Positions 1 through 64,000 of a stretch of DNA of 64,000 nt are shown one piece after another; the first letter of the stretch is position 1, and each line of letters opens with the position of its first letter. A program made the translations under genes and the position numbers. The notes below the pieces were generated by a model that was given only the letters and a program-made list of their open reading frames with translations, did no database searches and was not told where the DNA came from. The DNA is taken from the sequence record PZ347775.1; one strand, 5' to 3'. Origin of the DNA: a phage.

Positions 1-329
1 TGGACAGTACGAGAACCAAAGTTTCCTTGACCATCTAACAAAGGAAAGTTATTATTCCAAGTATTAGCCATCAAAGCCCCCGCGTCTTGCGCAGAGTTTT
101 CACCATGATGATATCCAAGGTCAGCTACACCACCTGCAATAGAAGCGAGTTTGTGAAACTTATCTTTATTTCCTCGCGCCAAATCAAGAGCTCGAGCAAT
201 AACAAATCGTTGGACTGGCTTAAATCCATCAATCATATTTGGAATAGCACGATTTTCAACCGTGTACATAGCATAAGCCAATGCTTCATTATCAATGATA
301 CTTTTTAAATCGCGATTATTCAGTTGCAT
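1..329 (-). CDS. 52: DNA topoisomerase II medium subunit gp52, N-terminal part (gene continues beyond window start)
   Basis: Minus-strand ATG at 327-329; translation MQLNNRDLKSIIDNEALAYAMYTVENRAIPNMIDGFKPVQRF matches the GyrA-like N-terminus of T4 gp52. Confidence 0.85.
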   Translation of the reverse strand, partial: MQLNNRDLKSIIDNEALAYAMYTVENRAIPNMIDGFKPVQRFVIARALDLARGNKDKFHKLASIAGGVADLGYHHGENSAQDAGALMANTWNNNFPLLDGQGNFGSRTV

Positions 330-466
330 AAATTTACCATACTAGTGAATGTAGTGCCATAATAACATCAGAAATGAAAAGCACGACTTGAATTAATCCG
401 AACATTACTCCATAATATAGTGCTACCAATAAAGCAGCAAGGGCTACTGAGTAGCCCAAGATTTTC

Positions 467-625
467 TTAATCATTAGTAGATAACAACACAAATGTTAAA
501 TATGCACACATACCCTGAGCTAAAGCTTGCGAAAACACACTGCTGGCATCAATACAGATAGTTAAAACGCATGCTACTATCCAACAAATAAATGAAATAA
601 CTCCTAATAATTTTGCAATATTCAT
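467..625 (-). CDS. 52-aa hydrophobic membrane protein at the ac position
   Basis: ORF below the 60-aa track cutoff (MNIAKLLGVISFICWIVACVLTICID...); GAGGA SD 5 nt upstream; lies between stp and gene 52. Confidence 0.5.
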   Translation of the reverse strand: MNIAKLLGVISFICWIVACVLTICIDASSVFSQALAQGMCAYLTFVLLSTND

Positions 626-632
626 ATTTTCC

Positions 633-713
633 TCACTGGCGTCCGAAGACGCCTTTAGTTTTAAGATTGTTACGATAGAACTGCATCACGTGTTCGTTAT
701 GGAAATTACTCAT
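633..713 (-). CDS. stp: Stp peptide (26 aa), modulator of host PrrC anticodon nuclease / restriction
   Basis: Translation [26 protein letters not shown] matches T4 Stp as I recall it; start overlaps ndd stop (TAATG); absent from ORF track. Confidence 0.8.
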
Positions 714-1168
714 TAATATGCCTGCAAAACAAATTTAAAGTTATCAGCCAACATACGGTTCATTTCTTCAAGTGTTTGATACTCAGAATGATGATTACGA
801 GTAAACGCCAAAGCTAACTGACCCTTTCCAAATCCCGTCGTCAGAGGTTTCATCTTAGAAGCAGGCAAATAAAATACTGTATATGGAACATTGTTATTTG
901 CAATAGTACGCGCAAGCTGAGATCGACGCTGGCGAATATGACTTAGAACTGCACTGAATCCTTGCTTAGAACGCTGATTACCTACATAAAATCGTGCAGA
1001 TACACACGGATTATCAAATGGACCGCCAAATTTGCTCACTAAAAAGTAAAATCCAGGTTTAGATAAAATATCTTTATGTGGAACTCCCAAAAACCATTCA
1101 CCGTTCTTGATTGTACCAATAACGGTAGCGCCTGCATTGTTCAGATCAGTAACAGTCATATATTTCAT
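713..1168 (-). CDS. ndd: Ndd nucleoid disruption protein (151 aa)
   Basis: Starts at [25 protein letters not shown] with GAGGA SD; track ORF is extended upstream by a non-ATG start. Confidence 0.85.
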
Positions 1169-1228
1169 ATTAATTTCCTCTAAATTATTTTCTACTCCAA
1201 GGCCGCATGAATACACACGGCCATTAAA

Positions 1229-1444
1229 TTAATCATCGCAGTCGACGCTTAATTCCCAGAACTCTTCTACAGTATAAGTTTCAGTATCATTTTCAATACA
1301 GAAACGTTCATTGCTGTTATTTGCTAAAGTAGCGTTAACTGTCATTTTCTCGCTAGTGCTTTTAAGAGGCGAAATACGAATTAACTGATCACCATTATCT
1401 AAGCAAAAAATTTCACCAACTTTTACATCTTTAAAGATTTTCAT
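1229..1444 (-). CDS. hypothetical protein (ndd.1 position)
   Basis: 71-aa ORF with ATG and GAGGTGA SD; synteny. Confidence 0.5.
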   Translation of the reverse strand: MKIFKDVKVGEIFCLDNGDQLIRISPLKSTSEKMTVNATLANNSNERFCIENDTETYTVEEFWELSVDCDD

Positions 1445-1559
1445 AATTCACCTCAAGGAGTATAAAATCCAAATGCAGTTGTTGACCATCCCATCCAATA
1501 TGGGAAATTTGCACCAATGTAAAACATAAGAATATAAAACCAAATGCTTAGTAAATTCA

Positions 1560-1757
1560 TTATTTTACACCATTCCAAATTGTTTCAACCACAGATTTTA
1601 AGCCATTTTGGTGAATATCCATTCCGACAACTGCCATCAAATAGATTCCAACTACAACTGAACCTAAGGCAAAAATCAGCATGAAAATGAATAAAGCTGG
1701 AAAAATATTATCGAAAAACCATTCAATAAATGTAAAAGCACTGCGTTTACGCTTCAT
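1560..1757 (-). CDS. small membrane protein (65 aa)
   Basis: ATG MKRKRSAF preceded by GAGGAAA SD; strongly hydrophobic core; track start is an upstream TTG. Confidence 0.5.
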   Translation of the reverse strand: MKRKRSAFTFIEWFFDNIFPALFIFMLIFALGSVVVGIYLMAVVGMDIHQNGLKSVVETIWNGVK

Positions 1758-1764
1758 ATTTTCC

Positions 1765-1878
1765 TCACATAAATCCAAAGTAAGCGTTTAATACATCAAT
1801 CATTAAAACGATTGGGAATATACTCAAAACTACTAGTATTATAACTACATTCCATATAGCTTTAACAATATTTTTCAT
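1765..1878 (-). CDS. small membrane protein (37 aa)
   Basis: ATG at 1876-1878 (MKNIVKAIWNVVIILVVLSIF...) directly downstream of early promoter and GGAGGAACAG SD; track ORF extends through the promoter. Confidence 0.4.
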   Translation of the reverse strand: MKNIVKAIWNVVIILVVLSIFPIVLMIDVLNAYFGFM

Positions 1879-1906
1879 TTTCTGTTCCTCCGTAGTTGAT
1901 AAGATA

Positions 1907-1936
1907 ATAATACCACAGAGGAACAGTCTTGTAAAC
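1907..1936 (-). promoter_or_regulatory. T4-type early promoter (GTTTAC, 18 nt, TATTAT)
   Basis: Minus-strand -35 GTTTAC at 1931-1936 and -10 TATTAT at 1907-1912; flanked by inverted repeat ctgttcctc/gaggaacag. Confidence 0.5.
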
Positions 1937-2121
1937 AACTTTTTTAAAAATATTCGTAATAAATGTGAATGCCAATCACTACTGCCGAAACTTGCGCAAC
2001 CCACCACGCACACGCAATAAGTACAGAATTCAAAATTTTCATAATAACCTCATCACAAAAGTAAATGTTAAACAAATTAATGGAATACTAATTAACCAAA
2101 TAAAACACCACCATAATGAAC

Positions 2122-2385
2122 TCATAGTTCAATCTCAGCGATTTTCATTTCATTACTACTAATAGACGCTTTAAGACTATCTGAAAGAATTACATTCCAG
2201 TGGTCATTCATATGACCATTAACTAAGCGTGTAATTTCTTCGGGAGTTGAAAAATAAGGCGTATCAGACTCCCAGTGCGATAGTCCCAAGCGAGTATAAA
2301 TCATACCTTCATCATCGCTAGAATATTCAACTGACACAAACTCATCAGTTATTTTATGCTTAGCGTAATAAAATTTAAATTTCAT
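2122..2385 (-). CDS. hypothetical protein
   Basis: ORF with ATG MKFKFYYAK; synteny in ndd-denB interval. Confidence 0.45.
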   Translation of the reverse strand: MKFKFYYAKHKITDEFVSVEYSSDDEGMIYTRLGLSHWESDTPYFSTPEEITRLVNGHMNDHWNVILSDSLKASISSNEMKIAEIEL

Positions 2386-2390
2386 TTTAC

Positions 2391-2597
2391 TCAATAATCC
2401 GCTAAAAGATCGACGATTGCATCACGAAGACACTTATTCGCAATACGCTTAAGAGCAATTTCAGTTTCTGGAGCATTTTGAATAATCATTGAATTCAATT
2501 CAGCCTCAGCAAACTGAAGTTCTTTGACTAATTCAGCTTTATATTTTCCTTGCCCTTTCTTAGCTTTTGCTCGTTTTAATTCAGCTGTAGTAAACAT
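2391..2597 (-). CDS. hypothetical protein (68 aa)
   Basis: ATG at 2595-2597 preceded by conserved GGAGAATAAA cassette and early promoter; track ORF runs through the promoter. Confidence 0.5.
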   Translation of the reverse strand: MFTTAELKRAKAKKGQGKYKAELVKELQFAEAELNSMIIQNAPETEIALKRIANKCLRDAIVDLLADY

Positions 2598-2631
2598 TTT
2601 ATTCTCCAAATCCGCATCAGTTGATAGTTGT

Positions 2632-2661
2632 ATAGTACCACAGTCCTTGTGGTTTGTAAAC
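2632..2661 (-). promoter_or_regulatory. T4-type early promoter
   Basis: -35 GTTTAC (2656-2661), 18-nt spacer containing palindrome ccacaaggactgtgg, -10 TACTAT (2632-2637). Confidence 0.5.
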
Positions 2662-2677
2662 CGTTTTGTGAAAATTT

Positions 2678-3235
2678 TTAAATGGAAAGATACCATCCGT
2701 TGTAGTTGCTTTTTCTTACAACTTTACGAAGGTCTTCTCTATCACCGATGAACTTCGGAGTGTACTGGATGACACCTGGATGAATTTCTTTAGTGTTGAA
2801 TATAATTATACAGTCAGCGACTTGGTGATTCAGAATGGGCCCTAGATTTATTCCAGAACCGTATGGATACTCTCCGCTGCATCCGGTTGTTACCGAAATC
2901 CAACGTGAGTCAGTTTGGTGTGTCTTAACTTCTACACGAAGCCCGCAATATCTTGGATGCGCCAATACATCCCATGCGTATGTATACGGGTCATTAACAT
3001 CCTCTTGGCCTTTGTTAACATACCCGCTCAGCCAATCTGCTACAAAAAACTCTGCATACACAGCGATACGGCATCTTTCGATAACTTCTGCTTTATCCTG
3101 ATTAGGATTTTGTTTTAAAGAGTATCTTGCTGTATCAGCAATTTTGACCTTCATTTCACTAGTCAAATCATTGTTCGATAGGGTAAATGTTGGAATCTGA
3201 AATAGTCTCTGTAAACCCGGATTCGTTTTCTGCAT
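2678..3235 (-). CDS. denB: DenB, endonuclease IV (dC-specific ssDNA endonuclease)
   Basis: 185-aa ORF, T4 DenB length; synteny immediately upstream of rIIB region. Confidence 0.8.
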   Translation of the reverse strand: MQKTNPGLQRLFQIPTFTLSNNDLTSEMKVKIADTARYSLKQNPNQDKAEVIERCRIAVYAEFFVADWLSGYVNKGQEDVNDPYTYAWDVLAHPRYCGLRVEVKTHQTDSRWISVTTGCSGEYPYGSGINLGPILNHQVADCIIIFNTKEIHPGVIQYTPKFIGDREDLRKVVRKSNYNGWYLSI

Positions 3236-3300
3236 TAAACTTTCCTTTTACGTCGGAATCACTGATATTCATATAATAAATCATAGTTTCTCTTAAAACA

Positions 3301-3318
3301 AAAGGGCCGAAGCCCTTT
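3301..3318 (-). terminator. UUCG-tetraloop hairpin / intrinsic terminator
   Basis: aaagggccgaagcccttt; on the minus-strand RNA reads GGGC-UUCG-GCCC followed by U-rich tract. Confidence 0.5.
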
Positions 3319-3321
3319 ATT

Positions 3322-3516
3322 TTATTTGAATTGTGCAATTCTTTTCTCTAAACAATCTGCATAAGATTTCATTGAGATAAACTGCGAAAGCAGTAATTCT
3401 TGCTCGACTTCATTAATCGTTAGAAACTTTGTGCTTTCTAAAAATTTGCTTAGTGCATTAATTTTGAGCATTAATTGATCGTATTCTTCTTTTACTCGTG
3501 CTTGATAACCTAACAT
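3322..3516 (-). CDS. hypothetical protein (denB.1 position)
   Basis: 64-aa ORF with ATG and AAGGAAA SD. Confidence 0.5.
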   Translation of the reverse strand: MLGYQARVKEEYDQLMLKINALSKFLESTKFLTINEVEQELLLSQFISMKSYADCLEKRIAQFK

Positions 3517-3530
3517 AATTTTCCTTAGTT

Positions 3531-3546
3531 AAGGGCCGAAGCCCTT
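3531..3546 (-). terminator. UUCG-tetraloop hairpin at rIIB 3-prime end
   Basis: aagggccgaagccctt overlapping rIIB stop codon. Confidence 0.5.
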
Positions 3547-4483
3547 ATTTAAATTGTTCAGTAACGTCTTCAACTACTTCGTATTGGCAGGTACGCATTT
3601 TAGCATCGTTGTAATCAATCGGAATTGATACTACATCGCGAGGATGTACTTTAACTTTTACAACTCGGCTGGTTGAACTGCCAAAGTGACGAATATAAGA
3701 TTTAGAACACACATGCAGACCACGAGAACAAGTTTGTGTATCATCGTCATTCACACGAGTACGTGGCATTTTAACTACTTTACCAGGACTGTTATCAAAA
3801 GTATTTGAATGACAGTCAAAGTAATTACTGCGAACTACTTTCCAAGCATAGAAGTAACCGTCTTCTGTAATTTCAATATCGTTTGCTACCAAGAAATCAA
3901 AGAGTCGAGATACCGCTTTTTGGCTCGGGTTTTCTAACAGATTTTCCAAGAACGGAAAATAAAATTCAAAGTTTTCGCCTTTTTCCATCGAATCGAGAAT
4001 ACGATCAACTAAACCAGACCGCAATTCAATATTTTGATAGAACAAGCTTCCACCTTCAATTCGAACATCACCGGAAATATATTTTTCAACAGCGCGACGA
4101 ACGTTAATTTTTTGCGCCGCTTCTTCCAATTTATCTGCAACAAGCAGATTAAGAATTTCCTGGAAGTTTGAATGAGTATTAGGAGTTGCGTTATAAGTTA
4201 CACCGTCAACAGTAATTGAAATGAATTTTTTAGATGCATTCCAAATAATGTCAGATTTAGCAACTGGAGCAATAGCTGCATCGCTCTTAACTGTAACTGT
4301 AATGTCACCGCTAATGGTAACTTTGGAGCGCTCAGCTTCTTCAGCATTTTTCAAAACACGACGGATTGTGTCCACCGATACACCTTGCCAATCAGCCAAT
4401 TCCTGTTGGGTGTAATTACCACTTGAATACAGTTTGACAATTTCAGCTTGTTCGTTTTTGGTCAGGCATTTAATATTGTACAT
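3545..4483 (-). CDS. rIIB: rIIB membrane-associated protein
   Basis: 312-aa ORF, MYNIKCLTKNEQAEIVKLYSSGNYTQQELADWQGVSVDTIRRVL; T4 rIIB length and sequence. Confidence 0.92.
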   Translation of the reverse strand: MYNIKCLTKNEQAEIVKLYSSGNYTQQELADWQGVSVDTIRRVLKNAEEAERSKVTISGDITVTVKSDAAIAPVAKSDIIWNASKKFISITVDGVTYNATPNTHSNFQEILNLLVADKLEEAAQKINVRRAVEKYISGDVRIEGGSLFYQNIELRSGLVDRILDSMEKGENFEFYFPFLENLLENPSQKAVSRLFDFLVANDIEITEDGYFYAWKVVRSNYFDCHSNTFDNSPGKVVKMPRTRVNDDDTQTCSRGLHVCSKSYIRHFGSSTSRVVKVKVHPRDVVSIPIDYNDAKMRTCQYEVVEDVTEQFK

Positions 4484-4494
4484 AATTTTCCTTA

Positions 4495-6672
4495 TTAGGC
4501 CGCAAGGGCCTTCATAGTTTTAGCGATTTGGGAAACTTCATCATCACTTAAAGAATTGCGATAACCGATGAAGTCGGAAACAATACGGAATTTCTTGGTA
4601 AACTCAGCAACCATTTTATCACTGTTTTTTAAAGCATTACGTGATAATTCATCAAAAAGATTAGTTACGGTCCAGATGTCATGACCGATGGTATCTTTTC
4701 CACCATTGAAATATACACCCCGCAATGAACTAACCATATTACCAAGGCGAGTATATTCTTCGGAAACTTCATCTGTACTGAAATATTTCATCATAAAATT
4801 AAGTTCAGGATACTTAATAATTTTATCAATATATCGCTGAGCTGAACTTGAATAACCTACATACTTATCATAATCTACATCGTCAAAAGCATCTACATAT
4901 AAATCACGCAGAGTTTCAAAAATACATTGGCACTGACCAAGTTCTTTTACCTTTTTCTGCAAAAGTGGACGAATAACATAAAATTCATTAATGCCAATAA
5001 GATTAGCCATACGGGTCAAAATACTCGTAGATGGATTACAAAGCGATGTAGTACCATCCATAGAGAAAATATCAGAACGATGCATATATGCTACATAACC
5101 AGTAATTTCATCTGCTTCTGATGTGAGCGTAAACAGTTCCTCTTTTTCCCAGCGCCCGTCTTTAATTTCAAACTTAAATGCAGTAGCAGTTTTAGGACGA
5201 GGAGCTGCGCTTTTTACTACCTTTGGAATATAACTTTTAACTAAAGCTTCGATTTCTGACAAATAATGAATGTTAACTTCATCACTTTCAAACATTGCCA
5301 TAATGTCAGGAAGCAAATCAATCTGCGATTCTACTTCTGGATTAATAAACAGAAGCCGCTCATTGTGATGAATATTTAAGGTGTTATTAAATTCGCTATC
5401 ATCTAATGCACGTGCTAATCCACGGACAATATTAACACGATTTTTAGTATTATCAATAACAATATTAATTTTTGACGTATTAATACCAAACAGACGATAG
5501 CTTGACGCAACGGCTGAAGTTTCATGGCTTTGCTTAATGCGTTTCAGTCGAGGGTCAAGATTTACTTCATACACAACCCCTGCATTGCATAACTTACTGT
5601 CAGGTTCAAACATACTCTGCATCTTTTTATATGACAGATTTTTAGTCGTGAATTTGACTGAATTGCTAATCATATAATCTCGGGCAGAATATCCCATCTT
5701 CATCAATTCACGGTATGTATGACGAGGAGATGTAGATTCTTTAAATCGTTTTACATCTTCATTAAACGCCTGCTCACTGAGCTCTTTAACACGCTCAATA
5801 ATATTTTTACGAGTACGATCATCTAGTGAAAGAGCCTCACGCGATGGGGCAATATCAAGTGAACCCATTGGAAACTTAATGTAATTCACTTCATTGCGGA
5901 TGCTTAACCAGTTACGATCTCTAATAACACCTTCGATAGGATAAACAATGCCGCCATAGATAGCATACAATCCACCGCGATCTGGCCAGTATCTTTCTGG
6001 ATTTACGCCGTAATAATCATCAAAATCCGGAAAATAATCAATTTCGCGGTCAAGACCGTTAATGATAGCCAAATCTTTGAATGGTCGCATAATATAAGAA
6101 ACTTCATAAGCAAAGTTTCTAAAGTCTTTTTCTTCAACTGGAACTACGATTTCAATACCAGTTTTATCATCTGGACCCATTTCTTTTACGAATGTAGGTT
6201 TAATCTGTGGACCATCACCATCCATGTAAGCTACATAACCACGAATTTCACCTTTATGATATGAAGTAATACTAAATGTATCAGTATAACTAAACGGAGA
6301 TTTAGAACCTAAACCAAATCCACCAATGAAATCATTAGATTCAGCCTTAGATGAACTAAAGTATGAATTATACAACCCAGGAGAATTATCATCACCCTGA
6401 ATATCAAAATCGCTCATACCTGGACCAAAATCTCGGCAAACAAATCGCGGATCTAATCGTCCTGGAACTTGAATGATAAATTTTTCAGGATTTCCATTAA
6501 GAGCATGGGCATCAATCATGTTGGTAATCAATTCACGGACTACTGCGCGAATCTTGTTTGTATACAAATCAGATGACAGAATTTTAAATACTTTAGGAGA
6601 CGCTGTGATGCTAAATGCTTTTGATTTAGAACCATTACCAAGAATTGTTTCTTTTTCAGTGGTGATAATCAT
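4495..6672 (-). CDS. rIIA: rIIA membrane-associated protein (GHKL-type ATPase-like N-terminus)
   Basis: 725-aa [54 protein letters not shown]; T4 rIIA length and sequence. Confidence 0.95.
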
Positions 6673-6682
6673 AATTTCCTCA

Positions 6683-6886
6683 TTAATTCATATTGCGTTT
6701 AATAACTTCAGCAACTTCTAGTAGTTCATCTTTAGTTGCGGTGTCGGATTGAATTTTATCTCTAATATCCTTAAAGCGGTTTTTAAACTCTTCGGCTTCT
6801 CCCATATCGAAAAAGCGTTGAATGATTCTATATTCTCGATGAACTGCTTTATCAAAAAGTTCTAAATTTACTTTATATGATTTCAT
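6683..6886 (-). CDS. hypothetical protein (rIIA.1 position)
   Basis: 67-aa ORF directly upstream of rIIA. Confidence 0.55.
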
Positions 6887-6911
6887 TTCAATATCCTCAT
6901 TTGCCCAATTA

Positions 6912-6941
6912 ATTATACCACATCCTTGTGGTAAAGTAAAC
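6912..6941 (-). promoter_or_regulatory. T4-type early promoter upstream of rIIA.1/rIIA
   Basis: -35 GTTTAC (6936-6941), 18-nt spacer with ccacaaggatgtgg palindrome, -10 TATAAT (6912-6917). Confidence 0.5.
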
Positions 6942-8758
6942 TATTGGCTCATCCATTCTTTACGAAGGTCAGCATTATCTCCCATAAGCATTTCAAAAAG
7001 CTCTTTCCAGTTCTCAGGAAGTTTAACAACATCATATACTGGATTTTGAATCATCTCACGATATTCAGATTTTTCCAAAGAGCCAAGTCCTTTAATATAA
7101 CGGATGCTATGTTTAGGTAGAGCATCTTTGGCACTCTCATATTCAGCGACTGTATAAAACCATTCTTGTTTTTTACCGACCTGAGCGATGATTACAGGAG
7201 TTTTGACAAAGCGAATTCTTCCTTGTTCAAACAGTTCTGGCCAATTACTAAAAAATCCGAGCAGAGAAGGATAAATGCTTCCTAGACCATCATGGTCAGC
7301 GTCAGTCATAATGGCAATATTGTGATAATTCAAGTTTTCGGCTTTTTCACCAAGAACTAATCCAGTGATTGCGCAAATATCAAACAGTTCTTTGTTTTTA
7401 AGCATATCAGCATAAGACATACCCCAACTGTTGAGAACTTTACCACGCAATGGATAACCACCATGAAGTTCTTTATCACGAACATCAATAAGATATCCGA
7501 TAGCAGAATCACCCTCAGTCAAGAAAAGAGTAGTATCAGCATCTTTACCGCAAAGATTCGCTTTAATATGTTTATGAACCTTAGCTTTAGAAGCCTTTTT
7601 AGCTGCTTTAGTTTCTGCTGCTTTTTCTGCCGCCAATTTACGAGCCAAAGCAGCTTCAATAATTGGCATTAAAATTGCTTCATTATTTAAAATAGCACGT
7701 GAAATCTTTTTAGCATCAAGCTGAATATGACTACGAATTTCACCAAATGGAGAAGTCAAACGCTCTTTAGTTTGAGAATCAAATCGCATGTTTTTCATAT
7801 CACGAACAAACATAACGATAGTCAAACATTCTTTAACACGTGCTTTAGTTACATCAATTTTGAACTTACGTTTGATTTGTGGAATAAGGTCTTCACAAAT
7901 ATCATCCATAACACAGTCAATGTGATGGCCACCATTCTTAGTATGAATGTTATTAACGTATGTTAATTGACGAAAACCGTCGGGTGAACGACCGACCGCA
8001 ATAGAACAGTTTTCCTGTTCTTGAACGATAGCATGCTCATCATATTGGCGTGCATATTTCTTAAAATTACCCTGAACCTTTTTACCGTTAAAGGTAAATT
8101 GAATATCAGGATAAACTACTGCAAGTGTCTGGAGACGATCTAGTGTAATGTCAAGATAAACTTGAGATAGCTCATTAGTTTCAAATGACATAAAATCAGG
8201 AATGAAAGTAACGCGAGTTCCTTTCCATTTTCCAGGAATATCTTCCCATGATTTATTTTCCATGCCATTTGAACAACGAACTACAATATTATTTTGACCA
8301 TCGCCAGTTTCACCGACAAACATCACAGAAAAAATGTTAGTTAAACTAGAACCAACACCGTTCATACCGCCAGTGACGCGTTCTTTGTCATCACCGAAGT
8401 TACCACCTGCTTTTGGAATAGTCCAGGCAGCAACAGGACCAGGAATTTCTTCACCAGTAGGTGTTTTAACCATCGCTTGTGGAATACCACGACCGTTATC
8501 TTCAACTGTTACTTGATTGTTTTTAATAGTAACATTAATTTTATTCGCGAATTTAAACTTAGTACGAATACCTTCATCTACTGAGTTATCGATAATTTCA
8601 TCAATAAGCTTAACAAGACCAGGTACATACTGAACACTTTCCCATTTACCAAACAGAAAGCGCTCATGCATTTCATTAGCAGAAGAACCAATGTACATGC
8701 CGCTACGCTTTTTGATATGTTCAATATCGCTCAGAATTTTAATTTCATTCTTAATCAT
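6941..8758 (-). CDS. 39: DNA topoisomerase II large subunit, single fused polypeptide covering T4 gp39 plus gp60
   Basis: 605 aa from ATG at 8756-8758; GyrB-like ATPase N-terminus and Toprim-like region (LTEGDSA) in one uninterrupted frame. Confidence 0.9.
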   Translation of the reverse strand: MIKNEIKILSDIEHIKKRSGMYIGSSANEMHERFLFGKWESVQYVPGLVKLIDEIIDNSVDEGIRTKFKFANKINVTIKNNQVTVEDNGRGIPQAMVKTPTGEEIPGPVAAWTIPKAGGNFGDDKERVTGGMNGVGSSLTNIFSVMFVGETGDGQNNIVVRCSNGMENKSWEDIPGKWKGTRVTFIPDFMSFETNELSQVYLDITLDRLQTLAVVYPDIQFTFNGKKVQGNFKKYARQYDEHAIVQEQENCSIAVGRSPDGFRQLTYVNNIHTKNGGHHIDCVMDDICEDLIPQIKRKFKIDVTKARVKECLTIVMFVRDMKNMRFDSQTKERLTSPFGEIRSHIQLDAKKISRAILNNEAILMPIIEAALARKLAAEKAAETKAAKKASKAKVHKHIKANLCGKDADTTLFLTEGDSAIGYLIDVRDKELHGGYPLRGKVLNSWGMSYADMLKNKELFDICAITGLVLGEKAENLNYHNIAIMTDADHDGLGSIYPSLLGFFSNWPELFEQGRIRFVKTPVIIAQVGKKQEWFYTVAEYESAKDALPKHSIRYIKGLGSLEKSEYREMIQNPVYDVVKLPENWKELFEMLMGDNADLRKEWMSQ

Positions 8759-8810
8759 CACTTATCCTCGTTTGATTTCGGGAATATTATACTCCGGTAA
8801 TCATAAAGCT

Positions 8811-8829
8811 AAAGGCCCGAAGGCCTTTT
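8811..8829 (-). terminator. UUCG-tetraloop hairpin
   Basis: aaaggcccgaaggccttt just upstream of topoisomerase gene start region. Confidence 0.4.
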
Positions 8830-9088
8830 ATTTAAAACGGATAGTCGAATCCTTGAAGAATAGACCAGAACATACGGTTCCTTCTACTTTCTGCCCTGTA
8901 GGTCCAATAGCACGAAATCCAGTATGCTGGAAATCATTTTCAGAGCAACCGAACCAATTATATCCAGTGATTTCAATATTAGTAAAACCACTTGAAGACA
9001 AAACTTTGGTTGCATTATCAGCATCAGTACATCCTACTAAAGATACTGCTAATACTAATGCCGCGATAGAACGATTAACATATTTCAT
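8828..9088 (-). CDS. small lipoprotein / exported protein
   Basis: ATG MKYVNRSIAALVLAVSLVGC: signal peptide with lipobox LVGC. Confidence 0.5.
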   Translation of the reverse strand: MKYVNRSIAALVLAVSLVGCTDADNATKVLSSSGFTNIEITGYNWFGCSENDFQHTGFRAIGPTGQKVEGTVCSGLFFKDSTIRFK

Positions 9089-9092
9089 AATT

Positions 9093-9470
9093 TCACTCAA
9101 ATTTAATGGCTTGAAGGAGACTAATAATTCTTAAGCGACTTCTTTCATCTTTAACTGTAAAAGAAAGAGGGTCACCAGATTTCATAGTGATGGTGCATCC
9201 AAAATCAAAATCTTCTGTAACTTCTTCGAAGAAGTCAAATTCTTCATCATAAATTAGAACATTACTCTGAAAACTGTGAAGAATTTTTCCATCATTTCCA
9301 GATGCTGTACTAATCATTGTAACATTATGGCCTTTCATATCTTCAACGATAAATTCGCTTGTAGATATTACGGCATTAATAGAACCATTCCTATAAATAG
9401 AAGAAAGCAGATATTTCTTTTCTTCACCTTCGCGAACACGATATTTCTTACCGATTTTAAACATAATCAC
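9093..9470 (-). CDS. hypothetical protein
   Basis: 125-aa ORF; synteny between gene 39 and dexA. Confidence 0.5.
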   Translation of the reverse strand: MIMFKIGKKYRVREGEEKKYLLSSIYRNGSINAVISTSEFIVEDMKGHNVTMISTASGNDGKILHSFQSNVLIYDEEFDFFEEVTEDFDFGCTITMKSGDPLSFTVKDERSRLRIISLLQAIKFE

Positions 9471-9645
9471 CCTTTAAGTAAGTCGTAAAATCCACCATTC
9501 ACATGCTTAGGAGCAGAAGGCAGACGAGTAGACAAACGATGACATTTAGGGCAAACATCATTTTCTCGTTCAGAAATCTTTTTAATTTTTTCATATTCAT
9601 GCCCACAATCTTCGGATTGGCATTTATAATCATACAATGGCATAA

Positions 9646-10065
9646 TTATTCCTTAAAGTGTGCTTTCAACATCTGATACAAGGACCATGCCTGTTCATTA
9701 TTTTCAATAGTAACTTTCATGACTGGGAATTCTGTGAAATCTTCTATTTGTTCTTGCTCTTCCTGCTCTTGTTCTTCAGATGCCTGGTATGGATTTTCCA
9801 CTTCATCAAAGAACCCAGCTTCGTTAGTAGAAAGCCAGATAAAGTTTTCGTCAAGGATATCACCATGTGTTGCATATCCAACTGTGCCAGTAGATGTCAC
9901 AATTTTAGTAGGACGCCCGTAATAGTCCACATCTAAAATTTTAAAAGGTTCCATACCTAAACGTCGTGCATAGATTCCGTTATCAGTATGGTCTTTAATA
10001 AAATTTTCTTGAGCTTGTTTATTTTTAAATTGATACCATTTATTAACTTCAAATCTAATAGCCAT
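9646..10065 (-). CDS. hypothetical protein with acidic EQ-repeat segment
   Basis: 139-aa ORF; internal [14 protein letters not shown] tract. Confidence 0.5.
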
Positions 10066-10280
10066 TAATAAATTTCCTTCCAGTAAGTTGTGCCATCTTC
10101 AGTAATTTCACGGAATACACCGTAAATTGGTTGTTTATCGCCGACTTTCTCATACACATAAACCGAAGTCAAGTGAGTAAACTTAACAGTATGTTCCTTT
10201 TGAACCACTACCAAATCTGGATCAAATAATACATCTTCAAATTCGTCATTAGTGCAGTTCTGAACAATTTTACGTTTCAT
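10065..10280 (-). CDS. hypothetical protein (71 aa)
   Basis: ORF abutting upstream gene stop. Confidence 0.5.
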
Positions 10281-10293
10281 TACAATTTCCTCA

Positions 10294-10563
10294 TTAATTG
10301 AACAGTGGAGCGATGCGTTTCAGAAGAGTAGCAGCACCTTTGGCAAATTTTACATCATGAAAAACAGTTTCTTCTTCCGTTACAACACGAACTTTAATGT
10401 TTTCACAATCCCAATTTTTACGAACAATCTTCAAAAGCTGCAGTAAATCTTTACATTCAGCAATATCGATAACACATCCACGAGAATCTTCCATTATCGC
10501 ACGATAACCATAAGCCATACCATAATCGTTGAAAGATTGTTCGATGATAATTAAGTTTTCCAT
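10294..10563 (-). CDS. hypothetical protein (89 aa)
   Basis: ATG preceded by conserved GGAGAATAAA cassette; track start lies in the SD. Confidence 0.5.
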   Translation of the reverse strand: MENLIIIEQSFNDYGMAYGYRAIMEDSRGCVIDIAECKDLLQLLKIVRKNWDCENIKVRVVTEEETVFHDVKFAKGAATLLKRIAPLFN

Positions 10564-10670
10564 TTTATTCTCCAAGTTGTTTTCTGTATCAGTAGTTGAT
10601 ATTGATATAGTACCATAATCAACTACTGATGTATATAGTTTTATGAAAAAATTTTAAACTTTATGCAAAT

Positions 10671-11090
10671 TTATGCTAAAGCTGCTTCGCACCATTTTTT
10701 AATTTGGAATTCAGGAACTACCATGAACTGGCCTGCAAAAACAATATTGTAGAGCTTGACGCCATCTTCTACCCAACGGTCCGAAATAAAACCAGCGACT
10801 TGATTCGTTGTCCACGGAGTTCCATCTGTTGCCGCCGCAATTGTGAATTTATGGTCTTTTACAACTAAAACTGAAGAACAAAGTTTCCATTTAAATGCGC
10901 TTTCTTCTGGCTCAATGAATTGGCTTGAGACATAACCAATGTTACCATCAGCGTCACGAACTTTAACCTCGTTACGACCAAAAACTGGATCACTTACAGA
11001 AAGAACTTCAACCAGCTTTCCTGCAACTTTAGAACGAGAAGCAACGGATACATATACGTAATCACCAGTAGAGAGATTTACAATATTCAT
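10671..11090 (-). CDS. hypothetical protein, paralog of adjacent 162-aa protein
   Basis: Shares RSK-AGKLVE and WVEDGVKLYN-VF motifs with 11107..11595. Confidence 0.55.
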   Translation of the reverse strand: MNIVNLSTGDYVYVSVASRSKVAGKLVEVLSVSDPVFGRNEVKVRDADGNIGYVSSQFIEPEESAFKWKLCSSVLVVKDHKFTIAAATDGTPWTTNQVAGFISDRWVEDGVKLYNIVFAGQFMVVPEFQIKKWCEAALA

Positions 11091-11106
11091 AATAATTCCT
11101 TAAACT

Positions 11107-11595
11107 TTATGCATAGAGAGCTTTGCTATAGTGTTTAATCCAGCTTTCAGGAATGACTTTGTATGTTCCTAAAAATACCACATTATACAGCTTAACACCG
11201 TCTTCTACCCACTGATCGGTAATGTATGCGCACATAGCACGAGTATAAACAGCCACACCATCATCTTTGATAAATTTAAATTCACAAGGAGCAATGAACT
11301 TAATAGCCTGACCGAGTTTCCACTTAAAGTCTACACCTACATGCGAAGTATCAATCGTTTCAATTCCTTTAGCAGGAACAGCTTTCAAAAACGCAGACTC
11401 AAGAAATTTCGCACGAACATAGCCAAACTGAGGTTTAGACTTTCCATCTTTAGGAATGATACGCACTTTTACTTCAGAATCTTCATCTTTAACACCATGT
11501 TTAAGCTGAATGCTTACAATTTCGACCAATTTTCCTGCTGCTTTAGAACGTGATTTATCAGATACACGAGCAATTTCACCAATATTAATAATCAT
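11107..11595 (-). CDS. hypothetical protein (162 aa), paralog of adjacent gene; possibly MotB-like by size and position
   Basis: Shares conserved blocks with 10671..11090; own early promoter upstream. Confidence 0.55.
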   Translation of the reverse strand: MIINIGEIARVSDKSRSKAAGKLVEIVSIQLKHGVKDEDSEVKVRIIPKDGKSKPQFGYVRAKFLESAFLKAVPAKGIETIDTSHVGVDFKWKLGQAIKFIAPCEFKFIKDDGVAVYTRAMCAYITDQWVEDGVKLYNVVFLGTYKVIPESWIKHYSKALYA

Positions 11596-11639
11596 AGTTA
11601 TCTCTCACTTGTTAAAAAGATTTTATACTCCACAGGACC

Positions 11640-11669
11640 ATTATACTCTGGTCCCAAGAGTTTGTAAAC
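11640..11669 (-). promoter_or_regulatory. T4-type early promoter
   Basis: -35 GTTTAC (11664-11669), 18-nt spacer, -10 TATAAT (11640-11645) embedded in inverted repeat gggacc/ggtcc. Confidence 0.5.
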
Positions 11670-11671
11670 TA

Positions 11672-11764
11672 TTAATTCAAAATAGCTACCACTGCACTAC
11701 GAGGTACTACGCTAAAATCACCTGCATGAACAACGTTCAGAAGTTCAACACGATAAATTTTCAT
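11672..11764 (-). CDS. 30-aa micro-ORF
   Basis: ATG with GAGGA SD and own GTTTAC/TATTAT promoter (11792-11821); MKIYRVELLNVVHAGDFSVVPRSAVVAILN. Confidence 0.3.
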   Translation of the reverse strand: MKIYRVELLNVVHAGDFSVVPRSAVVAILN

Positions 11765-11791
11765 TTTATTATCCTCAGTAGCTATGGTGTT

Positions 11792-11821
11792 ATAATACCA
11801 TAACTAACCGAGGAAGTAAAC
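11792..11821 (-). promoter_or_regulatory. T4-type early promoter
   Basis: -35 GTTTAC (11816-11821), 18-nt spacer, -10 TATTAT (11792-11797). Confidence 0.45.
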
Positions 11822-11827
11822 AACTTT

Positions 11828-12511
11828 TTATCGTTTTGTTGGAAGGGATAGAGGATCGCAATCTTCCTCTGACGGAGCATCTTCAAGACCCATAGCATAT
11901 CGCAAAGCATACTTCATCATCAGGATGTCTTTCGCACAGTCATGAATAGAATCATGTGCAACGAATCCATCTAAAGTTCCCTTTGGAAGAGGACATGTGG
12001 TCATATCACGAACAAGCAAAAGTGCTTCAATTCTAGTACGAATATCACGTTGATTCCAGAATTTACATGGTTCTAACTTAAATGTATCAAGCTCATTCTC
12101 AGAAACGCCATTAAGACGTTGAATATCGCGAATGAGATCGACTAAAATTGGAAAATCAAACGACATTCCACGGCACCAGCCTTGAGATTTCCAAGGATCG
12201 ATGTTATGTGCATTGATGTAATCATTAAATTTTGCAATACCATCGATAGTGCTTACATCTTCATCTGATGGCGCAATATTTTTTCGAGCTTCAGGAGACT
12301 GATTTTTCCACCATTCGATAGTGCTTTTAGTAAAAAGACGATGTCCTTTTTGGCTTTTTAAATCAAACTTGATTTTAATGCCGCGTGAAACTAATTCATC
12401 AAAGGATTCAACTACTTCTGGGTTAGGGTCAAAGGCAATAACAGCTAAGTCAATAACAGCTGCTTTTTCACCGCTTCCCATTGTTTCAAAATCTATAATA
12501 AAATCAAACAT
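11828..12511 (-). CDS. dexA: DexA exonuclease A
   Basis: 227-aa ORF MFDFIIDFETMGSGEKAAVIDLAVIAF; T4 DexA length and DEDD-type exonuclease N-terminus. Confidence 0.9.
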   Translation of the reverse strand: MFDFIIDFETMGSGEKAAVIDLAVIAFDPNPEVVESFDELVSRGIKIKFDLKSQKGHRLFTKSTIEWWKNQSPEARKNIAPSDEDVSTIDGIAKFNDYINAHNIDPWKSQGWCRGMSFDFPILVDLIRDIQRLNGVSENELDTFKLEPCKFWNQRDIRTRIEALLLVRDMTTCPLPKGTLDGFVAHDSIHDCAKDILMMKYALRYAMGLEDAPSEEDCDPLSLPTKR

Positions 12512-12786
12512 TAAATTTTCCTCGCTAAATCGCGAATTTGACCTACAGTATAATCTTGGATATAAACTTTATTAATGGGCTCATCAATAAATTTTGCCAT
12601 AGATTCAATATCTTTTTGTATCTCTTCAAGACTGTATACTATCTTTAAAGCTTTTTCGCGAATAGTAACATTATCAGGTCCTGAATTTTCTTGAATGACA
12701 GCTTTAACATTTGTCATAAGAGATTTAAACTGCTGCAAACTTAATTCAATCATTAATAACCGCCTTATAAAGATGGCTAATTTCAC
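12511..12786 (-). CDS. hypothetical protein
   Basis: 91-aa ORF between dda and dexA. Confidence 0.5.
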   Translation of the reverse strand: MKLAIFIRRLLMIELSLQQFKSLMTNVKAVIQENSGPDNVTIREKALKIVYSLEEIQKDIESMAKFIDEPINKVYIQDYTVGQIRDLARKI

Positions 12787-13006
12787 CTAAAACATAATCA
12801 CTGATTGTAACAGTTTTCACTTCACCACAAAAGAATTCTAACGCAATCAAATCTCGTTCAATTTCTTCCAATTGAAGCATTAACTTGCCTGATTCAATTT
12901 TCACGTTTTTGCGATTTTTACTATAAGCTATTTCATATATTTCGCTCACTTTATCTTGAAGTAGATAAAACTGGTCTTTAGTTATTTCCACGAATAGCTT
13001 CCTCAA
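12746..13006 (-). CDS. hypothetical protein
   Basis: 86-aa ORF between dda and dexA. Confidence 0.5.
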   Translation of the reverse strand: MRKLFVEITKDQFYLLQDKVSEIYEIAYSKNRKNVKIESGKLMLQLEEIERDLIALEFFCGEVKTVTISDYVLGEISHLYKAVIND

Positions 13007-13012
13007 ATTTAA

Positions 13013-14332
13013 TCATACATAAAACACATCATAACGACCACGTGTTACACCAACATAAAGAAGCTGCTGAGCCAATTCAGCATCTGCATAATGGATACAA
13101 GGCGTATAGATAAAAGCACGGTCTACAGACATGCCCTGAGCTTTGTGGAATGTTGATGCAGGAAGTGCTTTCACTTTACTAAACTGTGATTTAGCATCCC
13201 AAAAATCACTCCATGGAGCTTTTCCACCTTTATTCCAATTTTTATAAGTTTCTGCCGTTTTACCTAAAAATAAGTTAAACTTATACAGCTCTTCATCAGA
13301 TGAAATTATTTTAATCTTTTCACGATAATATTCATCATCGCCGTAAGTTTCTACTGTTAAATCCCAATGACGAATTAGATATTCTCCAGGAACACCACGA
13401 GCTTTAACAAATGTTGATGTATACTCTGCTTCTATAATACGAACTAATTGTCCGTTATTAAAAATAATTTCTGACACAGGCTTTCCATCAATTTTATATG
13501 TTTTAATTAGTGGTTCCTGCATTACAATAATTTCACCAACGATAAAATCTTTATCAGTTTCAAAAATCTTTTTACGAATAATGCTATTTAACTTGTCAAC
13601 AGATTTATTCGTAAATGCCATTACACGATTTTCAAACAAATCATCTAGTGATTTTACGATTGAAAAATAATTTACCATAAAATCGCGTAAAGCGGTATCA
13701 CCAGTAAATCCACGTACTCCATGTCCGTCAACAATTTTATCATAAATCCACTTACCATTACGAACATCAGTAGCTACATCAATAATAGGAGCATTACTGC
13801 GTTTAACTTCAGTGAGTTCACACTGATAAAAATCTTTATGTGTAAAGAATGGACTGATATAAGCAGTGTTTTCTCCTGGGTCAACAGGTCTAATTTGCTT
13901 ATTATCGCCTATTCCAATTATAGTACACCATGGCGGGATAGTTGAAAGCAAAATTTTAAATAGCTTTCTATCATACATTGACACTTCGTCGCAGATTAAT
14001 ACCCTGCATTTAGCCAAATCCGGTACTTCTTTTTGCTCAAAAAGAACGTTTTCTTCGTATGTTACTGGGTTAATTTTGAGAATACTGTGAATAGTACTCG
14101 CTTCTTTCCCTGACAGTTTTGAAAGAATCTTTTTAGCTGCATGAGTAGGAGCTGCTAAAATAATGCCAGTTTCGCCTGTAGATATTAAGGCTTCAATGAT
14201 GAACTTAGTAAGAGTAGTCTTACCAGTACCAGCAGGTCCATTAATAGTTACATGATGTTTCTTTTCTTTAATAGCCCTCATAACGATGTTAAAGGCATTT
14301 TTCTGGCCTTCTGTCAAATCATCAAATGTCAT
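13013..14332 (-). CDS. dda: Dda DNA helicase (SF1)
   Basis: 439-aa ORF; Walker A GPAGTGKT; T4 Dda length and sequence. Confidence 0.93.
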   Translation of the reverse strand: MTFDDLTEGQKNAFNIVMRAIKEKKHHVTINGPAGTGKTTLTKFIIEALISTGETGIILAAPTHAAKKILSKLSGKEASTIHSILKINPVTYEENVLFEQKEVPDLAKCRVLICDEVSMYDRKLFKILLSTIPPWCTIIGIGDNKQIRPVDPGENTAYISPFFTHKDFYQCELTEVKRSNAPIIDVATDVRNGKWIYDKIVDGHGVRGFTGDTALRDFMVNYFSIVKSLDDLFENRVMAFTNKSVDKLNSIIRKKIFETDKDFIVGEIIVMQEPLIKTYKIDGKPVSEIIFNNGQLVRIIEAEYTSTFVKARGVPGEYLIRHWDLTVETYGDDEYYREKIKIISSDEELYKFNLFLGKTAETYKNWNKGGKAPWSDFWDAKSQFSKVKALPASTFHKAQGMSVDRAFIYTPCIHYADAELAQQLLYVGVTRGRYDVFYV

Positions 14333-14640
14333 CGTAAATTCCCTGCAATTGGTATACTAACAATACGCCCAGTATCTAAAATTCGCCGATATAATCTTTG
14401 TGTGTCTACATCAGGCTTAACATGTTTAACTTCTATTTTATTAAACCAAAACTTGCGTGGAGTCTCAACTAATCTCGGAATTCCCATACCTAAAGCTAGT
14501 CGATACTGCTCTTTAAGAGTTGTAAAAACTTTATCGGCAATCTCCCTTTCAAAAAATACAGCAGGACGATGTTCATCAAGAGGAACAGGCACCGCAAATC
14601 CATCTTTATCTCTATACACTATCGCATATACATAAAACAT
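14329..14640 (-). CDS. hypothetical protein (dda.1 position)
   Basis: 103-aa ORF overlapping dda start by 4 nt. Confidence 0.6.
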   Translation of the reverse strand: MFYVYAIVYRDKDGFAVPVPLDEHRPAVFFEREIADKVFTTLKEQYRLALGMGIPRLVETPRKFWFNKIEVKHVKPDVDTQRLYRRILDTGRIVSIPIAGNLR

Positions 14641-14641
14641 A

Positions 14642-15388
14642 TTATCCTCGGATAAGTTTAAAAATTGAACAATTTAGCGGGTATCCTCTTTTCAGTTTAA
14701 GTTTATCAATAAAAGACAAGTTTTGATACCGCTCTACACCTTGAATAATTTTATCACACATATCATATTGCATTTCTGCTTCTGACAACTTTTTCACAGT
14801 TTTCCAATCCGAGCCTTTAAGAAGAACGTTCAATTTAACAACTTCAGCGCCTTCTGCTATACGAGAACCATCAATACGAGCTTTGAGTGCTACAATCGTT
14901 AGCTTAATGTCAGAGGTTTGTTTTGATTTAGAAAGCTGAGAAATGTGTTCAATTCGGTTTTCGCGTTTTTTCTGTATAGCTTTAATTTGATTATAAGTCT
15001 TTTTGATTTTAGCCCATTTCTTTTCATCTAAATTTAGTTTATGAACTTTTTTCGCAGATGAACGACCAATTCGTAAAGCAAACAAATCACGCTTTTCAAT
15101 CAACTCTTCTAAAGTATAATCAGAACGAAATGTATTGTACTTTTTCTTTACTGCAATAACATTCCCTTTAATGTATCCAACGTTATTATCAAAACGTTCT
15201 AATGATAATTTCTCTCCTTCAATACGATTATCAAAAGGTTCTCCCGAGTAAGCGCAAACTTTCTGATCTAAAATGTTCTTAATGTAATTGAAGTCTAAGT
15301 TAAAATCTTTAGAACGTCTTTTGGCAGATGCCTGAGTATGCTCTAAACGACGTGTAATTTTACGAATTTGATTTTTAGACAGTTTCAT
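14642..15388 (-). CDS. srd: Srd-position protein (248 aa)
   Basis: Location between dda.1 and modA as T4 srd; identity by synteny and size only. Confidence 0.5.
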   Translation of the reverse strand: MKLSKNQIRKITRRLEHTQASAKRRSKDFNLDFNYIKNILDQKVCAYSGEPFDNRIEGEKLSLERFDNNVGYIKGNVIAVKKKYNTFRSDYTLEELIEKRDLFALRIGRSSAKKVHKLNLDEKKWAKIKKTYNQIKAIQKKRENRIEHISQLSKSKQTSDIKLTIVALKARIDGSRIAEGAEVVKLNVLLKGSDWKTVKKLSEAEMQYDMCDKIIQGVERYQNLSFIDKLKLKRGYPLNCSIFKLIRG

Positions 15389-15418
15389 ATTTTTCTCACG
15401 GACGGGTTAACTACTTAT

Positions 15419-15448
15419 ACTATAACATTTTTACTTCAGCTTGTAAAC
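15419..15448 (-). promoter_or_regulatory. T4-type early promoter upstream of srd-position gene
   Basis: -35 GTTTAC (15443-15448), 18-nt spacer, -10 TATAGT (15419-15424). Confidence 0.5.
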
Positions 15449-15504
15449 AACTTTATGAAAAATGCTTTAAAACTTTCATGGTATAATGAATCTAAGTCCT
15501 TCCA

Positions 15505-16107
15505 TTATAGATTAAATCCTTCAAAATCAAGAGTATAGATAGTGTATGTTGAATACTTTTTATACTCGTATCTATCCGCAATTCTAAATACACTTCCAGC
15601 TGGTATCATTACTTCCTGTTCATCTGAAACTAATTCCATATTACGATAACGATGGCTATCCGGAAATTTAAAACTCGGACTATATTCTTTACAACGTAGA
15701 GCTTTTATAGCATACTCCTGAAAATTAAATACCATAGGAGCTTTGAATTCAAAAATAACTTGTGTGTTGTATTCTAATCCAGAAGCAAAATGCAGAGCTA
15801 TATTTTTATCATATGAAGCTGATACTACTTTATCGAATGTAATAATATCAATTCCTTGATTTAACACCTGTTTAGTCTCAACTGGAACACCTCTCCAAAG
15901 AGGTTTATCGTTTGGAACCAAACGAGATTTGATTATTTCATTTAACCAAGAATGATCGTCTGGCTTATTAGTAATACAATGAATTAAAAGTTCAATTTCA
16001 GATAAATTAAATCCTTCAGAAAGTAATTCTTCACGAATAGAAGCACGCACCGATGCATCCATTGATTTTATTTTAAAATCTTTTAATTGCATTGCTGAAT
16101 ATTTCAT
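15505..16107 (-). CDS. modA: ModA ADP-ribosyltransferase
   Basis: 200-aa ORF; R-S-E motifs LWRG / SASYD / DEQEVMIP; T4 ModA length. Confidence 0.9.
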   Translation of the reverse strand: MKYSAMQLKDFKIKSMDASVRASIREELLSEGFNLSEIELLIHCITNKPDDHSWLNEIIKSRLVPNDKPLWRGVPVETKQVLNQGIDIITFDKVVSASYDKNIALHFASGLEYNTQVIFEFKAPMVFNFQEYAIKALRCKEYSPSFKFPDSHRYRNMELVSDEQEVMIPAGSVFRIADRYEYKKYSTYTIYTLDFEGFNL

Positions 16108-16727
16108 TCAACTACCTCAATATCATACACTTTAAATGTTCCAAACGAATCATGTAATTTTTCTTTTGAAATAGAAGTTATTTTATACTTTCCAATTGGA
16201 ATCATCCATTCTTGTTCACGTACAATCATCATTAAGTTATCAGTACGTTCTGAATCTAATCCATCAGTATCTTCATATGTATACTTAAACTCAGTATTAG
16301 GAGAAGAAAGTATAATATCGCTGATATGGTCAGAGTAATTAAAAGCTTTATCAGTTTTTAAGCGAAGTACTATTTCAGTGAAATATTCAGCATAGGAAAA
16401 AGAACACGCTGTATGCAAACTAGTAGTAAATGAATCTACTCTGTTCGTTGAAAACACTTCTCCAACTTGTAAATCTTTAATGAGTTCTTTTGTCGATTTT
16501 GATATACCACGATATAACTGATAAGGTGATTCAGTTAAATGCTTTTTAATGATTTTATTCAACTGCCGATGAAGAGCTTCATTCTTTTTGGCTTCCATAC
16601 ATTGCCAAAGAATTGACTGTTCAAAGTCAGTAAATTTTTCACAGACCTTTTTATACATATCATATTGAAAATCGACACTTTCAGCTTTTATAGATAACTG
16701 TTCAACATCTGCGAGATTAATAATCAT
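16104..16727 (-). CDS. modB: ModB ADP-ribosyltransferase
   Basis: 207 aa from second ATG after GGAGG SD; motifs LYRG / SFTTS / REQEWMIP. Confidence 0.88.
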   Translation of the reverse strand: MIINLADVEQLSIKAESVDFQYDMYKKVCEKFTDFEQSILWQCMEAKKNEALHRQLNKIIKKHLTESPYQLYRGISKSTKELIKDLQVGEVFSTNRVDSFTTSLHTACSFSYAEYFTEIVLRLKTDKAFNYSDHISDIILSSPNTEFKYTYEDTDGLDSERTDNLMMIVREQEWMIPIGKYKITSISKEKLHDSFGTFKVYDIEVVE

Positions 16728-16753
16728 GATAGCCTCCATATACTTCAGAAGCT

Positions 16754-16783
16754 ATCATATCATTGTTAGGAAGGAAAGTAAAC
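16754..16783 (-). promoter_or_regulatory. T4-type early promoter upstream of modB
   Basis: -35 GTTTAC (16778-16783), 18-nt spacer, -10 TATGAT (16754-16759). Confidence 0.45.
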
Positions 16784-16794
16784 AACTTTTTGAA

Positions 16795-16977
16795 TTATTT
16801 TGCCCAGGGAGCCCAGGGCGGAGGGTCAAGATGGTATGAAGCTAGTTCTTCTAGAAGAGCATCTGGGGCTTCAATTCCATAATTCTGTAATACTATACGG
16901 TACTCTTTCTTATAATCACTAGAATCATTCTGGATATTCGTAGAATGATTATCTTCTAACATCTCAAATAAATCCAT
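16795..16977 (-). CDS. hypothetical protein (modA.2 position)
   Basis: 60-aa ORF. Confidence 0.5.
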   Translation of the reverse strand: MDLFEMLEDNHSTNIQNDSSDYKKEYRIVLQNYGIEAPDALLEELASYHLDPPPWAPWAK

Positions 16978-16985
16978 ATTAATTC

Positions 16986-17456
16986 CTAGCGATAAAAACC
17001 AAAATAACGATTAGTTTCAATAATCTTTCTTTCTTCTTCGGACATTCTCCAGCGTAGTCCAACATCAAAATGAGCCCAGACCATCTTAACAAATGCATTT
17101 ATATCTTTAATATCTTCAATAATGAATGTTTTACTTTTAGAAGGTTGACTCGCTAATTTAACTTTATCGTCTTCAAACAGGTCAAAAAGACCATATTCAT
17201 GAGCTCTTTTATAGCCTTTAATAGTTAAAGCTTCAGAAGAAGAAAATGGTGAATCAGTATTCTGCAAAATATCTTCAGTATGCTTTATAATTAGAATAAC
17301 ATTTTCTGGATATTTTCTTTCTTTTATATCTTTAATTAAAAGATCCGGATTTTCTGCTAAAGGAATAATTAATGAGCACTTTTTATCAAGTGTATTTACT
17401 GATTTACCTTCTTTGGACATAAATTCTATTGAATAATGTTTTGCTACTTCAATCAT
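16986..17456 (-). CDS. hypothetical protein (156 aa)
   Basis: ORF with ATG; synteny. Confidence 0.55.
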
Positions 17457-17601
17457 GTGATTTCCTCTTGCCTACTAATGGGCCGTCAGGAATTTTGTTT
17501 TCCTGGATATATTTCTCATTTTCTTCCATCATTTTACTGCCAATTTTAAGAAGCAAATCCAATGCTTCATTTGCTTTAGCCTTGGCCTCTTCTAGCGTCA
17601 T
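17449..17601 (-). CDS. 50-aa ORF
   Basis: ATG at 17599-17601; stop overlaps start of downstream gene (ATGATTGA); weak SD. Confidence 0.3.
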
Positions 17602-17609
17602 ATCTCTGT

Positions 17610-17813
17610 TCACGATTTATCCCCATAGATGTCTCTCATCAATTTAAGCGCTGAGCGTTCTAATTTCTTTTCTTTCTCAACGCTAATCATTGATTTCATC
17701 CATTCTTCTGATTCGTTCTGCATTTCTTTATTTGCTTGTTCAACCCAACCATCATCAATGTACATTGAGTTTGGTCTATTGAACCATTCAAACATTTTCT
17801 TCAGAACTTTCAT
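17610..17813 (-). CDS. hypothetical protein (67 aa)
   Basis: ORF; synteny. Confidence 0.5.
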
Positions 17814-18285
17814 TTGTTTTACCTAAAACAACAGTAGGAGCATCATCAAATTCATGAATTTTTAGCAAATTTGGATGTAAACTATTCCACACAGAAGAAA
17901 TAAAGTATGATAAAGCATCTTCGTCCACAATTATAAATTTATTTCCTTTATCTATTTTCCAACTATATACTGAATCGTACGAATAAAAAGATAAAGGTTC
18001 ATCATTATATTTTTCTGTGTTAACATTAATGTATTCTGATTTAGTAAATGCTTCAATTGCTCTAAACGGAATATTTGGTACAGTTTCAATAATACCAATC
18101 TTTTTAAGTTTTATTTCAGCATCTTCTGGAACTGGCATTGAAACAAAATTTTCTACGAGATACATTGGGTCACAATAACCCTTATCAATCATTACTGCTA
18201 CTGTAATTGGAATATCTTTAGCAAACGCCATGCTATCACTGCTAATATACATTTCAAACAAAATCGCTTCCATAATTTTCCTCAA
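17788..18285 (-). CDS. hypothetical protein (165 aa)
   Basis: ORF; synteny. Confidence 0.55.
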
Positions 18286-18623
18286 TCACAAGATGTAGAT
18301 GAACAACTAGAATCACAAGAACTTCCACACGAATCGCCCGTCCATACATGAACAGGAACATTAGTGTCATATGAATCAGAACTAGACTGCGTATTCTGCG
18401 TATTAGATGATGTAGTAGGTGTTGACCAGCGCCAAGGATTTTTATAATATTCTTGGGCTTCTTCATAAGTCATAGTAACTGCTTCTACTGTTCCATCTCC
18501 CATATAAACATATTCAACTACAGTTAAAGGAAGGTAGTCATTTGAAATAGGAACTACACCTTCCCCAGGAGTCGTAGAGAAAAAATCCGTAAAGAAGCTT
18601 TTAAACCAATTAAAGATAAACAT
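18282..18623 (-). CDS. hypothetical protein with Cys/Ser-rich C-terminal tail
   Basis: 113-aa ORF ending [18 protein letters not shown]. Confidence 0.5.
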
Positions 18624-18829
18624 TACAAAAAGCCTCTCTTGAATTCGACTTGCTTCTCGCCATAATCATATCGAATCTCTGCATTAAATTCGACAGAACC
18701 ATCTGCGTACATCATAAATGAATGCACAACAACTTCTGTAGACCATGGCTGTAGTTCATATTTCTTCATTACATGCCGTGAAATGATAATATCTAAATCT
18801 TCATTTGGTTTAATCCAGCGATTTAACAT
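18623..18829 (-). CDS. hypothetical protein (68 aa)
   Basis: ORF with GAGGAG SD and early promoter upstream. Confidence 0.5.
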   Translation of the reverse strand: MLNRWIKPNEDLDIIISRHVMKKYELQPWSTEVVVHSFMMYADGSVEFNAEIRYDYGEKQVEFKRGFL

Positions 18830-18855
18830 AGTGCTCTCCTCTATAAGATAATTTT

Positions 18856-18885
18856 ATTATACCATACTCATTTTGGAAAGTAAAC
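18856..18885 (-). promoter_or_regulatory. T4-type early promoter
   Basis: -35 GTTTAC (18880-18885), 18-nt spacer, -10 TATAAT (18856-18861). Confidence 0.5.
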
Positions 18886-18900
18886 CGGTAAAATGAAAAA

Positions 18901-18920
18901 AGGACTCCCGGAGGAGTCCT
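18901..18920 (-). terminator. intrinsic terminator downstream of soc
   Basis: aggactcc-cgga-ggagtcct hairpin followed on minus strand by U-run. Confidence 0.55.
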
Positions 18921-18925
18921 TGAAA

Positions 18926-19171
18926 TTATTCACCAGTTACTTTCCACAAATCTTCGTTTGCAGTAATCCATTCAGTACGTTGATTTTCTTCATATACTGT
19001 AGAATATGCTGCTTTTTCTGAAGGGAATGTCTGGTAATGAGAGCCAGAAATTTTGTGAACGTCAGAATAAAGAGGGAAAGCTACAGAAATTTCCTTTCCT
19101 TCAATTTTCTTATTTCCATCTAATTTTTGCTCAAATGTTTTGATATTAACATAACCGCGAGTACTAGCCAT
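18926..19171 (-). CDS. soc: Soc small outer capsid protein
   Basis: 81-aa ORF MASTRGYVNIKTFEQKLDGNKKIEGKEISVAF matching T4 Soc; late promoter TATAAATA upstream. Confidence 0.92.
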   Translation of the reverse strand: MASTRGYVNIKTFEQKLDGNKKIEGKEISVAFPLYSDVHKISGSHYQTFPSEKAAYSTVYEENQRTEWITANEDLWKVTGE

Positions 19172-19187
19172 GTAATTCTCCTTTTAT

Positions 19188-19397
19188 TTAAATTACATGA
19201 CTATTTATAATAAATTCTTGCGGAACGCTAAAATATCCAATTTTAGTTAATATAACAACATCACCGTTAATAACTACCGGAGAATAATCGGCTGGAGCAT
19301 TAAACTTCCAATGAGCTCTAATATTATATCCATCAGAACCAAATGCTCGACTAGCCGGTCTCCCGGCTTTTTGCCATGCATAAAAATCAAATTTCAT
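19188..19397 (-). CDS. hypothetical protein (69 aa)
   Basis: ORF between soc and gene 56. Confidence 0.5.
   Translation of the reverse strand: MKFDFYAWQKAGRPASRAFGSDGYNIRAHWKFNAPADYSPVVINGDVVILTKIGYFSVPQEFIINSHVI
19202..19209 (-). promoter_or_regulatory. T4 late promoter TATAAATA for soc
   Basis: Plus-strand tatttata at 19202-19209, about 30 nt upstream of soc ATG. Confidence 0.55.
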
Positions 19398-19594
19398 TTT
19401 GAATGCTCTATAATTAATTTTAAGGCTTCTTCATGCACCTTACCTAATTGTATATGTCCAGTTTTAATTGTGTAAGCTTTGTGGAGCTGATTAGATAAGA
19501 GCTCACATACGAGCTCCTTGTCATAATTTTTAAATAGCTGGTCAATACGTTTCTTGTGGGCTTTCTTAAGCTGGCGTTTATTTAAACGAGCCAT
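19394..19594 (-). CDS. hypothetical protein (66 aa, basic)
   Basis: ORF between soc and gene 56. Confidence 0.5.
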   Translation of the reverse strand: MARLNKRQLKKAHKKRIDQLFKNYDKELVCELLSNQLHKAYTIKTGHIQLGKVHEEALKLIIEHSK

Positions 19595-20112
19595 TAATAA
19601 CCTCGGTCTTGACGAGCGAAGTTTTCAGCATTTTTCAGATAATAAAGTTTAAAGATTTCTTCAGCCGTAAGACCAAGACCTTGGAACATGTTCAGAACGA
19701 AATGAAGAATATCAATCATTTCGAATTTAATTTCCAACTGGTCTTGTGGAGACAAATCAGTAATTAGAGTTTCACGGCGTTCACCATGTTGAGCTTTCCA
19801 AGGCTTCCATACAGCAGATGCATCTTTTTCGCCATTGCTCATACCGCCAAGAGATGTCAGAAGTTCACGGAATTCATCGTCAATATAATCTTTCTGATTA
19901 CGTAGCCAATCAACAACTTCACCAGCAGTAGCCAAATCATCAGGATGACGATTATATTCAGGTTTATCTTTAGCTAAACGAACTTGCAGAGATTTCTGCA
20001 TATCAAGCATAACCTGCAGCGGGTCTTTTTCATCACAGAGAATATCCCAGTATTCATTTTGAGCTTTATCAGCGCCTTCGATCAGATGACTACATTCGTT
20101 GAAATGTGGCAT
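19594..20112 (-). CDS. 56: gp56 dCTPase/dUTPase (MazG-like dCTP pyrophosphatase)
   Basis: 172-aa ORF; T4 gp56 length; synteny. Confidence 0.88.
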   Translation of the reverse strand: MPHFNECSHLIEGADKAQNEYWDILCDEKDPLQVMLDMQKSLQVRLAKDKPEYNRHPDDLATAGEVVDWLRNQKDYIDDEFRELLTSLGGMSNGEKDASAVWKPWKAQHGERRETLITDLSPQDQLEIKFEMIDILHFVLNMFQGLGLTAEEIFKLYYLKNAENFARQDRGY

Positions 20113-20113
20113 G

Positions 20114-20764
20114 TTATTTTTCCTTTCTTATGAAGTTTTCTATCATATGTCTATAGCAGATATTAGGATAACCTGCCTTGACAGCTATTTTATTAAATTT
20201 TGTGCGCTTAGGTCTATTATTATAAACCCATAATTCATAAAGCGCATCATAACTATTCCATATTTCTCCTCGCCTAGGATTTGGTAAACCGTATCGAGGC
20301 GAATTTTTACCGCTAAATCTTCCTTTTCGGGCTTTACTCATATTAGCCTTGGCTTCATCGGATATAATTTTACCTTTATGAGCTAGACGCATTTTGGCTT
20401 TAGTTTCTTCTGGGGTCTTTTTGCCTTTAATCCATGACGGCTTGCCATATCTAGGATTATTTTCACCCGAGAAAAGAACAGAGTTTTGGATTTTAAGAGT
20501 TTCTATTAATCTACTTGTTAATTTAACACCTTTATTATATCGCATTAAATTTACAGCATAATGCAATCCTCTCACATCTGGATATATTTTAGTTAATAAT
20601 CTATGAGCTATAAAATGCTCACGCGCAGTTAACTCAACAAGATTGTTTTTGTCATCTGCTCCTCCTATACATCTAGGAATTATATGATGGCGTTCTTTAT
20701 ATCCGCCAAGATGCCGGCATTTAGCTTTTGTAATTAAAGCCGAGTAAATTTTTTGGTAATTCAC
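20114..20764 (-). CDS. free-standing HNH homing endonuclease with NUMOD-like DNA-binding repeats
   Basis: N-terminal His-Me finger ERHHIIPRCIGGADDKNNLVELTAREHFIAH; repeated basic K-G-K modules; GTG or nearby start with AAGGA SD. Confidence 0.8.
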   Translation of the reverse strand: MNYQKIYSALITKAKCRHLGGYKERHHIIPRCIGGADDKNNLVELTAREHFIAHRLLTKIYPDVRGLHYAVNLMRYNKGVKLTSRLIETLKIQNSVLFSGENNPRYGKPSWIKGKKTPEETKAKMRLAHKGKIISDEAKANMSKARKGRFSGKNSPRYGLPNPRRGEIWNSYDALYELWVYNNRPKRTKFNKIAVKAGYPNICYRHMIENFIRKEK

Positions 20765-20834
20765 ATATATCCTTTCAATTCATTGGTTAGTAGATTAATT
20801 ATACAATAAATATATAAAGCAATAAGGAGGATAT

Positions 20835-21035
20835 ATGGTACAAAAATTAATGGCACTTGTTAATGCCATCAAAGGTAATAAAAAACGTATAGCTTTTACT
20901 ATTTCTGCTATGATAGGAATTTTACTTTGGAATTTTGTTTTATCGCCAGTTGCTATTGCTCATGGCGTTAGTATTCCAGTAATTACTCTTGATACATTCG
21001 TAGATTTAGCATTTGCTTTAGTTGGGTTAATTTAA
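20835..21035 (+). CDS. 66-aa small membrane protein on the opposite strand
   Basis: Strong SD AAGGAGG 4 nt before ATG at 20835; predicted TM helix IAFTISAMIGILLWNFVLSPVAIA; only convincing plus-strand gene in window. Confidence 0.55.
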   Translation: MVQKLMALVNAIKGNKKRIAFTISAMIGILLWNFVLSPVAIAHGVSIPVITLDTFVDLAFALVGLI

Positions 21036-22060
21036 ATCTTAGCATATTTAGATAGCCGCATTTTAGCCATCAACCCTTGGGCAATATTATTTTTCATATA
21101 TTCCATAATTTGTTCAGGGGTTGCACCTTCCTTTCTAATCATATCATTAACATCTTTTGATTTCCAGGGAGATTTGTCCCAAAACATAACCCTTTCTCCT
21201 GCATCAACTAATTTAGTCATTCGTTTAATAGTGTCAGGATGACGAGGTTCATTATCTAAAACCCATACACGTCTATCTTTAAATGGAACAATTTCTAGGT
21301 CTAATTGACCACCCGTAATAGCTATACCATTTTCAATAAAAAGCGAATCTATAGGTCCTTCTAGAACATATACATCACCATCTTTAACCCGTTCAACACC
21401 ATAGATTTTTGTTGCCTCAGGATAAGCTTTGATGGTGATATATTTTTGGGGAGCATCTTTCTTTAATGCACGCCCTTGAAAAGACTCAGCTTTTCCATTA
21501 GCATTATAAATTGGAATAACAAGACGAGGCTCAGGTATTTCCTTTTTGTATGTTCCTGGTGCTATACTATTAACTAATTTAGGCCATTCGGTTGTAAACC
21601 AAAGATATTTCCATTTGTCCTTTGGAATACAACGAGCTTTTACGTATTTTATAATTGGATGGTCTTCCGCCAGTTTATCTAATCTAACACATGACGGAAG
21701 AGATTTAATTATTTTCTTCTCAGGTTGTTTAGGAAGTTCTTTAGGTTTTTCTACTGGACGACTTTTACCTTTTTCTTTTCTTATTTCAAAGATATACTCA
21801 CGATATAAATCGGGTTCAAACTCCTTTAAATATATTCCGATTGGTGCATGATAGTTGCAGTTATAACAATGAATATTTCCTTCATTATTATCGCCATAAT
21901 ACCATCCACGGGCTTTATTTTGGTCGGTTTTTGAATCTCCACAAACAGGGCATCTAAACCGCAATTTAAAAGTTGAACTATTATTTACTTGTGTGAATTT
22001 AGGTAAATGAGCTAATGCACGATATGCAAACTCATTATCAATCCAAGGTATTGATGACAT
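21032..22060 (-). CDS. 61: gp61 DNA primase
   Basis: 342-aa ORF; N-terminal zinc ribbon CPVCGDS...CYNC and Toprim core; T4 gp61 length. Confidence 0.93.
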   Translation of the reverse strand: MSSIPWIDNEFAYRALAHLPKFTQVNNSSTFKLRFRCPVCGDSKTDQNKARGWYYGDNNEGNIHCYNCNYHAPIGIYLKEFEPDLYREYIFEIRKEKGKSRPVEKPKELPKQPEKKIIKSLPSCVRLDKLAEDHPIIKYVKARCIPKDKWKYLWFTTEWPKLVNSIAPGTYKKEIPEPRLVIPIYNANGKAESFQGRALKKDAPQKYITIKAYPEATKIYGVERVKDGDVYVLEGPIDSLFIENGIAITGGQLDLEIVPFKDRRVWVLDNEPRHPDTIKRMTKLVDAGERVMFWDKSPWKSKDVNDMIRKEGATPEQIMEYMKNNIAQGLMAKMRLSKYAKI

Positions 22061-22062
22061 TT

Positions 22063-22227
22063 TTACTCTTCTTTTTCTTTAGATTCCTCTTTTTTCTTTT
22101 TAGGAATCTGTTCAGGACCTTTATTTACTACAGCGCCTGATGTTGTTCCAGTGGAGATATTTTCAGGATTACCACCTGAATCTCCAGCTACCATATCTTC
22201 TTTGATAAATTCTTTATATGTTTTCAT
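22063..22227 (-). CDS. hypothetical protein (54 aa, 61.1 position)
   Basis: ORF below track cutoff: MKTYKEFIKEDMVAGDSGGNPENISTGTTSGAVVNKGPEQIPKKKKEESKEKEE. Confidence 0.5.
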   Translation of the reverse strand: MKTYKEFIKEDMVAGDSGGNPENISTGTTSGAVVNKGPEQIPKKKKEESKEKEE

Positions 22228-22228
22228 A

Positions 22229-22855
22229 TTAACCTCTATTCATAAAAGCATTAAAAATTTGGTCATCAATAGAAACATTCACTTTAGACTGTTTTTCTGA
22301 TGGTAATTCATATCCACATATTACAATTTTGTGATCAATATCAAAATACACAGAAGCAATATGATTAATGATGTTTTCAGTAAAGTCTAAATCAACATCA
22401 ATATCTTTTTGACCACAGCCCAAAGGATAAATAATGCGAGTAATTCGATTATCTTTAACAAAGATTCCACCGACATACTCTGTGCTGCGTTTAAAGTCTA
22501 CACGCCGACGAAATGAAAAATATTCAGGCTCTTTATGAGCTCGGCTCATAGGACACAACGAGTAACTAGAATAAGAAATGTCAAATCCTACGCCTTCAAT
22601 ATGAGCCAAATTATCATGATTAAACCAATTATAATCGTACGCCAAGTCCATTAGATTATAATATGTAAAAGGCACCGGATTAACGTCATTAGTCACAAGC
22701 ATGTAATTAGCAACTGCTATAATTTCATTGTTTTTAACGAATACAAACCGTGATTGATGCGAATGACCTGGACCCGCGTTTTCACGATTAATGATATAAC
22801 ACTGGGCACCTTTATATTTGTATGTATCTTTGCACTTGTGCATTTGGTAAAGCAT
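22229..22855 (-). CDS. hypothetical protein (208 aa), 61.2 position (AdfA-like anti-DarT candidate by synteny)
   Basis: Size and position match T4 61.2; function inferred only from literature on homologous locus. Confidence 0.55.
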   Translation of the reverse strand: MLYQMHKCKDTYKYKGAQCYIINRENAGPGHSHQSRFVFVKNNEIIAVANYMLVTNDVNPVPFTYYNLMDLAYDYNWFNHDNLAHIEGVGFDISYSSYSLCPMSRAHKEPEYFSFRRRVDFKRSTEYVGGIFVKDNRITRIIYPLGCGQKDIDVDLDFTENIINHIASVYFDIDHKIVICGYELPSEKQSKVNVSIDDQIFNAFMNRG

Positions 22856-23148
22856 TATTCACCTACCACTTCAGCGACGATATTTTTATTATTAAAGTTT
22901 TTATCGCAATATAGAACATAATTATACTGCATTACACCACCAGACTTAAGCTGTTTTTGCACTTCAGCTTTCATTTCAGGACGATCACGCTCAACGATAT
23001 TCATAATATCTGCTTCAATTTGAGTTTCAACTTCAGTCTGATCTGCAGTCATAGACCACTCACACAAATCTTTATCATATCCTGCCATAGCAGGCTGAGC
23101 AGCGCAAGAAGATAAAGCAAAAATTGCAGCAAAGATAAATTTTTTCAT
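22855..23148 (-). CDS. sp: Spackle-like periplasmic protein (superinfection exclusion / lysozyme inhibitor)
   Basis: 97-aa ORF with signal peptide MKKFIFAAIFALSSCAAQPAMA; position of T4 sp. Confidence 0.7.
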   Translation of the reverse strand: MKKFIFAAIFALSSCAAQPAMAGYDKDLCEWSMTADQTEVETQIEADIMNIVERDRPEMKAEVQKQLKSGGVMQYNYVLYCDKNFNNKNIVAEVVGE

Positions 23149-23251
23149 GATAATCTCCTCAGTAGTTTATGTTTATAGTATCTCAATTTTCAACAAAAGT
23201 AAACACTAGTAGAAGCAAACAGACAAATTACAATAATTGGTGATTTCAGTT

Positions 23252-23431
23252 TCATTCTTCTCCTCCATGTTGATGAACATATTCTTTTTCAAGTCTAGAG
23301 CACAAGTTTTCATATTCAACTAATAAAAATGAATCAAGTGCGTTATTTCTATGCTGACACCGTTCTTGTAAAGAATCCATCTCTGAACGTTGTTCTTGTG
23401 TTAATAATTGATAACCTGATACTTTAGACAT
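23252..23431 (-). CDS. hypothetical protein (59 aa)
   Basis: ATG after GGAGAACAAA cassette and perfect early promoter. Confidence 0.5.
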   Translation of the reverse strand: MSKVSGYQLLTQEQRSEMDSLQERCQHRNNALDSFLLVEYENLCSRLEKEYVHQHGGEE

Positions 23432-23467
23432 TTTGTTCTCCATTTACTCGTTTGTTTTGATAGGTCT

Positions 23468-23496
23468 ATAATAACATGTTTAAAACAAAAGTAAAC
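23468..23496 (-). promoter_or_regulatory. T4-type early promoter
   Basis: -35 GTTTAC (23491-23496), 17-nt spacer, -10 TATTAT (23468-23473). Confidence 0.5.
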
Positions 23497-23750
23497 TATT
23501 TTATTTCCTCAAGTTCGTTAATCAATAAAAGTTCTCTGACGCTAAAAATAAAGAAAAATGTGTTCCCATCAACCAGAGCATGACCGCTAATAGAACACCC
23601 TCTGCGGAATTTAGAAACTTCACAATCTAGAACTGTAAAGGGTTTTAATCCTATGACTTTAGCTGTGCGTCTATTCAGTTCACAACCACTCGCGAATTTT
23701 TCCAAATCTTCTTCTGATTTAAACTGATATTCTCTATTAACTAGCATCAT
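23496..23750 (-). CDS. hypothetical protein (84 aa)
   Basis: ORF with early promoter upstream. Confidence 0.5.
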   Translation of the reverse strand: MMLVNREYQFKSEEDLEKFASGCELNRRTAKVIGLKPFTVLDCEVSKFRRGCSISGHALVDGNTFFFIFSVRELLLINELEEIK

Positions 23751-23781
23751 TTTCTTTTCTCCGCGATTAGCTGATAGAATT

Positions 23782-23811
23782 ACTATAACACAACTCTATC
23801 AGCTTGTAAAC
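23782..23811 (-). promoter_or_regulatory. T4-type early promoter
   Basis: -35 GTTTAC (23806-23811), 18 nt, -10 TATAGT (23782-23787); inverted repeat agctgatag/ctatcagct flanks -10. Confidence 0.5.
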
Positions 23812-23813
23812 TA

Positions 23814-24113
23814 CTATTTTAAAACTTCTGTATAATCACATGTTACAAACTGTTTCTCTAACTTGACGATTTTACGAAAGTATCTTTTGCATTGGCGAAT
23901 CTGCCGCTTTGTAGGGCGCACAGCAAACTTAATAAATTCCACTCGACCAAATGGAGGGCTTTCTTCTGCTGGAATATCTAATACCAATTCCCACGTATCT
24001 GCGATAAGTGCTTTGAATTGAGTATTTTTCCTGACGTTATACGGAGTAGGTTTAAATAAAACAATATGCATATTATCCTCGGCAATCCACTTCACATACT
24101 TTCTTGTCATCAA
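23814..24113 (-). CDS. hypothetical protein (99 aa)
   Basis: ORF between 61 and 41. Confidence 0.5.
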   Translation of the reverse strand: MMTRKYVKWIAEDNMHIVLFKPTPYNVRKNTQFKALIADTWELVLDIPAEESPPFGRVEFIKFAVRPTKRQIRQCKRYFRKIVKLEKQFVTCDYTEVLK

Positions 24114-24255
24114 TGAAAGCTTTAACTAATGCTTTATTAACTTCAGCATATTGAGTAGTAGCCCATTGAACGTCATCTTTCATCATTGTGATTTCTTTAG
24201 TAAACATGCTTTCATTCTTAAACCACCCCATAAAAACTACTTTTACCAATTCCAT
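24073..24255 (-). CDS. hypothetical protein (60 aa)
   Basis: ORF with early promoter upstream. Confidence 0.45.
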   Translation of the reverse strand: MELVKVVFMGWFKNESMFTKEITMMKDDVQWATTQYAEVNKALVKAFIDDKKVCEVDCRG

Positions 24256-24284
24256 AAAAATCTCCTCATTTAACCAACAAGACT

Positions 24285-24314
24285 ACTATACCATAGTCTT
24301 GTCGGCTTGTAAAC
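24285..24314 (-). promoter_or_regulatory. T4-type early promoter
   Basis: -35 GTTTAC (24309-24314), 18 nt, -10 TATAGT (24285-24290); inverted repeat around -10. Confidence 0.45.
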
Positions 24315-25741
24315 TAAAATTTTAATTCATTTGCCAAAGCATCTAACTGAGCTCGAGCGGATTCGTTTCTTTGATAGCGATTCTGTTCAGCCTGAATCTG
24401 CTGTGAACCTGCTACTTCGTTCACTTCAGTTGGAGTAGAATCTTGTTCAATTTCTACCCATTTCTGATTTCCTTTTTGAACACCCATCAAAAACTTATTC
24501 CATTTATTCTTATCACCGTATCGTGATTTGATTTGCTTAATGAGTTGTTGTTCAGCAGCTGCTAACTCCTCGGTTTCAATGACCGCAAGCATAAAATCGG
24601 CTGTTGCTGGAAGACCGGCAGATTCTGCAATATCGCTCATGTTAACATCAGAAGAATCCCAAGCTTGTTTACCAACCTGTGCTGCAGTCCAAAGAACAGT
24701 TTCGGTTTCAACAGCCAGAGCACGCAATTCCTCTGCGATAGCTTTAACAGTTGTGTAACTATTTTCTGAATAAACTCTAATGCGGCAAGATTTACAAATA
24801 CCTAGATAGTCGACAATAATGATTGTTGGAACAAAATTCTTCTTGAGCTTCAATTCGTTTAAAAGCGATCGAAATGTATTAGCGTCTGCTCCACCAGTAG
24901 GATATTGCTTAACGATTAAACGACCGAGAGTAGATTTCTCACGCCATTTTTCCATCTTTCCTTTATACTCAGCGTAAGAAATATGCCCATCATCAATGTC
25001 ATCAAGAGAAACATCAAGCATATTAGCATCAATACGTTTAGCACAGACTTCTTCAGCCATTTCCATGGAAATGTAAAGAACATTATGTCCGAGCTGCAAA
25101 TAATCTGCTGCCAATGAACACAGACCTAATGACTTACCAACGTTAACACCAGCCATTAAAACGTTCAGTGTTCCAGTTTCAGCTCCGCCTTTAGTAATTT
25201 TATTTAGAATTTTGAGTTTAAATGGAACCTTACGAGCTTTATTCATATAAGATAGCCAACGTGCTTCGTAGTCATCCATCCAATCATGACCAACGTAACT
25301 ATCAAATGAAATTGATAATGCTTGGCGCATGATGTCAGGAATAGCACCTACATCCGGCATTTTCTTATTGCGTTTTTCCGGAGGAAGCTCAGCATTGGTT
25401 TGAATTTCAATTATTTTAGATGTGGCGTTAAACATCGCCCTTTGCTGAACATATTTTTCTGTTTCTTTTACTAACCAGCTGTGGTCTTCCGGAGAATCGG
25501 CCAGTTTTGAAATAAGTGTTTTTATACCAGAATATTCTGTTTCAGTAAATGAACTATTTTCTAACGCAACATTTAACGCATTAATAGATGGAACGCTATG
25601 ATACTCGTTAACATGAGATTTAATTAATTTGAATGTATTTTTAGCTGGACCACTTTCAAAATATTCTGAATCCATATATGGCCAAACTTTTGAAAAATAA
25701 GCTTGATCAAATATGAGATGAGAAAGAATAATTTCTACCAC
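24314..25741 (-). CDS. 41: gp41 replicative DNA helicase (DnaB-like)
   Basis: 475-aa ORF; Walker A GVNVGKS; T4 gp41 length and sequence. Confidence 0.95.
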   Translation of the reverse strand: MVEIILSHLIFDQAYFSKVWPYMDSEYFESGPAKNTFKLIKSHVNEYHSVPSINALNVALENSSFTETEYSGIKTLISKLADSPEDHSWLVKETEKYVQQRAMFNATSKIIEIQTNAELPPEKRNKKMPDVGAIPDIMRQALSISFDSYVGHDWMDDYEARWLSYMNKARKVPFKLKILNKITKGGAETGTLNVLMAGVNVGKSLGLCSLAADYLQLGHNVLYISMEMAEEVCAKRIDANMLDVSLDDIDDGHISYAEYKGKMEKWREKSTLGRLIVKQYPTGGADANTFRSLLNELKLKKNFVPTIIIVDYLGICKSCRIRVYSENSYTTVKAIAEELRALAVETETVLWTAAQVGKQAWDSSDVNMSDIAESAGLPATADFMLAVIETEELAAAEQQLIKQIKSRYGDKNKWNKFLMGVQKGNQKWVEIEQDSTPTEVNEVAGSQQIQAEQNRYQRNESARAQLDALANELKF

Positions 25742-25750
25742 ACTTACTCC

Positions 25751-26113
25751 TTAAAAGAATTTAAATTTTTTCTTTGACCTTTTATTAAATGCATCTTGTA
25801 GTTGCATTGTAATACATTTTTCTACATGAGGAGCTAACTCAGCTTTTCTTTCTTGGTCAAGAACAGCAAAGTCCATTACGACTTTTCCATCAACCCAATC
25901 TAATTTTGTCACATACACAATGTGTGTAGAACCGTCTTCTAGTTTAATGACAATCTCCTGGATAACATTTTCCATGGCAGATTTAATTATCTTAAGAGAT
26001 TCATTAAAAAGACGTTCTTTTCTTTCTTCTTCCCCCTCCGAAGAGGGGGATTCATCGATAATTTCTAGATCTAAATCTAAATCATCTTTATTCATTAAAT
26101 TCTTCCATATCAC
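25751..26113 (-). CDS. 40: gp40-position protein (120 aa)
   Basis: Synteny between uvsX and 41. Confidence 0.5.
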   Translation of the reverse strand: MIWKNLMNKDDLDLDLEIIDESPSSEGEEERKERLFNESLKIIKSAMENVIQEIVIKLEDGSTHIVYVTKLDWVDGKVVMDFAVLDQERKAELAPHVEKCITMQLQDAFNKRSKKKFKFF

Positions 26114-27269
26114 TTAACTGATCTAGGTCAGTTTCTAAATCAGCTGCTGATTTACTTTTACTTTCTGGAGATTTAAATTTTTCAACCTTTGAGTTAATCA
26201 ATTCATCAACTTCAGCTTCAACAATTTCATTACTATCAATAGCACCTAACTGATAAGCGCGTTTAATAGCATCTCGGAATGGTTGATGCTTAAATAAAGG
26301 ACCCCAGAATGTAGTGCAATTGGTATCTTTTGCACGCCAAGATTTTTCTTCGCGAATCATCTCGCCGGTTTCTTCATCAAGAAATTCACGAGCATACCAA
26401 CCATTTTTAGGTTTTACTACAAATCCTAGTTCAAGAGCCATATCTAACAATCCAGAATAAGGATCGATACCACCGTCAAATTTAACATCAATAAAGAATT
26501 TACTTTTTTCTTTGACGGTACGAGATTTTTCTACATTTAGAACAAATTGATACCCCTGAAGATCAGAACCATCTTTAATCTGACGCTTACCGATAATGAA
26601 TACAGTATCAGCTGAATACATTACGCCTGTACCACCTGTCATCACGGTTTTACTAAACATTTCAATTGTTTCAATTGTGTGGTTAACCGCAACACATGGA
26701 ATATTTTTAATGCTAAAATAAGGAGTAACAATACGGAATAATGACTTCAGTGATTTAGCACGAGTCATATCTGCCACAGATTTTTCATTCAAGGCATCTT
26801 CCGTTTCTTTCTTAGAAGCCATATTACCGATTGAGTCGATGAATACAATAACTTTTTCACCGCGCTCAATAGCTTCAAGCTGATTCACCATATCAATTTT
26901 CAGTTGTTCAACTGACTGGATTGGTGTATGAATTACTCGTTCCGGGTCAACTCCCATGGATCGCAAATAAGCTGGAGTAATACCAAATTCACTATCATAA
27001 AATAGACAAACCGCGTCAGGATATTTGTTCAAATACGCCGCAACCATAGTCAAAGACATATTTGATTTAAAGTGTTTAGAAGGACCTGCAAAAATGGTTA
27101 AACCAGACTGCATACCACCATCAATCGCGCCGGAAATAGCGATATTGAGCATTGGGATTTTTGTACGGATTACATCCTTTTCATTAAAGAATTTAGATGT
27201 AGTCAGTTCAGCAGTCATTTTAGAAGTGGAAGCTTTAATCAAACGGGATTTTAAATCTGCAATAGACAT
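26088..27269 (-). CDS. uvsX: UvsX RecA-like recombinase
   Basis: 393-aa ORF MSIADLKSRLIKASTSKMTAELTTSKFFNEKDVIRTKIPMLNIAISG; T4 UvsX. Confidence 0.95.
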   Translation of the reverse strand: MSIADLKSRLIKASTSKMTAELTTSKFFNEKDVIRTKIPMLNIAISGAIDGGMQSGLTIFAGPSKHFKSNMSLTMVAAYLNKYPDAVCLFYDSEFGITPAYLRSMGVDPERVIHTPIQSVEQLKIDMVNQLEAIERGEKVIVFIDSIGNMASKKETEDALNEKSVADMTRAKSLKSLFRIVTPYFSIKNIPCVAVNHTIETIEMFSKTVMTGGTGVMYSADTVFIIGKRQIKDGSDLQGYQFVLNVEKSRTVKEKSKFFIDVKFDGGIDPYSGLLDMALELGFVVKPKNGWYAREFLDEETGEMIREEKSWRAKDTNCTTFWGPLFKHQPFRDAIKRAYQLGAIDSNEIVEAEVDELINSKVEKFKSPESKSKSAADLETDLDQLSDMEEFNE

Positions 27270-27322
27270 TCATTTTTTCCATAGGCATCATTATATTTTC
27301 CTCACTGGTTAAAGATAGAGTA

Positions 27323-27350
27323 ATTATAACACAATAAATTTAGGCATTAA
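27323..27350 (-). promoter_or_regulatory. candidate middle promoter for uvsX (MotA-box-like TGCCTAA plus TATAAT)
   Basis: Minus-strand ttaaTGCCTAAatttattgtgtTATAAT, 11-nt gap; one mismatch to TGCTT core. Confidence 0.35.
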
Positions 27351-28195
27351 TCAACCGCTATTGGATGAATAGCATTAAACTTATGAAACGCTTCTGATTT
27401 TTCTTTGCGTGAAACACACATGCGAAGAACCTTTAATGGCTCGTCTTCTTCACCTAATGATTTTCGTTTTTCAATATTAGAAGTTTTCCAACGAGCTTGC
27501 TCTGGAAACTCTCTATTGATTTGCTCAAGAGCTCTATTATGTTTTGAATTACTACGAATTGAACTACATCCACCGGGGGCTTGTGCTTTTCCAGATACAA
27601 CTAGATATTTGAACAAGGCCAAATGCGGATAACCTTGATTAATTAAATTGAGAAATGCATACATATCTTCGCATAAATCAATTTTTCCATACCCAATTTG
27701 TTCTGTTGTAAGTTTTCCTAAATCATACCAGGTATTCGTGAATCCGTATGAATTTTCACGATAATTACCCCAAGATGAAGTAATTTTAAAAATAGGTAGA
27801 CGAGCATGACCATGATAATACCCGCAATCCATGGCATCTTCAACGTATTGAATCAATTCATAGAACTGTTCACGAGTTAACTGATTAATTTTATCTACGC
27901 AGCGACGATCATCTTTCTTTCGCATTGAACTCATACGAATAGTAGTATCATCATCAATCATCCAAATTCGTTGACCTGCATACATATCAGTAATTGCTTT
28001 ACGAGTTCCAGCAATTCCATTAACATCATCAGGAATAGTTATAATTTTAGCCCTAGACCCGTAAGCGTCATAATAAGCTTTTTCTTCATGTTCACGTACT
28101 ACAATATGAGGTTCATAATCAGTCGGAAACATATCAAGGGCAGAAACTGCCCCTACGCGTTGATAGCTTGGAATTACGAATTGAATCATTTCCAC
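27347..28195 (-). CDS. glycosyltransferase at the beta-gt locus (GT-A-like, DDD motif); candidate HMC-DNA glucosyl/gentiobiosyl transferase
   Basis: 282-aa ORF, IWMIDDDTTI DxD motif; does not resemble T4 beta-gt; occupies position between uvsX and 42. Confidence 0.6.
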   Translation of the reverse strand: MEMIQFVIPSYQRVGAVSALDMFPTDYEPHIVVREHEEKAYYDAYGSRAKIITIPDDVNGIAGTRKAITDMYAGQRIWMIDDDTTIRMSSMRKKDDRRCVDKINQLTREQFYELIQYVEDAMDCGYYHGHARLPIFKITSSWGNYRENSYGFTNTWYDLGKLTTEQIGYGKIDLCEDMYAFLNLINQGYPHLALFKYLVVSGKAQAPGGCSSIRSNSKHNRALEQINREFPEQARWKTSNIEKRKSLGEEDEPLKVLRMCVSRKEKSEAFHKFNAIHPIAVD

Positions 28196-28926
28196 TCACC
28201 GTTATAATCTTTTTTCGCAATATGGGTTTCGCCAGTTTTCCACCAATGGTCAACCAAATAAAAATGACGGGAATACACATGAAGGCTCCCGACATTCCAT
28301 ATAATGGAACCTGCTTTATACTGACGAGTTGAATCACCTGCATTCAAATCAGATACTAATTTATCTAGTACGTATTTTTGCCATGCATAATCATTACGGA
28401 ATCCGAAGACCACGTCATTTGAACGCATGTTAACCACTGCATTAATTTTCTTATCACGAATCAGGTACTGTACTGTATTAGTACACATGAAATCTGACAT
28501 GCCATCTTTATTGTAGTCAAATTGCATGGATGGACGAGTATAAATCATGATACCACGTCGAGAATCAGGATTTTGACCAAGTTCAGCTAAACACATATCA
28601 TATTGGGCATAGTTATCTTCTGACCAGATGGCCCAACCATAATTCGAGTTAATTTCGCCTTTAGAAGATGCTACCTGCTGCCAAATCTTTGGTGTTTCAC
28701 CTGGAATATCTTTAACAAACAGACTTTGAGACTTATACCATTCAAGTTCACGCTGAATGTATTCATCATTAAGAGCGCCAAAAATAAAAGGTTCATCTGC
28801 TACAAATGATGCACCAATAATTTCAATAGTTTTAACCCCGGTTTTATCAATTACGAAATCTTTTTCCTTTAATGCAAGACCCAAATCAAGACGGATTTCT
28901 TCAACTGTCATATAATCGTTAATCAT
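28186..28926 (-). CDS. 42: gp42 dCMP hydroxymethylase
   Basis: 246-aa ORF MINDYMTVEEIRLDLGLALKEKDFVIDKTGVKTIEIIGASF; T4 gp42. Confidence 0.93.
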   Translation of the reverse strand: MINDYMTVEEIRLDLGLALKEKDFVIDKTGVKTIEIIGASFVADEPFIFGALNDEYIQRELEWYKSQSLFVKDIPGETPKIWQQVASSKGEINSNYGWAIWSEDNYAQYDMCLAELGQNPDSRRGIMIYTRPSMQFDYNKDGMSDFMCTNTVQYLIRDKKINAVVNMRSNDVVFGFRNDYAWQKYVLDKLVSDLNAGDSTRQYKAGSIIWNVGSLHVYSRHFYLVDHWWKTGETHIAKKDYNGEWK

Positions 28927-29079
28927 TTAAACCTCAATTGATGCATTCATATTTAATTTGTAACAGTAATAAACTCCAACCTATAATAAGTGGCGGAATC
29001 ATAAGAGGAACTGTTACGCTATAGTATATACTTATTATAATCATTAAGATTAAAAGCAATACTGCTAAAATTTTGCTTT

Positions 29080-29331
29080 TCATTCCTTCTCTCTGATGAT
29101 AATTACTTGATTTGGCTGTGTTGACTTTTTAGTTTCACCGGCAATTGACCAAATAAATGTAATAAACCAACCAATGATTGACCAGTTAAACAGTAAAGAT
29201 GTGAAAAAGATTCCTACTGTCGATTTTGACCCACGCATCAAGGCGATGAACCAAGGAAGCATGTATATAATAATAGCCAACACGCCTGAAACTAAAACCA
29301 TAAAAATTGAACCTGCTACTAAAGTTTCCAT
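29080..29331 (-). CDS. imm: Imm immunity (superinfection exclusion) membrane protein
   Basis: 83-aa ORF with two TM helices; T4 Imm size and position. Confidence 0.85.
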   Translation of the reverse strand: METLVAGSIFMVLVSGVLAIIIYMLPWFIALMRGSKSTVGIFFTSLLFNWSIIGWFITFIWSIAGETKKSTQPNQVIIIREKE

Positions 29332-29338
29332 GTTTTCC

Positions 29339-29719
29339 TTACTTAGTCAAATTTTTTACACATGAATTATAAGAATTTACTACATACTCCATCGGAGCAT
29401 TTTTACCGGTACGCCATTGGTAATTATTAGCCCAATTTGCCCAAAGTTCAGCACAGTAGTTTTCAATTTTTTCTTCACGCGTAATCACATCTGAATTACG
29501 ATATGCTTGTGCAGATTCATCTGGACGAATAGCTTCGTCAAAATTCGCCTGCATTTGTTCTACTGTCTGTTTTGGAGCCTCTTTATAACACTTGACGTTA
29601 GGATTATAAAATTTGCTTGAACAGTTTACAATTTTTCCTACATCAGACTGATTTACTACTGGTCCTTGAGCTACACATCCAGTAAGACCCAATGCAATAA
29701 CCAAAATAGCGATTTTCAT
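29339..29719 (-). CDS. lipoprotein (imm.1 position)
   Basis: 126-aa ORF; signal peptide with lipobox LTGC. Confidence 0.6.
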   Translation of the reverse strand: MKIAILVIALGLTGCVAQGPVVNQSDVGKIVNCSSKFYNPNVKCYKEAPKQTVEQMQANFDEAIRPDESAQAYRNSDVITREEKIENYCAELWANWANNYQWRTGKNAPMEYVVNSYNSCVKNLTK

Positions 29720-29729
29720 AATAATTTCC

Positions 29730-29966
29730 TCAAATACAAGTAGTAATTACTCCAGTAGTGCTTACACAGGTATTACCTAATTGAACACCCAGCGTTCCAT
29801 TAGTATTCATATGAAGATTATCATCAATTTTTGTTGATACTTTACCATTCATGTGAATAATAGTATTAGATTCAATCACATTCTGAGTGTCATTTTCAAT
29901 ATCAATAAATGGAACAGTTGCTAATGCAACTAAACACACTGCTAAACAACCATAAACAATTTTCAT
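29730..29966 (-). CDS. small exported protein (78 aa)
   Basis: ATG at 29964-29966 after GGAGAATAAA cassette; N-terminal signal-like hydrophobic segment; track ORF runs through promoter. Confidence 0.5.
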   Translation of the reverse strand: MKIVYGCLAVCLVALATVPFIDIENDTQNVIESNTIIHMNGKVSTKIDDNLHMNTNGTLGVQLGNTCVSTTGVITTCI

Positions 29967-30000
29967 TTTATTCTCCAAATCCGTATCAGTTGATAGTTGT

Positions 30001-30030
30001 ATAGTATCATGGAAGAACGGGAATGTAAAC
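30001..30030 (-). promoter_or_regulatory. T4-type early promoter
   Basis: -35 GTTTAC (30025-30030), 18 nt, -10 TACTAT (30001-30006). Confidence 0.5.
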
Positions 30031-30118
30031 AGTTTTGTGAAAAAATTTTTAATGAATTTACAGGACCTAGAATCATCTATTTTTCCTAAGTATAGATTTA
30101 TATTACTTGTATGAAAAA

Positions 30119-30134
30119 GGGACCCGGAGGTCCC
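30119..30134 (-). terminator. hairpin downstream of gene 43
   Basis: gggacc-cgga-ggtccc followed on minus strand by U-rich sequence. Confidence 0.5.
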
Positions 30135-30147
30135 TAGATTTATTCTA

Positions 30148-32844
30148 TCAGCCAAACAGGAAGTCTAACGAAGCTTTTTCCTCATAGTCCATACCTGCCG
30201 ATTCACACATACCCGCAAGCGGTTTAACAAACGATTTTTGGAACAAAGTTGAGTAGTCAATCCAAGACAGCACGTCAGAACGAATTTCTTTTGGAAGTTC
30301 CGTACCCGATGGCCAAGCAATGCACTTGTCACCAAATGGATTTCCTTCACGTAATGGAAGAACCATTACCTTATTTCCATCCAAAATTGGAGCTACACCT
30401 AAACCGCTAACAGCTCGACGATAAGTTAGCACACCACGAATATGGAACGGACATTTAAATCCTGGCCAACCTTTATCATCATATTTCGCTATATCGTTCG
30501 CAGTTTTTACTTCAGCAATAACTTTATAGTCAAGTTGACGATATTCTTTCTCAAAGTTCTTGTAGTATTCTTGGACAGACTCTTCGCCTTCCTGAAGAAT
30601 ACGACGAATACTTTCTTCGAGAGCTTCTTGTACTGCTTTTGGTGTTGAGCTCTGCTGAGTTTCCATACCCATGATTTTTAGATGCGGTTCGGCAAATCGC
30701 TTATCTTCCATATCATAAACGTTCAGAGCATAACGTTTTTTCGCTTTCCAAAATCCACCAACGCCCTTTGAACCAAGCGGAGGGCAAGAAATAGCTTCAC
30801 GGTCCATATGCATCAGATGCTCGCGGTTATTCATATAATCACATAACTCACGATATGCAACATCAATCATAGGTTCCATCTTTTTCTTACCAAACTGATT
30901 CATGAATTCAACTAAATCATTTTGTTCTTTAAAGCGATCAAGACCTACTTTTTCAATAACTTTATCTACACAAACATATACCGAATCAGTATCACCTGCT
31001 GCGATGAAATCTTCACCATTAGTTCCACATACTTTATTCAGATATTCATTAATTTTGCGAGCAATCCACTGAATACCAACTTGTCCAAAAATCGTGATAG
31101 CAGTAGCATTTCGCAAATCATAGTAGCGGAAATGAATATTACCAAGAGCACCATAAAGACTGTTGATAAGAATTTTACGGTTCAGCTGATTTGTGTTAGC
31201 AAGTGTAGCTGCTTTTTCACATTCTTCAATCAAACTATTGAGAACAGATTCAGTATAATTCGATAGTTCATTTAAGAAATCATCACTGAACTTAACATAT
31301 CGTTCAACTTCAGGTTTAGTTGAACAGGACCCTGCACCTTTCATAATAATCTTTTTAATAGCTTCGGCATTCATTTCTTCGGCGAACATTTTCTTTTTCC
31401 AATCTTTACGCTGGAAAAATACTTTAGCGATTTCCTTTGGAATGATACCTTCTTGATGCTTATCATACATCCATCCATTCGGAGAACATGAATACTCATC
31501 ACTTGGCTTAGGAGCTGTTCCTGCGATATATTCATGAATTGGATGAACTTTAAACTGTCCACGAATAGTCTCAGGACTAATGTTAACCTGACGAATAATG
31601 CTAGGATACAGAGACGTCAAGTCAAAACTCATAATGTATCGACGAGCAATTGGTTTAGGTTCAAACACAAATGCACCCGGAAAACTCTGTTTAACGTGTG
31701 AACCTTGTTGAGGAATAACCTTATGTTCACTTTTCAACGAGTTAAAAATAATAGCATCCCAAGTTTTAATAGGACTCATTACACCAGAAAAAGGCATTTT
31801 AGCATAATAAGACATACTTAAAACTAGATCGATAAACCCACGAATTTTATCAATTGCTTGAACTGATTCTACGTCAATAATGTTATAACTAATGTATCGT
31901 TGATGATTAGTCTCACGAAGTTTATTAATAGGACCATCGTACGGCAATTTACCTTTTTTGGTTTCATGTTGAGCAACTGATTCCAAAGAGAATGATGGCA
32001 AATTAGTAAATGCGAATTTCTTGTACAAATCTAAATAATCAAGAATAGATACGCCATCAATAGAATAAATTTCTTTGCTACCGTACATATTTTGAATTAG
32101 TTTAGATTTTACTCGACCGATTGGAGAGAAGCGTTTCATACTGCGTTCGCCCAGAACCATTTTAACACGATTCATGATATACGGAACGTCAAATCCCTCA
32201 ATATTCCAACCAGTAAAAATAGCAGGTCGTTTCTGTTCCCAGAGATTAATATATTCCATGAGCATATCACGCTCATTATCAAATGGCATATAAATTACTC
32301 GGTCAAGAATTTCTTGAGGAACTTCATCACCACCTTCACAGTCAAGTTTAGCAGCTAACTTTGCATCCCATTTTGATACTGAACCGTACATTGAATTCAA
32401 CAAATCAAAGACGTAAAAACGGTCGTCAATTGAATCATAATGAGTGATAGCATCAATTTCATATTCTGCTTTCATTGGGTCAGGAAATTTATCGCCAGTA
32501 ACCTCAATGTCACAGTTAGCTACACGAACAAATTTTCGGTCATAAACAATTTCTGAACCATATGTATCACTGATATAAGCGAGTTTAAAATCGTTCATAC
32601 CGAGAGCTTCGAGACCGATGTCTTCCATTCGTTTCATCCAATCTCGGGCATCTTTCATTGATGGAAATTTTTGAGGAGCACAGTTTTTACCATAAATGTC
32701 TTTGTATTTTGACTCTTCCTTACAATGCCTAAACATAGTCGGAAGATATTCTACTTCGCGAGTACGTTCCTTTCCGTTTTCATCAATATAACGTTCAACA
32801 ATGCTATTTCCGACTGTTTCAATAGAGATATAAAATTCTTTCAT
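30148..32844 (-). CDS. 43: gp43 DNA polymerase (family B)
   Basis: 898-aa ORF MKEFYISIETVGNSIVERYIDENGKERTREVEYLPTMF; exo and pol motifs (DTDS); T4 gp43. Confidence 0.97.
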   Translation of the reverse strand: MKEFYISIETVGNSIVERYIDENGKERTREVEYLPTMFRHCKEESKYKDIYGKNCAPQKFPSMKDARDWMKRMEDIGLEALGMNDFKLAYISDTYGSEIVYDRKFVRVANCDIEVTGDKFPDPMKAEYEIDAITHYDSIDDRFYVFDLLNSMYGSVSKWDAKLAAKLDCEGGDEVPQEILDRVIYMPFDNERDMLMEYINLWEQKRPAIFTGWNIEGFDVPYIMNRVKMVLGERSMKRFSPIGRVKSKLIQNMYGSKEIYSIDGVSILDYLDLYKKFAFTNLPSFSLESVAQHETKKGKLPYDGPINKLRETNHQRYISYNIIDVESVQAIDKIRGFIDLVLSMSYYAKMPFSGVMSPIKTWDAIIFNSLKSEHKVIPQQGSHVKQSFPGAFVFEPKPIARRYIMSFDLTSLYPSIIRQVNISPETIRGQFKVHPIHEYIAGTAPKPSDEYSCSPNGWMYDKHQEGIIPKEIAKVFFQRKDWKKKMFAEEMNAEAIKKIIMKGAGSCSTKPEVERYVKFSDDFLNELSNYTESVLNSLIEECEKAATLANTNQLNRKILINSLYGALGNIHFRYYDLRNATAITIFGQVGIQWIARKINEYLNKVCGTNGEDFIAAGDTDSVYVCVDKVIEKVGLDRFKEQNDLVEFMNQFGKKKMEPMIDVAYRELCDYMNNREHLMHMDREAISCPPLGSKGVGGFWKAKKRYALNVYDMEDKRFAEPHLKIMGMETQQSSTPKAVQEALEESIRRILQEGEESVQEYYKNFEKEYRQLDYKVIAEVKTANDIAKYDDKGWPGFKCPFHIRGVLTYRRAVSGLGVAPILDGNKVMVLPLREGNPFGDKCIAWPSGTELPKEIRSDVLSWIDYSTLFQKSFVKPLAGMCESAGMDYEEKASLDFLFG

Positions 32845-32862
32845 AGATATTCCTTAGTTTAT

Positions 32863-32881
32863 AGCCCGAGTTATTAGGCTC
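32863..32881 (-). promoter_or_regulatory. gene 43 translational operator hairpin (autogenous repression site)
   Basis: Minus-strand RNA AGCC-UAAUAACUCG-GGCU hairpin immediately 5-prime of gp43 SD, as described for T4 gene 43. Confidence 0.45.
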
Positions 32882-32902
32882 TTGATATATTATACTCCAA
32901 AT

Positions 32903-32920
32903 AAGGGGCCGAAGCCCCTT
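32903..32920 (-). terminator. UUCG-tetraloop hairpin
   Basis: aaggggccgaagcccctt between regA-proximal ORF and gene 43. Confidence 0.45.
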
Positions 32921-32922
32921 GC

Positions 32923-33186
32923 TTAAATTAATACCATTTGTCGGTGAAAAATTGTCAATCCATCTGCATTAATTGACTTAACCACTGCGGTAAAGTGTTT
33001 TTGTTCTGGGTGAACTAATTTTTGAAATTCTACCTGAAATTTTAGTTGGAGATTTTCTGGTAAATCAAAAAGTGTTTCTGTTGCAGAAAGATTATATTTT
33101 TCTTTAAGAGACGCCATGTATTCTTGCGGGGTTATAGCAGTCATATTAATTACCAATCGTATATTTTGGAACGAGTTTCCATTCAT
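32923..33186 (-). CDS. hypothetical protein (up to 87 aa)
   Basis: ORF between regA and 43; start uncertain, overlaps regA end. Confidence 0.35.
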   Translation of the reverse strand: MNGNSFQNIRLVINMTAITPQEYMASLKEKYNLSATETLFDLPENLQLKFQVEFQKLVHPEQKHFTAVVKSINADGLTIFHRQMVLI

Positions 33187-33514
33187 GTTTTTGTTTAAAA
33201 GAAATAACTCGGAAGTTATTGGTTAAATCTTTCATAAAAGTTCTTTGACCAGGAACGATTTCAATCAGCCCCCAATCTTCTAACAGCCATGCAATCGAAT
33301 CACGACGAACTTCATCTTCTTCTGTCATTTCAACCTGGCGACCATCCATACGAAGCATTTCTTTAAAATGAACGATATAGTATAGTCCTTTTTTCTGAAG
33401 AATATGACAGGACTGATACAGAACTTTATCTTTATTATTAGCAATTCCCATACGAGTCAGAGTTTCTTTAACTTTCAGAAAATCTTCAGGTTTTTTAAGA
33501 GTAATTTCAATCAT
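33146..33514 (-). CDS. regA: RegA translational repressor
   Basis: 122-aa ORF MIEITLKKPEDFLKVKETLTRMGIANNKDKVLYQSCHILQKKGLYYIVHFKEM; T4 RegA. Confidence 0.92.
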   Translation of the reverse strand: MIEITLKKPEDFLKVKETLTRMGIANNKDKVLYQSCHILQKKGLYYIVHFKEMLRMDGRQVEMTEEDEVRRDSIAWLLEDWGLIEIVPGQRTFMKDLTNNFRVISFKQKHEWKLVPKYTIGN

Positions 33515-33515
33515 T

Positions 33516-34079
33516 TTACCATTCCAATGCTAGTTTTTTGAGTTGTTTCTGTTCTTTTACGTTCTTAGTCACTTCTTTCAAAAAATCATCCGTGACTAAA
33601 CCTTTTAGTTCTTTTAATACTAAAGGAAGTTTTCCATTTTTAGTAAGAATTGATTTATAGTTAATTGCATCATTTGTATTAACTTGATACCGCTTAGCAA
33701 GTAACTTAATAATCAATACTTCAGTAGAATCTTCGACCAGTTTTGCCCATTTACCATATCTTTTACCCCGAGGAACAGCAGCCATCAGGTAATTAAAATG
33801 GGCTTCATCGCTTAAACCTGATCCAATTAAATTCATAGCATATACAGCTGGCATGCATTCAGGAAATTGTGATAATGCATTCTCAACCATGTATTTTGAA
33901 TAATCTTTTTGAGCAATAGAGCATTTAGTTTTATTATTAATAGCTCCAATTATTTCAAAAAATTCATTTTCAGCTTTTTCTTTAAAAGAATCAGCAGCAG
34001 ATTGGACAGCTGTCCAATCTTTTGAATACCAAGCAACTTGATGCTCGTTTAATTGAATATCATCTTCAAATAAGCTCAT
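33516..34079 (-). CDS. 62: gp62 clamp loader small subunit
   Basis: 187-aa ORF; T4 gp62 size; synteny. Confidence 0.9.
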
Positions 34080-34080
34080 A

Positions 34081-35040
34081 TCACTTCCACTGCATTTCGC
34101 ATGCTAATTGAATGAAAAGATATGCTAAATGTAATTCCGTATTAGCCGCAATTCCATGATACTGGTTATTTTCACCAACAATTTCATACATACGAATAAT
34201 ACTTTGCGGAGTTACGCGTGTATAGATTTCTTCGGCAAGTTTACCTACGAACCACGAATAATCAGCTGCATATTTTGGTGCTAAAGCTCTGAGTTGTTTA
34301 ACATCTTTATTTTTGAGAGACTCAAGAACATCATCAATAGCACCACGATCGTTAGTAACCAGTGATAAAATACCAGCATCCAAAACACCTTTAGATGAAT
34401 AACTATCGAGCTCACCAATAGTTTTACGAAAATCAGGAAAATTCTTTTTAACCAAAGCTGCTACAACTTTCATATCAGCTATAGCAATTCCTTCATGCTT
34501 ACAGATTTCAGTCAATCGACGAATCATCTGCTTCATCATTTCAATTTTATCTTCATCGGTCGGTTGACCGAACGTAATAACTCGGCAGCGTGACTGAAGC
34601 GGTTTAATAATACCATCAATATTGTTAGCAGTAATAATAATACTACAGTTTGAACTATAAGCTTCCATAAAGGAACGAAGATGTCGCTGAGACTCTGCTA
34701 ATCCTGAACGGTCAAATTCATCAATAACAATTACTTTTTGACGACCATCAAATGAAGCTGCACTAGCAAAATTAGTCAAAGGACCGCGAACGAAATCAAT
34801 TTTACAATCTGACCCATTCACAAACATCATATCAGCATTTACGTCATGACACAATGCTTTCGCTACGGTTGTTTTACCTGTTCCCGGAGAAGGAGAATGA
34901 AGAATAATATGTGGAATCTTACCTTTACTTGTAATAGATTTAAAGGTTTCTTTATCAAAGGCGGGAAGAATACATTCATCGATAGTAGATGGACGATATT
35001 TCTGTTCAAGAATGTGTTCTTTTTCATTTACAGTAATCAT
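34081..35040 (-). CDS. 44: gp44 clamp loader ATPase subunit
   Basis: 319 aa from [25 protein letters not shown]; Walker [11 protein letters not shown]; T4 gp44. Confidence 0.93.
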
Positions 35041-35071
35041 AATTTCCTCATTCAAGTTTAGTGTAAATTAT

Positions 35072-35089
35072 AAAGGGCCGAAGCCCTTT
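35072..35089 (-). terminator. UUCG-tetraloop hairpin
   Basis: aaagggccgaagcccttt between genes 45 and 44. Confidence 0.45.
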
Positions 35090-35090
35090 A

Positions 35091-35777
35091 TTAAAAGTCG
35101 TGGGTAGAATCAGCTTCAAGAGCTACTACATAATTCGCATGTTCACCTTCAAATTTAGCAGCGCCTTGTTTACCTTTTGCCCAGAGAAGAAGTTTATAAT
35201 TTCCTGGTTGCATTTTCATATTTGCCATATTGATAATGAAATTAAATGTATTTTCACCATCATAATCACCAAGAGTCAAAGAATATTTAACACGGGTCAA
35301 AGCAGAATCTTCTACTTTGTTAAAACCGTTAATTACAATTTTACCTTCTTTTACTGTGATAGCAATTGTATCAATCTGCAGACCGCGAGATACACGCAAC
35401 AGCTGTTGAAGGTCTTCAGCTTTAATTTCAGTAACAACAGATGCTACCGGGAATGGAATTGGTTTATTAGGAGCAACTACTGTACTCGGATCGGCTGCTG
35501 GCCAAAAAATTGTTGAACGAGCATCAGCAATTTTAATATTACCATCTTCTGACTGGGAAATTTCTGCATCATCATTAACTAGAGACAGAATACCGAGAAA
35601 ACCGTTCAAATCGTAAATCGCTACATCAAAATCAATAGTGTCAGAAATATTTGCTTCTGCATAAGTTGTACCATTAACCGCGCGAGTCATAATAAATTGA
35701 CCGGATTTAAGCATAATACCAGAGTTAATAGTAGCGAAATTTTTAAGCAGAGCAGTAGTATCTTTAGACAGTTTCAT
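35091..35777 (-). CDS. 45: gp45 sliding clamp
   Basis: 228-aa ORF MKLSKDTTALLKNFATINSGIMLKSGQFIMTRAVNGTTY; T4 gp45. Confidence 0.95.
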   Translation of the reverse strand: MKLSKDTTALLKNFATINSGIMLKSGQFIMTRAVNGTTYAEANISDTIDFDVAIYDLNGFLGILSLVNDDAEISQSEDGNIKIADARSTIFWPAADPSTVVAPNKPIPFPVASVVTEIKAEDLQQLLRVSRGLQIDTIAITVKEGKIVINGFNKVEDSALTRVKYSLTLGDYDGENTFNFIINMANMKMQPGNYKLLLWAKGKQGAAKFEGEHANYVVALEADSTHDF

Positions 35778-35832
35778 GTAATTTCCTTCAATTCAAATGA
35801 GATTTAATTTTATAACTAATTTAATAAAGCAA

Positions 35833-36222
35833 TTAACGATTAAAATCAGCAGCAATTGTTTCCGCAACAATTTGAGCAGCAACAATTAGACGTTCATCTG
35901 CATTACCACAATAATCGTCTTCAAGGCGTTCACCACATGAAGTCATAATAAATTTGGCACCAGCGTTTAGAGATTCTGCCGTATGTTTGCGCATCAGTTC
36001 AATCCATTTATCACTCACTTCACGATCGATAGCTTCATAATACGCATGACGAGCAGGTGCAGATTTAATTTTATTCTGAATAACTTCCATTGCGTTATCA
36101 GAAAGAGACAAAACCCATGCTCGACGAATTTTATTTTGGTTTTGCGGATTTGATTCAGAACGCACGTGTTTTGGCTGAATATCTTTTACATCAACAGTAT
36201 AATTCACAGTAATTTTAGTCAT
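35833..36222 (-). CDS. rpbA: RpbA RNA polymerase-binding protein
   Basis: 129-aa ORF at rpbA position upstream of gene 45. Confidence 0.7.
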
Positions 36223-36231
36223 AATACACCT

Positions 36232-36420
36232 TTAGTCATAATAATCAGTAACAGTCCAAGCTTCATTTCTGTTGGACATTATTTTCGTATATTCTGATTT
36301 AAATGCATTCTTAAGCATAGATTCAGTAACTATATGCTCTTCATTAGAAAAATTATTTCTCAGAATATATCGTTTTATTTCAGGAATAGTTAATAGATGC
36401 TGTCCAGTTGAATATTCCAT
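36232..36420 (-). CDS. hypothetical protein (45.2 position)
   Basis: 62-aa ORF. Confidence 0.5.
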   Translation of the reverse strand: MEYSTGQHLLTIPEIKRYILRNNFSNEEHIVTESMLKNAFKSEYTKIMSNRNEAWTVTDYYD

Positions 36421-36475
36421 GTTTTTCCTCCATAGAGATTATACTCTAATAAATTAAAGCATAATCTCTTATAAA

Positions 36476-38158
36476 TTAAACCATTACAGTAAACCGACCA
36501 ACTTTCTTCATTTGAAGATGCTGACCATATTCTTGCGGGTCGTGGTCTTTATGCGAAATTATAAAAACATTAGTATTTTTCATTGAATTTATAATATTAG
36601 CTACACCTTTAATACCTTCAGCATCAAATGACCCATCAAACACTTCATCAAGAATTAATGTACTAATACTAACACCAGATACGATAGAAGCAATATCACG
36701 CCAAGTAAATAAAAGAGCAATATCGATTCGTGCTTTTTCACCTTCACTAAATGAAGCATAACTAAAATCTTCACGACCACGGGATTTAATTGTCTCATTA
36801 AATTCTTCATCTAATGTAAACACATAATCCGCTTCCATTATTTTAAGATAATGGTTAATTTGCTTATTAAATAATGGAATGTACTTTTTAATAATAGCAC
36901 CTTTAATACCAGAATCTTTGAGCATGTCAGTCAAAATTCCTCTGTGGTATTTTTCCATTACTAAATTAGTTTTTGTCTTAACAATTTTATCAAGTTCTTC
37001 TTGAAGCAGTGCTATTTCATCAGCATGGTCAATAAACTCGGATGATGCTTTTTCTATAGCTGCTTTAACTTTTTTAGCTTTATCTACAGTCGTGATTAGA
37101 GATTGCTTTTTATTGCGAATATCATTTGCCAACGTCTGCTGGGTTTTAATATTATCTCGGTATTCATCAACAAGAACTTTTAAATTATCACGATGTGTTG
37201 AAAGCTGTTCAAACGAATGCGTGCATTCAGAAACTTTATCTTTAATTTTAGAAACAACTTTATCACCGGAACTTAATTGTGACAAACAGGTTGGACATAA
37301 TCCACCTTCGTGATACATATTAATGACTTTATTATACGAGTCAATTTTTGATTTAATTAAAAATGCTTCTTGACCGATTTTATTAAATGCATCAGTCGGG
37401 TCTTCATCCAAAACAATATTAACTAATCTTTCATTAGCTTCTTCTATTTCCGATTTTAACGTTCTAGCTTCTTTTGCCAAATCATCATACATGTTCTGCA
37501 GACGAGTAAGGTTATCACCAGTTAATTTTTTCTGGCGTTCAACGTTATCATTATATATTTTAATTTGTTGGATAATACTATCTTTTTTAACATCAAGCAC
37601 TTGGTTTTGTGAATTTAATTCACGTATTAGTGCTTTATTAAGCTTATCCATTTCAGCTAATGTTCCTACCTCGAGCAGGTCTTCCACAAGCTTTCTTCGC
37701 GCAGGGGTCGACAAACCCATGAAAGGGGTATACCCTGCTGTACCAAGGACAACAATCTGCTTGAAACTGGCATATGACATTCCGATAAGCTGTTCAAATT
37801 CTGCTTGGAAATCTTTACTGCTGGCAGATTCATTAAGACGTGTACCGTTAACGGTGATTTCGAAAACGTTTGGTTTTTGTCCTCTTTTGATATAGTACTT
37901 TTTCTCATCATATTCCATCCACAGTTCAACTAAAAGTTCTTTCTTATTTGTGCTGTTTATTAATTGACCTTTCTTTACATCACGAAATGGCTTGCCAAAA
38001 AGCCCAAATGTGATGGCTTCTAACATAGTAGACTTACCGCCGCCATTTCGCCCAGTAATAAGAGTTTTTTGAACCTTATCTAGTTGAATGTCAATAGGAT
38101 TTCCACCTACTGACATTATATTTTGATACCTAACTCGGTTTAGTTTAAAATTCTTCAC
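36476..38158 (-). CDS. 46: gp46 recombination endonuclease subunit (SbcC/Rad50-like)
   Basis: 560-aa ORF; Walker A GRNGGGKST; long coiled coil; T4 gp46 length. Confidence 0.93.
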   Translation of the reverse strand: MKNFKLNRVRYQNIMSVGGNPIDIQLDKVQKTLITGRNGGGKSTMLEAITFGLFGKPFRDVKKGQLINSTNKKELLVELWMEYDEKKYYIKRGQKPNVFEITVNGTRLNESASSKDFQAEFEQLIGMSYASFKQIVVLGTAGYTPFMGLSTPARRKLVEDLLEVGTLAEMDKLNKALIRELNSQNQVLDVKKDSIIQQIKIYNDNVERQKKLTGDNLTRLQNMYDDLAKEARTLKSEIEEANERLVNIVLDEDPTDAFNKIGQEAFLIKSKIDSYNKVINMYHEGGLCPTCLSQLSSGDKVVSKIKDKVSECTHSFEQLSTHRDNLKVLVDEYRDNIKTQQTLANDIRNKKQSLITTVDKAKKVKAAIEKASSEFIDHADEIALLQEELDKIVKTKTNLVMEKYHRGILTDMLKDSGIKGAIIKKYIPLFNKQINHYLKIMEADYVFTLDEEFNETIKSRGREDFSYASFSEGEKARIDIALLFTWRDIASIVSGVSISTLILDEVFDGSFDAEGIKGVANIINSMKNTNVFIISHKDHDPQEYGQHLQMKKVGRFTVMV

Positions 38159-38418
38159 AAAAGATTCCTTTTAATGTATCTTTTAGACCATTCTATCATA
38201 TCATCATAATCTAAAAAGTATTCATCAAATTCAGCCATGCAAACAACACCTTGTGCTGCTTTTGATGTGATATAAATTATTCCAACATATCTAGAATCTT
38301 CTTCGGTGTATTCAATATTTGCTATGAATTCATCGTTAATGTCAAATGTCGAAAACTTCACAGTATGCATCCTTAATACAAGATACAGCCATATCTTGTA
38401 ATGATTTAGGTGTGTCAT
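38155..38418 (-). CDS. hypothetical protein (46.1 position)
   Basis: ORF between 47 and 46; start uncertain. Confidence 0.4.
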   Translation of the reverse strand: MTHLNHYKIWLYLVLRMHTVKFSTFDINDEFIANIEYTEEDSRYVGIIYITSKAAQGVVCMAEFDEYFLDYDDMIEWSKRYIKRNLL

Positions 38419-38605
38419 TATCTAAAATGTTGAAGTTAAAAGATACTGCCCAGTCAGTGCAGACCGTGACCTTTTTAATACAATTATCTTCAACCTCTAG
38501 TGGTTCAAACCAATATTCAATAATTTCTTTATGCCCAATATCATCTTTTACTTCGCATTCAAAATGCTGACTCATCATAACATTTTTAAATTCATCAAAA
38601 GTCAT
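38342..38605 (-). CDS. hypothetical protein (46.2 position)
   Basis: 87-aa ORF overlapping gene 47 stop. Confidence 0.45.
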   Translation of the reverse strand: MTFDEFKNVMMSQHFECEVKDDIGHKEIIEYWFEPLEVEDNCIKKVTVCTDWAVSFNFNILDNDTPKSLQDMAVSCIKDAYCEVFDI

Positions 38606-39621
38606 TGTGTTGCCTCTACATATAACTGATTTGCATATTGAATAAGTGCTTCGCGGTCAGAATCAGTGATGTCTGGAATTGCATTAATGTATTCTTCCAT
38701 CAACGTCTGAAGAGATTGAACTTCAACTTCTTCACTATCATCTGACTCGACAGAGTTATCAATCTTTGACACAACTCGTAATGAATGCACAACTTTTTCT
38801 AGTTCAGATTCGAACTTCGTCAGATTTTTGTCTACCTCAGTTACTATAACACGTACTGATAGATTTGTAAAATCTTTATAGTCAATTTTTCCCTTAAATG
38901 GATATTGAATTCGACGATGCCAGGTAGTGTTGTTTGGAATAAATTCCATTCGTTCTGTTTCTGTATCAAACACCCAGAACCCACGAGGGTCATTCTCGTC
39001 ACCTGCAGTTAGTGTCCATGGTGTCCCAATATATCTGACGTTAGCAGCCTCAGAGATAGTATGGAAGTGACCAGACCACACTTCTTTATAAGTCTTAAGG
39101 AAATCAGGTTCAAGACCGTGAGATTTCATTCCTTTATAAAAATAAAATCCATTCAGTTCCCAGTGACCAACACAAAAAGAAGCAGATGAAGTTTTGATAT
39201 GTTCAAGAATTTCACCAGTATTTTCTTCGCACATCCAAGGAATTAAATCAATCAAACATCCGTCAAAATCTACTGTAGTAGGCTTATCATATACTTTAAC
39301 ATTAGGATATTTAGCCAAAAGCTCAGTAGAAGCATTTGGAGTTAAAGTATTTTTAAAGTGCATATCATGGTTTCCTACAACAGTATGCAGGGTAATACCA
39401 GCATCATCAAGCATTTGAACTATTTCACGAGCGAACTCCATAGTTTTATGCGTGATTGCTTTTCGCACATCAAAAATATCGCCGTATTGAATCCATGTAG
39501 TAATTCCATTTTTCTTAGAATATTCTATTGCTTGTTTAATTCCATCCAACTGAATGGATTGAATCCACTCATCATCGGCTTTAACACCTAAATGCCAATC
39601 ACCTAAATTTAAAATTTTCAT
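38602..39621 (-). CDS. 47: gp47 recombination endonuclease subunit (SbcD/Mre11-like)
   Basis: 339-aa ORF; metallophosphatase motifs (GDWH, GNHD); T4 gp47 length. Confidence 0.93.
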   Translation of the reverse strand: MKILNLGDWHLGVKADDEWIQSIQLDGIKQAIEYSKKNGITTWIQYGDIFDVRKAITHKTMEFAREIVQMLDDAGITLHTVVGNHDMHFKNTLTPNASTELLAKYPNVKVYDKPTTVDFDGCLIDLIPWMCEENTGEILEHIKTSSASFCVGHWELNGFYFYKGMKSHGLEPDFLKTYKEVWSGHFHTISEAANVRYIGTPWTLTAGDENDPRGFWVFDTETERMEFIPNNTTWHRRIQYPFKGKIDYKDFTNLSVRVIVTEVDKNLTKFESELEKVVHSLRVVSKIDNSVESDDSEEVEVQSLQTLMEEYINAIPDITDSDREALIQYANQLYVEATQ

Positions 39622-39781
39622 ATATCAAGAACCGTCATTGAAATGCAAAATAAAATTATTGAAATAAATCCATCTGGAGTGCTAAAGAACCCAATCCAAC
39701 ACGCTCTAGTGAATAGATAAAACGCTAGAAAAAGTATCACATATCCAAGAAATATCATTATATCAAACTCCGTATAAAGCT

Positions 39782-39799
39782 AAAGGGCCGAAGCCCTTT
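39782..39799 (-). terminator. UUCG-tetraloop hairpin
   Basis: aaagggccgaagcccttt overlapping alpha-gt stop. Confidence 0.45.
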
Positions 39800-41000
39800 A
39801 TTTTGTAATAATGTCAAACTGTTCTTTAAAGCAGAAGCTTGAATCTTGATGCTGATACAAAAATTCATAAGCTTTTTCGCGTTCACGGTCATAAAGAGCT
39901 CGGTCAGATGACAGTTCTTTAATACGCTCAAATGTTGATTCCATGTCATTTTCATCAAACCAAACGATACCGCTATCATGAGAAATTAACGGAGTATTAT
40001 CAACACGGAATTTTAAATTTTCACCAGTAGATTTCCAAAATACTGGAATTGTTCCGCATGCACCAAGCTCGAGATGAGTGTATTCTAAAGAACGTTGTAG
40101 ATATTTTTTATCTAATTTACTCAGCTGATAACCAAATCCGGATTTACTCATACGTTCAAGCATTTCGCTATTTACATAACGGTCGAGAATTTGCGTTGGC
40201 AAATTAGGAGCAATTTTAATTTGGTCTACCTGATGAAGACGATAATACTCATATGGAATTCCTTTTTCTTTAATAGGAATGAACGCTGGAGAACGTTCCA
40301 GACCTTCCATAATAGTACTCAATCCCGCAGGTTTAAGATGTTTTTCATGAAAATCAAACATCTGATAAAAGCCTTTCCATGTAGTAGTACGACCAATCCA
40401 ACGGTTGATATTCATGTTAATTTCAGAAACATCTTTCCAGTAGGTTGATCGAACCTTCGCAATATCCATAGGAGGCTGAAAGTTATATACGGTCGGTGCT
40501 TCTTCAATATCATCAAACAGAGAAACTGTTTCTGGATACCATTCTTTCATCAGAACTTTATTAAAATCACCATTATCAGAATGACTAAAAATAACATCAG
40601 CTCGACGAACAGTTTCTTCTAATCCCAAATTTCGGCGCAAAGAAAGAGAAGAATGGTCATGTTGATAAACTACAACACGAACCGAAGGTTTAATGTTATC
40701 AATAATTTTTTTATAGTTATTAATAGTGTCTTCTTCGACTGAAGTAGCAGGAACTGAATTGATAACTAGAATATCACAATCATTTACCAGCTTAAGTGTT
40801 TTATCGTATTCTTTTGCCAATAAAACCGGAATTGAAAATGATTTATAATCATGCGCGCAATTACGGGTAAATGATTTATCTTTAGCATAAACCAAAGTTA
40901 CTTCATGACCATTTTTAATAAACCAATCACGCTGCTCAAGAGAAAATTTAGTTACACCACAACCTTCAAGACCTCGAGCCATAAAAATGCATACTTTCAT
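39798..41000 (-). CDS. a-gt: alpha-glucosyltransferase (HMC-DNA)
   Basis: 400-aa ORF CIFMARGLEGCGVTKFSLEQRDWFIKNGHEVTLVYAKDKSF; T4 alpha-gt. Confidence 0.92.
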   Translation of the reverse strand: MKVCIFMARGLEGCGVTKFSLEQRDWFIKNGHEVTLVYAKDKSFTRNCAHDYKSFSIPVLLAKEYDKTLKLVNDCDILVINSVPATSVEEDTINNYKKIIDNIKPSVRVVVYQHDHSSLSLRRNLGLEETVRRADVIFSHSDNGDFNKVLMKEWYPETVSLFDDIEEAPTVYNFQPPMDIAKVRSTYWKDVSEINMNINRWIGRTTTWKGFYQMFDFHEKHLKPAGLSTIMEGLERSPAFIPIKEKGIPYEYYRLHQVDQIKIAPNLPTQILDRYVNSEMLERMSKSGFGYQLSKLDKKYLQRSLEYTHLELGACGTIPVFWKSTGENLKFRVDNTPLISHDSGIVWFDENDMESTFERIKELSSDRALYDREREKAYEFLYQHQDSSFCFKEQFDIITK

Positions 41001-41050
41001 TTAATATCCTCATTGTTTTGGTTTATTTTACCAAAAATTTATAAAGCAAT

Positions 41051-41070
41051 ATAGGAGCCGAAGCTCCTAT
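41051..41070 (-). terminator. UUCG-type hairpin
   Basis: ataggagccgaagctcctat upstream of alpha-gt. Confidence 0.4.
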
Positions 41071-41243
41071 CCGCATAATACACCATACAGAGGCTCATTA
41101 GAGCTTCTAAATTTTATACGTTTATGTGTTATAGTTCCTTCTGCTTTAGCTTTATCATGAGACTCTTTAAAGCGCCTCATCATTTCTACTTTAGAGGAAC
41201 GAATTTTATTATAATCTATTTCAGAAGTCTGGGTGTTCATCTT

Positions 41244-41450
41244 TCACAGTTGCCACCATTTTTTGACTTGATAAGAATCAACCCACACTTTCATATTAGG
41301 GTCTGCTCTTACAATAGGAGGATTAACTTCTTTAATTGAACTATCATGGTATTCTTTTTCAGAAATTTTCACACAAAGATGACCATTCAAAGATTCAGTA
41401 AATCCTGCATTAATTTTAAGACGCTTGAATTTTACGCGTGTAAGCATCAA
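41244..41450 (-). CDS. hypothetical protein (68 aa)
   Basis: ORF between 55 and alpha-gt. Confidence 0.45.
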   Translation of the reverse strand: MMLTRVKFKRLKINAGFTESLNGHLCVKISEKEYHDSSIKEVNPPIVRADPNMKVWVDSYQVKKWWQL

Positions 41451-41733
41451 TCATATCCTCAATCTGCGATCTAGTAGTCTTCCAAAGAATACTAATGAGT
41501 TCATCGTTATATGGCTGTTTTAGAATATCCCGACTTTTCTTGATAGCATATTCGTATTGAGCAAAATTATTGTTTTCAGCTGCAATCTGAGCGTGCTTAT
41601 AAAGACGGTTCAGTTCGCGTTTGTTTTTAGACAATAACTTATTTGCTTTTCTTTCTGCTTCAAGACGGTTCTTTTCTTCAATAGAAGAAATAAGCTTTTC
41701 CACTTCATCATTAATTTCGGGTTTATCAGTCAT
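41416..41733 (-). CDS. hypothetical protein (105 aa)
   Basis: ORF between 55 and alpha-gt. Confidence 0.5.
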   Translation of the reverse strand: MTDKPEINDEVEKLISSIEEKNRLEAERKANKLLSKNKRELNRLYKHAQIAAENNNFAQYEYAIKKSRDILKQPYNDELISILWKTTRSQIEDMIDAYTRKIQAS

Positions 41734-41734
41734 A

Positions 41735-41953
41735 TTATTTCTCTAATATAAAATAAAAATCATCATCTGTTAAATGATACCGATAGTTTAATTCTACACC
41801 ATTAGATTTAAAAGCGGTATCATACGGATTTTCTGGATCAATATCAATGTCAAGAGCTAAAACTTCCCTGAGATACATTTTAAGTAAATAGGGAATAGCT
41901 TCAACTTCAGGTATTTCTTCCAAGAATCCGGAGAGGTTAATCGTTAGCCTCAT
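41735..41953 (-). CDS. hypothetical protein (72 aa)
   Basis: ORF abutting gene 55. Confidence 0.5.
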
Positions 41954-42494
41954 ATAAAAAATCCAAACTAGGAGAATCGTCTACAACACTTTTCTTTTCA
42001 GCCCCCGGTGTTCTATAGGTTGATTCTTCGTAATGCGTCATTTTATCGTAGATGTCTTGAATAAAAGTTTCATCTACTAACGCAACCATATCGTCGTCAC
42101 GACTGTCATAGACATTGTGAACGAAGTAACTGTATTTCTTTGCAACTTCCTTACGTTCTTTTTTAATACGTTGGACGAATGCATTAAAACAAGCTTGAGT
42201 TATATATGCATGTGGGTTTTTATATTTCGTTTCATCAAAATTATGAAGCCCCTTAATAGAAGCTTCTATACCATCTGCAATCATTTCTTGTTTCCAGGAT
42301 TGGGTGTATCCTGAAAAGTTGAAACGTTTAGATAAGCCTTCTGCGATAAGCATAATGGCTAATCCGATAGTATCATTCTGACGAACTACTTTATTTGGGT
42401 CTTTATTATTTGCTAATTCTGTTTTCCAATCAATAATAGCTTGTAAAAGCTCTTTATTGTTTACGTAATTATATTTAGGCTTAGTTTCTGACAT
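41937..42494 (-). CDS. 55: gp55 late-transcription sigma factor
   Basis: 185 aa from [32 protein letters not shown]; T4 gp55. Confidence 0.93.
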
Positions 42495-42572
42495 TTTCAC
42501 CTCTTAGCTCAATTCATAGATCTATTATATCATAATATTTGAAGATCTATCTTAAAGCATAGAGGATATCAG

Positions 42573-42842
42573 TTATCTAAGTAAGCAGTATGCTTGGAAC
42601 ACTTTTTCCATCATCTTTTTAAATTCATGAATATCTATATAATGACTAGTTAAATCAGCATGATATAAAAAGTCTAAAAACTTTTCATGTGTGCTAGCAT
42701 ATTCACTTTCATTTAATTCAGAAACATGGCTTTCCCAATATCCAACACCAGTCTTATTTGGGAAAAATGAAATTTTCATGTATTGATCAACATAGAAAAT
42801 GCCATAATTTTCAATAGTGATAGAAATATTAATAAATTTCAT
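42573..42842 (-). CDS. hypothetical protein (55.x region)
   Basis: 89-aa ORF. Confidence 0.5.
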   Translation of the reverse strand: MKFINISITIENYGIFYVDQYMKISFFPNKTGVGYWESHVSELNESEYASTHEKFLDFLYHADLTSHYIDIHEFKKMMEKVFQAYCLLR

Positions 42843-43060
42843 GCATTCATCAACTTAGCCGCTTCAAGAGCTGCATCTAGTGAATCAAACTGGTCAACGT
42901 ATTCAATCAATTCGCCATAATTAGCGTATAACCACCATTGGCTAAATTCATACTCAAGGATGAATCCATTTCCTTCAATTTGAGTTAAACCAATGCCATT
43001 TGTATTTACTTCATATCCGGCAAGACGCAAATCGTTAATAAGAGCTTCGTTCATATTCAT
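42839..43060 (-). CDS. hypothetical protein (55.x region)
   Basis: 73-aa ORF. Confidence 0.5.
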   Translation of the reverse strand: MNMNEALINDLRLAGYEVNTNGIGLTQIEGNGFILEYEFSQWWLYANYGELIEYVDQFDSLDAALEAAKLMNA

Positions 43061-43383
43061 ACCTTAGCAATTTTCAGGTCAGCAAATTTTTTCTTGCGTT
43101 GATTTTTCATACGACGAATAGTTTTATCAGAAATTTCATGCTTTTGATAAGCTTTAGATTCTACACCAAAAGCTTTAACATCAAATTCTGACAAGATATA
43201 TTGAACCAACAATTCACGGATAGTATTTCGTCCAATTTTTTGATCATTCTGTTTCATCGTCTGATGAAGCTCTTTTTCCCATTTATCCAAAATTTGAGGA
43301 GTAACAATATCGCCTTTTTCTAGCAGAGAAACTACTTTATCATATGCGTAAGAATTGATGGCGTTTTTAATTTGAATAGTCAT
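43057..43383 (-). CDS. hypothetical protein (55.x region)
   Basis: 108-aa ORF. Confidence 0.5.
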   Translation of the reverse strand: MTIQIKNAINSYAYDKVVSLLEKGDIVTPQILDKWEKELHQTMKQNDQKIGRNTIRELLVQYILSEFDVKAFGVESKAYQKHEISDKTIRRMKNQRKKKFADLKIAKV

Positions 43384-43421
43384 ACATTATCCTCAATTAC
43401 ATTAAAATTTTATTATCCAAA

Positions 43422-43437
43422 AAGGGCCGAAGCCCTT
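43422..43437 (-). terminator. UUCG-tetraloop hairpin
   Basis: aagggccgaagccctt. Confidence 0.45.
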
Positions 43438-43636
43438 AGCTAAACTGTTTGGCACCCTTCCAGCCTTCGTACATCATTGCAGCTGATATTAATATTGCTC
43501 CTGAGCAACTTGAATATTTGTGATTCCAAAACCAGTTTAGAAAAACTTCGTCATCAATACCTTGAGCTATCATATTTTCAAAGAACTGACGACGAGCTTC
43601 GGCAATTCGTTGTGATAATTTAGATTCAGGATTCAT
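43436..43636 (-). CDS. hypothetical protein (66 aa)
   Basis: ORF. Confidence 0.45.
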   Translation of the reverse strand: MNPESKLSQRIAEARRQFFENMIAQGIDDEVFLNWFWNHKYSSCSGAILISAAMMYEGWKGAKQFS

Positions 43637-43768
43637 TTAAATTTTCCAGTTACCGTTTTCATCAATGAATTTAATCCAGTCATTTACTGACCACTTGGTC
43701 GTATCGCCTTTTGGAGCAATATTTAAAGTGTATAATCCTTGTTTAAAAAGCATGCGTTTGATATTCAT
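43637..43768 (-). CDS. hypothetical protein (43 aa)
   Basis: ATG MNIKRMLFKQ with GAGGA SD; track ORF extended upstream. Confidence 0.4.
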   Translation of the reverse strand: MNIKRMLFKQGLYTLNIAPKGDTTKWSVNDWIKFIDENGNWKI

Positions 43769-43775
43769 ATTTTCC

Positions 43776-44069
43776 TCAGCTGTAACGATAGCACTCGTTT
43801 GATTTGCGCTTAGCAACTCGTTGAGAAGTATTATAATCAAAATCATCATCAATGTAAACTGATTTTTTCAACTTTCTTACTTCACCACGTAATTGGCGAT
43901 TTAGCTCATCTTTAACTTCTGAGTCAATGCCTTTCATTCTACGCCATTTATCTGAGCGAAAAATGTTTTCAACCATATCTTTATGACTTACACCATCAGG
44001 AGCTTTACGCTTTCCGAAATAGTCATAATCACGAACTTTTAAGTCTTTACGACGATACGTTTTACCCAT
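43776..44069 (-). CDS. hypothetical basic protein (97 aa)
   Basis: ATG MGKTYRRKDLK with AAGGAAA SD. Confidence 0.45.
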   Translation of the reverse strand: MGKTYRRKDLKVRDYDYFGKRKAPDGVSHKDMVENIFRSDKWRRMKGIDSEVKDELNRQLRGEVRKLKKSVYIDDDFDYNTSQRVAKRKSNECYRYS

Positions 44070-44244
44070 TGAGTTTAATTTCCTTAGCAACTGAACTAAA
44101 TACAGCACGATCACAAATCATCTGTTTATGTAACTTGAGTATAAGATAATAAACTTCAAAACCGTTTACATAAGTAACACGAACAACATTACCATTAATA
44201 AAATAATATTGTCCCTTTTTAATTTCTTTATCAACCACAATCAT
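44062..44244 (-). CDS. hypothetical protein (60 aa)
   Basis: ORF with early promoter upstream. Confidence 0.45.
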   Translation of the reverse strand: MIVVDKEIKKGQYYFINGNVVRVTYVNGFEVYYLILKLHKQMICDRAVFSSVAKEIKLNG

Positions 44245-44274
44245 ATCAAATCCTCAAAGGCAATTCATATGTTA

Positions 44275-44304
44275 ATAATACCACAGTTTGAACTTCTTGT
44301 AAAC
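44275..44304 (-). promoter_or_regulatory. T4-type early promoter
   Basis: -35 GTTTAC (44299-44304), 18 nt, -10 TATTAT (44275-44280). Confidence 0.5.
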
Positions 44305-44384
44305 AACTTTGTGAAATTATTTTAGGGAATGATAAGAAGGGAACGATAGCTTAGAATGGTAATATACAGAATGTGTGAAAGAAA

Positions 44385-44398
44385 GGCCCAGAGGGCCC
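44385..44398 (-). terminator. hairpin downstream of nrdH
   Basis: ggccc-aga-gggcc followed on minus strand by UUUCUUUC. Confidence 0.45.
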
Positions 44399-44401
44399 GT
44401 C

Positions 44402-44710
44402 TTAGTCTTCTATGATATCTCTATCATATCCAAGTGAAATGAGAGTTTCTTTGAAGTGTTTAATGTTCTTTTGTCTAGAATCATTGATGAAAATGACTGG
44501 ATAACGAATGTTAAGAGATGTGAATCCAGCGCGTTTAGCAAGAGATACAATCAGTGGACGATCATACTCAATCTTACCATTATTTGTAAGAACTTTATAG
44601 AAAGTAAAAGGAGCATTGAGCTCCTTTAGAAGTTTTGTAACTGATTGACATCCAGGACAACGACCTACTTCATCTGGAATTCCATAGACTTCAATCTTGT
44701 TTTGTTTCAC
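44402..44710 (-). CDS. nrdH: NrdH glutaredoxin-like protein
   Basis: 102-aa ORF with CPGC redox motif; position next to nrdG. Confidence 0.8.
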   Translation of the reverse strand: MKQNKIEVYGIPDEVGRCPGCQSVTKLLKELNAPFTFYKVLTNNGKIEYDRPLIVSLAKRAGFTSLNIRYPVIFINDSRQKNIKHFKETLISLGYDRDIIED

Positions 44711-44712
44711 AA

Positions 44713-44949
44713 CTATTCCTTACTAAGAGCAGCATTCAGCTTATTAGTAATTTTATCCAGACGCTCATTGAACTCACTAGAAGATAGTCCTTTTTCTGGA
44801 GAAATCAAACTAATCACGAAAAATATAGCAATAAAAGGAATAAGGAAAATAGCTCCAACTGCCATAAACAAAAAGAATGTTACGGTTGTAAGAAAATCAG
44901 CTAAACCTTTACGAAATTTATACATATTTACCCTTAATTGATTAACCAA
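44713..44949 (-). CDS. small membrane protein (78 aa)
   Basis: Hydrophobic TM segment; between nrdG and nrdH. Confidence 0.5.
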   Translation of the reverse strand: MVNQLRVNMYKFRKGLADFLTTVTFFLFMAVGAIFLIPFIAIFFVISLISPEKGLSSSEFNERLDKITNKLNAALSKE

Positions 44950-45039
44950 GCATTGATAAGCACTAAACTATATTGCGAATAAAATTCTGGACCAAAATGA
45001 AAAATCATATCATTTATAGTGTCCATAATATAATTCAAT

Positions 45040-45510
45040 TTAATCATGTTTCCACACCCCATCGGTATTTGACCAAAGTCGCTGATTATCTGAACCTCGC
45101 CACAGCTTTTTGGTCGGAAGATTTTTCTCATACTTCCCATCAATAATAACATCAACATATTTAAGCATTTCTAGTTGTTTAATATCTTCAAACTTATATC
45201 CTGTCCACAACCAAATGCTTTTATTCGGATAAAGATTTTTTACTGTTTGAACAATGCAATGAACAACATCTCGGTTATCTGGATAGAGAGGGTCTCCTCC
45301 AGTTATAGTTAATCCTTCTATATAATCATTATTCAAACATTTAATTAATTGTTCTAGTGTTTCACCAGTGAATGGAACGCCATTTCTAGCATTCCATGTT
45401 GATTTATTATAACACCCTTCACATTTATGCAAACAACCTGTAACGAAAAGAACGACCCTGCATCCAGGGCCATTCACAAAATCACAGGGATAAAATCTAT
45501 CGTAATTCAT
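45040..45510 (-). CDS. nrdG: NrdG anaerobic ribonucleotide reductase activase (radical SAM)
   Basis: 156-aa ORF with CxxxCxxC cluster motif. Confidence 0.9.
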   Translation of the reverse strand: MNYDRFYPCDFVNGPGCRVVLFVTGCLHKCEGCYNKSTWNARNGVPFTGETLEQLIKCLNNDYIEGLTITGGDPLYPDNRDVVHCIVQTVKNLYPNKSIWLWTGYKFEDIKQLEMLKYVDVIIDGKYEKNLPTKKLWRGSDNQRLWSNTDGVWKHD

Positions 45511-47324
45511 TGGTGTTTAACCCTATGCATGATTTCTTTATTTTTGCCGAGATTAAATCCGCGTTCATTCGGATTTCCCAAATAACCACAAGTTCTTCTT
45601 ATTGTGTTCATCTTTTTAGGATCAGTTTCTCCACAAATAGAACAAACAAATCCGTTTTCAGTAGGAGTCATTTCATGGGTACTTCCACACGTAAAACATT
45701 TATCTACTGGCATGTTAACACCAAAATAATCTAAATGTTGTGCAGCATAATCCCATACAGCCTCAAGACCTTTTAGGTTATTTTTCATATCAGGAAGTTC
45801 AACATAAGAAATGTGACCGCCTGTCGCAATGAAATGATATGGGGCTTCGCGAGAAATCTTTTCAAACGGAGTAATATTTTCTTCTACTGAAACGTGGAAA
45901 CTATTAGTGTACCAGCCTTTATCAGTAACATCTTTTACACTTCCATATTTCTCAGTATCAAGTTTACAGAAGCGATAGCACAGGTTTTCAGCAGGAGTAG
46001 AATACAAGCTAAAAGCAAAACCAGTTCTTTCAGTCCACTGCTTAAGACGAGCATTCATTTTAGTTAAAATTTCCTGTCCAATATCACGCCCGACAAGAAT
46101 ATTCAATTCGTGAATACCAATGTATCCTAAGGACACTGAACTTCTACCGTTTTTAAATAACTCAATTATATCGTCATCAGGTTTAAGACGAACCCCGAAT
46201 GCACCTTCTTGGTAAAGAATAGGAGCAACAGTAGCTTTAACTCCTTTTAAGGAACTAATTCTACACATCAATGCTTCAAAACATAAATCCATTCTCTCAT
46301 TGAACAATTCGGCAAATTTCTGTTCATTGAACTGTGTTCCAATATAAGAATCTAGTGCAATGCGAGGAAGATTCAGTGTTACAACACCAAGATTATTACG
46401 TCCATCAAGAATTTCATTACCAGTCGAATCTTTCCATACACCCAAGAAACTACGACAACCCATTGGAGAAACAGGAATAGATGAACCGGTGATAGCTTTA
46501 TTGTTCTTAGCCGAAATGATGTCAGGATACATTCTTTTACTTGCACACTCTAGAGCAAGCTGCTTAATATCATAGTTCGGATCGTCTTTATAAAGATTAA
46601 CACCTTCTTCAACGAACATAACAAGTTTAGGGAAAATAGGAGTTATCCCATCACGACCAAGGCCTTTAATACGATTTTTCAGAATTGCTTTCTGAATCAT
46701 TCGTTCAGTCCAGTCAGTTCCCGTACCAAATGTAATTGTTACAAAAGGCGTTTGTCCGTTTGAACTAAAGAGAGTATTTACTTCATATTCATAAGCTTGG
46801 AATGCATCGTATACGTCTTTTTCTGTTTTAGATTGGGCATAATTCAACGCATCAGCGATTTGCCATTTTTCTGCATCCTCAATATGTTTTGCATAGGTGC
46901 GTTTAACATAAGGAGAAAGGACTTTATCTACATTCGCAAAAGTCGTTCCACCATATTGATGGGAAGCAACCTGTGCAGTAATTTGTGCCATAATTGCAGT
47001 AGCAACACCGATTGATTTAGGAGTTTCAATCTGTGCATTACCGAGCTTAAATCCGTTCTCAAGCATTCCTTTTAAATCTACTAAACAGCAATTAGTAAAT
47101 GGAAGAGCAGGGGAATAATCAATATCATGGAAATGAATAATTCCGCTTTCATGCGCTTTCATAATAAAAGACGGGACCATATTTTTGGCAATGTGTTTAG
47201 ACACAATACCAGCCATAAGGTCCCGTTGAGTTGGAAAAACACGAGAATCTTTATTAGCATTCTCGTTTAAAAGGTCTTTATTAGTTTTATGAATCAATCC
47301 TTCAATTTCTTTTTCAATTGTCAT
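45507..47324 (-). CDS. nrdD: NrdD anaerobic ribonucleoside-triphosphate reductase (uninterrupted)
   Basis: 605-aa continuous ORF; C-terminal glycyl-radical region RRTCGYLG; no intron. Confidence 0.95.
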   Translation of the reverse strand: MTIEKEIEGLIHKTNKDLLNENANKDSRVFPTQRDLMAGIVSKHIAKNMVPSFIMKAHESGIIHFHDIDYSPALPFTNCCLVDLKGMLENGFKLGNAQIETPKSIGVATAIMAQITAQVASHQYGGTTFANVDKVLSPYVKRTYAKHIEDAEKWQIADALNYAQSKTEKDVYDAFQAYEYEVNTLFSSNGQTPFVTITFGTGTDWTERMIQKAILKNRIKGLGRDGITPIFPKLVMFVEEGVNLYKDDPNYDIKQLALECASKRMYPDIISAKNNKAITGSSIPVSPMGCRSFLGVWKDSTGNEILDGRNNLGVVTLNLPRIALDSYIGTQFNEQKFAELFNERMDLCFEALMCRISSLKGVKATVAPILYQEGAFGVRLKPDDDIIELFKNGRSSVSLGYIGIHELNILVGRDIGQEILTKMNARLKQWTERTGFAFSLYSTPAENLCYRFCKLDTEKYGSVKDVTDKGWYTNSFHVSVEENITPFEKISREAPYHFIATGGHISYVELPDMKNNLKGLEAVWDYAAQHLDYFGVNMPVDKCFTCGSTHEMTPTENGFVCSICGETDPKKMNTIRRTCGYLGNPNERGFNLGKNKEIMHRVKHQ

Positions 47325-47794
47325 TTTAAACTCTTTCTAAGCTGCTTCTTAAATGAAGCTATTAATTGTGTTTTAGTGTCAGATTCATTATATTCAAATC
47401 CTCTTTGAAGCATCTCAGCCATCATTTCCTCTTTTCCTAAACGAGAAAATTCCTTTGATTTATCTCCAACGAAGTTAGGGTGAATATTATTTTGGGTGTA
47501 ATCGGATTTTAAATAAGTAAGTAAATTTTCTAGCCATTCAAGATAATCAACACCTTGTCCCTTTAAGCCAGAACGATTGAATTTATGCTTCATTTGACCT
47601 TCTGCAGCATTACAGAGATTACATAGCAACCCACGTACCTTTCCTGCTTTTGGTCCATTTAATTCATGGTCATGGTCAAGGTGATTAGCTTGAACATCAG
47701 GATTTAGTTCTCGTTGGCAAATTAAGCATTTACCGTTTTGTGCATCATAAAATTTTTGTTTTTCTTCTTTGTATAATTTGCCAGTCAATAACAT
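47321..47794 (-). CDS. 49: gp49 endonuclease VII (Holliday junction resolvase)
   Basis: 157-aa ORF; zinc motif CLICQ and HLDHDHELNGPKAGKVRGLLCNLCN; T4 EndoVII. Confidence 0.92.
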   Translation of the reverse strand: MLLTGKLYKEEKQKFYDAQNGKCLICQRELNPDVQANHLDHDHELNGPKAGKVRGLLCNLCNAAEGQMKHKFNRSGLKGQGVDYLEWLENLLTYLKSDYTQNNIHPNFVGDKSKEFSRLGKEEMMAEMLQRGFEYNESDTKTQLIASFKKQLRKSLK

Positions 47795-47843
47795 AATAAA
47801 ACCCTTACCTTGAATAGATAAGGGTATTTATTATTTTCAAGTA

Positions 47844-48308
47844 TTAAAACGCTCGGTCAGAAAAAGAAATTTGAGTTTCAAGCCATTCAATATATTCTGC
47901 CGCAGCTTGCATCAAATTTCCTTCGTAATCATCAATTTCTTTTTTCAACGCCGATTTAGATAATGCATATGAAATGCGTTCACCTTGAAAAGCGGCTTTA
48001 GGTTTATGAATAGCTTGATCAACTCGTTCTACGACTTCTTCAATTTCGCCGTTTTCTGCGGATTCAGTATTCCACAAGCACCAATATGTAATTGGCTTAT
48101 CGTAAATGTTAATAATCTTTCCATCAGAAAGTTCAATTTCAATAATTCCAGTATCAGGTTCTATATCATCTTCGCATTCTTTTGTAAGTTCACGAACTTT
48201 AAAGACAGTACCTGCACTAAGTTCCGGCCAGTAATTACACAGCCCTGTATCAGCACGATTAATTCTAAACCACTTATCTACTGTAATCATGTCCCATCTC
48301 CATATCAA
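47844..48308 (-). CDS. hypothetical protein (154 aa, pin position)
   Basis: ORF upstream of gene 49. Confidence 0.5.
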   Translation of the reverse strand: MIWRWDMITVDKWFRINRADTGLCNYWPELSAGTVFKVRELTKECEDDIEPDTGIIEIELSDGKIINIYDKPITYWCLWNTESAENGEIEEVVERVDQAIHKPKAAFQGERISYALSKSALKKEIDDYEGNLMQAAAEYIEWLETQISFSDRAF

Positions 48309-48413
48309 TTAAGTCATTTATCGTTGGTTCATTATATACTGTTTCTTCATCAGTGTAAACCGGTTCTTCCGGCTCTGGCTCTACTGTTTCCCATCTAGCC
48401 GCCCACCAAGGTT

Positions 48414-48734
48414 TTATAGCGTAATCCATTCTCGTATTGTCTGAGTTACTACACGTTCATGGGGCTCGACTAGTTCAACAGTTGGAACTGCATAATACCA
48501 GTCAGAATGGTAAGAACCTGAGCGAGATTCATTTACGGAAACATGTACATTATGTTTTGGACTAAAATAAACGCACTGCCGATATTGGCATTTGCCATCT
48601 TGTACCCAATCTTCTATTTCGACAGGTTTAAGATAATCCGAAAAATCGAAATCATAATTTTCTGAAAATGCATCATGGTCTTCGATGATTTCACTCAGAA
48701 CTGCATCAACATCTAATTTATTTTCAATAGTCAT
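48414..48734 (-). CDS. hypothetical protein (106 aa)
   Basis: ORF. Confidence 0.5.
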   Translation of the reverse strand: MTIENKLDVDAVLSEIIEDHDAFSENYDFDFSDYLKPVEIEDWVQDGKCQYRQCVYFSPKHNVHVSVNESRSGSYHSDWYYAVPTVELVEPHERVVTQTIREWITL

Positions 48735-48744
48735 TTGTCACCAA

Positions 48745-48954
48745 TTAATTTCGCAATTTATTAAGTTCTTCATAATCAATCCAGGATTCTAATCCTGATG
48801 GCAAATCAGATTCAATTTCCCAAAGAAGCTCTTCAATTTTCTGAAGACGATCTAATTCTTCGGCTGGAATAGTAACCATTGACGGAGTTCTTGATACACT
48901 AATATCGTAAATCATATTTACCCCAGTTTGACCATGCAATCGCCATATTTCCAT
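48745..48954 (-). CDS. hypothetical protein (69 aa)
   Basis: ORF. Confidence 0.45.
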   Translation of the reverse strand: MEIWRLHGQTGVNMIYDISVSRTPSMVTIPAEELDRLQKIEELLWEIESDLPSGLESWIDYEELNKLRN

Positions 48955-49133
48955 TTAGAAATAGACTTTTCACCGTTAGAATAATAAACTTCGAGTTTAG
49001 CACGATTATTTTTAATTTGAATAACCTTTGCTGTCATCAAAGTTCCATACCCGTAATAAACTGCAACCTCATCACCTACATATACCGCGCTTCCGCGGTA
49101 GTCATGGATATAATCAGTTCCTTCGAGCATCAT
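48918..49133 (-). CDS. hypothetical protein (71 aa)
   Basis: ORF. Confidence 0.45.
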   Translation of the reverse strand: MMLEGTDYIHDYRGSAVYVGDEVAVYYGYGTLMTAKVIQIKNNRAKLEVYYSNGEKSISKWKYGDCMVKLG

Positions 49134-49393
49134 TTAAAGTATTCCCGCAATTGGTCAAATCCACCAATATGACTTCCATCAGGAGCAAATACTTGTGGCA
49201 TTGTCAAACCAATTTGAGTATCACGACCCAGTTTAGTTAGAAGCTCAGCGATTTTCTCATCATCAAAAACACCTTTTTCCGGCATAATATTGATAAATTC
49301 AAACGGCTGTTTCTTCACAGTCAAAAGACGTTTTGCATTATCGCAATACACACATTTATGGATGCTGCTATCATAACCATATACTTTAAACAT
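49130..49393 (-). CDS. nrdC: NrdC thioredoxin/glutaredoxin
   Basis: 87-aa ORF MFKVYGYDSSIHKCVYCDNAKRLL; CVYC redox motif; T4 NrdC. Confidence 0.92.
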   Translation of the reverse strand: MFKVYGYDSSIHKCVYCDNAKRLLTVKKQPFEFINIMPEKGVFDDEKIAELLTKLGRDTQIGLTMPQVFAPDGSHIGGFDQLREYFK

Positions 49394-49394
49394 A

Positions 49395-49637
49395 TTATTC
49401 CTTAATTCCTAGTACTTGTTTAAAAGTCTCGTCGTAATCAAGACTTTGACCTGTTTGTTCTTTATGTTTGTATATAATATCACTTACTTCTGATAGCATA
49501 TTTTTATATGAACGAGTTAAAGCAGATTTAAGCACGCTGTATCTATCAGGAAATTTACCATGTTCATTATAATACGCTATTGCTAATTCACGGACTGCCT
49601 TTTCAGCAATCTCCATATATTCTTTACGCTTTGTCAT
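49395..49637 (-). CDS. hypothetical protein (80 aa, nrdC.1 position)
   Basis: ATG MTKRKEY immediately after upstream stop (TAAAATG); track ORF extended. Confidence 0.5.
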
Positions 49638-49638
49638 T

Positions 49639-50028
49639 TTAATCCAAAATATTATTAGGCATTGGTTGAACACTCGCAAGTTCTTTAAAGAACTCAGTAG
49701 AGTCAGGTAATTTAACCATTTCCGGAGCATGCTTGCTAAATTTGTGTTTACAATGACGGCATTTATATTCAAGTTCCGGTTTACGCCAGTTAATCAATTG
49801 AACCTGTTCAGTACCGCATTCAGGACAATTAGGAACGTTTTTAGAAGCCCTTTCGCGACGTTCAACCATAGCCATAATAGCATCCCAGGCTGGAGGTTTA
49901 AAATCTAAATCGTCACAACCATGAATCTTTCCACGCATTTCTAAATCGTCTTCTTCACCAGCCATAATAATTTTAATTAGACTGGAATTACTTGAAGCTG
50001 CAATATCTTCTAATAGACGCTTTTTCAT
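49639..50028 (-). CDS. zinc-ribbon protein (129 aa)
   Basis: CPECGTE ... CRHCKH four-cysteine motif. Confidence 0.55.
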
Positions 50029-50954
50029 TTCAGTACCTCAATAGCATTACGTAAACCATTTGCTTTTGCATTAAGAGCTTTTAACAATTTAGTGTGTTCG
50101 GCAATTTGGGCTTCAACTTCAATCAAACGAGCATTGAGATATTCGCGTTCTTCGCTCAAGCTATCAACCTTTTCTACTTTAGGTTCTTTTACAACTGGCT
50201 TATATGTATTAGGGTTCTTCAGTTTAATTAGAATACGTGAACTGTATAACATTGAACCATTATTTTCGATTTCGTCATACATTTCTACTACGTCCATGAT
50301 TTTTAACATCATGCGGAGTTTATAAGATAACGAACGAATAGTTTTGTTGTGCTTATTAATTTCTCTAGCTGTCATGGTGCCGAGATTACGTGAGTAATAA
50401 TAAGGAACCTGGATATTAATTAATACTGATGAACCACCTGGCTTGTGTGTTACTTCATCAGCAATAACCCAGTCCTTAACATGAACTGTATTTGTACGGT
50501 CATCGCCCGCGGTAAATAGTTTACGAGCATGCTTAAAAAGCATATTCACTTGGTCATTGAAATGACAAGCAAATTTATCAGCAAATTTAGTTTCAGGAAT
50601 GGTAGATAACCAATCAGCCAAATGGGTCTTTTTAACATCGTTAACAATAGTAAATTCAACCAAATCAGTTATAGATGTCTCAGATTTAATAAAGCTCGGC
50701 TTCATAAAGTTTTTAATGTTATCGCGAGCTACAGTAGAAGATAACATACGAGAACGTTTAAACCATTCAAGCAAATTGCCTAACGAATAAGAATAAGCGT
50801 TTTGAGTATCTTTACAGATATGATTTTCCTGGCCAACATATTGAAGGAAATCACGAAGAATATTATTAATTACTGCTCTGTGTCCGATCTGATAATTACG
50901 GTGTTTAGTAATAAGACTGTCAAAATAATCAATATAATGTTTACGAGTTTTCAT
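50025..50954 (-). CDS. paralog family member 1 (309 aa) with C-terminal coiled coil
   Basis: Shares MTARE/YMDVV blocks and C-terminal heptad region with next three genes. Confidence 0.6.
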   Translation of the reverse strand: MKTRKHYIDYFDSLITKHRNYQIGHRAVINNILRDFLQYVGQENHICKDTQNAYSYSLGNLLEWFKRSRMLSSTVARDNIKNFMKPSFIKSETSITDLVEFTIVNDVKKTHLADWLSTIPETKFADKFACHFNDQVNMLFKHARKLFTAGDDRTNTVHVKDWVIADEVTHKPGGSSVLINIQVPYYYSRNLGTMTAREINKHNKTIRSLSYKLRMMLKIMDVVEMYDEIENNGSMLYSSRILIKLKNPNTYKPVVKEPKVEKVDSLSEEREYLNARLIEVEAQIAEHTKLLKALNAKANGLRNAIEVLK

Positions 50955-51006
50955 GTTCTTCTCACTTGGTTAATGATTTATACTCCGAGCCATCCTTGGC
51001 TTTAAA

Positions 51007-52008
51007 TTACTTAATTAACTGTAAAGCTTGTTCAAGACGATTCAGGCGATTAACAGATTCTTCCCAAATACTTTTAGCCTGCTCATATTCTTTCTGCGCT
51101 TTATTAGAAATTTCTAGAACTTCTTTATAAGCTTTTTCTAGTGCAATAACTTCTGGACGAATTTCTACCGGTTCAGGCGAATCGTCAAGATTATCCATTA
51201 GTTCCTCAAGGGTAGTTTCTTCTTTAGGAGTATTCACAATTTCTTCACATTTTTGTTGGTAAATTTCTTTATCAGTCGGTAAATAAGCACATTTCACTTC
51301 ACGAAGACTAACTACAATTTTATATCCTTCCCAACCGCATATATTCTTAAAAGGATACGTATGAATATTTTCTACTGTTTCCATACAAAGTAATGCGGTT
51401 TCTAATTGACGAGTTATAGTGCTAGCAATTGAGAAAAATTTATTAATGTTCTTTTGGTTAGTTTCTGGTGTAAAAAATCCATAATTCACAAAAATAGATA
51501 CTTTATTTTTATCAAGTTCATATTCTTTTACGATAATCATATCAGAAGCCAAAGGATGAATTTGACGATAATCGCCATAACATAATTTAGAAGCTGATTT
51601 TAGAATTTGCTTTTTGAAAAGTCTGAAATTACTAATCCAACGACGAGTAAAAATATTCTCAGGGTCTTCTTTATTATTAAGATGATAAGAATTAACATCA
51701 CCGAACCAATTATATCCTACTACATCTTTGGTTCGTTTAATTTCTTTCCCAAAATTACCAAGAATATCCCGATTAACCAAATATGAAAGAAGACGAGACT
51801 CTTTAAAGGTTTTCTTGATAACATCTTTATCTACACGACTAGAAATTTTACGAATTTCATGAATAAATTTAGTAGAAGAAACAATACCTGCATCAACACT
51901 ATTGAGCCATTGATTGATAATAGAAATAACGCTATTTTGACCAAACATCGGTATAGCTTTATCATCAATAACACTATTGAATGATTTGATATATTCGTTA
52001 CGAGTCAT
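51007..52008 (-). CDS. paralog family member 2 (333 aa) with C-terminal coiled coil
   Basis: ATG MTRNEY after GAGGAG SD; RRW...FKKQILKSASKL block shared with member 3. Confidence 0.6.
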   Translation of the reverse strand: MTRNEYIKSFNSVIDDKAIPMFGQNSVISIINQWLNSVDAGIVSSTKFIHEIRKISSRVDKDVIKKTFKESRLLSYLVNRDILGNFGKEIKRTKDVVGYNWFGDVNSYHLNNKEDPENIFTRRWISNFRLFKKQILKSASKLCYGDYRQIHPLASDMIIVKEYELDKNKVSIFVNYGFFTPETNQKNINKFFSIASTITRQLETALLCMETVENIHTYPFKNICGWEGYKIVVSLREVKCAYLPTDKEIYQQKCEEIVNTPKEETTLEELMDNLDDSPEPVEIRPEVIALEKAYKEVLEISNKAQKEYEQAKSIWEESVNRLNRLEQALQLIK

Positions 52009-52065
52009 ATTAATCTCCTCAGTAGAAAGTAAGAACATTATACCACATCCTTGTGGCAAAGTAAA

Positions 52066-53094
52066 CTAGTTCAGTGCATTTAGTGCATTGTTCAGTTTAG
52101 AACGTTGCTTCGTAAGATTTTTGACTTTTTCTTGAGCTTTTTCTAGTATCTTTTCAGCTTCTAGCACTTCATTAGTTGCTTTAACGAGTTCATCATCTAC
52201 TGCCTTGATAGACTTCTCAATCGCATCGGCATGCCATTTTTCAACAGGTTTAAGACTCGGATTTTCAACAGGAAGAAAATTCACTTTATTGAATTTCCAT
52301 GCATCCTTATTACCTGAACTATACATCCAAAATTTAGGATCGTTTGATGAGTAATTGGATAAATTTAAATTTAAGTTATCTTGTACTTCTTGCTTTTTCT
52401 CTTGTGGGACTTCGTCCTTTCTCAAAAAATCGTATTTAAATGAAACGATCATATCAAGTTCATATGTTGTTGTGTCTAATTTAAATCGCTCAAAACGAGG
52501 TAAAATCTTAGACTGAACTGCAGCAACAACGTCCATATACTTAAATGCTTCTGTCAACTGCGATTTAAGGCATTCGCAAATTGAAAGAGAATTTTTTGTA
52601 TTAGGTTTAAAGCTAATTCGTGCAGTTCTGTTATTTTCTTTTAATGGTCTTACTTCCATCTGAAGAGTATAACCATCAAATTTCAGGTTCTTTAAGTTAA
52701 TATCAGAACCTTTTAATCGACTCGCAGTTGATAAAATTTGCTTTAATTGTCTACGGAACAGAGCAATAAATCTCCATTCAATACGATAATGATTTGGATT
52801 GAAAAATCCAGATGATAAATCGACCTTACTTTGACCAACGCCTTGAACAAATAAAGGATTTTTATAATCAATAGTTTTACAGAAATCGGTGAGTTGCTCA
52901 CGAGCAGTCATTTGTGTAATATAACCCGCTTTACTAAAATTACGCACCCATTCACTGCTATTCGTATACTTAAAGTGATGAATAACACGATTAACTTTAT
53001 CAGGGTCTAAATTATTTTCACACAAAAATGTCATAACATCACGAGTATAGCTGGCGTTACGAACCATATCTTCAATTTGAGAACGAGTTTTCAT
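52066..53094 (-). CDS. paralog family member 3 (342 aa) with C-terminal coiled coil
   Basis: RIEWRFIALFRRQLKQILSTASRL and KYMDVV blocks; C-terminal coiled coil. Confidence 0.6.
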   Translation of the reverse strand: MKTRSQIEDMVRNASYTRDVMTFLCENNLDPDKVNRVIHHFKYTNSSEWVRNFSKAGYITQMTAREQLTDFCKTIDYKNPLFVQGVGQSKVDLSSGFFNPNHYRIEWRFIALFRRQLKQILSTASRLKGSDINLKNLKFDGYTLQMEVRPLKENNRTARISFKPNTKNSLSICECLKSQLTEAFKYMDVVAAVQSKILPRFERFKLDTTTYELDMIVSFKYDFLRKDEVPQEKKQEVQDNLNLNLSNYSSNDPKFWMYSSGNKDAWKFNKVNFLPVENPSLKPVEKWHADAIEKSIKAVDDELVKATNEVLEAEKILEKAQEKVKNLTKQRSKLNNALNALN

Positions 53095-53102
53095 GGTGTT
53101 CC

Positions 53103-54014
53103 TTAAGATTTAAGTAAATCGACAATTTTAATTAACTTTTCACGCTCAGATTTAGCTTTACTACTCAGTCCAGATAGTCTGAAAATTTCATCATCATATT
53201 GTTGAATAGAAATATTCAGCTCTTCAATCTGCTTATTAAAATAATCAATTTGTTCAGAATGTTTTTCGTTACTACGAACTGGTACAGGTTTTGTAGGCAA
53301 TGTAGTTGAACTGGATTCATCCGGGCGATAAATTAAAATACAACTTGAACCAATAGGGCATTTTGCACCAGATGAATATTCTAATGTTCCAGCTTCTTTT
53401 AAAACTTCAAAAGCTAAACAGAGATGATGTCCCATATTAACATAATCTGTAGAGTGAGCTCTGATGTAATAATCATCTCCACGAATACTAAATTTAAAGC
53501 ATTTAAGGTCTTCTGTATTATTGGTCTTAAAAATCATTTGTTTATCTAGACCTTTAGCTAATCGAGCGCCCAATGCTAATAATCGTCGTTGATTTTCCCA
53601 CAAATCCGCAATCATTTGATCGAATGATAATTTCGGCATTAGTCGACCATAAAGGTCATATCCTTTATTATAATTACGAAGAATTTCACTCGCATTAATA
53701 CGAGACAACGCTCCAATTTTATTAAGGGCTTTCATAATGCGATTAGATAAACTCATTCCAGACCCATTTGTTCGCTGTAAATGTTTTTCTAATCCAAAGC
53801 CAATATCAACTTTAAACTTATCTAAAATTTCGGCATGAACATCTCTGTCAATAACATTCAAATCCAAAGTTGGGTTAAATCTATGAAAAAATTTATCTGG
53901 CTCTCCACGACGAAATACAGTCCATTCATTCATCATTTTTTTATTAACTAAAGATTTAATTACTGCATTGACATTATTAATTGCTACTGACATATTTTCC
54001 TCACTCAATTTCAA
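53103..54014 (-). CDS. paralog family member 4 (303 aa) with C-terminal coiled coil
   Basis: Divergent member; ADLWENQRRLLALGARLAKGL block and C-terminal coiled coil. Confidence 0.55.
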   Translation of the reverse strand: MKLSEENMSVAINNVNAVIKSLVNKKMMNEWTVFRRGEPDKFFHRFNPTLDLNVIDRDVHAEILDKFKVDIGFGLEKHLQRTNGSGMSLSNRIMKALNKIGALSRINASEILRNYNKGYDLYGRLMPKLSFDQMIADLWENQRRLLALGARLAKGLDKQMIFKTNNTEDLKCFKFSIRGDDYYIRAHSTDYVNMGHHLCLAFEVLKEAGTLEYSSGAKCPIGSSCILIYRPDESSSTTLPTKPVPVRSNEKHSEQIDYFNKQIEELNISIQQYDDEIFRLSGLSSKAKSEREKLIKIVDLLKS

Positions 54015-54408
54015 TTTTACTAAATATACAGAATAAGATGGAACAGACTACATAAGCACCACACACAGATTGAACTAATACCATCCCAAAGAACCAAACA
54101 ATATTATCAAACAGTGTCTGTTTTACGTCGAAAGGACGTAAACTTACAGTAATATTATCACCTTTTTCTATTGAAGAATACATCTCTGGGGAAATATATT
54201 CACTAAATCTATAACCGTCTTTGAGTTCATATACGGCAATAAACGATAAACTAGACCCTTTTCCTTGTGTTCCTGTAATGGTATTAACTACAGTAACATC
54301 ATAATCTTTATAATGCATATAATCATTAATTGCGTAATAACCGTATGCAACTACTACACATAAACAGCATATCAATAAATTCAATCTTTTAATTATCAAC
54401 CGTTTCAT
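54001..54408 (-). CDS. membrane protein (135 aa)
   Basis: N- and C-terminal hydrophobic helices. Confidence 0.5.
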   Translation of the reverse strand: MKRLIIKRLNLLICCLCVVVAYGYYAINDYMHYKDYDVTVVNTITGTQGKGSSLSFIAVYELKDGYRFSEYISPEMYSSIEKGDNITVSLRPFDVKQTLFDNIVWFFGMVLVQSVCGAYVVCSILFCIFSKIEIE

Positions 54409-54463
54409 AATAATCTCAATTAAAATGGCTTAGAACCATTATACCATCCTTGGTATAAAGCGG

Positions 54464-54991
54464 TTATGCGAGTACCGTCTTTAACCGTTCTTCAAACTTC
54501 CGAAGAGTATTTTGGCGTTCAGCTCTTTGCTTTTTGTAAGTTTCAATACGCTCTGAAATGAGAGTGTATCGTTCATTTACTGATTCTTTCATAAAATCAG
54601 GAATTTCACGAGAAGCTTTAATCTCGTCAAATTTATCAATAACAGCTTGCTCTTCAGCAATTAAGTTATCATACATTAAAATATCTTTCTTGATAAACTC
54701 AATATCTTCTTGAGTTACACGAGATAACTTAGATGCTTTATCCTTTTTGTACTGTTCATTAGTATCACGAGACCAATGTAATGTACGATTTTTATTCGTA
54801 TTTTTGTAAATTTCGACAATACCAATCTCATCAATAATAACGATCCAATTCCAACGGGATTTGTAAATTTGTCCTCCATCAACAGTGATTTCACCTCCGA
54901 TTGAGATGTCGTTAAAGAACTTGCTTTGTGCTTCAGATTTAAATTTACCATCATTGTAATTTACCAAGTTGAAAATATCTTTAGCGTTCAT
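54464..54991 (-). CDS. hypothetical protein (175 aa)
   Basis: ATG after early promoter/SD module. Confidence 0.55.
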   Translation of the reverse strand: MNAKDIFNLVNYNDGKFKSEAQSKFFNDISIGGEITVDGGQIYKSRWNWIVIIDEIGIVEIYKNTNKNRTLHWSRDTNEQYKKDKASKLSRVTQEDIEFIKKDILMYDNLIAEEQAVIDKFDEIKASREIPDFMKESVNERYTLISERIETYKKQRAERQNTLRKFEERLKTVLA

Positions 54992-55019
54992 TTTCTGTTC
55001 CTCCGTAGTTGATAGTTGT

Positions 55020-55049
55020 ATAGTACCACAGAGGAACAGTCTTGTAAAC
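55020..55049 (-). promoter_or_regulatory. T4-type early promoter
   Basis: -35 GTTTAC (55044-55049), 18 nt, -10 TACTAT (55020-55025); same module as at 1907-1936. Confidence 0.5.
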
Positions 55050-55051
55050 CA

Positions 55052-55366
55052 CTAAAAGAAACTTCTTTCGCAATTTTTTCCACTGAACCATGCGCTCACT
55101 GCTTTCTTAGTCTCAGGAGCAGTGTTATCCATAAACCATTCAAAGGCAGCCTTTTTATGATTCTGGAGGGCTTCTCGGGCTTTAATCTGCTCACGGTCTA
55201 TTAACACTAACATATGAGCCTTTCTTGTCACCATGGGCTTCTTATGATTTTTTGAATACTCCCAGTCATTTGTCCATCGCATTGTCGTTGCGAACTGAAA
55301 TACAGCTTCTTTAATCTTAGTTTCGTAAATTTCACGAGCCTTTGAGTATAACATCACTACCTCCAT
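55052..55366 (-). CDS. hypothetical protein (104 aa)
   Basis: ORF. Confidence 0.5.
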   Translation of the reverse strand: MEVVMLYSKAREIYETKIKEAVFQFATTMRWTNDWEYSKNHKKPMVTRKAHMLVLIDREQIKAREALQNHKKAAFEWFMDNTAPETKKAVSAWFSGKNCERSFF

Positions 55367-55436
55367 TCACCAGTTTAATTCTAGTCATCTTTTTGATGGC
55401 AGTCCATATAATCTATTTCTGAACTGTCTTTTTGTC

Positions 55437-56156
55437 TTAGGATTCTTCTAAATGTCTTTTCTGAAAAGTTGATACCATACTACGATACGGTTCATTTGGA
55501 TACCCGTGTTTTATAGCTTCCTTTGTAAATTTTCTCCATCCATATTTAGTTTCTTTCCAAAGCTCGAATAATTCATCTTCATATTGCCATATAGTTAAAT
55601 GAGAACGCTTTGCAGCTTTAATTCCATTAATATGCTTTTCTTTTACTACAGGATTACTTAGTTTCTTTTTAATAATATTACTAACTTTTCTAACAAAAAC
55701 TGGGTCCTTATATCGTTGCGAAGTTTTTATTGAAGTGTTTAATTTAGCTTCCGGTGTGGATGTGACCTCTTTCATCTTTTTCTTCATATGCTGTATATGA
55801 TTAGGATTTTTCCATAAATTTATAGAATGCTTTTTGCATTTTATCCTAGTTTCATCTGCAACCTTTCCTCCTTCACCTCCGTATGACAGGTTAACACAGT
55901 TTTTTCCATATTTCAATTTACCTGCCATGATATATAATATTTCAGCTTGTACCATTTTATCATAATTATCAAAAACTTCTAAAACCGTTTTTGTTAATAT
56001 GTGGTCATTTGACACTTTTACACGTTCTATATAATTTCCACTACCAACATACGAATCATTGATGTTATTAGTTATATGTCGACCATAATAGTATTTCTTA
56101 ATACCTGTCTTTAAATTTAATATTTCAGTTTTATAGATAGTAAAATATTTTTTCAT
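55437..56156 (-). CDS. free-standing GIY-YIG (Seg-like) homing endonuclease
   Basis: N-terminal TIYKTEILNLKTGIKKYYYGRH ... SYVGSG; NUMOD-like repeats; C-terminal ELW...GYPN...YR module shared with the HNH endonuclease. Confidence 0.8.
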   Translation of the reverse strand: MKKYFTIYKTEILNLKTGIKKYYYGRHITNNINDSYVGSGNYIERVKVSNDHILTKTVLEVFDNYDKMVQAEILYIMAGKLKYGKNCVNLSYGGEGGKVADETRIKCKKHSINLWKNPNHIQHMKKKMKEVTSTPEAKLNTSIKTSQRYKDPVFVRKVSNIIKKKLSNPVVKEKHINGIKAAKRSHLTIWQYEDELFELWKETKYGWRKFTKEAIKHGYPNEPYRSMVSTFQKRHLEES

Positions 56157-57121
56157 TTTAATAATACCGTTTCAGCAATTTCTTCCCAACCGTTTTTGTC
56201 GGTCATAATAAAGTCAGCAAGATAAAGAGCAGTACGCAGTGAAACATTGCGTAAACGATTAACATTAACTTTCATCCATGATAATGCTTTATAAGTTTCT
56301 TCATCAGAAAGACCGCGCTTTTGCATCATGTCAGTTGAAAGAATAACATCTTCAACCCTGACCATAATTTCTTCATTAGTGTGAACACCCAAATCCAAAT
56401 AAACTGAGCGGGACACCAATGCTTGTAAGTGTGGAGCAAGTTTAGTACCACGGTCTAATTCGCGGTCAATGTCAACGTTTGTGATAAAAACAATCGTTCC
56501 TTTAAATTCAAACTCACGGTCAATGCCTTTTTCTTCTAAGTAAGAAGATGCAGTGCTCCAGCAGACTTTACGGGTCTCTCCAGTGTCCAGAGCAGCTTTT
56601 AGAAGATTAAGAATGTCCATATCAGAGAAAACATCCACATCATCAATCAAAAGGACAGAATTCTCTTCACGATTATTCCAAAGCTGTTCATAAAGACCAA
56701 TACCAGAGATTTTACCATTAATGCTTTTATATTCAATGTATCCATTATCATTTGCTTTATTTAAAGCTTTATCTAAAGAATACGTTTTACCAATACCTGC
56801 TGCGCCAGAGATAATTAATGAACGAATATTTCCATTAATAATACCATTCGTCATCATTCCCATAACATTAAATCTTTTATTAATGCGGGTTTTCATATCT
56901 TCATATGATTCTTTAACTTCTTCAACTTTTACACCATCATATGAAATATCTGATTTGTAAACCCAAACACCGCGACGTTTACCGTCAATTTCAACAAAAA
57001 CTTTACCATCTCCTTGTGCATCTACCGGAGCATTATCTGGGAACCATTCGCCTAAGAGCTCAAAAGTTCCAGAGATTTCTTTACCGAAGTAGATACCCTT
57101 ATTGATAGTTACAGTTTTCAT
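56153..57121 (-). CDS. AAA+/P-loop ATPase (322 aa)
   Basis: Walker A GAAGIGKT, Walker B LLIDDVD, sensor-1-like FITN; ATG after GGAGAATAAA cassette. Confidence 0.7.
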   Translation of the reverse strand: MKTVTINKGIYFGKEISGTFELLGEWFPDNAPVDAQGDGKVFVEIDGKRRGVWVYKSDISYDGVKVEEVKESYEDMKTRINKRFNVMGMMTNGIINGNIRSLIISGAAGIGKTYSLDKALNKANDNGYIEYKSINGKISGIGLYEQLWNNREENSVLLIDDVDVFSDMDILNLLKAALDTGETRKVCWSTASSYLEEKGIDREFEFKGTIVFITNVDIDRELDRGTKLAPHLQALVSRSVYLDLGVHTNEEIMVRVEDVILSTDMMQKRGLSDEETYKALSWMKVNVNRLRNVSLRTALYLADFIMTDKNGWEEIAETVLLK

Positions 57122-57182
57122 TTTATTCTCCAAATCCGTATCAGTTGATAGTTGTATAGTACCATACCCCCTTTGTGTTGAT

Positions 57183-57668
57183 TTATTCCATTTCTACTAT
57201 ATGCATGTTCTTTTTGCTATCAAAATATATGTTTTTAACTATTAACTCAGAATTAATTGGCAGTAAAAACTCTCTTTCATAATCTACCATACAAAGATTA
57301 TCATAAAGCTTGTTAAGCTTATCATCGTCAGTTTGGCCAGATTCTTCAATTGCGATTAAATTTTCTAAAATGTCAATCATAGCAGTCGAATAGTCAAAAA
57401 CGTTTGCATTTTTTAACACTACTAAAACATTAGTCATATAGCGTTCTGCCGCAAACGTTTCAGCTATATGAGACTCACTGCTAAAGGAAGTTATTCTTTT
57501 AAATTTGATTCTCCTATTAACTTCAAACTTATAAGATAACACTTCCTCTATTGTAAGTCCTCTAAAAAGTGTGTCTTTAATCTCAAGTTTGTCTTTAATG
57601 TAATCATTAACACGCTTATGATTAAAATCATTAATTTTGTTGCCAAGGCATTGCATTAAAATATGCAT
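57183..57668 (-). CDS. ModA/ModB-like R-S-E ADP-ribosyltransferase candidate (161 aa)
   Basis: LFRG / SFSSES / YEREFLLP in ModA-like order and spacing; GAGGAG SD; own early promoter. Confidence 0.6.
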   Translation of the reverse strand: MHILMQCLGNKINDFNHKRVNDYIKDKLEIKDTLFRGLTIEEVLSYKFEVNRRIKFKRITSFSSESHIAETFAAERYMTNVLVVLKNANVFDYSTAMIDILENLIAIEESGQTDDDKLNKLYDNLCMVDYEREFLLPINSELIVKNIYFDSKKNMHIVEME

Positions 57669-57714
57669 TGTATTCTCCTCAATTTTTAAAGAGCAATTAA
57701 TTAACTACACATAT

Positions 57715-57744
57715 ATTATAATATGCTTTGCGATAGAAGTAAAC
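57715..57744 (-). promoter_or_regulatory. T4-type early promoter
   Basis: -35 GTTTAC (57739-57744), 18 nt, -10 TATAAT (57715-57720). Confidence 0.5.
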
Positions 57745-57772
57745 AACTTTGTGACGTCATTTTAAACAAAAA

Positions 57773-57790
57773 AGGGAGCCCGAAGGCTCC
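57773..57790 (-). terminator. UUCG-tetraloop hairpin / terminator after nucleotidyltransferase operon
   Basis: gggagcc-cgaa-ggctccc immediately 3-prime of the 57794 ORF. Confidence 0.5.
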
Positions 57791-57793
57791 CTA

Positions 57794-58807
57794 TCATTTA
57801 TAATAACTTCGGTGGTTTTCAAGATAAACCCTCTCAAGGAAGTCATCCCAGAAACCCATGTCTACTTTTTGCTGCATACCGTTCTTAGAAGCTTCAATGG
57901 ATGCTGCTTCTACTTGATCGACCACATCTTCCAAAAACTCTTGAACAGTTTTAAATGGATGCTTACCCAACTTCACGTCGAGAATAAACGGAGCATCTTG
58001 GAGTGGATAAACCAAGTCACCAGTTTTGTAAATTTCCAATAGTTGGAGTCCACCACGACAAGCATGGCTCAAAGCTTTCCAGTCAATGCCCTCATTCGCT
58101 TCAGCTTTACGAGCGCGTTCACCGTATTCGGCATCAAGTTTATTCAAAGACTGCTTAAGCTCAATAAGAGAAAGTGTTGTCTGATATTTACGACCCAACA
58201 CGGTATAGAACGTTTGAGGGCCTGTTTTCTCATGATTATGGAATACCCATTCGCAGAATTCGTTCTCTGGAAGACGATGCTTAATATCTTCAACTTTAGT
58301 GCGACGTTGCTTAATAGAACCATCTTCTTGGTAATCAACCCACTGGTCAGGGATTTGATTAACTACTTTCAATACATCACGTAATGCGGCCAAACGAGAA
58401 CCCTTAACACCATATTTAGAAGCTTGCTTGCGAACATATCCTAAATAGGATTTCATGTTAGTTGTATAAAACCGTGAACGATTGTCTTGAATAAACTTCC
58501 ATACATCAGGCAAATCAGATTTAACTACCAGTTCAGGTGGAGTGTGGAGCATATCCAATGCTACGGTTTCACCATCTGCTGCTAATTTAAAGAAATACTT
58601 AAGACTGTATAGTTCATGGTCAATATCATTTTTAGTGTTTTTAGATGATGTGTTGTTAGTGTTTTTACTCATATGCTCTTTAACATTTCCGATAAGAATA
58701 TCGCGAGCAGGAGGAACAAAGATTTCTTTAAAATCTACATCAGATTCTGGTGTAGAAGTTCCATAAAGATGACTACCAAAATAGCTTTTCATTACTGTTT
58801 TCATCAT
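57794..58807 (-). CDS. Pol-beta superfamily nucleotidyltransferase (337 aa)
   Basis: N-terminal hG[GS]x10DhDh motif: YFGSHLYGTSTPESDVDF; remainder helical; overlaps upstream gene by ATGA. Confidence 0.65.
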   Translation of the reverse strand: MMKTVMKSYFGSHLYGTSTPESDVDFKEIFVPPARDILIGNVKEHMSKNTNNTSSKNTKNDIDHELYSLKYFFKLAADGETVALDMLHTPPELVVKSDLPDVWKFIQDNRSRFYTTNMKSYLGYVRKQASKYGVKGSRLAALRDVLKVVNQIPDQWVDYQEDGSIKQRRTKVEDIKHRLPENEFCEWVFHNHEKTGPQTFYTVLGRKYQTTLSLIELKQSLNKLDAEYGERARKAEANEGIDWKALSHACRGGLQLLEIYKTGDLVYPLQDAPFILDVKLGKHPFKTVQEFLEDVVDQVEAASIEASKNGMQQKVDMGFWDDFLERVYLENHRSYYK

Positions 58808-59265
58808 TCAGCCTTATATTCAATAACAGGACATACTTTAGCTTTACGCGCTTTTAAAAATTCGACGATAATAGATTTCTTTGGTTGAATAGGAGGTAAA
58901 CCTTTATACGCCCTATCAATATTTTCTACATGTAAAGCATAATCCTTTTTCCATTTATAATCTTTATATTTTTCATGCAGTTGTGCAGGAATAACAAATG
59001 AACCGATAATAAGTAAAACAAGCAAAATGGCAAGTATAAATGCCGATGGAATAAGAGTCCATAAACTACCAAAAATAAGCCATTTCTGCATGATTTCTGC
59101 GCAGATGATAGTTAGACCTGCGAGTATAGTACATCCGAAAAAAGAAACAAAAAATGTAGGAATAACAATAGACCAAAAGTATGCACACAGTGTCTTAGGT
59201 CGTTTCCATTCATCATTAAACATTTTGAATAATTTATAGTGCCAAGAGCTTTCATTAATAATCAT
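58804..59265 (-). CDS. membrane protein (153 aa, about three TM helices)
   Basis: Hydrophobic segments; translationally coupled to nucleotidyltransferase. Confidence 0.6.
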   Translation of the reverse strand: MIINESSWHYKLFKMFNDEWKRPKTLCAYFWSIVIPTFFVSFFGCTILAGLTIICAEIMQKWLIFGSLWTLIPSAFILAILLVLLIIGSFVIPAQLHEKYKDYKWKKDYALHVENIDRAYKGLPPIQPKKSIIVEFLKARKAKVCPVIEYKAE

Positions 59266-59267
59266 AA

Positions 59268-59789
59268 TTATCCTTTCATTGAAGGTGTAACGGTTGTTAA
59301 ATACTTAATCATGGCTTCAGCTTCTGATTTTGATAATGAAATTTCTCCATTGTTTTGACGAATAGAAATAAAATCCGGATGACGGTCACCACCAGCTTTT
59401 AAAACACACATATAAGTATCAGTTTCATCTTCAATATTTGAAATGATTGAAGCAGTTCCGCATGAATGTGGTTTTTGATAAATCAATACAGCTTTTCTTC
59501 CACCGTTTGACTGTTCATAAACTTTTAACACATCAAACAAATCGCTTCTTTTATCAATAGCTAAGATGTTGTTTTCATCTTCAATGTTAAATCCTTCGGA
59601 TACTTCATAAAGTGTCACCCATAAATCGCCAATATCGATAGTAGTATTTTCCTTTCCATGACTTTCAAGAGCGTGACAAATTTTCTTAATTTCGTCATAA
59701 CTCATTTTAACAATATCATCTCCTTGAATAAGGAAGATGTCATTTTTAAATTCAACACGAATTAAACCGCTTTCACTTGAAATAAACAT
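59268..59789 (-). CDS. hypothetical protein (173 aa), paralog of next gene
   Basis: Shares GFNIE and C-terminal EAEAMIKYLTTVTPSM block with 59796..60338. Confidence 0.55.
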   Translation of the reverse strand: MFISSESGLIRVEFKNDIFLIQGDDIVKMSYDEIKKICHALESHGKENTTIDIGDLWVTLYEVSEGFNIEDENNILAIDKRSDLFDVLKVYEQSNGGRKAVLIYQKPHSCGTASIISNIEDETDTYMCVLKAGGDRHPDFISIRQNNGEISLSKSEAEAMIKYLTTVTPSMKG

Positions 59790-59795
59790 ATTTCC

Positions 59796-60338
59796 TCACT
59801 TTGAAATCATAGTTGGAATGACAGAATCAAGATAAGTCTTTAGCGCAATAGCTTCATCTTTGGTAAATGTGACAATATGCGCTCGAAAATCATCAATTTG
59901 ACGAATAGTTAAGACATCTCCTTCTTCATAACATTTTGATACATTTAAAACAGTTTCATCATTCTGATCGCACTGATCGCAAGCGTTAGTAATAATAGCA
60001 TTGCAATTTTTAAGCCATTTTAAACTATGTTTTCTTTCATTAGAATAATAAAAATATTTAATGTAAGTTATAAAATTATCCCAATTATTAATTGATAAGC
60101 ATATTGACTCGCTTTCAATATTAAATCCTGGGCATAAAGAATAAAAATGAATTTTATGCTCATCATTAATGCTTACAATTTTATCGGTGTAAGGTTTTTC
60201 AATTTGGGTTAAATGAATAATTTCGCTAGGCGTAAAATATAGCATATCGTCTTCTTGCGTCAAACGATACATATTATTTACTTTTTCTATAGCCAATTCA
60301 CCAAAAAGTGAACTAACTTCTAGTACTAATCGTTTCAT
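59796..60338 (-). CDS. hypothetical protein (about 180 aa), paralog of previous gene
   Basis: C-terminal DEAIALKTYLDSVIPTM; start either ATG 60338 or GTG 60362. Confidence 0.55.
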   Translation of the reverse strand: MKRLVLEVSSLFGELAIEKVNNMYRLTQEDDMLYFTPSEIIHLTQIEKPYTDKIVSINDEHKIHFYSLCPGFNIESESICLSINNWDNFITYIKYFYYSNERKHSLKWLKNCNAIITNACDQCDQNDETVLNVSKCYEEGDVLTIRQIDDFRAHIVTFTKDEAIALKTYLDSVIPTMISK

Positions 60339-60364
60339 ATTGATTCTCTTCGACTCACTCACAA

Positions 60365-60469
60365 TTACATACTCCTTTGAATAATATCAATAATATTGTT
60401 CACCAGATTATAAGTAAACATCGGGTGATTATATTGAATCATCACATACACAACAAACAAAACTTTCAT
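60365..60469 (-). CDS. 34-aa hydrophobic micro-ORF
   Basis: AGGAG SD 6 nt before ATG; own GTTTAC/TATAGT promoter; MKVLFVVYVMIQYNHPMFTYNLVNNIIDIIQRSM. Confidence 0.35.
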   Translation of the reverse strand: MKVLFVVYVMIQYNHPMFTYNLVNNIIDIIQRSM

Positions 60470-60497
60470 TCTCTTCTCCTTGGCAGTTGACAAGATT

Positions 60498-60527
60498 ACT
60501 ATACCATAACCTTGCCAACTTGTAAAC
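60498..60527 (-). promoter_or_regulatory. T4-type early promoter
   Basis: -35 GTTTAC (60522-60527), 18 nt, -10 TATAGT (60498-60503). Confidence 0.5.
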
Positions 60528-60692
60528 TGTTAAATGACGTTTTCAATAAAATTCTGGAGTTTTGTGTGAGCATCAACCATGATTTTCATTTCTTCCTTTG
60601 CGAAAGCTATACCTCTTTCCCGAGAAGAACACTCATAGTCAGAAACTGCATTAGCATATTCTTCAATTAGCTTCATTAAAAACATCTGCTTT

Positions 60693-60923
60693 TCAGTTTT
60701 CATTATTCCACCTAATCATTTCAAGATATTGAACTAACTTAGCTTTGGATTTATCTAAATCCTTTTTAGCTGCTTCTATACCGTCGTATGAATATCCTTC
60801 ACAATGCTCAACTGCTAATTGATATGAATCTATTTCAATATCACGTGCTAATTTAATGATTTTTTCAAACTGTTCGCCTGTCAGCATACTAAACTCTCGT
60901 ATTGTGATCGATAATTTCATCAA
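60693..60923 (-). CDS. hypothetical protein (76 aa)
   Basis: ORF. Confidence 0.5.
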   Translation of the reverse strand: MMKLSITIREFSMLTGEQFEKIIKLARDIEIDSYQLAVEHCEGYSYDGIEAAKKDLDKSKAKLVQYLEMIRWNNEN

Positions 60924-61107
60924 GAAACATATCTAAAGCTTCTAAAGCATTATCAACTTTAGCTTCAAATTCTTCAATACCTGATAAGGCAAAGTTAATG
61001 CGTTCCTCATCTGCTTTGCGAATTAAAGCTACCAATTCTTTAATTTTATCTGCTTGTTCGATACTAATCATTATTCCACCACATATGAAAGAGAGAATAT
61101 TGCACAC
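60889..61107 (-). CDS. hypothetical protein (72 aa)
   Basis: ORF. Confidence 0.45.
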
Positions 61108-61259
61108 GCCATATGAGTTGCAGCTTCATCACACATACTATAGCGTTTCTTAAGAAGTTCTACAAGTTCTTCACTAGTAACTTCATCCATGTCGACGAAA
61201 AAATCACCATTAATGATGACGTAGATATTTCCTTCTTGATTAAGTGCTTCAATTTTCAT
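61071..61259 (-). CDS. hypothetical protein (62 aa)
   Basis: [13 protein letters not shown] after GAGGAGAA SD and early promoter. Confidence 0.5.
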
Positions 61260-61277
61260 GATGTTCTCCTCTTTATC

Positions 61278-61307
61278 CGATGGTTGTATAGTATCACAGC
61301 TCAAATG
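61278..61307 (-). promoter_or_regulatory. T4-type early promoter
   Basis: -35 GTTTAC (61302-61307), 18 nt, -10 TACTAT (61278-61283). Confidence 0.5.
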
Positions 61308-61333
61308 GAAAGTAAACCGGTAAAATGAAAAAA

Positions 61334-61349
61334 GTCTCCCGAAGGAGAC
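61334..61349 (-). terminator. UUCG-tetraloop hairpin
   Basis: gtctcc-cgaa-ggagac directly 3-prime of rI.-1-position gene. Confidence 0.5.
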
Positions 61350-61354
61350 TAATG

Positions 61355-61741
61355 TTATTCGAGGGAAAGAAGATACTTACTCTGGTAAAACATTCCAGTA
61401 ATATCATCTATCGTGCTTTGAATGGCTGGAGGCATTTCTTTATAAATGCTGTTAGATTGGTCTAGTATACGATCAATCATTTTAATTGTGTCGGTAGGAA
61501 GTTTACTAGCATCTGGAATTGAAGGCGTGTATTTTCTACCAGAATACCCCAAATACTGCTCACCAAATTTGTCAATCAAATCTGGCAACTCAGAGAAAAT
61601 AAAATCGTATGCTTTGTGTCTAGCATAACTTTTAGTTTCAAAATGCGCAGAATGAAAATAAGCTTGTGCAGCCATTAATAAACCTAAGTATTCATCTGCC
61701 TTTGAAGGTTTTCCACTTTGTGAAAAGTCGCTGAATTTCAT
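61355..61741 (-). CDS. hypothetical protein (128 aa, rI.-1 position)
   Basis: ORF immediately downstream of rI. Confidence 0.6.
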
Positions 61742-62031
61742 TCAGTCTCCAATTTAATGTTCATAATTCTAGCGTATGATTGTGCCATCTCCGCGCCTCG
61801 CTCTATACATTCAAAATCAGAAGAGCACGGGTCATTTTTATAGGTCGTTCTCATAAAACTATAAAATCGTTCAGACGATTCTACGCTTTTATTTTCAAAA
61901 AGTGTATAAACGTGCCTAATACCAGATTCCATAAATTTATCAAAATGAGGATCGACGTTCGCTTCAATCGGCGGAGATAAAACAAACGCTAATCCTAGCA
62001 TGGCGAATAATGCCGCTGCTTTTAAGGCCAT
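61738..62031 (-). CDS. rI: rI lysis-inhibition regulator (antiholin)
   Basis: 97-aa ORF MALKAAALFAMLGLAFVLSPPIEANVDPHFDKFMESGIRHVY; closely matches T4 RI. Confidence 0.93.
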   Translation of the reverse strand: MALKAAALFAMLGLAFVLSPPIEANVDPHFDKFMESGIRHVYTLFENKSVESSERFYSFMRTTYKNDPCSSDFECIERGAEMAQSYARIMNIKLETE

Positions 62032-62043
62032 AAAGGCCTCCTA

Positions 62044-62256
62044 TCATTTTTGTCCTGTATTTACTTTATGCCGATGCACGGCCTTAACTTTATCAAGGTA
62101 TTTTTCAAAATTTCGCAATCTAGTATAGTCTGCCGGAGATTGGTTGAGTGATACTTCTCGACGCAAAGCTGAAATGATATTTCCAACTTCCCTACGAATT
62201 TCATCTAATTGAAGAACAGTAAGATTGCGAAGTTGCTTTTCAGTTAATTGTAGCAT
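62044..62256 (-). CDS. hypothetical protein (70 aa, rI.1 position)
   Basis: ORF with late promoter upstream. Confidence 0.55.
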
Positions 62257-62281
62257 ATATACCCCTTTAGTTAGATAAACC

Positions 62282-62289
62282 TATTTATA
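62282..62289 (-). promoter_or_regulatory. T4 late promoter TATAAATA upstream of rI.1/rI
   Basis: Plus-strand tatttata at 62282-62289, 26 nt upstream of ATG. Confidence 0.5.
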
Positions 62290-62298
62290 ACTTTTGTA

Positions 62299-62880
62299 CT
62301 AACCAAGCTTTTTAGTTAATTCATTCCAATGTTTTCTACACAAAGAAACATAAATTTCATCACCAATACAGATTTGATTACCTTCTTTAACTGGTGTTCC
62401 ATCTTCCATTAATCGAGCTGTCATAATCGCTTTTTTACCACAATGACAAACTGCTTTTAGTTCAATAAGTTTATCTGCAATCGCCAAAAGTTCTTTAGAA
62501 CCTTCAAATAATTTTCCAGCGAAATCAGTCCTTAGACCATAAGCCATAACAGGAACATTATATGTATCGACAATTCGGCTTAATTGATGTACCTGTTCAG
62601 TTTTTAAAAACTGGGCTTCATCTACAAATACGCAATGAATATCTTTTTGTGCTTCAGCCCATTTATAGAACTCAAAAATATCCATATCATCCGTAATAAT
62701 ATTCGCTTCCTGCTTAATTCCAATGCGAGAAACGACTTCACAGACAGAATCGCGAGTATCAATAGCAGGCTTAAGAACTAATACACTCATTCCACGTTCT
62801 TTATAATTATGTGCAGCAGTCAAAAGAGAAGCAGATTTTCCAGCATTCATTGCTGCATAAGTAAAAATTAAACTCGCCAT
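62299..62880 (-). CDS. tk: thymidine kinase
   Basis: 193-aa ORF MASLIFTYAAMNAGKSASLL; P-loop and zinc-binding Cys pairs; T4 Tk. Confidence 0.93.
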   Translation of the reverse strand: MASLIFTYAAMNAGKSASLLTAAHNYKERGMSVLVLKPAIDTRDSVCEVVSRIGIKQEANIITDDMDIFEFYKWAEAQKDIHCVFVDEAQFLKTEQVHQLSRIVDTYNVPVMAYGLRTDFAGKLFEGSKELLAIADKLIELKAVCHCGKKAIMTARLMEDGTPVKEGNQICIGDEIYVSLCRKHWNELTKKLG

Positions 62881-62881
62881 C

Positions 62882-63070
62882 TTAGTCCTTAGTTAAATTT
62901 TCTAAATATGTTTCTAAATCATTTTCAGCTTTATCGATAGATTTTACTAATTCGTAGTATGTTTCAGCATCTCCATAATCCGAAGCCAATTCAAAAGATA
63001 AATCTCGTTCTAAACTAATAATTTCGCTGATTAAAAATCGTATTTCATTCTTTTGTTCGCGAGTAATCAT
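62882..63070 (-). CDS. hypothetical protein (tk.1 position)
   Basis: 62-aa ORF. Confidence 0.5.
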   Translation of the reverse strand: MITREQKNEIRFLISEIISLERDLSFELASDYGDAETYYELVKSIDKAENDLETYLENLTKD

Positions 63071-63273
63071 AAGGAATTTATATAATCAATAAGTTCTTGT
63101 TCTTTATCGTCGAAATCTTTACACAGTTCTTCGTATTCGTCGGTATTAAAAGGACCGCATTCATCGCAAACTTTTTCCAATTCACTATTTTTATCAATAA
63201 CTTCGTGAATAAGAGAAAACAGTCTGTCTTTTTGTTCTTTACTTAAACTCATAACCATGTAACCTTTAAGCAA
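63067..63273 (-). CDS. hypothetical protein (tk.2 position)
   Basis: 68-aa ORF. Confidence 0.5.
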   Translation of the reverse strand: MLKGYMVMSLSKEQKDRLFSLIHEVIDKNSELEKVCDECGPFNTDEYEELCKDFDDKEQELIDYINSL

Positions 63274-63461
63274 TATTCTTCTACATGTTGTTTACGACCT
63301 TTCTTATCAATAAAGGTATATTCAACGAATGTTCCGATGTAGTCTTTATCTACATCATGTAGACTATTAATTGGGCATTTAGTACGGCAAATGCGTTCCC
63401 ATTGACGAATAATTTCCACTTTATTTTTAGGGTCAAACGGATGTGGGTAATGTGCTTTCAT
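63249..63461 (-). CDS. hypothetical protein (tk.3 position)
   Basis: 70-aa ORF. Confidence 0.5.
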   Translation of the reverse strand: MKAHYPHPFDPKNKVEIIRQWERICRTKCPINSLHDVDKDYIGTFVEYTFIDKKGRKQHVEEYCLKVTWL

Positions 63462-63912
63462 AATCCACCACTATTAAATCAATATCAGGAGTAAACATGT
63501 CGATTAATTTAGAAACCTTATCCCAATCACCGCCAGCAATACCACAACCTATGCGTGGAATGTAAATTACTGGTTTAAACAAAAGGGTTTCTGCCTGTAG
63601 ATTTAATTCTATCATGCAATTTACTAAAGCACCATAATCAAGATTAGGACCCGGTTCGTATTGCGTATACAGGTTATAGCATATACCAAATCCCGTAGGA
63701 CTATGCTTAAAAACAATAGACATATCGCCTAATTTATCACGAGAACCGTATTCGGTAGTGGTTTTATCTATTTCTAAAATTTTGGGATAGGCTCTTGCTA
63801 ATTGACCCGCTACGCCAGAGCCCATTGTGTGGAAGCAATTGCATCCGTGCGCAATAATATTACCTTGAAGAAATAGGGCGACAATATCGCCCTTGATATA
63901 TTTTACAATCAT
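63433..63912 (-). CDS. macrodomain-like protein (ADP-ribose binding/hydrolase candidate)
   Basis: 159-aa ORF; N-terminal GDIVALFLQGNIIAHGCNCFHTMGSGVAG resembles macrodomain signature; tk.4 position. Confidence 0.6.
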   Translation of the reverse strand: MIVKYIKGDIVALFLQGNIIAHGCNCFHTMGSGVAGQLARAYPKILEIDKTTTEYGSRDKLGDMSIVFKHSPTGFGICYNLYTQYEPGPNLDYGALVNCMIELNLQAETLLFKPVIYIPRIGCGIAGGDWDKVSKLIDMFTPDIDLIVVDYESTLPTSV

Positions 63913-64000
63913 CTAGTACTCAATCCTCGATTATAAGAATCTACCAAACGGTCAACCATTGAATGACAAGCGGCTTTATCTTTCTCCTCCGCAACTGAAC

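What the first reader, a model, noticed from the sequence alone, without database searches (positions are those of the whole stretch)
59268..60338. Second tandem paralog pair inside the nucleotidyltransferase operon
The two proteins share GFNIE(D/S)E and a C-terminal (S/T)K(S/D)EAxAhxxYLxxVxPxM block while diverging elsewhere. Duplication within the operon suggests subunit-like or specificity-variant partners of the NTase/membrane pair.
Basis: seen in the sequence. Interest (0 to 1): 0.4.

Follow-up and report, generated by a model that had tools for sequence, protein, structure and literature searches.

The report
Duplicated MobD.1 PUR-fold phage genes
Two neighbouring genes of a T4-like phage are true duplicates of the uncharacterised T4 gene mobD.1; they encode acidic proteins with a Pur-alpha-like three-repeat fold, are tied by gene order to a small membrane protein, and belong to a catalogued, dispensable accessory family, so the finding is real but fairly ordinary.

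Summary
ORF A (59268-59789, 173 aa) and ORF B (59796-60338, or 60362 from a GTG start) on the minus strand are paralogues: 28% identity, BLASTP E 7e-11. Both match Pfam T4_y05I_N plus T4_y05I_C and PHROG 1502. The window is a T-even phage. B is the orthologue of T4 MobD.1. A is a duplicate found in more than 400 Tequatrovirus genomes but not in T4, where the homing endonuclease gene mobD occupies the place of A and the membrane gene.

[quoted passage not shown] The family is strongly acidic, with 1 conserved basic and 11 conserved acidic columns, so Pfam's "putative transcription factor" label is doubtful.

In 32 of 36 related loci a y05I_C-ending gene lies 9-28 nt upstream of the small membrane gene. 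These genes are lost or decay together (T2, L014) while the nucleotidyltransferase stays intact. Each paralogue also occurs without the other, so an obligate heterodimer is excluded.

My best reading is a dimeric accessory protein pair working with the membrane protein. Function is untested. Interest is modest.

The parts
60498..60526 (-). Promoter-like site TTTACA-17-TATAGT with a TG extension (GTTTACA, T4 early-promoter-like), upstream of mobD.2
   Evidence: Best consensus match in 55000-62500, 10 of 12 positions; sequence read. This is a consensus match only and is not proof of function.
60365..60469 (-). mobD.2, a 34-aa ORF and the first gene of the unit; its stop lies 2 nt before the GTG of B
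   Evidence: Sequence. The T4 and T2 annotations list mobD.2 at the same relative position. Pfam Phage_T4_Y05J is on the equivalent gene in L046.
59796..60362 (-). Paralogue B, the orthologue of T4 MobD.1 (Y05I): 188 aa from GTG 60362, or 180 aa from ATG 60338. y05I_N domain about 60039-60329, y05I_C domain about 59805-60032.
59268..59789 (-). Paralogue A, 173 aa, a lineage-specific duplicate. y05I_N domain about 59505-59789, y05I_C domain about 59274-59495. A GAGGAAA Shine-Dalgarno overlaps the stop of B.
58804..59265 (-). Small basic membrane protein, 153 aa, pI 9.3. It has two long hydrophobic stretches (about 27-58 and 63-95) and conserved basic N- and C-terminal motifs. Its start is 2 nt after the stop of A and its stop overlaps the NTase start.
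   Evidence: PHROG 944 'membrane protein'. Hydropathy and a five-genus alignment are; charge. A y05I_C-ending gene lies immediately upstream in 32 of 36 loci.
57794..58807 (-). NrdC.11, an RlaP-type nucleotidyltransferase of 337 aa and the last gene of the unit
   Evidence: Pfam RlaP E 1e-10 and PHROG 388. It is 97-99% identical within Tequatrovirus and 82-84% in other genera. dN/dS is 0.02-0.09.
57773..57792 (-). Terminator-like GC-rich hairpin followed by a T-run, directly after the NTase stop
   Evidence: 8-bp stem with 6 GC pairs, then TTTTTGTTTA.

Best explanation
Shown:
- A and B are tandem duplicates of the T4 MobD.1 (Pfam T4_y05I) family in a T-even phage.
- Each protein has three beta-beta-beta-beta-alpha PUR/PC4-like repeats. 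Repeats 1 and 2 fold together into one 'type I' domain. Repeat 3, the y05I_C domain ending in the conserved helix TKxEAxALxxYLxSVIPTM, is a lone half-domain.

Inferred from the fold:
- As in Pur-alpha repeat III and the single-repeat Borrelia Pur-alpha, repeat 3 should complete its fold by pairing with a second repeat 3. The proteins are therefore dimers.
- Homodimers are the default, because each paralogue exists alone in some phages. A:B heterodimers are possible where both are present.

Inferred from composition:
- The family is uniformly acidic and has almost no conserved basic residues. It more likely binds a protein partner than nucleic acid.

Inferred from gene order, translational coupling, co-loss and opposite charge:
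- The partner is the small basic two-span membrane protein encoded immediately downstream.
- Together they form a non-essential, fast-evolving early accessory module. The highly conserved NrdC.11 nucleotidyltransferase shares its transcription unit but does not depend on it.

The cellular target and benefit of the module are unknown. The duplication most plausibly supplies a second variant of the N-terminal domain on the same dimerisation and membrane-docking repeat.
For: - Paralogy and family.
- Identity of B with T4 MobD.1. The Y05J and Y05Q Pfam names on neighbouring genes fix Y05I as MobD.1.
- Repeat homology: repeat 1 and the C-domain align over their full length by hhalign, P 7e-4.
- Dimerisation precedent: type II PC4-like domains and PUR repeat III form intermolecular dimers with swapped helices (PMC7549692; PMC4764581).
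- Stand-alone repeats: 70-87 aa y05I_C proteins exist, as expected for a self-pairing half-domain.
- Acidity: pI 4.2-5.8, net charge -3 to -22 in full-length members. Ten diverse members share 1 conserved basic and 11 conserved acidic columns.
- Membrane link: a y05I_C domain ends 9-28 nt before the membrane gene in 32 of 36 non-duplicate loci, including loci from Tequatrovirus, Dhakavirus, Tegunavirus and Jiaodavirus.
- Membrane protein: net charge +7.7, with conserved basic termini.
- Co-loss: T2 has B, A and the membrane gene all fragmented while the NTase is 98.5% intact. L014 has the whole block deleted with the NTase kept.
- Natural hybrid: a single B(N)/A(C) hybrid gene is followed by the membrane gene.
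- Dispensability: nrdC.11-mobD.3 was lost in genome-reduced T4 (PMC9825161).
- Both genes are functional: dN/dS 0.05-0.47.
Against: - There is no direct evidence for dimerisation, for binding to the membrane protein, or against nucleic-acid binding.
- T4 keeps an intact MobD.1 with no membrane-gene homologue in positions 1-61000. MobD.1 must therefore retain some function without that partner, or be on its way to loss.
- Gene order across T4-like genomes is generally conserved, so adjacency is weaker evidence than it would be in bacteria.
- Every characterised protein of this fold among the top hits, except SsgA/SsgB, binds single-stranded nucleic acid. This includes the phage Whirly-fold protein ChmC.
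- The C-domain of the A model has low confidence, pLDDT 57-79.
Confidence: 0.45

Rival explanations
1. A and B are single-stranded DNA- or RNA-binding regulators, as implied by Pfam's 'putative transcription factor' label. Like Pur-alpha, Whirly, MRP1/2 or the jumbo-phage protein ChmC, they would bind RNA or ssDNA. They might present substrates to the co-transcribed RlaP-type (RNA-repair-associated) nucleotidyltransferase NrdC.11.
Against: The family has net charge -3 to -22 and only one conserved basic column against eleven acidic ones, whereas ChmC binding depends on K and R clusters. No sequence match to the PurA, Whirly or PC4 Pfam families appears at E up to 1. The NTase is retained intact where the y05I genes are deleted or decayed (T2, L014). 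Other genes separate the module from the NTase in 14 loci.
Confidence: 0.2
2. A and B are acidic decoys or nucleic-acid mimics that bind and neutralise a host nucleic-acid-binding protein, such as a defence nuclease or sensor. They would act independently of the membrane protein. The duplication and the many divergent B alleles would then reflect an arms race, with each copy being a specificity variant.
For: The proteins are acidic. Placement is early, behind an early-promoter-like site. They are dispensable in the laboratory and decayed in T2. B alleles diverge to 48% within one genus beside a 97% conserved A and NTase, with dN/dS up to 0.47. T4 retains MobD.1 without the membrane gene.
Against: This does not explain the near-invariant adjacency of the y05I_C domain to the membrane gene, or their joint loss. 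There is no match in PADLOC and no literature on MobD.1 function. The most conserved part is the C-terminal repeat, not a variable target-binding surface.
Confidence: 0.2
3. The resemblance is chance, or one copy is a decaying pseudogene, so the pair has no biological meaning.
For: In phage T2 both copies are broken by frameshifts.
Against: Pairwise E is 7e-11 and both proteins score far above the Pfam gathering thresholds. Both ORFs in the window are intact. dN/dS is 0.05-0.18 for A and 0.16-0.47 for B. A is conserved at 90% or more in about 430 genomes.
Confidence: 0.01

Closest known systems
T4 MobD.1 (UniProt Y05I; Pfam PF24449 T4_y05I_N + PF24448 T4_y05I_C; PHROG 1502)
   Same: B is its orthologue: 84% identity and the same position downstream of mobD.2. 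A has the same two-domain architecture and matches both Pfam models above the gathering scores.
   Different: A is only 28% identical to B and is absent from T4, where the HNH homing endonuclease gene mobD takes the place of A and the membrane gene. No function has been published for any member. Pfam's 'putative transcription factor' label appears to rest on fold resemblance only.
Pur-alpha (PUR repeats I-II plus III; PDB 3K44, 5FGP, 5FGO, 8CHW)
Single-repeat (type II) PC4-like proteins: Borrelia Pur-alpha (3N8B/3NM7), PC4/Sub1
   Different: Only homodimers are documented for type II domains (PMC7549692). Here two different repeat-3 sequences are co-expressed. The phage repeat has an extra beta-strand and a longer, very conserved helix.
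SsgA/SsgB-like proteins of actinomycetes (PDB 3CM1)
   Different: They have a different oligomer (trimer), no third repeat, no sequence similarity, and an unrelated biological context.
ChmC of chimalliviruses (jumbo phages)
   Different: ChmC is a basic-surface homotetramer that binds RNA through K and R clusters, and it is required for infection (10.1101/2023.09.22.559000). The y05I proteins are acidic and dispensable, and have a Pur-alpha-like third repeat.

Membership tests
Pfam T4_y05I family (MobD.1-like) | Matches to both PF24449 (N-terminal domain) and PF24448 (C-terminal domain) above the gathering scores | tested here: met
   A scores 110.7 and 84.0 bits; B scores 137.5 and 82.5 bits; the cut-offs are 24.9 and 27. 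Both also match PHROG 1502 over its full length.
Pfam T4_y05I family (MobD.1-like) | Orthologous position in T-even genomes, between mobD.2 and nrdC.11 | tested here: met
   Annotated T4, T2, W143, IME08, YenP8 and SHBML-50-1 loci and an HMM map of 40 loci.
PUR / Whirly / PC4-like fold class | [quoted passage not shown] | tested here: met
PUR / Whirly / PC4-like fold class | Sequence membership in Pfam PurA, Whirly or PC4 | tested here: not met
   None of these families appears at E up to 1 in the Pfam scan. A profile search of PDB sequences finds nothing relevant; the best hit is CsoS1D at E 0.18.
PUR / Whirly / PC4-like fold class | Conserved basic and aromatic beta-sheet surface that binds single-stranded nucleic acid | tested here: not met
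   One conserved basic column, 11 conserved acidic and 5 conserved aromatic columns. Net charge is -3 to -22 in full-length members. This is based on sequence only; the surface was not mapped in 3D.
PUR / Whirly / PC4-like fold class | Actual binding of ssDNA or RNA | not testable with these tools
   This needs EMSA or fluorescence polarisation with purified protein.
Pur-alpha-like architecture (type I + type II) | A third repeat that forms an intermolecular dimer | not testable with these tools
   B-type occurs alone in T4, IME08 and YenP8. T2-type A occurs alone in L046. A single hybrid occurs in L042-45. The B family is in 730 records and A-type in about 434.
Functional operon with the NrdC.11 nucleotidyltransferase | Shared transcription unit | tested here: inconclusive
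   A promoter-like site at 60526-60498 and a terminator-like hairpin at 57792-57773 bracket mobD.2, B, A, the membrane gene and nrdC.11. These are consensus matches only; no transcript data were examined.
Functional operon with the NrdC.11 nucleotidyltransferase | Co-retention of the y05I genes with the NTase | tested here: not met
   The NTase is intact where y05I and the membrane gene are deleted (L014) or decayed (T2). More distant NTase loci (L038-L040) have neither gene.

The most novel reading that the evidence does not exclude
The y05I C-terminal repeat is a membrane-docking and dimerisation module. Acidic PUR-fold proteins would assemble as homo- or A:B heterodimers on the basic cytoplasmic tails of the small phage membrane protein. 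That would make the first heteromeric 'type II' PC4-like domain and the first PUR-fold module working as a regulatory subunit of a membrane protein rather than as a nucleic-acid binder. This module would be conserved across Tevenvirinae, with interchangeable N-terminal domains that set host-target specificity.
Probability: 0.2. Interest if true: 0.55.

Novelty: new member of a known kind. Interest (0 to 1): 0.3.

Why it matters
If the reading is right, a piece of T4 'dark matter' gains a testable model: MobD.1, its duplicate and the adjacent membrane gene are present in hundreds of T-even genomes. The model is a dimeric, acidic PUR-fold protein that docks on a small membrane protein.

It also warns that the Pfam label 'putative transcription factor' is probably a fold-based over-interpretation.

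Natural variants are already available as reagents for genetics: single B, single A, a B/A hybrid, a C-domain-only form, a full deletion and decayed copies.

The practical impact is modest, because the genes are dispensable in the laboratory and no phenotype is known.

Tried and rejected
- **Heterodimer modelling.** I tried to use the in-frame B-stop-A read-through (window:59268-60338:-) as a pseudo-fusion.
- **afdb50 fold search.** The library was not installed.
- **PDB sequence profile search.** Nothing relevant was found.
- **PADLOC scan.** No hits for the six genes of the unit.
- **Literature.** 'mobD.1' occurs in one paper, and only as the mobD insertion-site label. 'y05I' gave no relevant paper. 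Searches on neighbouring gene names found only dispensability and domain notes. The KhtT search was not informative.
- **P0057.** This 1572-aa protein with nine 'C-domain' stretches from the exhaustive search is a Bacteroidetes-type repeat protein. Its repeats (GCDSIVTTVLTVNPAY) mimic the YLxxVxP motif, so I rejected it as spurious.
- **IMG/VR scan with the y05I alignment.** It returned only three loci. I re-ran with the NTase as anchor.
- **Other family members in the window.** No nrdC-region protein tested (nrdC.8, nrdC.9, the 303-350 aa ORFs of 50025-54014 in this window, and T2 nrdC.6) belongs to the family.
- **Repeat 2.** It shows no detectable sequence homology to repeats 1 or 3. The three-repeat claim therefore rests on structure for repeat 2.
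- **T4 beyond 61 kb.** This part of the genome was not scanned for a membrane-gene homologue.

Full report
**Where we are.** The window is part of a T-even phage (Tequatrovirus) genome. Region 57000-61500 is 97% identical to Escherichia phage W143 and matches 697 phage records. All genes from nrdD to tk.4 lie on the minus strand. In the direction of transcription the gene order around the finding is:
- rI.-1, then a terminator-like hairpin at 61350-61333
- the small mobD.5, mobD.4, mobD.3 and mobD.2a ORFs
- a promoter-like site at 60526-60498
- mobD.2 (60365-60469)
- B (59796-60338/60362)
- A (59268-59789)
- a 153-aa membrane protein (58804-59265)
- NrdC.11 nucleotidyltransferase (57794-58807)
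- a strong terminator-like hairpin at 57792-57773

Junctions are tight. The mobD.2 stop is 2 nt before the GTG of B. The stop of B overlaps the GAGGAAA ribosome-binding site of A, with 6 nt between the genes. The stop of A is 2 nt before the membrane gene start. The membrane gene stop overlaps the NTase start.

**Check of the observation.**
- A and B align over their whole length at 28% identity, BLASTP E 7e-11.
- In a phmmer search of all 359 ORFs of at least 50 aa in the window, each finds only the other (E about 1e-8; next best 0.19).
- Both match Pfam PF24449 (T4_y05I_N) and PF24448 (T4_y05I_C) far above the gathering scores, and PHROG 1502 over its full length.
- A profile search of the whole window finds no third copy.
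- Both genes are under purifying selection: dN/dS 0.05-0.18 for A and 0.16-0.47 for B, against 0.02-0.09 for the NTase.

One adjustment: B probably starts at GTG 60362.

**What the genes are.** B is the orthologue of T4 MobD.1, at 84% identity. The Pfam names Y05J on mobD.2 and Y05Q on rI.1 show that 'y05I' is MobD.1 itself. A is a paralogue that T4 lacks. In T4 the free-standing HNH homing endonuclease gene mobD sits between nrdC.11 and mobD.1, exactly where A and the membrane gene are here (PMC2988022).

Counts in the phage collection:
- A-type genes at 80% identity or more: 434 records
- The MobD.1 family as a whole: 730 records
- The membrane protein family: 922 records, of which 423 at 80% or more
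- T4-type mobD at 95% or more: 47 records

An exhaustive profile search of 1.8 billion representative proteins found only 26 representatives, all consistent with T4-like phages. The exception is one spurious repeat protein, P0057. The family is narrow, viral and already catalogued, but I found no literature on its function.

**Fold.** The AlphaFold model of B (27-sequence alignment, pLDDT 87.7) has three beta-beta-beta-beta(-beta)-alpha units at residues 3-45, 53-100 and 105-178. The A model agrees, with N-domain pLDDT about 90 and C-domain 57-79.

- MRP2 and MRP1
- Whirly PBF-2 p24 and StWhy2
- an SsgA-like protein

For B there are also matches to single repeats:

hhalign aligns repeat 1 with the C-domain over their full length (P 7e-4), matching LTQEDD with IRQxDD and the two helices. 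Repeat 2 is not detectably similar in sequence.

In the terms of Janowski and Niessing (PMC7549692), the proteins combine a type I PC4-like domain (repeats 1+2) with a type II half-domain (repeat 3). That review describes this architecture only for Pur-alpha, where repeat III forms an intermolecular dimer with swapped helices (PMC4764581).

The 70-87 aa stand-alone y05I_C proteins in other T4-like phages are what one expects of a self-pairing half-domain. This fold resemblance probably explains Pfam's 'putative transcription factor' label.

**Why nucleic-acid binding is doubtful.** Every full-length family member examined is acidic, with pI 4.2-5.8 and net charge -3 to -22; A is -11 and B is -9. 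In ten diverse members only one column is conserved as K/R, at the N-cap of the last helix.

This argument rests on composition. It was not tested by surface mapping or by experiment.

**Genome context and co-occurrence.** I anchored on the conserved NTase to collect 29 IMG/VR loci. To these I added annotated phages and metagenome contigs, then mapped home-made HMMs for y05I_N, y05I_C, the membrane protein, the NTase, MobD and NrdC.10.
- Among 36 non-duplicate loci with the membrane gene, 32 have a y05I_C domain ending 9-28 nt upstream of it.
- This holds whichever gene carries the domain: a full-length MobD.1 (IME08 in Dhakavirus; YenP8), A (Tequatrovirus), a B/A hybrid (L042-45), a T2-type A alone (L046), or a 73-74 aa C-domain-only protein (fHe-Yen9-01 in Tegunavirus; Klebsiella phage AM_K5 in Jiaodavirus). 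The last two were confirmed with Pfam.
- By contrast, the membrane gene abuts the NTase in only 21 of 35 loci. Elsewhere one or two other genes, or a MobD endonuclease (L018), intervene.
- Tandem pairs arise more than once: A+B in Tequatrovirus, DUF7189+y05I_C in L011 and L025, and two y05I_C ORFs in L033. DUF7189 is weakly hit by the C-domain of A (E 1.3e-4).

**Loss patterns.**
- In phage T2, B is split over three frames. The A-type copy and the membrane gene are each fragmented. The flanking NTase and NrdC.10 are 98.5% and 98.8% identical to the window's copies. Several T2 records show the same state.
- In L014, mobD.3 runs straight into the NTase. The mobD.2a, mobD.2, B, A and membrane genes are gone.
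- T4 lost A and the membrane gene to mobD but kept MobD.1. No membrane-gene homologue is found in T4 positions 1-61000.
- Genome-reduced T4 mutants lost nrdC.11-mobD.3 (PMC9825161).

The y05I and membrane genes therefore behave as one dispensable module. The NTase does not depend on it. T4 is the one case that weakens a strict y05I-membrane partnership.

**Evolutionary tempo.** NTase identity across genera is 82-99%. MobD.1 falls to 32-34% and the membrane protein to 28-33%. Within Tequatrovirus, SHBML-50-1 carries a B allele only 48% identical next to a 97% identical A, yet its last 23 residues are identical to those of the window's B. The variable part is the N-terminal domain and the constant part is the C-terminal helix.

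**The membrane protein.** It has a conserved basic N-terminus (MIINxxSWHxKL...RPKTLCxYFW), two long hydrophobic stretches, and a conserved basic C-terminal motif (F/Y-L/I-K-A-R/K-K-x-K-x-C-P-x-I). Net charge is +7.7. The opposite charges of this protein and the y05I proteins are compatible with a direct interaction, but this is inference only.

It is partly right.
- The pair is real and lies in one apparent transcription unit with the membrane gene and the NTase.
- The fold gives a rationale for subunit-like pairing.
- The functional tie is to the membrane gene rather than to the NTase.
- Each paralogue occurs without the other, so obligate heteromeric subunits are excluded.
- Optional heterodimers or specificity variants remain open.

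**Best explanation, rivals and novelty.**
- Best explanation (confidence about 0.45 for the whole chain; above 0.9 for paralogy, family and fold): dimeric, acidic PUR-fold accessory proteins whose conserved third repeat mediates pairing and probably coupling to the downstream membrane protein. The duplication would add a second N-terminal domain variant.
- Rival 1 (0.2): genuine ssDNA or RNA binders cooperating with the RlaP-type NTase.
- Rival 2 (0.2): decoy or anti-defence proteins acting independently of the membrane protein.
- Rival 3 (0.01 or less): chance similarity or pseudogenes.
- Novelty: a further member of a catalogued family of known fold class.
- New here: the Pur-alpha-like three-repeat reading, the charge argument against the Pfam label, and the conserved y05I_C-membrane gene module.
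- Interest is modest (0.3).

Noticed in passing
window 57183-57668 (-): A 161-aa Mod-like ADP-ribosyltransferase gene (PHROG 832; Pfam Mod_ADP_RT on the same gene in L042) lies between nrdC.10 and nrdC.11, with its own promoter-like site at 57743-57715. It is present in T2 but absent from T4, where nrdC.10 and nrdC.11 are adjacent.
   Followed up: partly
window 55437-56156 (-): A 239-aa free-standing homing endonuclease (PHROG 314, no Pfam hit) with an N-terminus that looks GIY-YIG/Seg-like by eye. The start of nrdC.10 overlaps its start-proximal end region at 56153-56156. It was detected only in L002 and L006 among the related loci compared, which suggests a mobile insertion.
   Followed up: partly
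window 20117-20779 (-): A MobD-like HNH homing endonuclease (hmmsearch E 5e-32 against T4 MobD; PHROG 655) lies elsewhere in the window. This phage therefore carries a mob-type gene, but not at the nrdC.11/mobD.1 site.
   Followed up: no
window 60530-61107 (-): Just upstream of the promoter-like site are small tandem ORFs (mobD.2a, mobD.3, mobD.4). Two match PHROG 653 and one matches DUF7438. In L042-L044 four to five neighbouring small genes all carry DUF7438, which makes this another tandem paralogue array.
   Followed up: partly
window 50025-54014 (-): Four consecutive ORFs of 303-350 aa (nrdC.3 to nrdC.5 type) end in coiled-coil-like tails. One matches DUF7235 at E 3e-127.
   Followed up: no
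L001 (phage T2) 4871-6385: In T2, MobD.1 is split over three reading frames, and the A-type copy and the membrane gene are each fragmented. The flanking NTase and NrdC.10 are intact. Several T2 records match the window here with the same span and identity.
   Followed up: yes
L014 4820-5020 and 5004-6014: A Tequatrovirus contig has a clean natural deletion. mobD.3 overlaps the NTase start, and mobD.2a, mobD.2, B, A and the membrane gene are all missing.
   Followed up: yes
L042-L045 (gene at 3001-3540 in L042); protein P0011: Natural single-copy hybrid genes have a B-type N-domain fused to an A-type C-domain, followed directly by the membrane gene. They are most simply explained by unequal recombination between the tandem paralogues. 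An 88-aa 'Phage_tudor' gene replaces mobD.2 upstream.
   Followed up: yes
L011 2914-3316 and L025 2918-3314; L033 3533-3960: Klebsiella-type T4-like phages carry a DUF7189 gene and a C-domain-only y05I gene in tandem, directly upstream of the membrane gene. L033 has two tandem y05I_C ORFs. DUF7189 may be a distant relative of y05I_C (E 1.3e-4 with the C-domain of A).
   Followed up: partly
L018 3782-4998: In one Dhakavirus-like contig a MobD-type HNH endonuclease is inserted between the membrane gene and the NTase without deleting either. This differs from T4, where the membrane gene and A are absent.
   Followed up: no
window 61333-61350 and 57773-57792: Both hairpins score as terminator-like on both strands. 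On the minus strand, which is the coding strand, each carries a T-run and brackets the mobD.5-nrdC.11 region.
   Followed up: no

What the first reader, a model, noticed from the sequence alone, without database searches (positions are those of the whole stretch)
63433..63912. Macrodomain-like protein encoded alongside multiple ADP-ribosyltransferases
The N-terminus GDIVALFLQGNIIAHGCNCFHTMGSGVAG resembles the macrodomain ADP-ribose-binding signature. A macrodomain could reverse ADP-ribosylation by host DarT-like toxins or by the phage's own Mod-like enzymes, including the candidate at 57183..57668.
Basis: partly seen in the sequence, partly recalled or inferred. Interest (0 to 1): 0.55.

Follow-up and report, generated by a model that had tools for sequence, protein, structure and literature searches.

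The report
T4-type phage macrodomain (tk.4/adfM)

Summary
The ORF at 63433..63912 (- strand, 159 aa) is real and is a confident macrodomain. It passes Pfam Macro, the AlphaFold2 model has pLDDT 94, and its best structural matches are TARG1, BT1257, Poa1p, DarG and SCO6735.

The window is a T4-like phage (Tequatrovirus). The gene sits in the T4 tk.4 position (vs, tk.4, tk.3, tk.2, tk.1, tk). T4 has annotated tk.4 as an "A1pp phosphatase" for years. A November 2025 preprint showed tk.4 is the one T4 gene needed to resist DarTG2 and renamed it adfM. Its alternative, erasing marks made by the phage's own Mod enzymes, is not.

Three refinements:
- This allele is only 58% identical to T4/T2 Tk.4, although flanking genes are 85-100% identical. 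The tested allele is not this one.
- The family has an invariant Gln where DarG and TARG1 have their catalytic Lys. That matches SCO6735, a Gln-type enzyme shown to cleave thymidine-linked ADP-ribose.
- A 39%-identical relative, Vibrio phage Gary Adpp, is a proven ADP-ribose-1''-phosphate phosphatase. That activity remains a live rival or second function.

Already known; modest interest.

The parts
63433..63912 (-). tk.4/adfM-type macrodomain gene, 159 aa including the stop codon. It is a divergent allele of T4 tk.4.
   Evidence: ORF. Pfam Macro. 58% identity to T4 Tk.4, E=1e-70, in the same position between vs and tk.3. AF2 pLDDT 94.1. Foldseek top matches TARG1, BT1257, Poa1p, DarG and SCO6735.
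63805..63891 (-). Residues 8-36 (GDIVALFLQGNIIAHGCNCFHTMGSGVAG), the first ADP-ribose-binding segment. It holds family-invariant H22, G23, N25, C26, G33 and A35, plus G8 and G31 (at least 90% conserved).
   Evidence: Invariant columns of the 76-sequence alignment. N25 aligns with SCO6735 Asn27 and the DarG Asn. H22 aligns with Poa1p H23 and SCO6735 H24.
63661..63663 (-). Codon CAA for Gln84. It is invariant in the family and sits at the position of the catalytic Lys80 of DarG and Lys84 of TARG1, and of the essential Gln85 of SCO6735.
   Evidence: Three independent alignments agree: MAFFT, hhalign and the HMMER profile against TARG1. The codon was read. SCO6735 numbering was checked.
63523..63558 (-). 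Residues 119-130 (PRIGCGIAGGDW), the second glycine-rich, diphosphate-binding loop. P119, G122, G124 and W130 are invariant.
   Evidence: G122 and G124 align with SCO6735 Gly126 and Gly128. TARG1 Asp125 aligns with Ala126 here.
63909..64000 (-). 3' end of the vs gene (valyl-tRNA synthetase modifier), cut by the window end. Its TGA stop overlaps the tk.4 ATG, which suggests co-transcription and translational coupling.
   Evidence: tblastn of T4 Vs residues 87-115 is 100% identical at 63998..63912. Sequence read.
63249..63461 (-). tk.3 homologue (DUF7202), immediately downstream. It marks the point where DNA identity to T4 returns to 83-95%.

Best explanation
The gene is the positional ortholog, as a deeply divergent allele, of T4 tk.4/adfM. 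It encodes a stand-alone macrodomain hydrolase of the ALC1/TARG1-like class that acts on the C1'' linkage of ADP-ribose.

Proposed mechanism: when a host DarT2 toxin ADP-ribosylates thymidines in single-stranded phage DNA and blocks replication, this enzyme removes the ADP-ribose and restores replication.

The active site is not DarG-like. An invariant Gln84, held by Asn25, replaces the catalytic Lys. That matches SCO6735, where Gln85 positions the distal ribose and a water molecule is proposed to start hydrolysis.

Shown here: gene identity, fold and residue pattern. Taken from the literature on relatives: the anti-DarTG2 phenotype (T4 allele) and dT-ADP-ribose cleavage (SCO6735). Inferred: that this allele does the same.
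For: - Synteny and homology with T4 tk.4: 58% identity, E=1e-70, same vs/tk.4/tk.3 order, ATGA overlap with vs.
- All 14 family-invariant residues are kept in both alleles.
- T4 tk.4 was the only HIDEN-SEQ hit against DarTG2, and the knockout is sensitised.
- T2 and T4 lacking adfN, and T4 lacking both adfA and adfN, stay DarTG2-resistant, so another factor was expected (PMC11825919).
- Confident macro fold with TARG1, DarG and SCO6735 among the top matches.
- Gln84 aligns with DarG K80, TARG1 K84 and SCO6735 Q85 in three alignment methods.
- SCO6735, which is Gln-type, cleaves DarT-made dT-ADP-ribose faster than DarG or TARG1 and rescues E. coli from DarT. Its Q85A mutant is dead and N27S nearly dead (PMC9411070).
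- A second, unrelated phage macrodomain (PhiKZ gp104) removes DarT2 marks in vitro, which shows the strategy is used by phages (PMC13309987).
Against: - No enzyme assay exists for any T-even Tk.4. The preprint itself infers the mechanism.
- The tested allele (T4, identical in T2) is only 58% identical to this one, and DNA identity inside the gene falls to 42-58%.
- The protein lacks DarG's catalytic Lys. It scores only 27-28 bits on DarG HMMs, against 133-138 bits for PhiKZ AdfM.
- It also lacks SCO6735's extended Lys-bearing mobile loop, which that paper links to DNA processivity.
- A closer characterised relative than SCO6735, Vibrio phage Gary Adpp (39% identity), is an ADPR-1''-phosphate phosphatase.
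Confidence: 0.65

Rival explanations
1. Its main activity is ADP-ribose-1''-phosphate phosphatase (Adpp/Poa1p-like), as the old T4 annotation says. It would process soluble ADPR-1''P made by RES-type NAD+ phosphorolysis (aRES defence) or by RNA repair. This is not exclusive of the best explanation, since one C1''-directed site could do both.
For: - Vibrio phage Gary KNV71_gp137 (Adpp) converts ADPR-1''P to ADPR in vitro and is needed for NARP1-AP to beat aRES.
- Adpp is 39% identical to the window protein (E=1e-26) and shares H22, N25, C26, Q84 and both Gly loops.
- Poa1p is among the best sequence and structure matches, and its H23 aligns with invariant H22.
- aRES occurs in E. coli.
- T4 annotates tk.4 as a phosphatase with an A1pp motif.
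Against: - Adpp is only useful together with Adps and Namat. In Gary and Liucustia the macro gene sits inside that operon.
- Here the neighbours are vs and tk.3, and no Adps or Namat homologue is in the 64 kb window. T4 is not known to encode them (my own knowledge; the whole genome was not checked).
- The only phenotype reported for the T4 ortholog is DarTG2-specific.
- T4's own RNA repair (Pnkp plus Rnl1) does not produce ADPR-1''P (my own knowledge).
Confidence: 0.2
2. It is the eraser for the phage's own arginine ADP-ribosyltransferases (Alt, ModA, ModB and the third Mod-like ORF), limiting or timing their modification of host proteins.
For: Three Mod-type genes are in the same window. Writer-eraser pairs are common in ADP-ribosylation systems (general knowledge).
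Against: - Alt and ModA marks are on arginine. Arginine-ADP-ribose is cleaved by DraG/ARH enzymes, while TARG1/MacroD-type macrodomains cleave esters (PMC8120803).
- The macro gene is 6 kb from the nearest Mod-like ORF and 47 kb from modA/modB.
- The third Mod-like ORF is in 44 records against 315 for this allele, and T4 has tk.4 without it.
- tk.4 was not essential in T4 without DarTG2.
Confidence: 0.05
3. It protects without catalysis: by binding and inhibiting DarT2 directly, by shielding ADP-ribosylated DNA, or by sponging ADP-ribose-derived immune signals.
For: Catalytically dead SCO6735 Q85A still inhibits DarT in vitro, more strongly than DarG K80A or TARG1 K84A. The catalytic Lys of DarG is absent here.
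Against: All residues needed for SCO6735 catalysis (Asn, Gln, both Gly) are invariant across a family spanning 38-96% identity. That is the pattern expected for an enzyme. The close relative Adpp is an active hydrolase. There is no DarT-binding C-terminal domain like that of DarG; the protein is 159 aa.
Confidence: 0.07

Closest known systems
T4 Tk.4 = AdfM (anti-DarT factor Macrodomain; NP_049723; bioRxiv 10.1101/2025.11.20.689424)
   Same: Same locus between vs and tk.3, with the same ATGA overlap with vs. Similar length (159 vs 155 aa), 58% identity, and all 14 family-invariant residues including Gln84.
   Different: It is a deeply divergent allele. The flanking genes are 85-100% identical, but DNA identity inside tk.4 falls to 42-58%. 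The second Gly loop here is the family consensus GIAGGDW, whereas T4/T2 have GIGKGNW. The anti-DarTG2 phenotype was shown only for the T4 allele.
SCO6735 of Streptomyces coelicolor (PDB 5E3B; PMC9411070) and BT1257 (PDB 2FG1/2AFC)
   Same: Both are stand-alone ALC1-like macrodomains not encoded next to a DarT. They have Gln at the DarG/TARG1 Lys position, plus the matching Asn and the Gly-x-Gly of loop 2. SCO6735 cleaves thymidine-linked ADP-ribose on DNA.
   Different: Only 26-28% identity. The window protein lacks the longer mobile loop with Lys89. It has Gly23 where SCO6735 has Val25, although that contact is through the backbone. It is phage-encoded.
DarG antitoxin macrodomain (PDB 5M3I, 5M31) and PhiKZ gp104 'AdfM' (PMC13309987)
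   Same: Same macrodomain class and the same proposed job, removing DarT2 marks from thymidine. Foldseek TM 0.74-0.78.
   Different: DarG and PhiKZ gp104 carry the FPTK catalytic Lys, while this family has Gln. The window protein scores 27-28 bits on DarG HMMs against 133-138 bits for PhiKZ gp104. It has only a 23-residue local match to PhiKZ gp104. It has no DarT-binding domain and no adjacent DarT. The two proteins named 'AdfM' are therefore different lineages.
Adpp of Vibrio phage Gary (KNV71_gp137; bioRxiv 10.64898/2026.01.28.702374) and yeast Poa1p (PDB 6LFQ)
   Same: Adpp is 39% identical, E=1e-26, Gln-type, and shares the H-x-C-N-C motif. Poa1p shares the H-x-C-N-C motif and fold.
   Different: Adpp lies inside an Adps-Adpp-Namat NAD+ reconstitution operon, and there is none here. 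Adpp has a 7-residue insertion after the Gln. Poa1p has Ser at that position and a 20-residue insertion.

Membership tests
Macro domain (Pfam PF01661) | Score above the curated gathering threshold over most of the model | tested here: met
   32 bits against a cut-off of 22, profile positions 2-117 of 118.
Macro domain (Pfam PF01661) | Three-layer alpha/beta/alpha macro fold | tested here: met
   AF2 pLDDT 94.1, pTM 0.89. Foldseek probability 1.00 to TARG1, DarG, Poa1p and coronavirus Mac1.
Macro domain (Pfam PF01661) | Conserved Asn after strand 2 and two glycine-rich ADP-ribose-binding loops | tested here: met
   N25, G33, G122 and G124 are invariant; G31, G127 and G128 are at least 90% conserved.
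T4 Tk.4 / AdfM (T-even type) | Positional orthology: between vs and tk.3, upstream of tk | tested here: met
   vs, tk.3, tk.2, tk.1, tk, rI.1 and rI are all found in T4 order.
T4 Tk.4 / AdfM (T-even type) | Full-length sequence homology to T4 Tk.4 | tested here: met
   58% identity over 155 aa with no gaps, E=1e-70.
T4 Tk.4 / AdfM (T-even type) | Required for plating on a DarTG2 host | not testable with these tools
   Shown only for the T4 allele.
DarG antitoxin (NCBIfam NF048014; PADLOC DarG) | HMM score at the equivalog cut-off | tested here: not met
   27.7 bits against a cut-off of 250. PADLOC DarG gives 27.5 bits. PhiKZ gp104 scores 138 and 133 over the same macro region.
DarG antitoxin (NCBIfam NF048014; PADLOC DarG) | Catalytic Lys (Lys80) in an FPTK motif | tested here: not met
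   Gln84 (LYTQ) at that column in MAFFT, hhalign and the HMMER profile.
DarG antitoxin (NCBIfam NF048014; PADLOC DarG) | C-terminal DarT-binding domain and an adjacent darT gene | tested here: not met
   The protein is 159 aa and matches only positions 2-142 of the 338-position model. Its neighbours are vs and tk.3. Three homologues elsewhere also have no DarT neighbour.
SCO6735-type (Gln-type) ALC1-like macrodomain hydrolases | Gln at the Lys80/Lys84 position, with the Asn that positions it and the Gly126/Gly128 pair | tested here: met
   Q84, N25, G122 and G124 are all invariant in the family.
SCO6735-type (Gln-type) ALC1-like macrodomain hydrolases | Extended mobile loop with Lys89 | tested here: not met
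   The loop after Q84 is YEPGPNLDY, 3-4 residues shorter than in SCO6735/BT1257 and without Lys.
SCO6735-type (Gln-type) ALC1-like macrodomain hydrolases | Hydrolysis of thymidine-linked ADP-ribose on ssDNA | not testable with these tools
   Needs an enzyme assay.
Adpp / Poa1p ADP-ribose-1''-phosphate phosphatases | Homology to a proven member | tested here: met
   39% identity to Gary Adpp, E=1e-26. The profile hits Poa1p at E=9e-15.
Adpp / Poa1p ADP-ribose-1''-phosphate phosphatases | Encoded within a NARP1 operon, next to Adps and Namat | tested here: not met
   No Adps or Namat match in the window, in contrast to Gary and Liucustia.
Adpp / Poa1p ADP-ribose-1''-phosphate phosphatases | ADPR-1''P phosphatase activity | not testable with these tools
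   Needs an LC-MS assay as.

The most novel reading that the evidence does not exclude
T-even Tk.4-type macrodomains may be Gln-type C1'' hydrolases with two jobs: removing thymidine-linked ADP-ribose from DNA (anti-DarT2) and dephosphorylating ADPR-1''P (the Adpp activity).

On this reading, two alleles only 58% identical persist at one locus in otherwise near-identical genomes because they differ in substrate or in which DarT variant they counter.

A corollary is that phages recruited two different macrodomain lineages against DarT2: Gln-type Tk.4 and Lys-type PhiKZ gp104. Both are now called AdfM.
Probability: 0.2. Interest if true: 0.5.

Novelty: already known. Interest (0 to 1): 0.3.

Why it matters
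DarTG systems block phage replication by ADP-ribosylating DNA, so knowing which phage genes undo this helps predict host range, for example in phage therapy. This gene is the T-even answer to DarTG2.

The practical points from this analysis are:
- About 315 sequenced phages carry an allele far from the one that was tested.
- The active site is SCO6735-like (Gln), not DarG-like (Lys), so results from DarG or PhiKZ AdfM should not be transferred uncritically.
- The same sequence family contains a proven ADPR-1''P phosphatase. The database labels 'phosphatase' and 'anti-DarT' may both be partly right.

Tried and rejected
- **PHROG assignment:** PHROG 335 'phosphatase' does not separate the lineages. 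T4 Tk.4, Gary Adpp and PhiKZ gp104 all hit it.
- **Co-opted DarG antitoxin:** rejected. DarG HMM scores are low, there is no Lys, no C-terminal domain, and no DarT next to the three homologues looked up elsewhere.
- **Partner of the third Mod-like ART:** rejected on distribution, 44 against 315 records, with T4 lacking that ART.
- **First structure job:** It was rerun without it.
- **Pairwise phmmer to BT1257:** it misplaced the Gln because of a loop-length difference. The profile alignment resolved it.
- **Namat search across phages:** the tblastn gave 189 Escherichia records but does not show whether any is a Tequatrovirus. The absence of NARP1 rests on the window and on my own knowledge of T4.
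- **Not done:** No promoter scan was run, because the window ends 88 nt upstream of the gene.

Full report
**What is there.** A 159-aa ORF runs from an ATG at 63912 to a stop at 63433-63435 on the - strand. The ATG overlaps the TGA stop of the upstream gene (ATGA), and the 3' end overlaps the next ORF by 29 nt. The gene therefore sits in a tightly packed, co-oriented block.

**Where the window comes from.** The 1 kb around the gene matches 695 phage records. The best are Tequatrovirus (T4-like) phages at 99.6% (P922) and 99.2% (F13076). Against T4 the gene order is vs, this gene, tk.3, tk.2, tk.1, tk, rI.1, rI. That identifies the gene as the positional ortholog of T4 tk.4. T4 annotates tk.4 as 'phosphatase; contains A1pp phosphatase motif'. 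Other records call it 'macro domain protein'.

**Is it a macrodomain?** Yes.
- Pfam Macro scores 32 bits against a cut-off of 22, covering nearly the whole model.
- A search of the large protein collection returned 794 relatives. A 76-sequence alignment spanning 38-96% identity has 14 invariant positions: H22, G23, N25, C26, G33, A35, D49, N80, Y82, Q84, P119, G122, G124 and W130.
- A profile of that alignment hits solved macrodomains: BT1257 1e-19, TARG1 7e-17, SCO6735 5e-16, Poa1p 9e-15, DarG 1e-11.
- AlphaFold2 gives pLDDT 94.1 and pTM 0.89.
- Foldseek puts TARG1, BT1257, Poa1p, DarG and SCO6735 on top (probability 1.00, TM 0.67-0.84), followed by viral Mac1 domains.

**What is known about the ortholog.** A November 2025 preprint (HIDEN-SEQ) reports three things. 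tk.4 was the single significant transposon-screen hit when T4 infected a DarTG2 host. A clean knockout sensitised T4 to DarTG2. The authors renamed the gene adfM. They infer enzymatic removal of ADP-ribose from DNA but do not show it. Earlier work had found that T2 and T4 lacking adfN, and T4 lacking both adfA and adfN, stay DarTG2-resistant, and predicted a further factor.

**This allele is not the tested one.** It is 58% identical to T4 Tk.4, and T2 Tk.4 is identical to T4's. The neighbours are far closer to T4:

| Gene | Protein identity to T4 |
|---|---|
| Vs (last 29 residues) | 100% |
| Tk.3 | 91% |
| Tk.2 | 85% |
| Tk.1 | 89% |
| Tk | 99.5% |
| rI.1 | 100% |

. DNA identity is 100% at the vs/tk.4 junction. 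It drops to 42-58% through most of tk.4 and returns to 83-95% in tk.3. Across the phage collection, identity to this protein is bimodal: 319 records at 90% or more, one at 80-90%, and the rest lower. Both alleles keep all 14 invariant residues. The second glycine loop here is the family consensus GIAGGDW, while T4/T2 have GIGKGNW.

**The active site is not DarG-like.** I recalled the Mtb DarG, TARG1 and Poa1p sequences from memory and checked them against the PDB. DarG and Poa1p matched their chains (5M3I, 6LFQ) at 100%. The TARG1 sequence agrees with the 4J5R chain over the aligned region printed. The Taq DarG, BT1257 and SCO6735 sequences were read from tool output.

MAFFT, hhalign and the HMMER profile all place invariant Gln84 (LYTQ) at the catalytic Lys80 of DarG and Lys84 of TARG1 (FPTK / LITK). 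TARG1 Asp125 corresponds to Ala126.

SCO6735 and BT1257 also have Gln at this position. The SCO6735 paper shows that this stand-alone macrodomain cleaves DarT-made thymidine-ADP-ribose more efficiently than DarG or TARG1 and rescues E. coli from DarT. It also shows that Q85A loses all activity and N27S nearly all, and a G128E change reduces it. The window protein has the equivalents N25, Q84 and G124. It lacks SCO6735's longer Lys-bearing mobile loop.

On DarG HMMs the window protein scores about 27-28 bits, against 133-138 bits for PhiKZ gp104.

**A name clash.** An April 2026 paper independently named PhiKZ gp104 'AdfM' and showed that it removes DarT2 marks in vitro. Translating the sequence given in that paper shows gp104 has FPTK and is 35% identical to Mtb DarG. 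It has only a 23-residue local match to the window protein. The two AdfMs are therefore different branches of the same macrodomain class. Neither paper mentions SCO6735.

**A closer characterised relative does something else.** Distant homologues in Vibrio phage Gary and Acinetobacter phage Liucustia lie next to 'ribose-phosphate pyrophosphokinase' and 'nicotinamide phosphoribosyltransferase' genes. A January 2026 preprint identifies exactly the Gary protein (KNV71_gp137) as Adpp. Adpp is an ADPR-1''-phosphate phosphatase that lets the NARP1 NAD+ reconstitution pathway overcome the aRES defence, with in-vitro proof.

Adpp is 39% identical to the window protein (E=1e-26) and is also Gln-type. 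The old 'phosphatase' label is therefore not empty. However, the window has no Adps or Namat, the neighbours here are unrelated genes, and the only phenotype known for the T4 ortholog is DarTG2-specific. I treat the phosphatase activity as a rival primary function (0.2) or a likely side activity.

**The Mod-eraser idea.** modA and modB are in the window at 15508..16727. The ORF at 57183..57668 is a third Mod-like enzyme:
- 30% identity to ModB;
- R36, S61 and E131-x-E133 aligned with the ModA/ModB catalytic motif;
- PHROG 832 'RNA polymerase ADP-ribosylase';
- annotated as such in F13076 and T2.

It occurs in only 44 phage records, against 315 for this tk.4 allele, and T4 has tk.4 without it. 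Alt and ModA modify arginine, a linkage handled by DraG/ARH enzymes rather than TARG1-type macrodomains. I give this idea 0.05.

**Verdict.** The gene is an already known kind: tk.4/adfM, annotated as a macrodomain in many records.

The added value is threefold. This is a deeply divergent allele that has not been tested. The family is Gln-type like SCO6735 rather than Lys-type like DarG and PhiKZ AdfM. And a 39%-identical relative is a proven ADPR-1''P phosphatase. The mechanism for this particular protein remains inferred.

Noticed in passing
window 57183..57668 (-): A third Mod-like ADP-ribosyltransferase (161 aa) lies between an nrdC.10-like AAA gene and the nrdC.11/RlaP nucleotidyltransferase. 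It is 30% identical to T4 ModB, with R36, S61 and E131-x-E133 aligned to the ModA/ModB catalytic residues. It has no Pfam hit but matches PHROG 832. It is present in only 44 phage records, including T2, and is absent from T4.
   Followed up: partly
window 63439..63905 compared with L002 (T4): tk.4 is a sharp mosaic patch. DNA identity to T4 is 100% in vs, falls to 42-58% inside tk.4 and returns to 83-95% in tk.3. The same allele (about 95% protein identity) also occurs in a Dhakavirus record, which suggests exchange between genera.
   Followed up: partly
PhiKZ gp104 sequence from PMC13309987, compared with window 63433..63912: Two unrelated-lineage proteins now carry the name AdfM. T4 Tk.4 is Gln-type. 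PhiKZ gp104 is Lys-type (FPTK), 35% identical to Mtb DarG, and scores 133-138 bits on DarG HMMs against about 27-28 for the window protein.
   Followed up: yes
L011 3504..3980 (Vibrio phage Gary) and L012 3501..3974 (Acinetobacter phage Liucustia): Homologues at 36-39% identity sit inside or next to Adps/Namat (NARP1) operons. The Gary protein is the published ADPR-1''P phosphatase Adpp. Both are Gln-type like the window protein.
   Followed up: yes
window 62882..63070 and 63067..63273 (-): The tk.1 and tk.2 products both match the same domain of unknown function (DUF7438), so they are tandem paralogues. tk.3 matches DUF7202.
   Followed up: no
window 58808..59800, compared with T4 mobD: The T4 homing endonuclease gene mobD has no counterpart at the expected place between nrdC.11 and mobD.1. 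Its only match in the window is a 34%-identical gene at 20132..20764.
   Followed up: no
L004 6001..6459 (Pelagimonas phthalicica chromosome): A bacterial homologue (40% identity) is a stand-alone chromosomal gene with no DarT or NAD-salvage neighbour, resembling the SCO6735 situation.
   Followed up: partly
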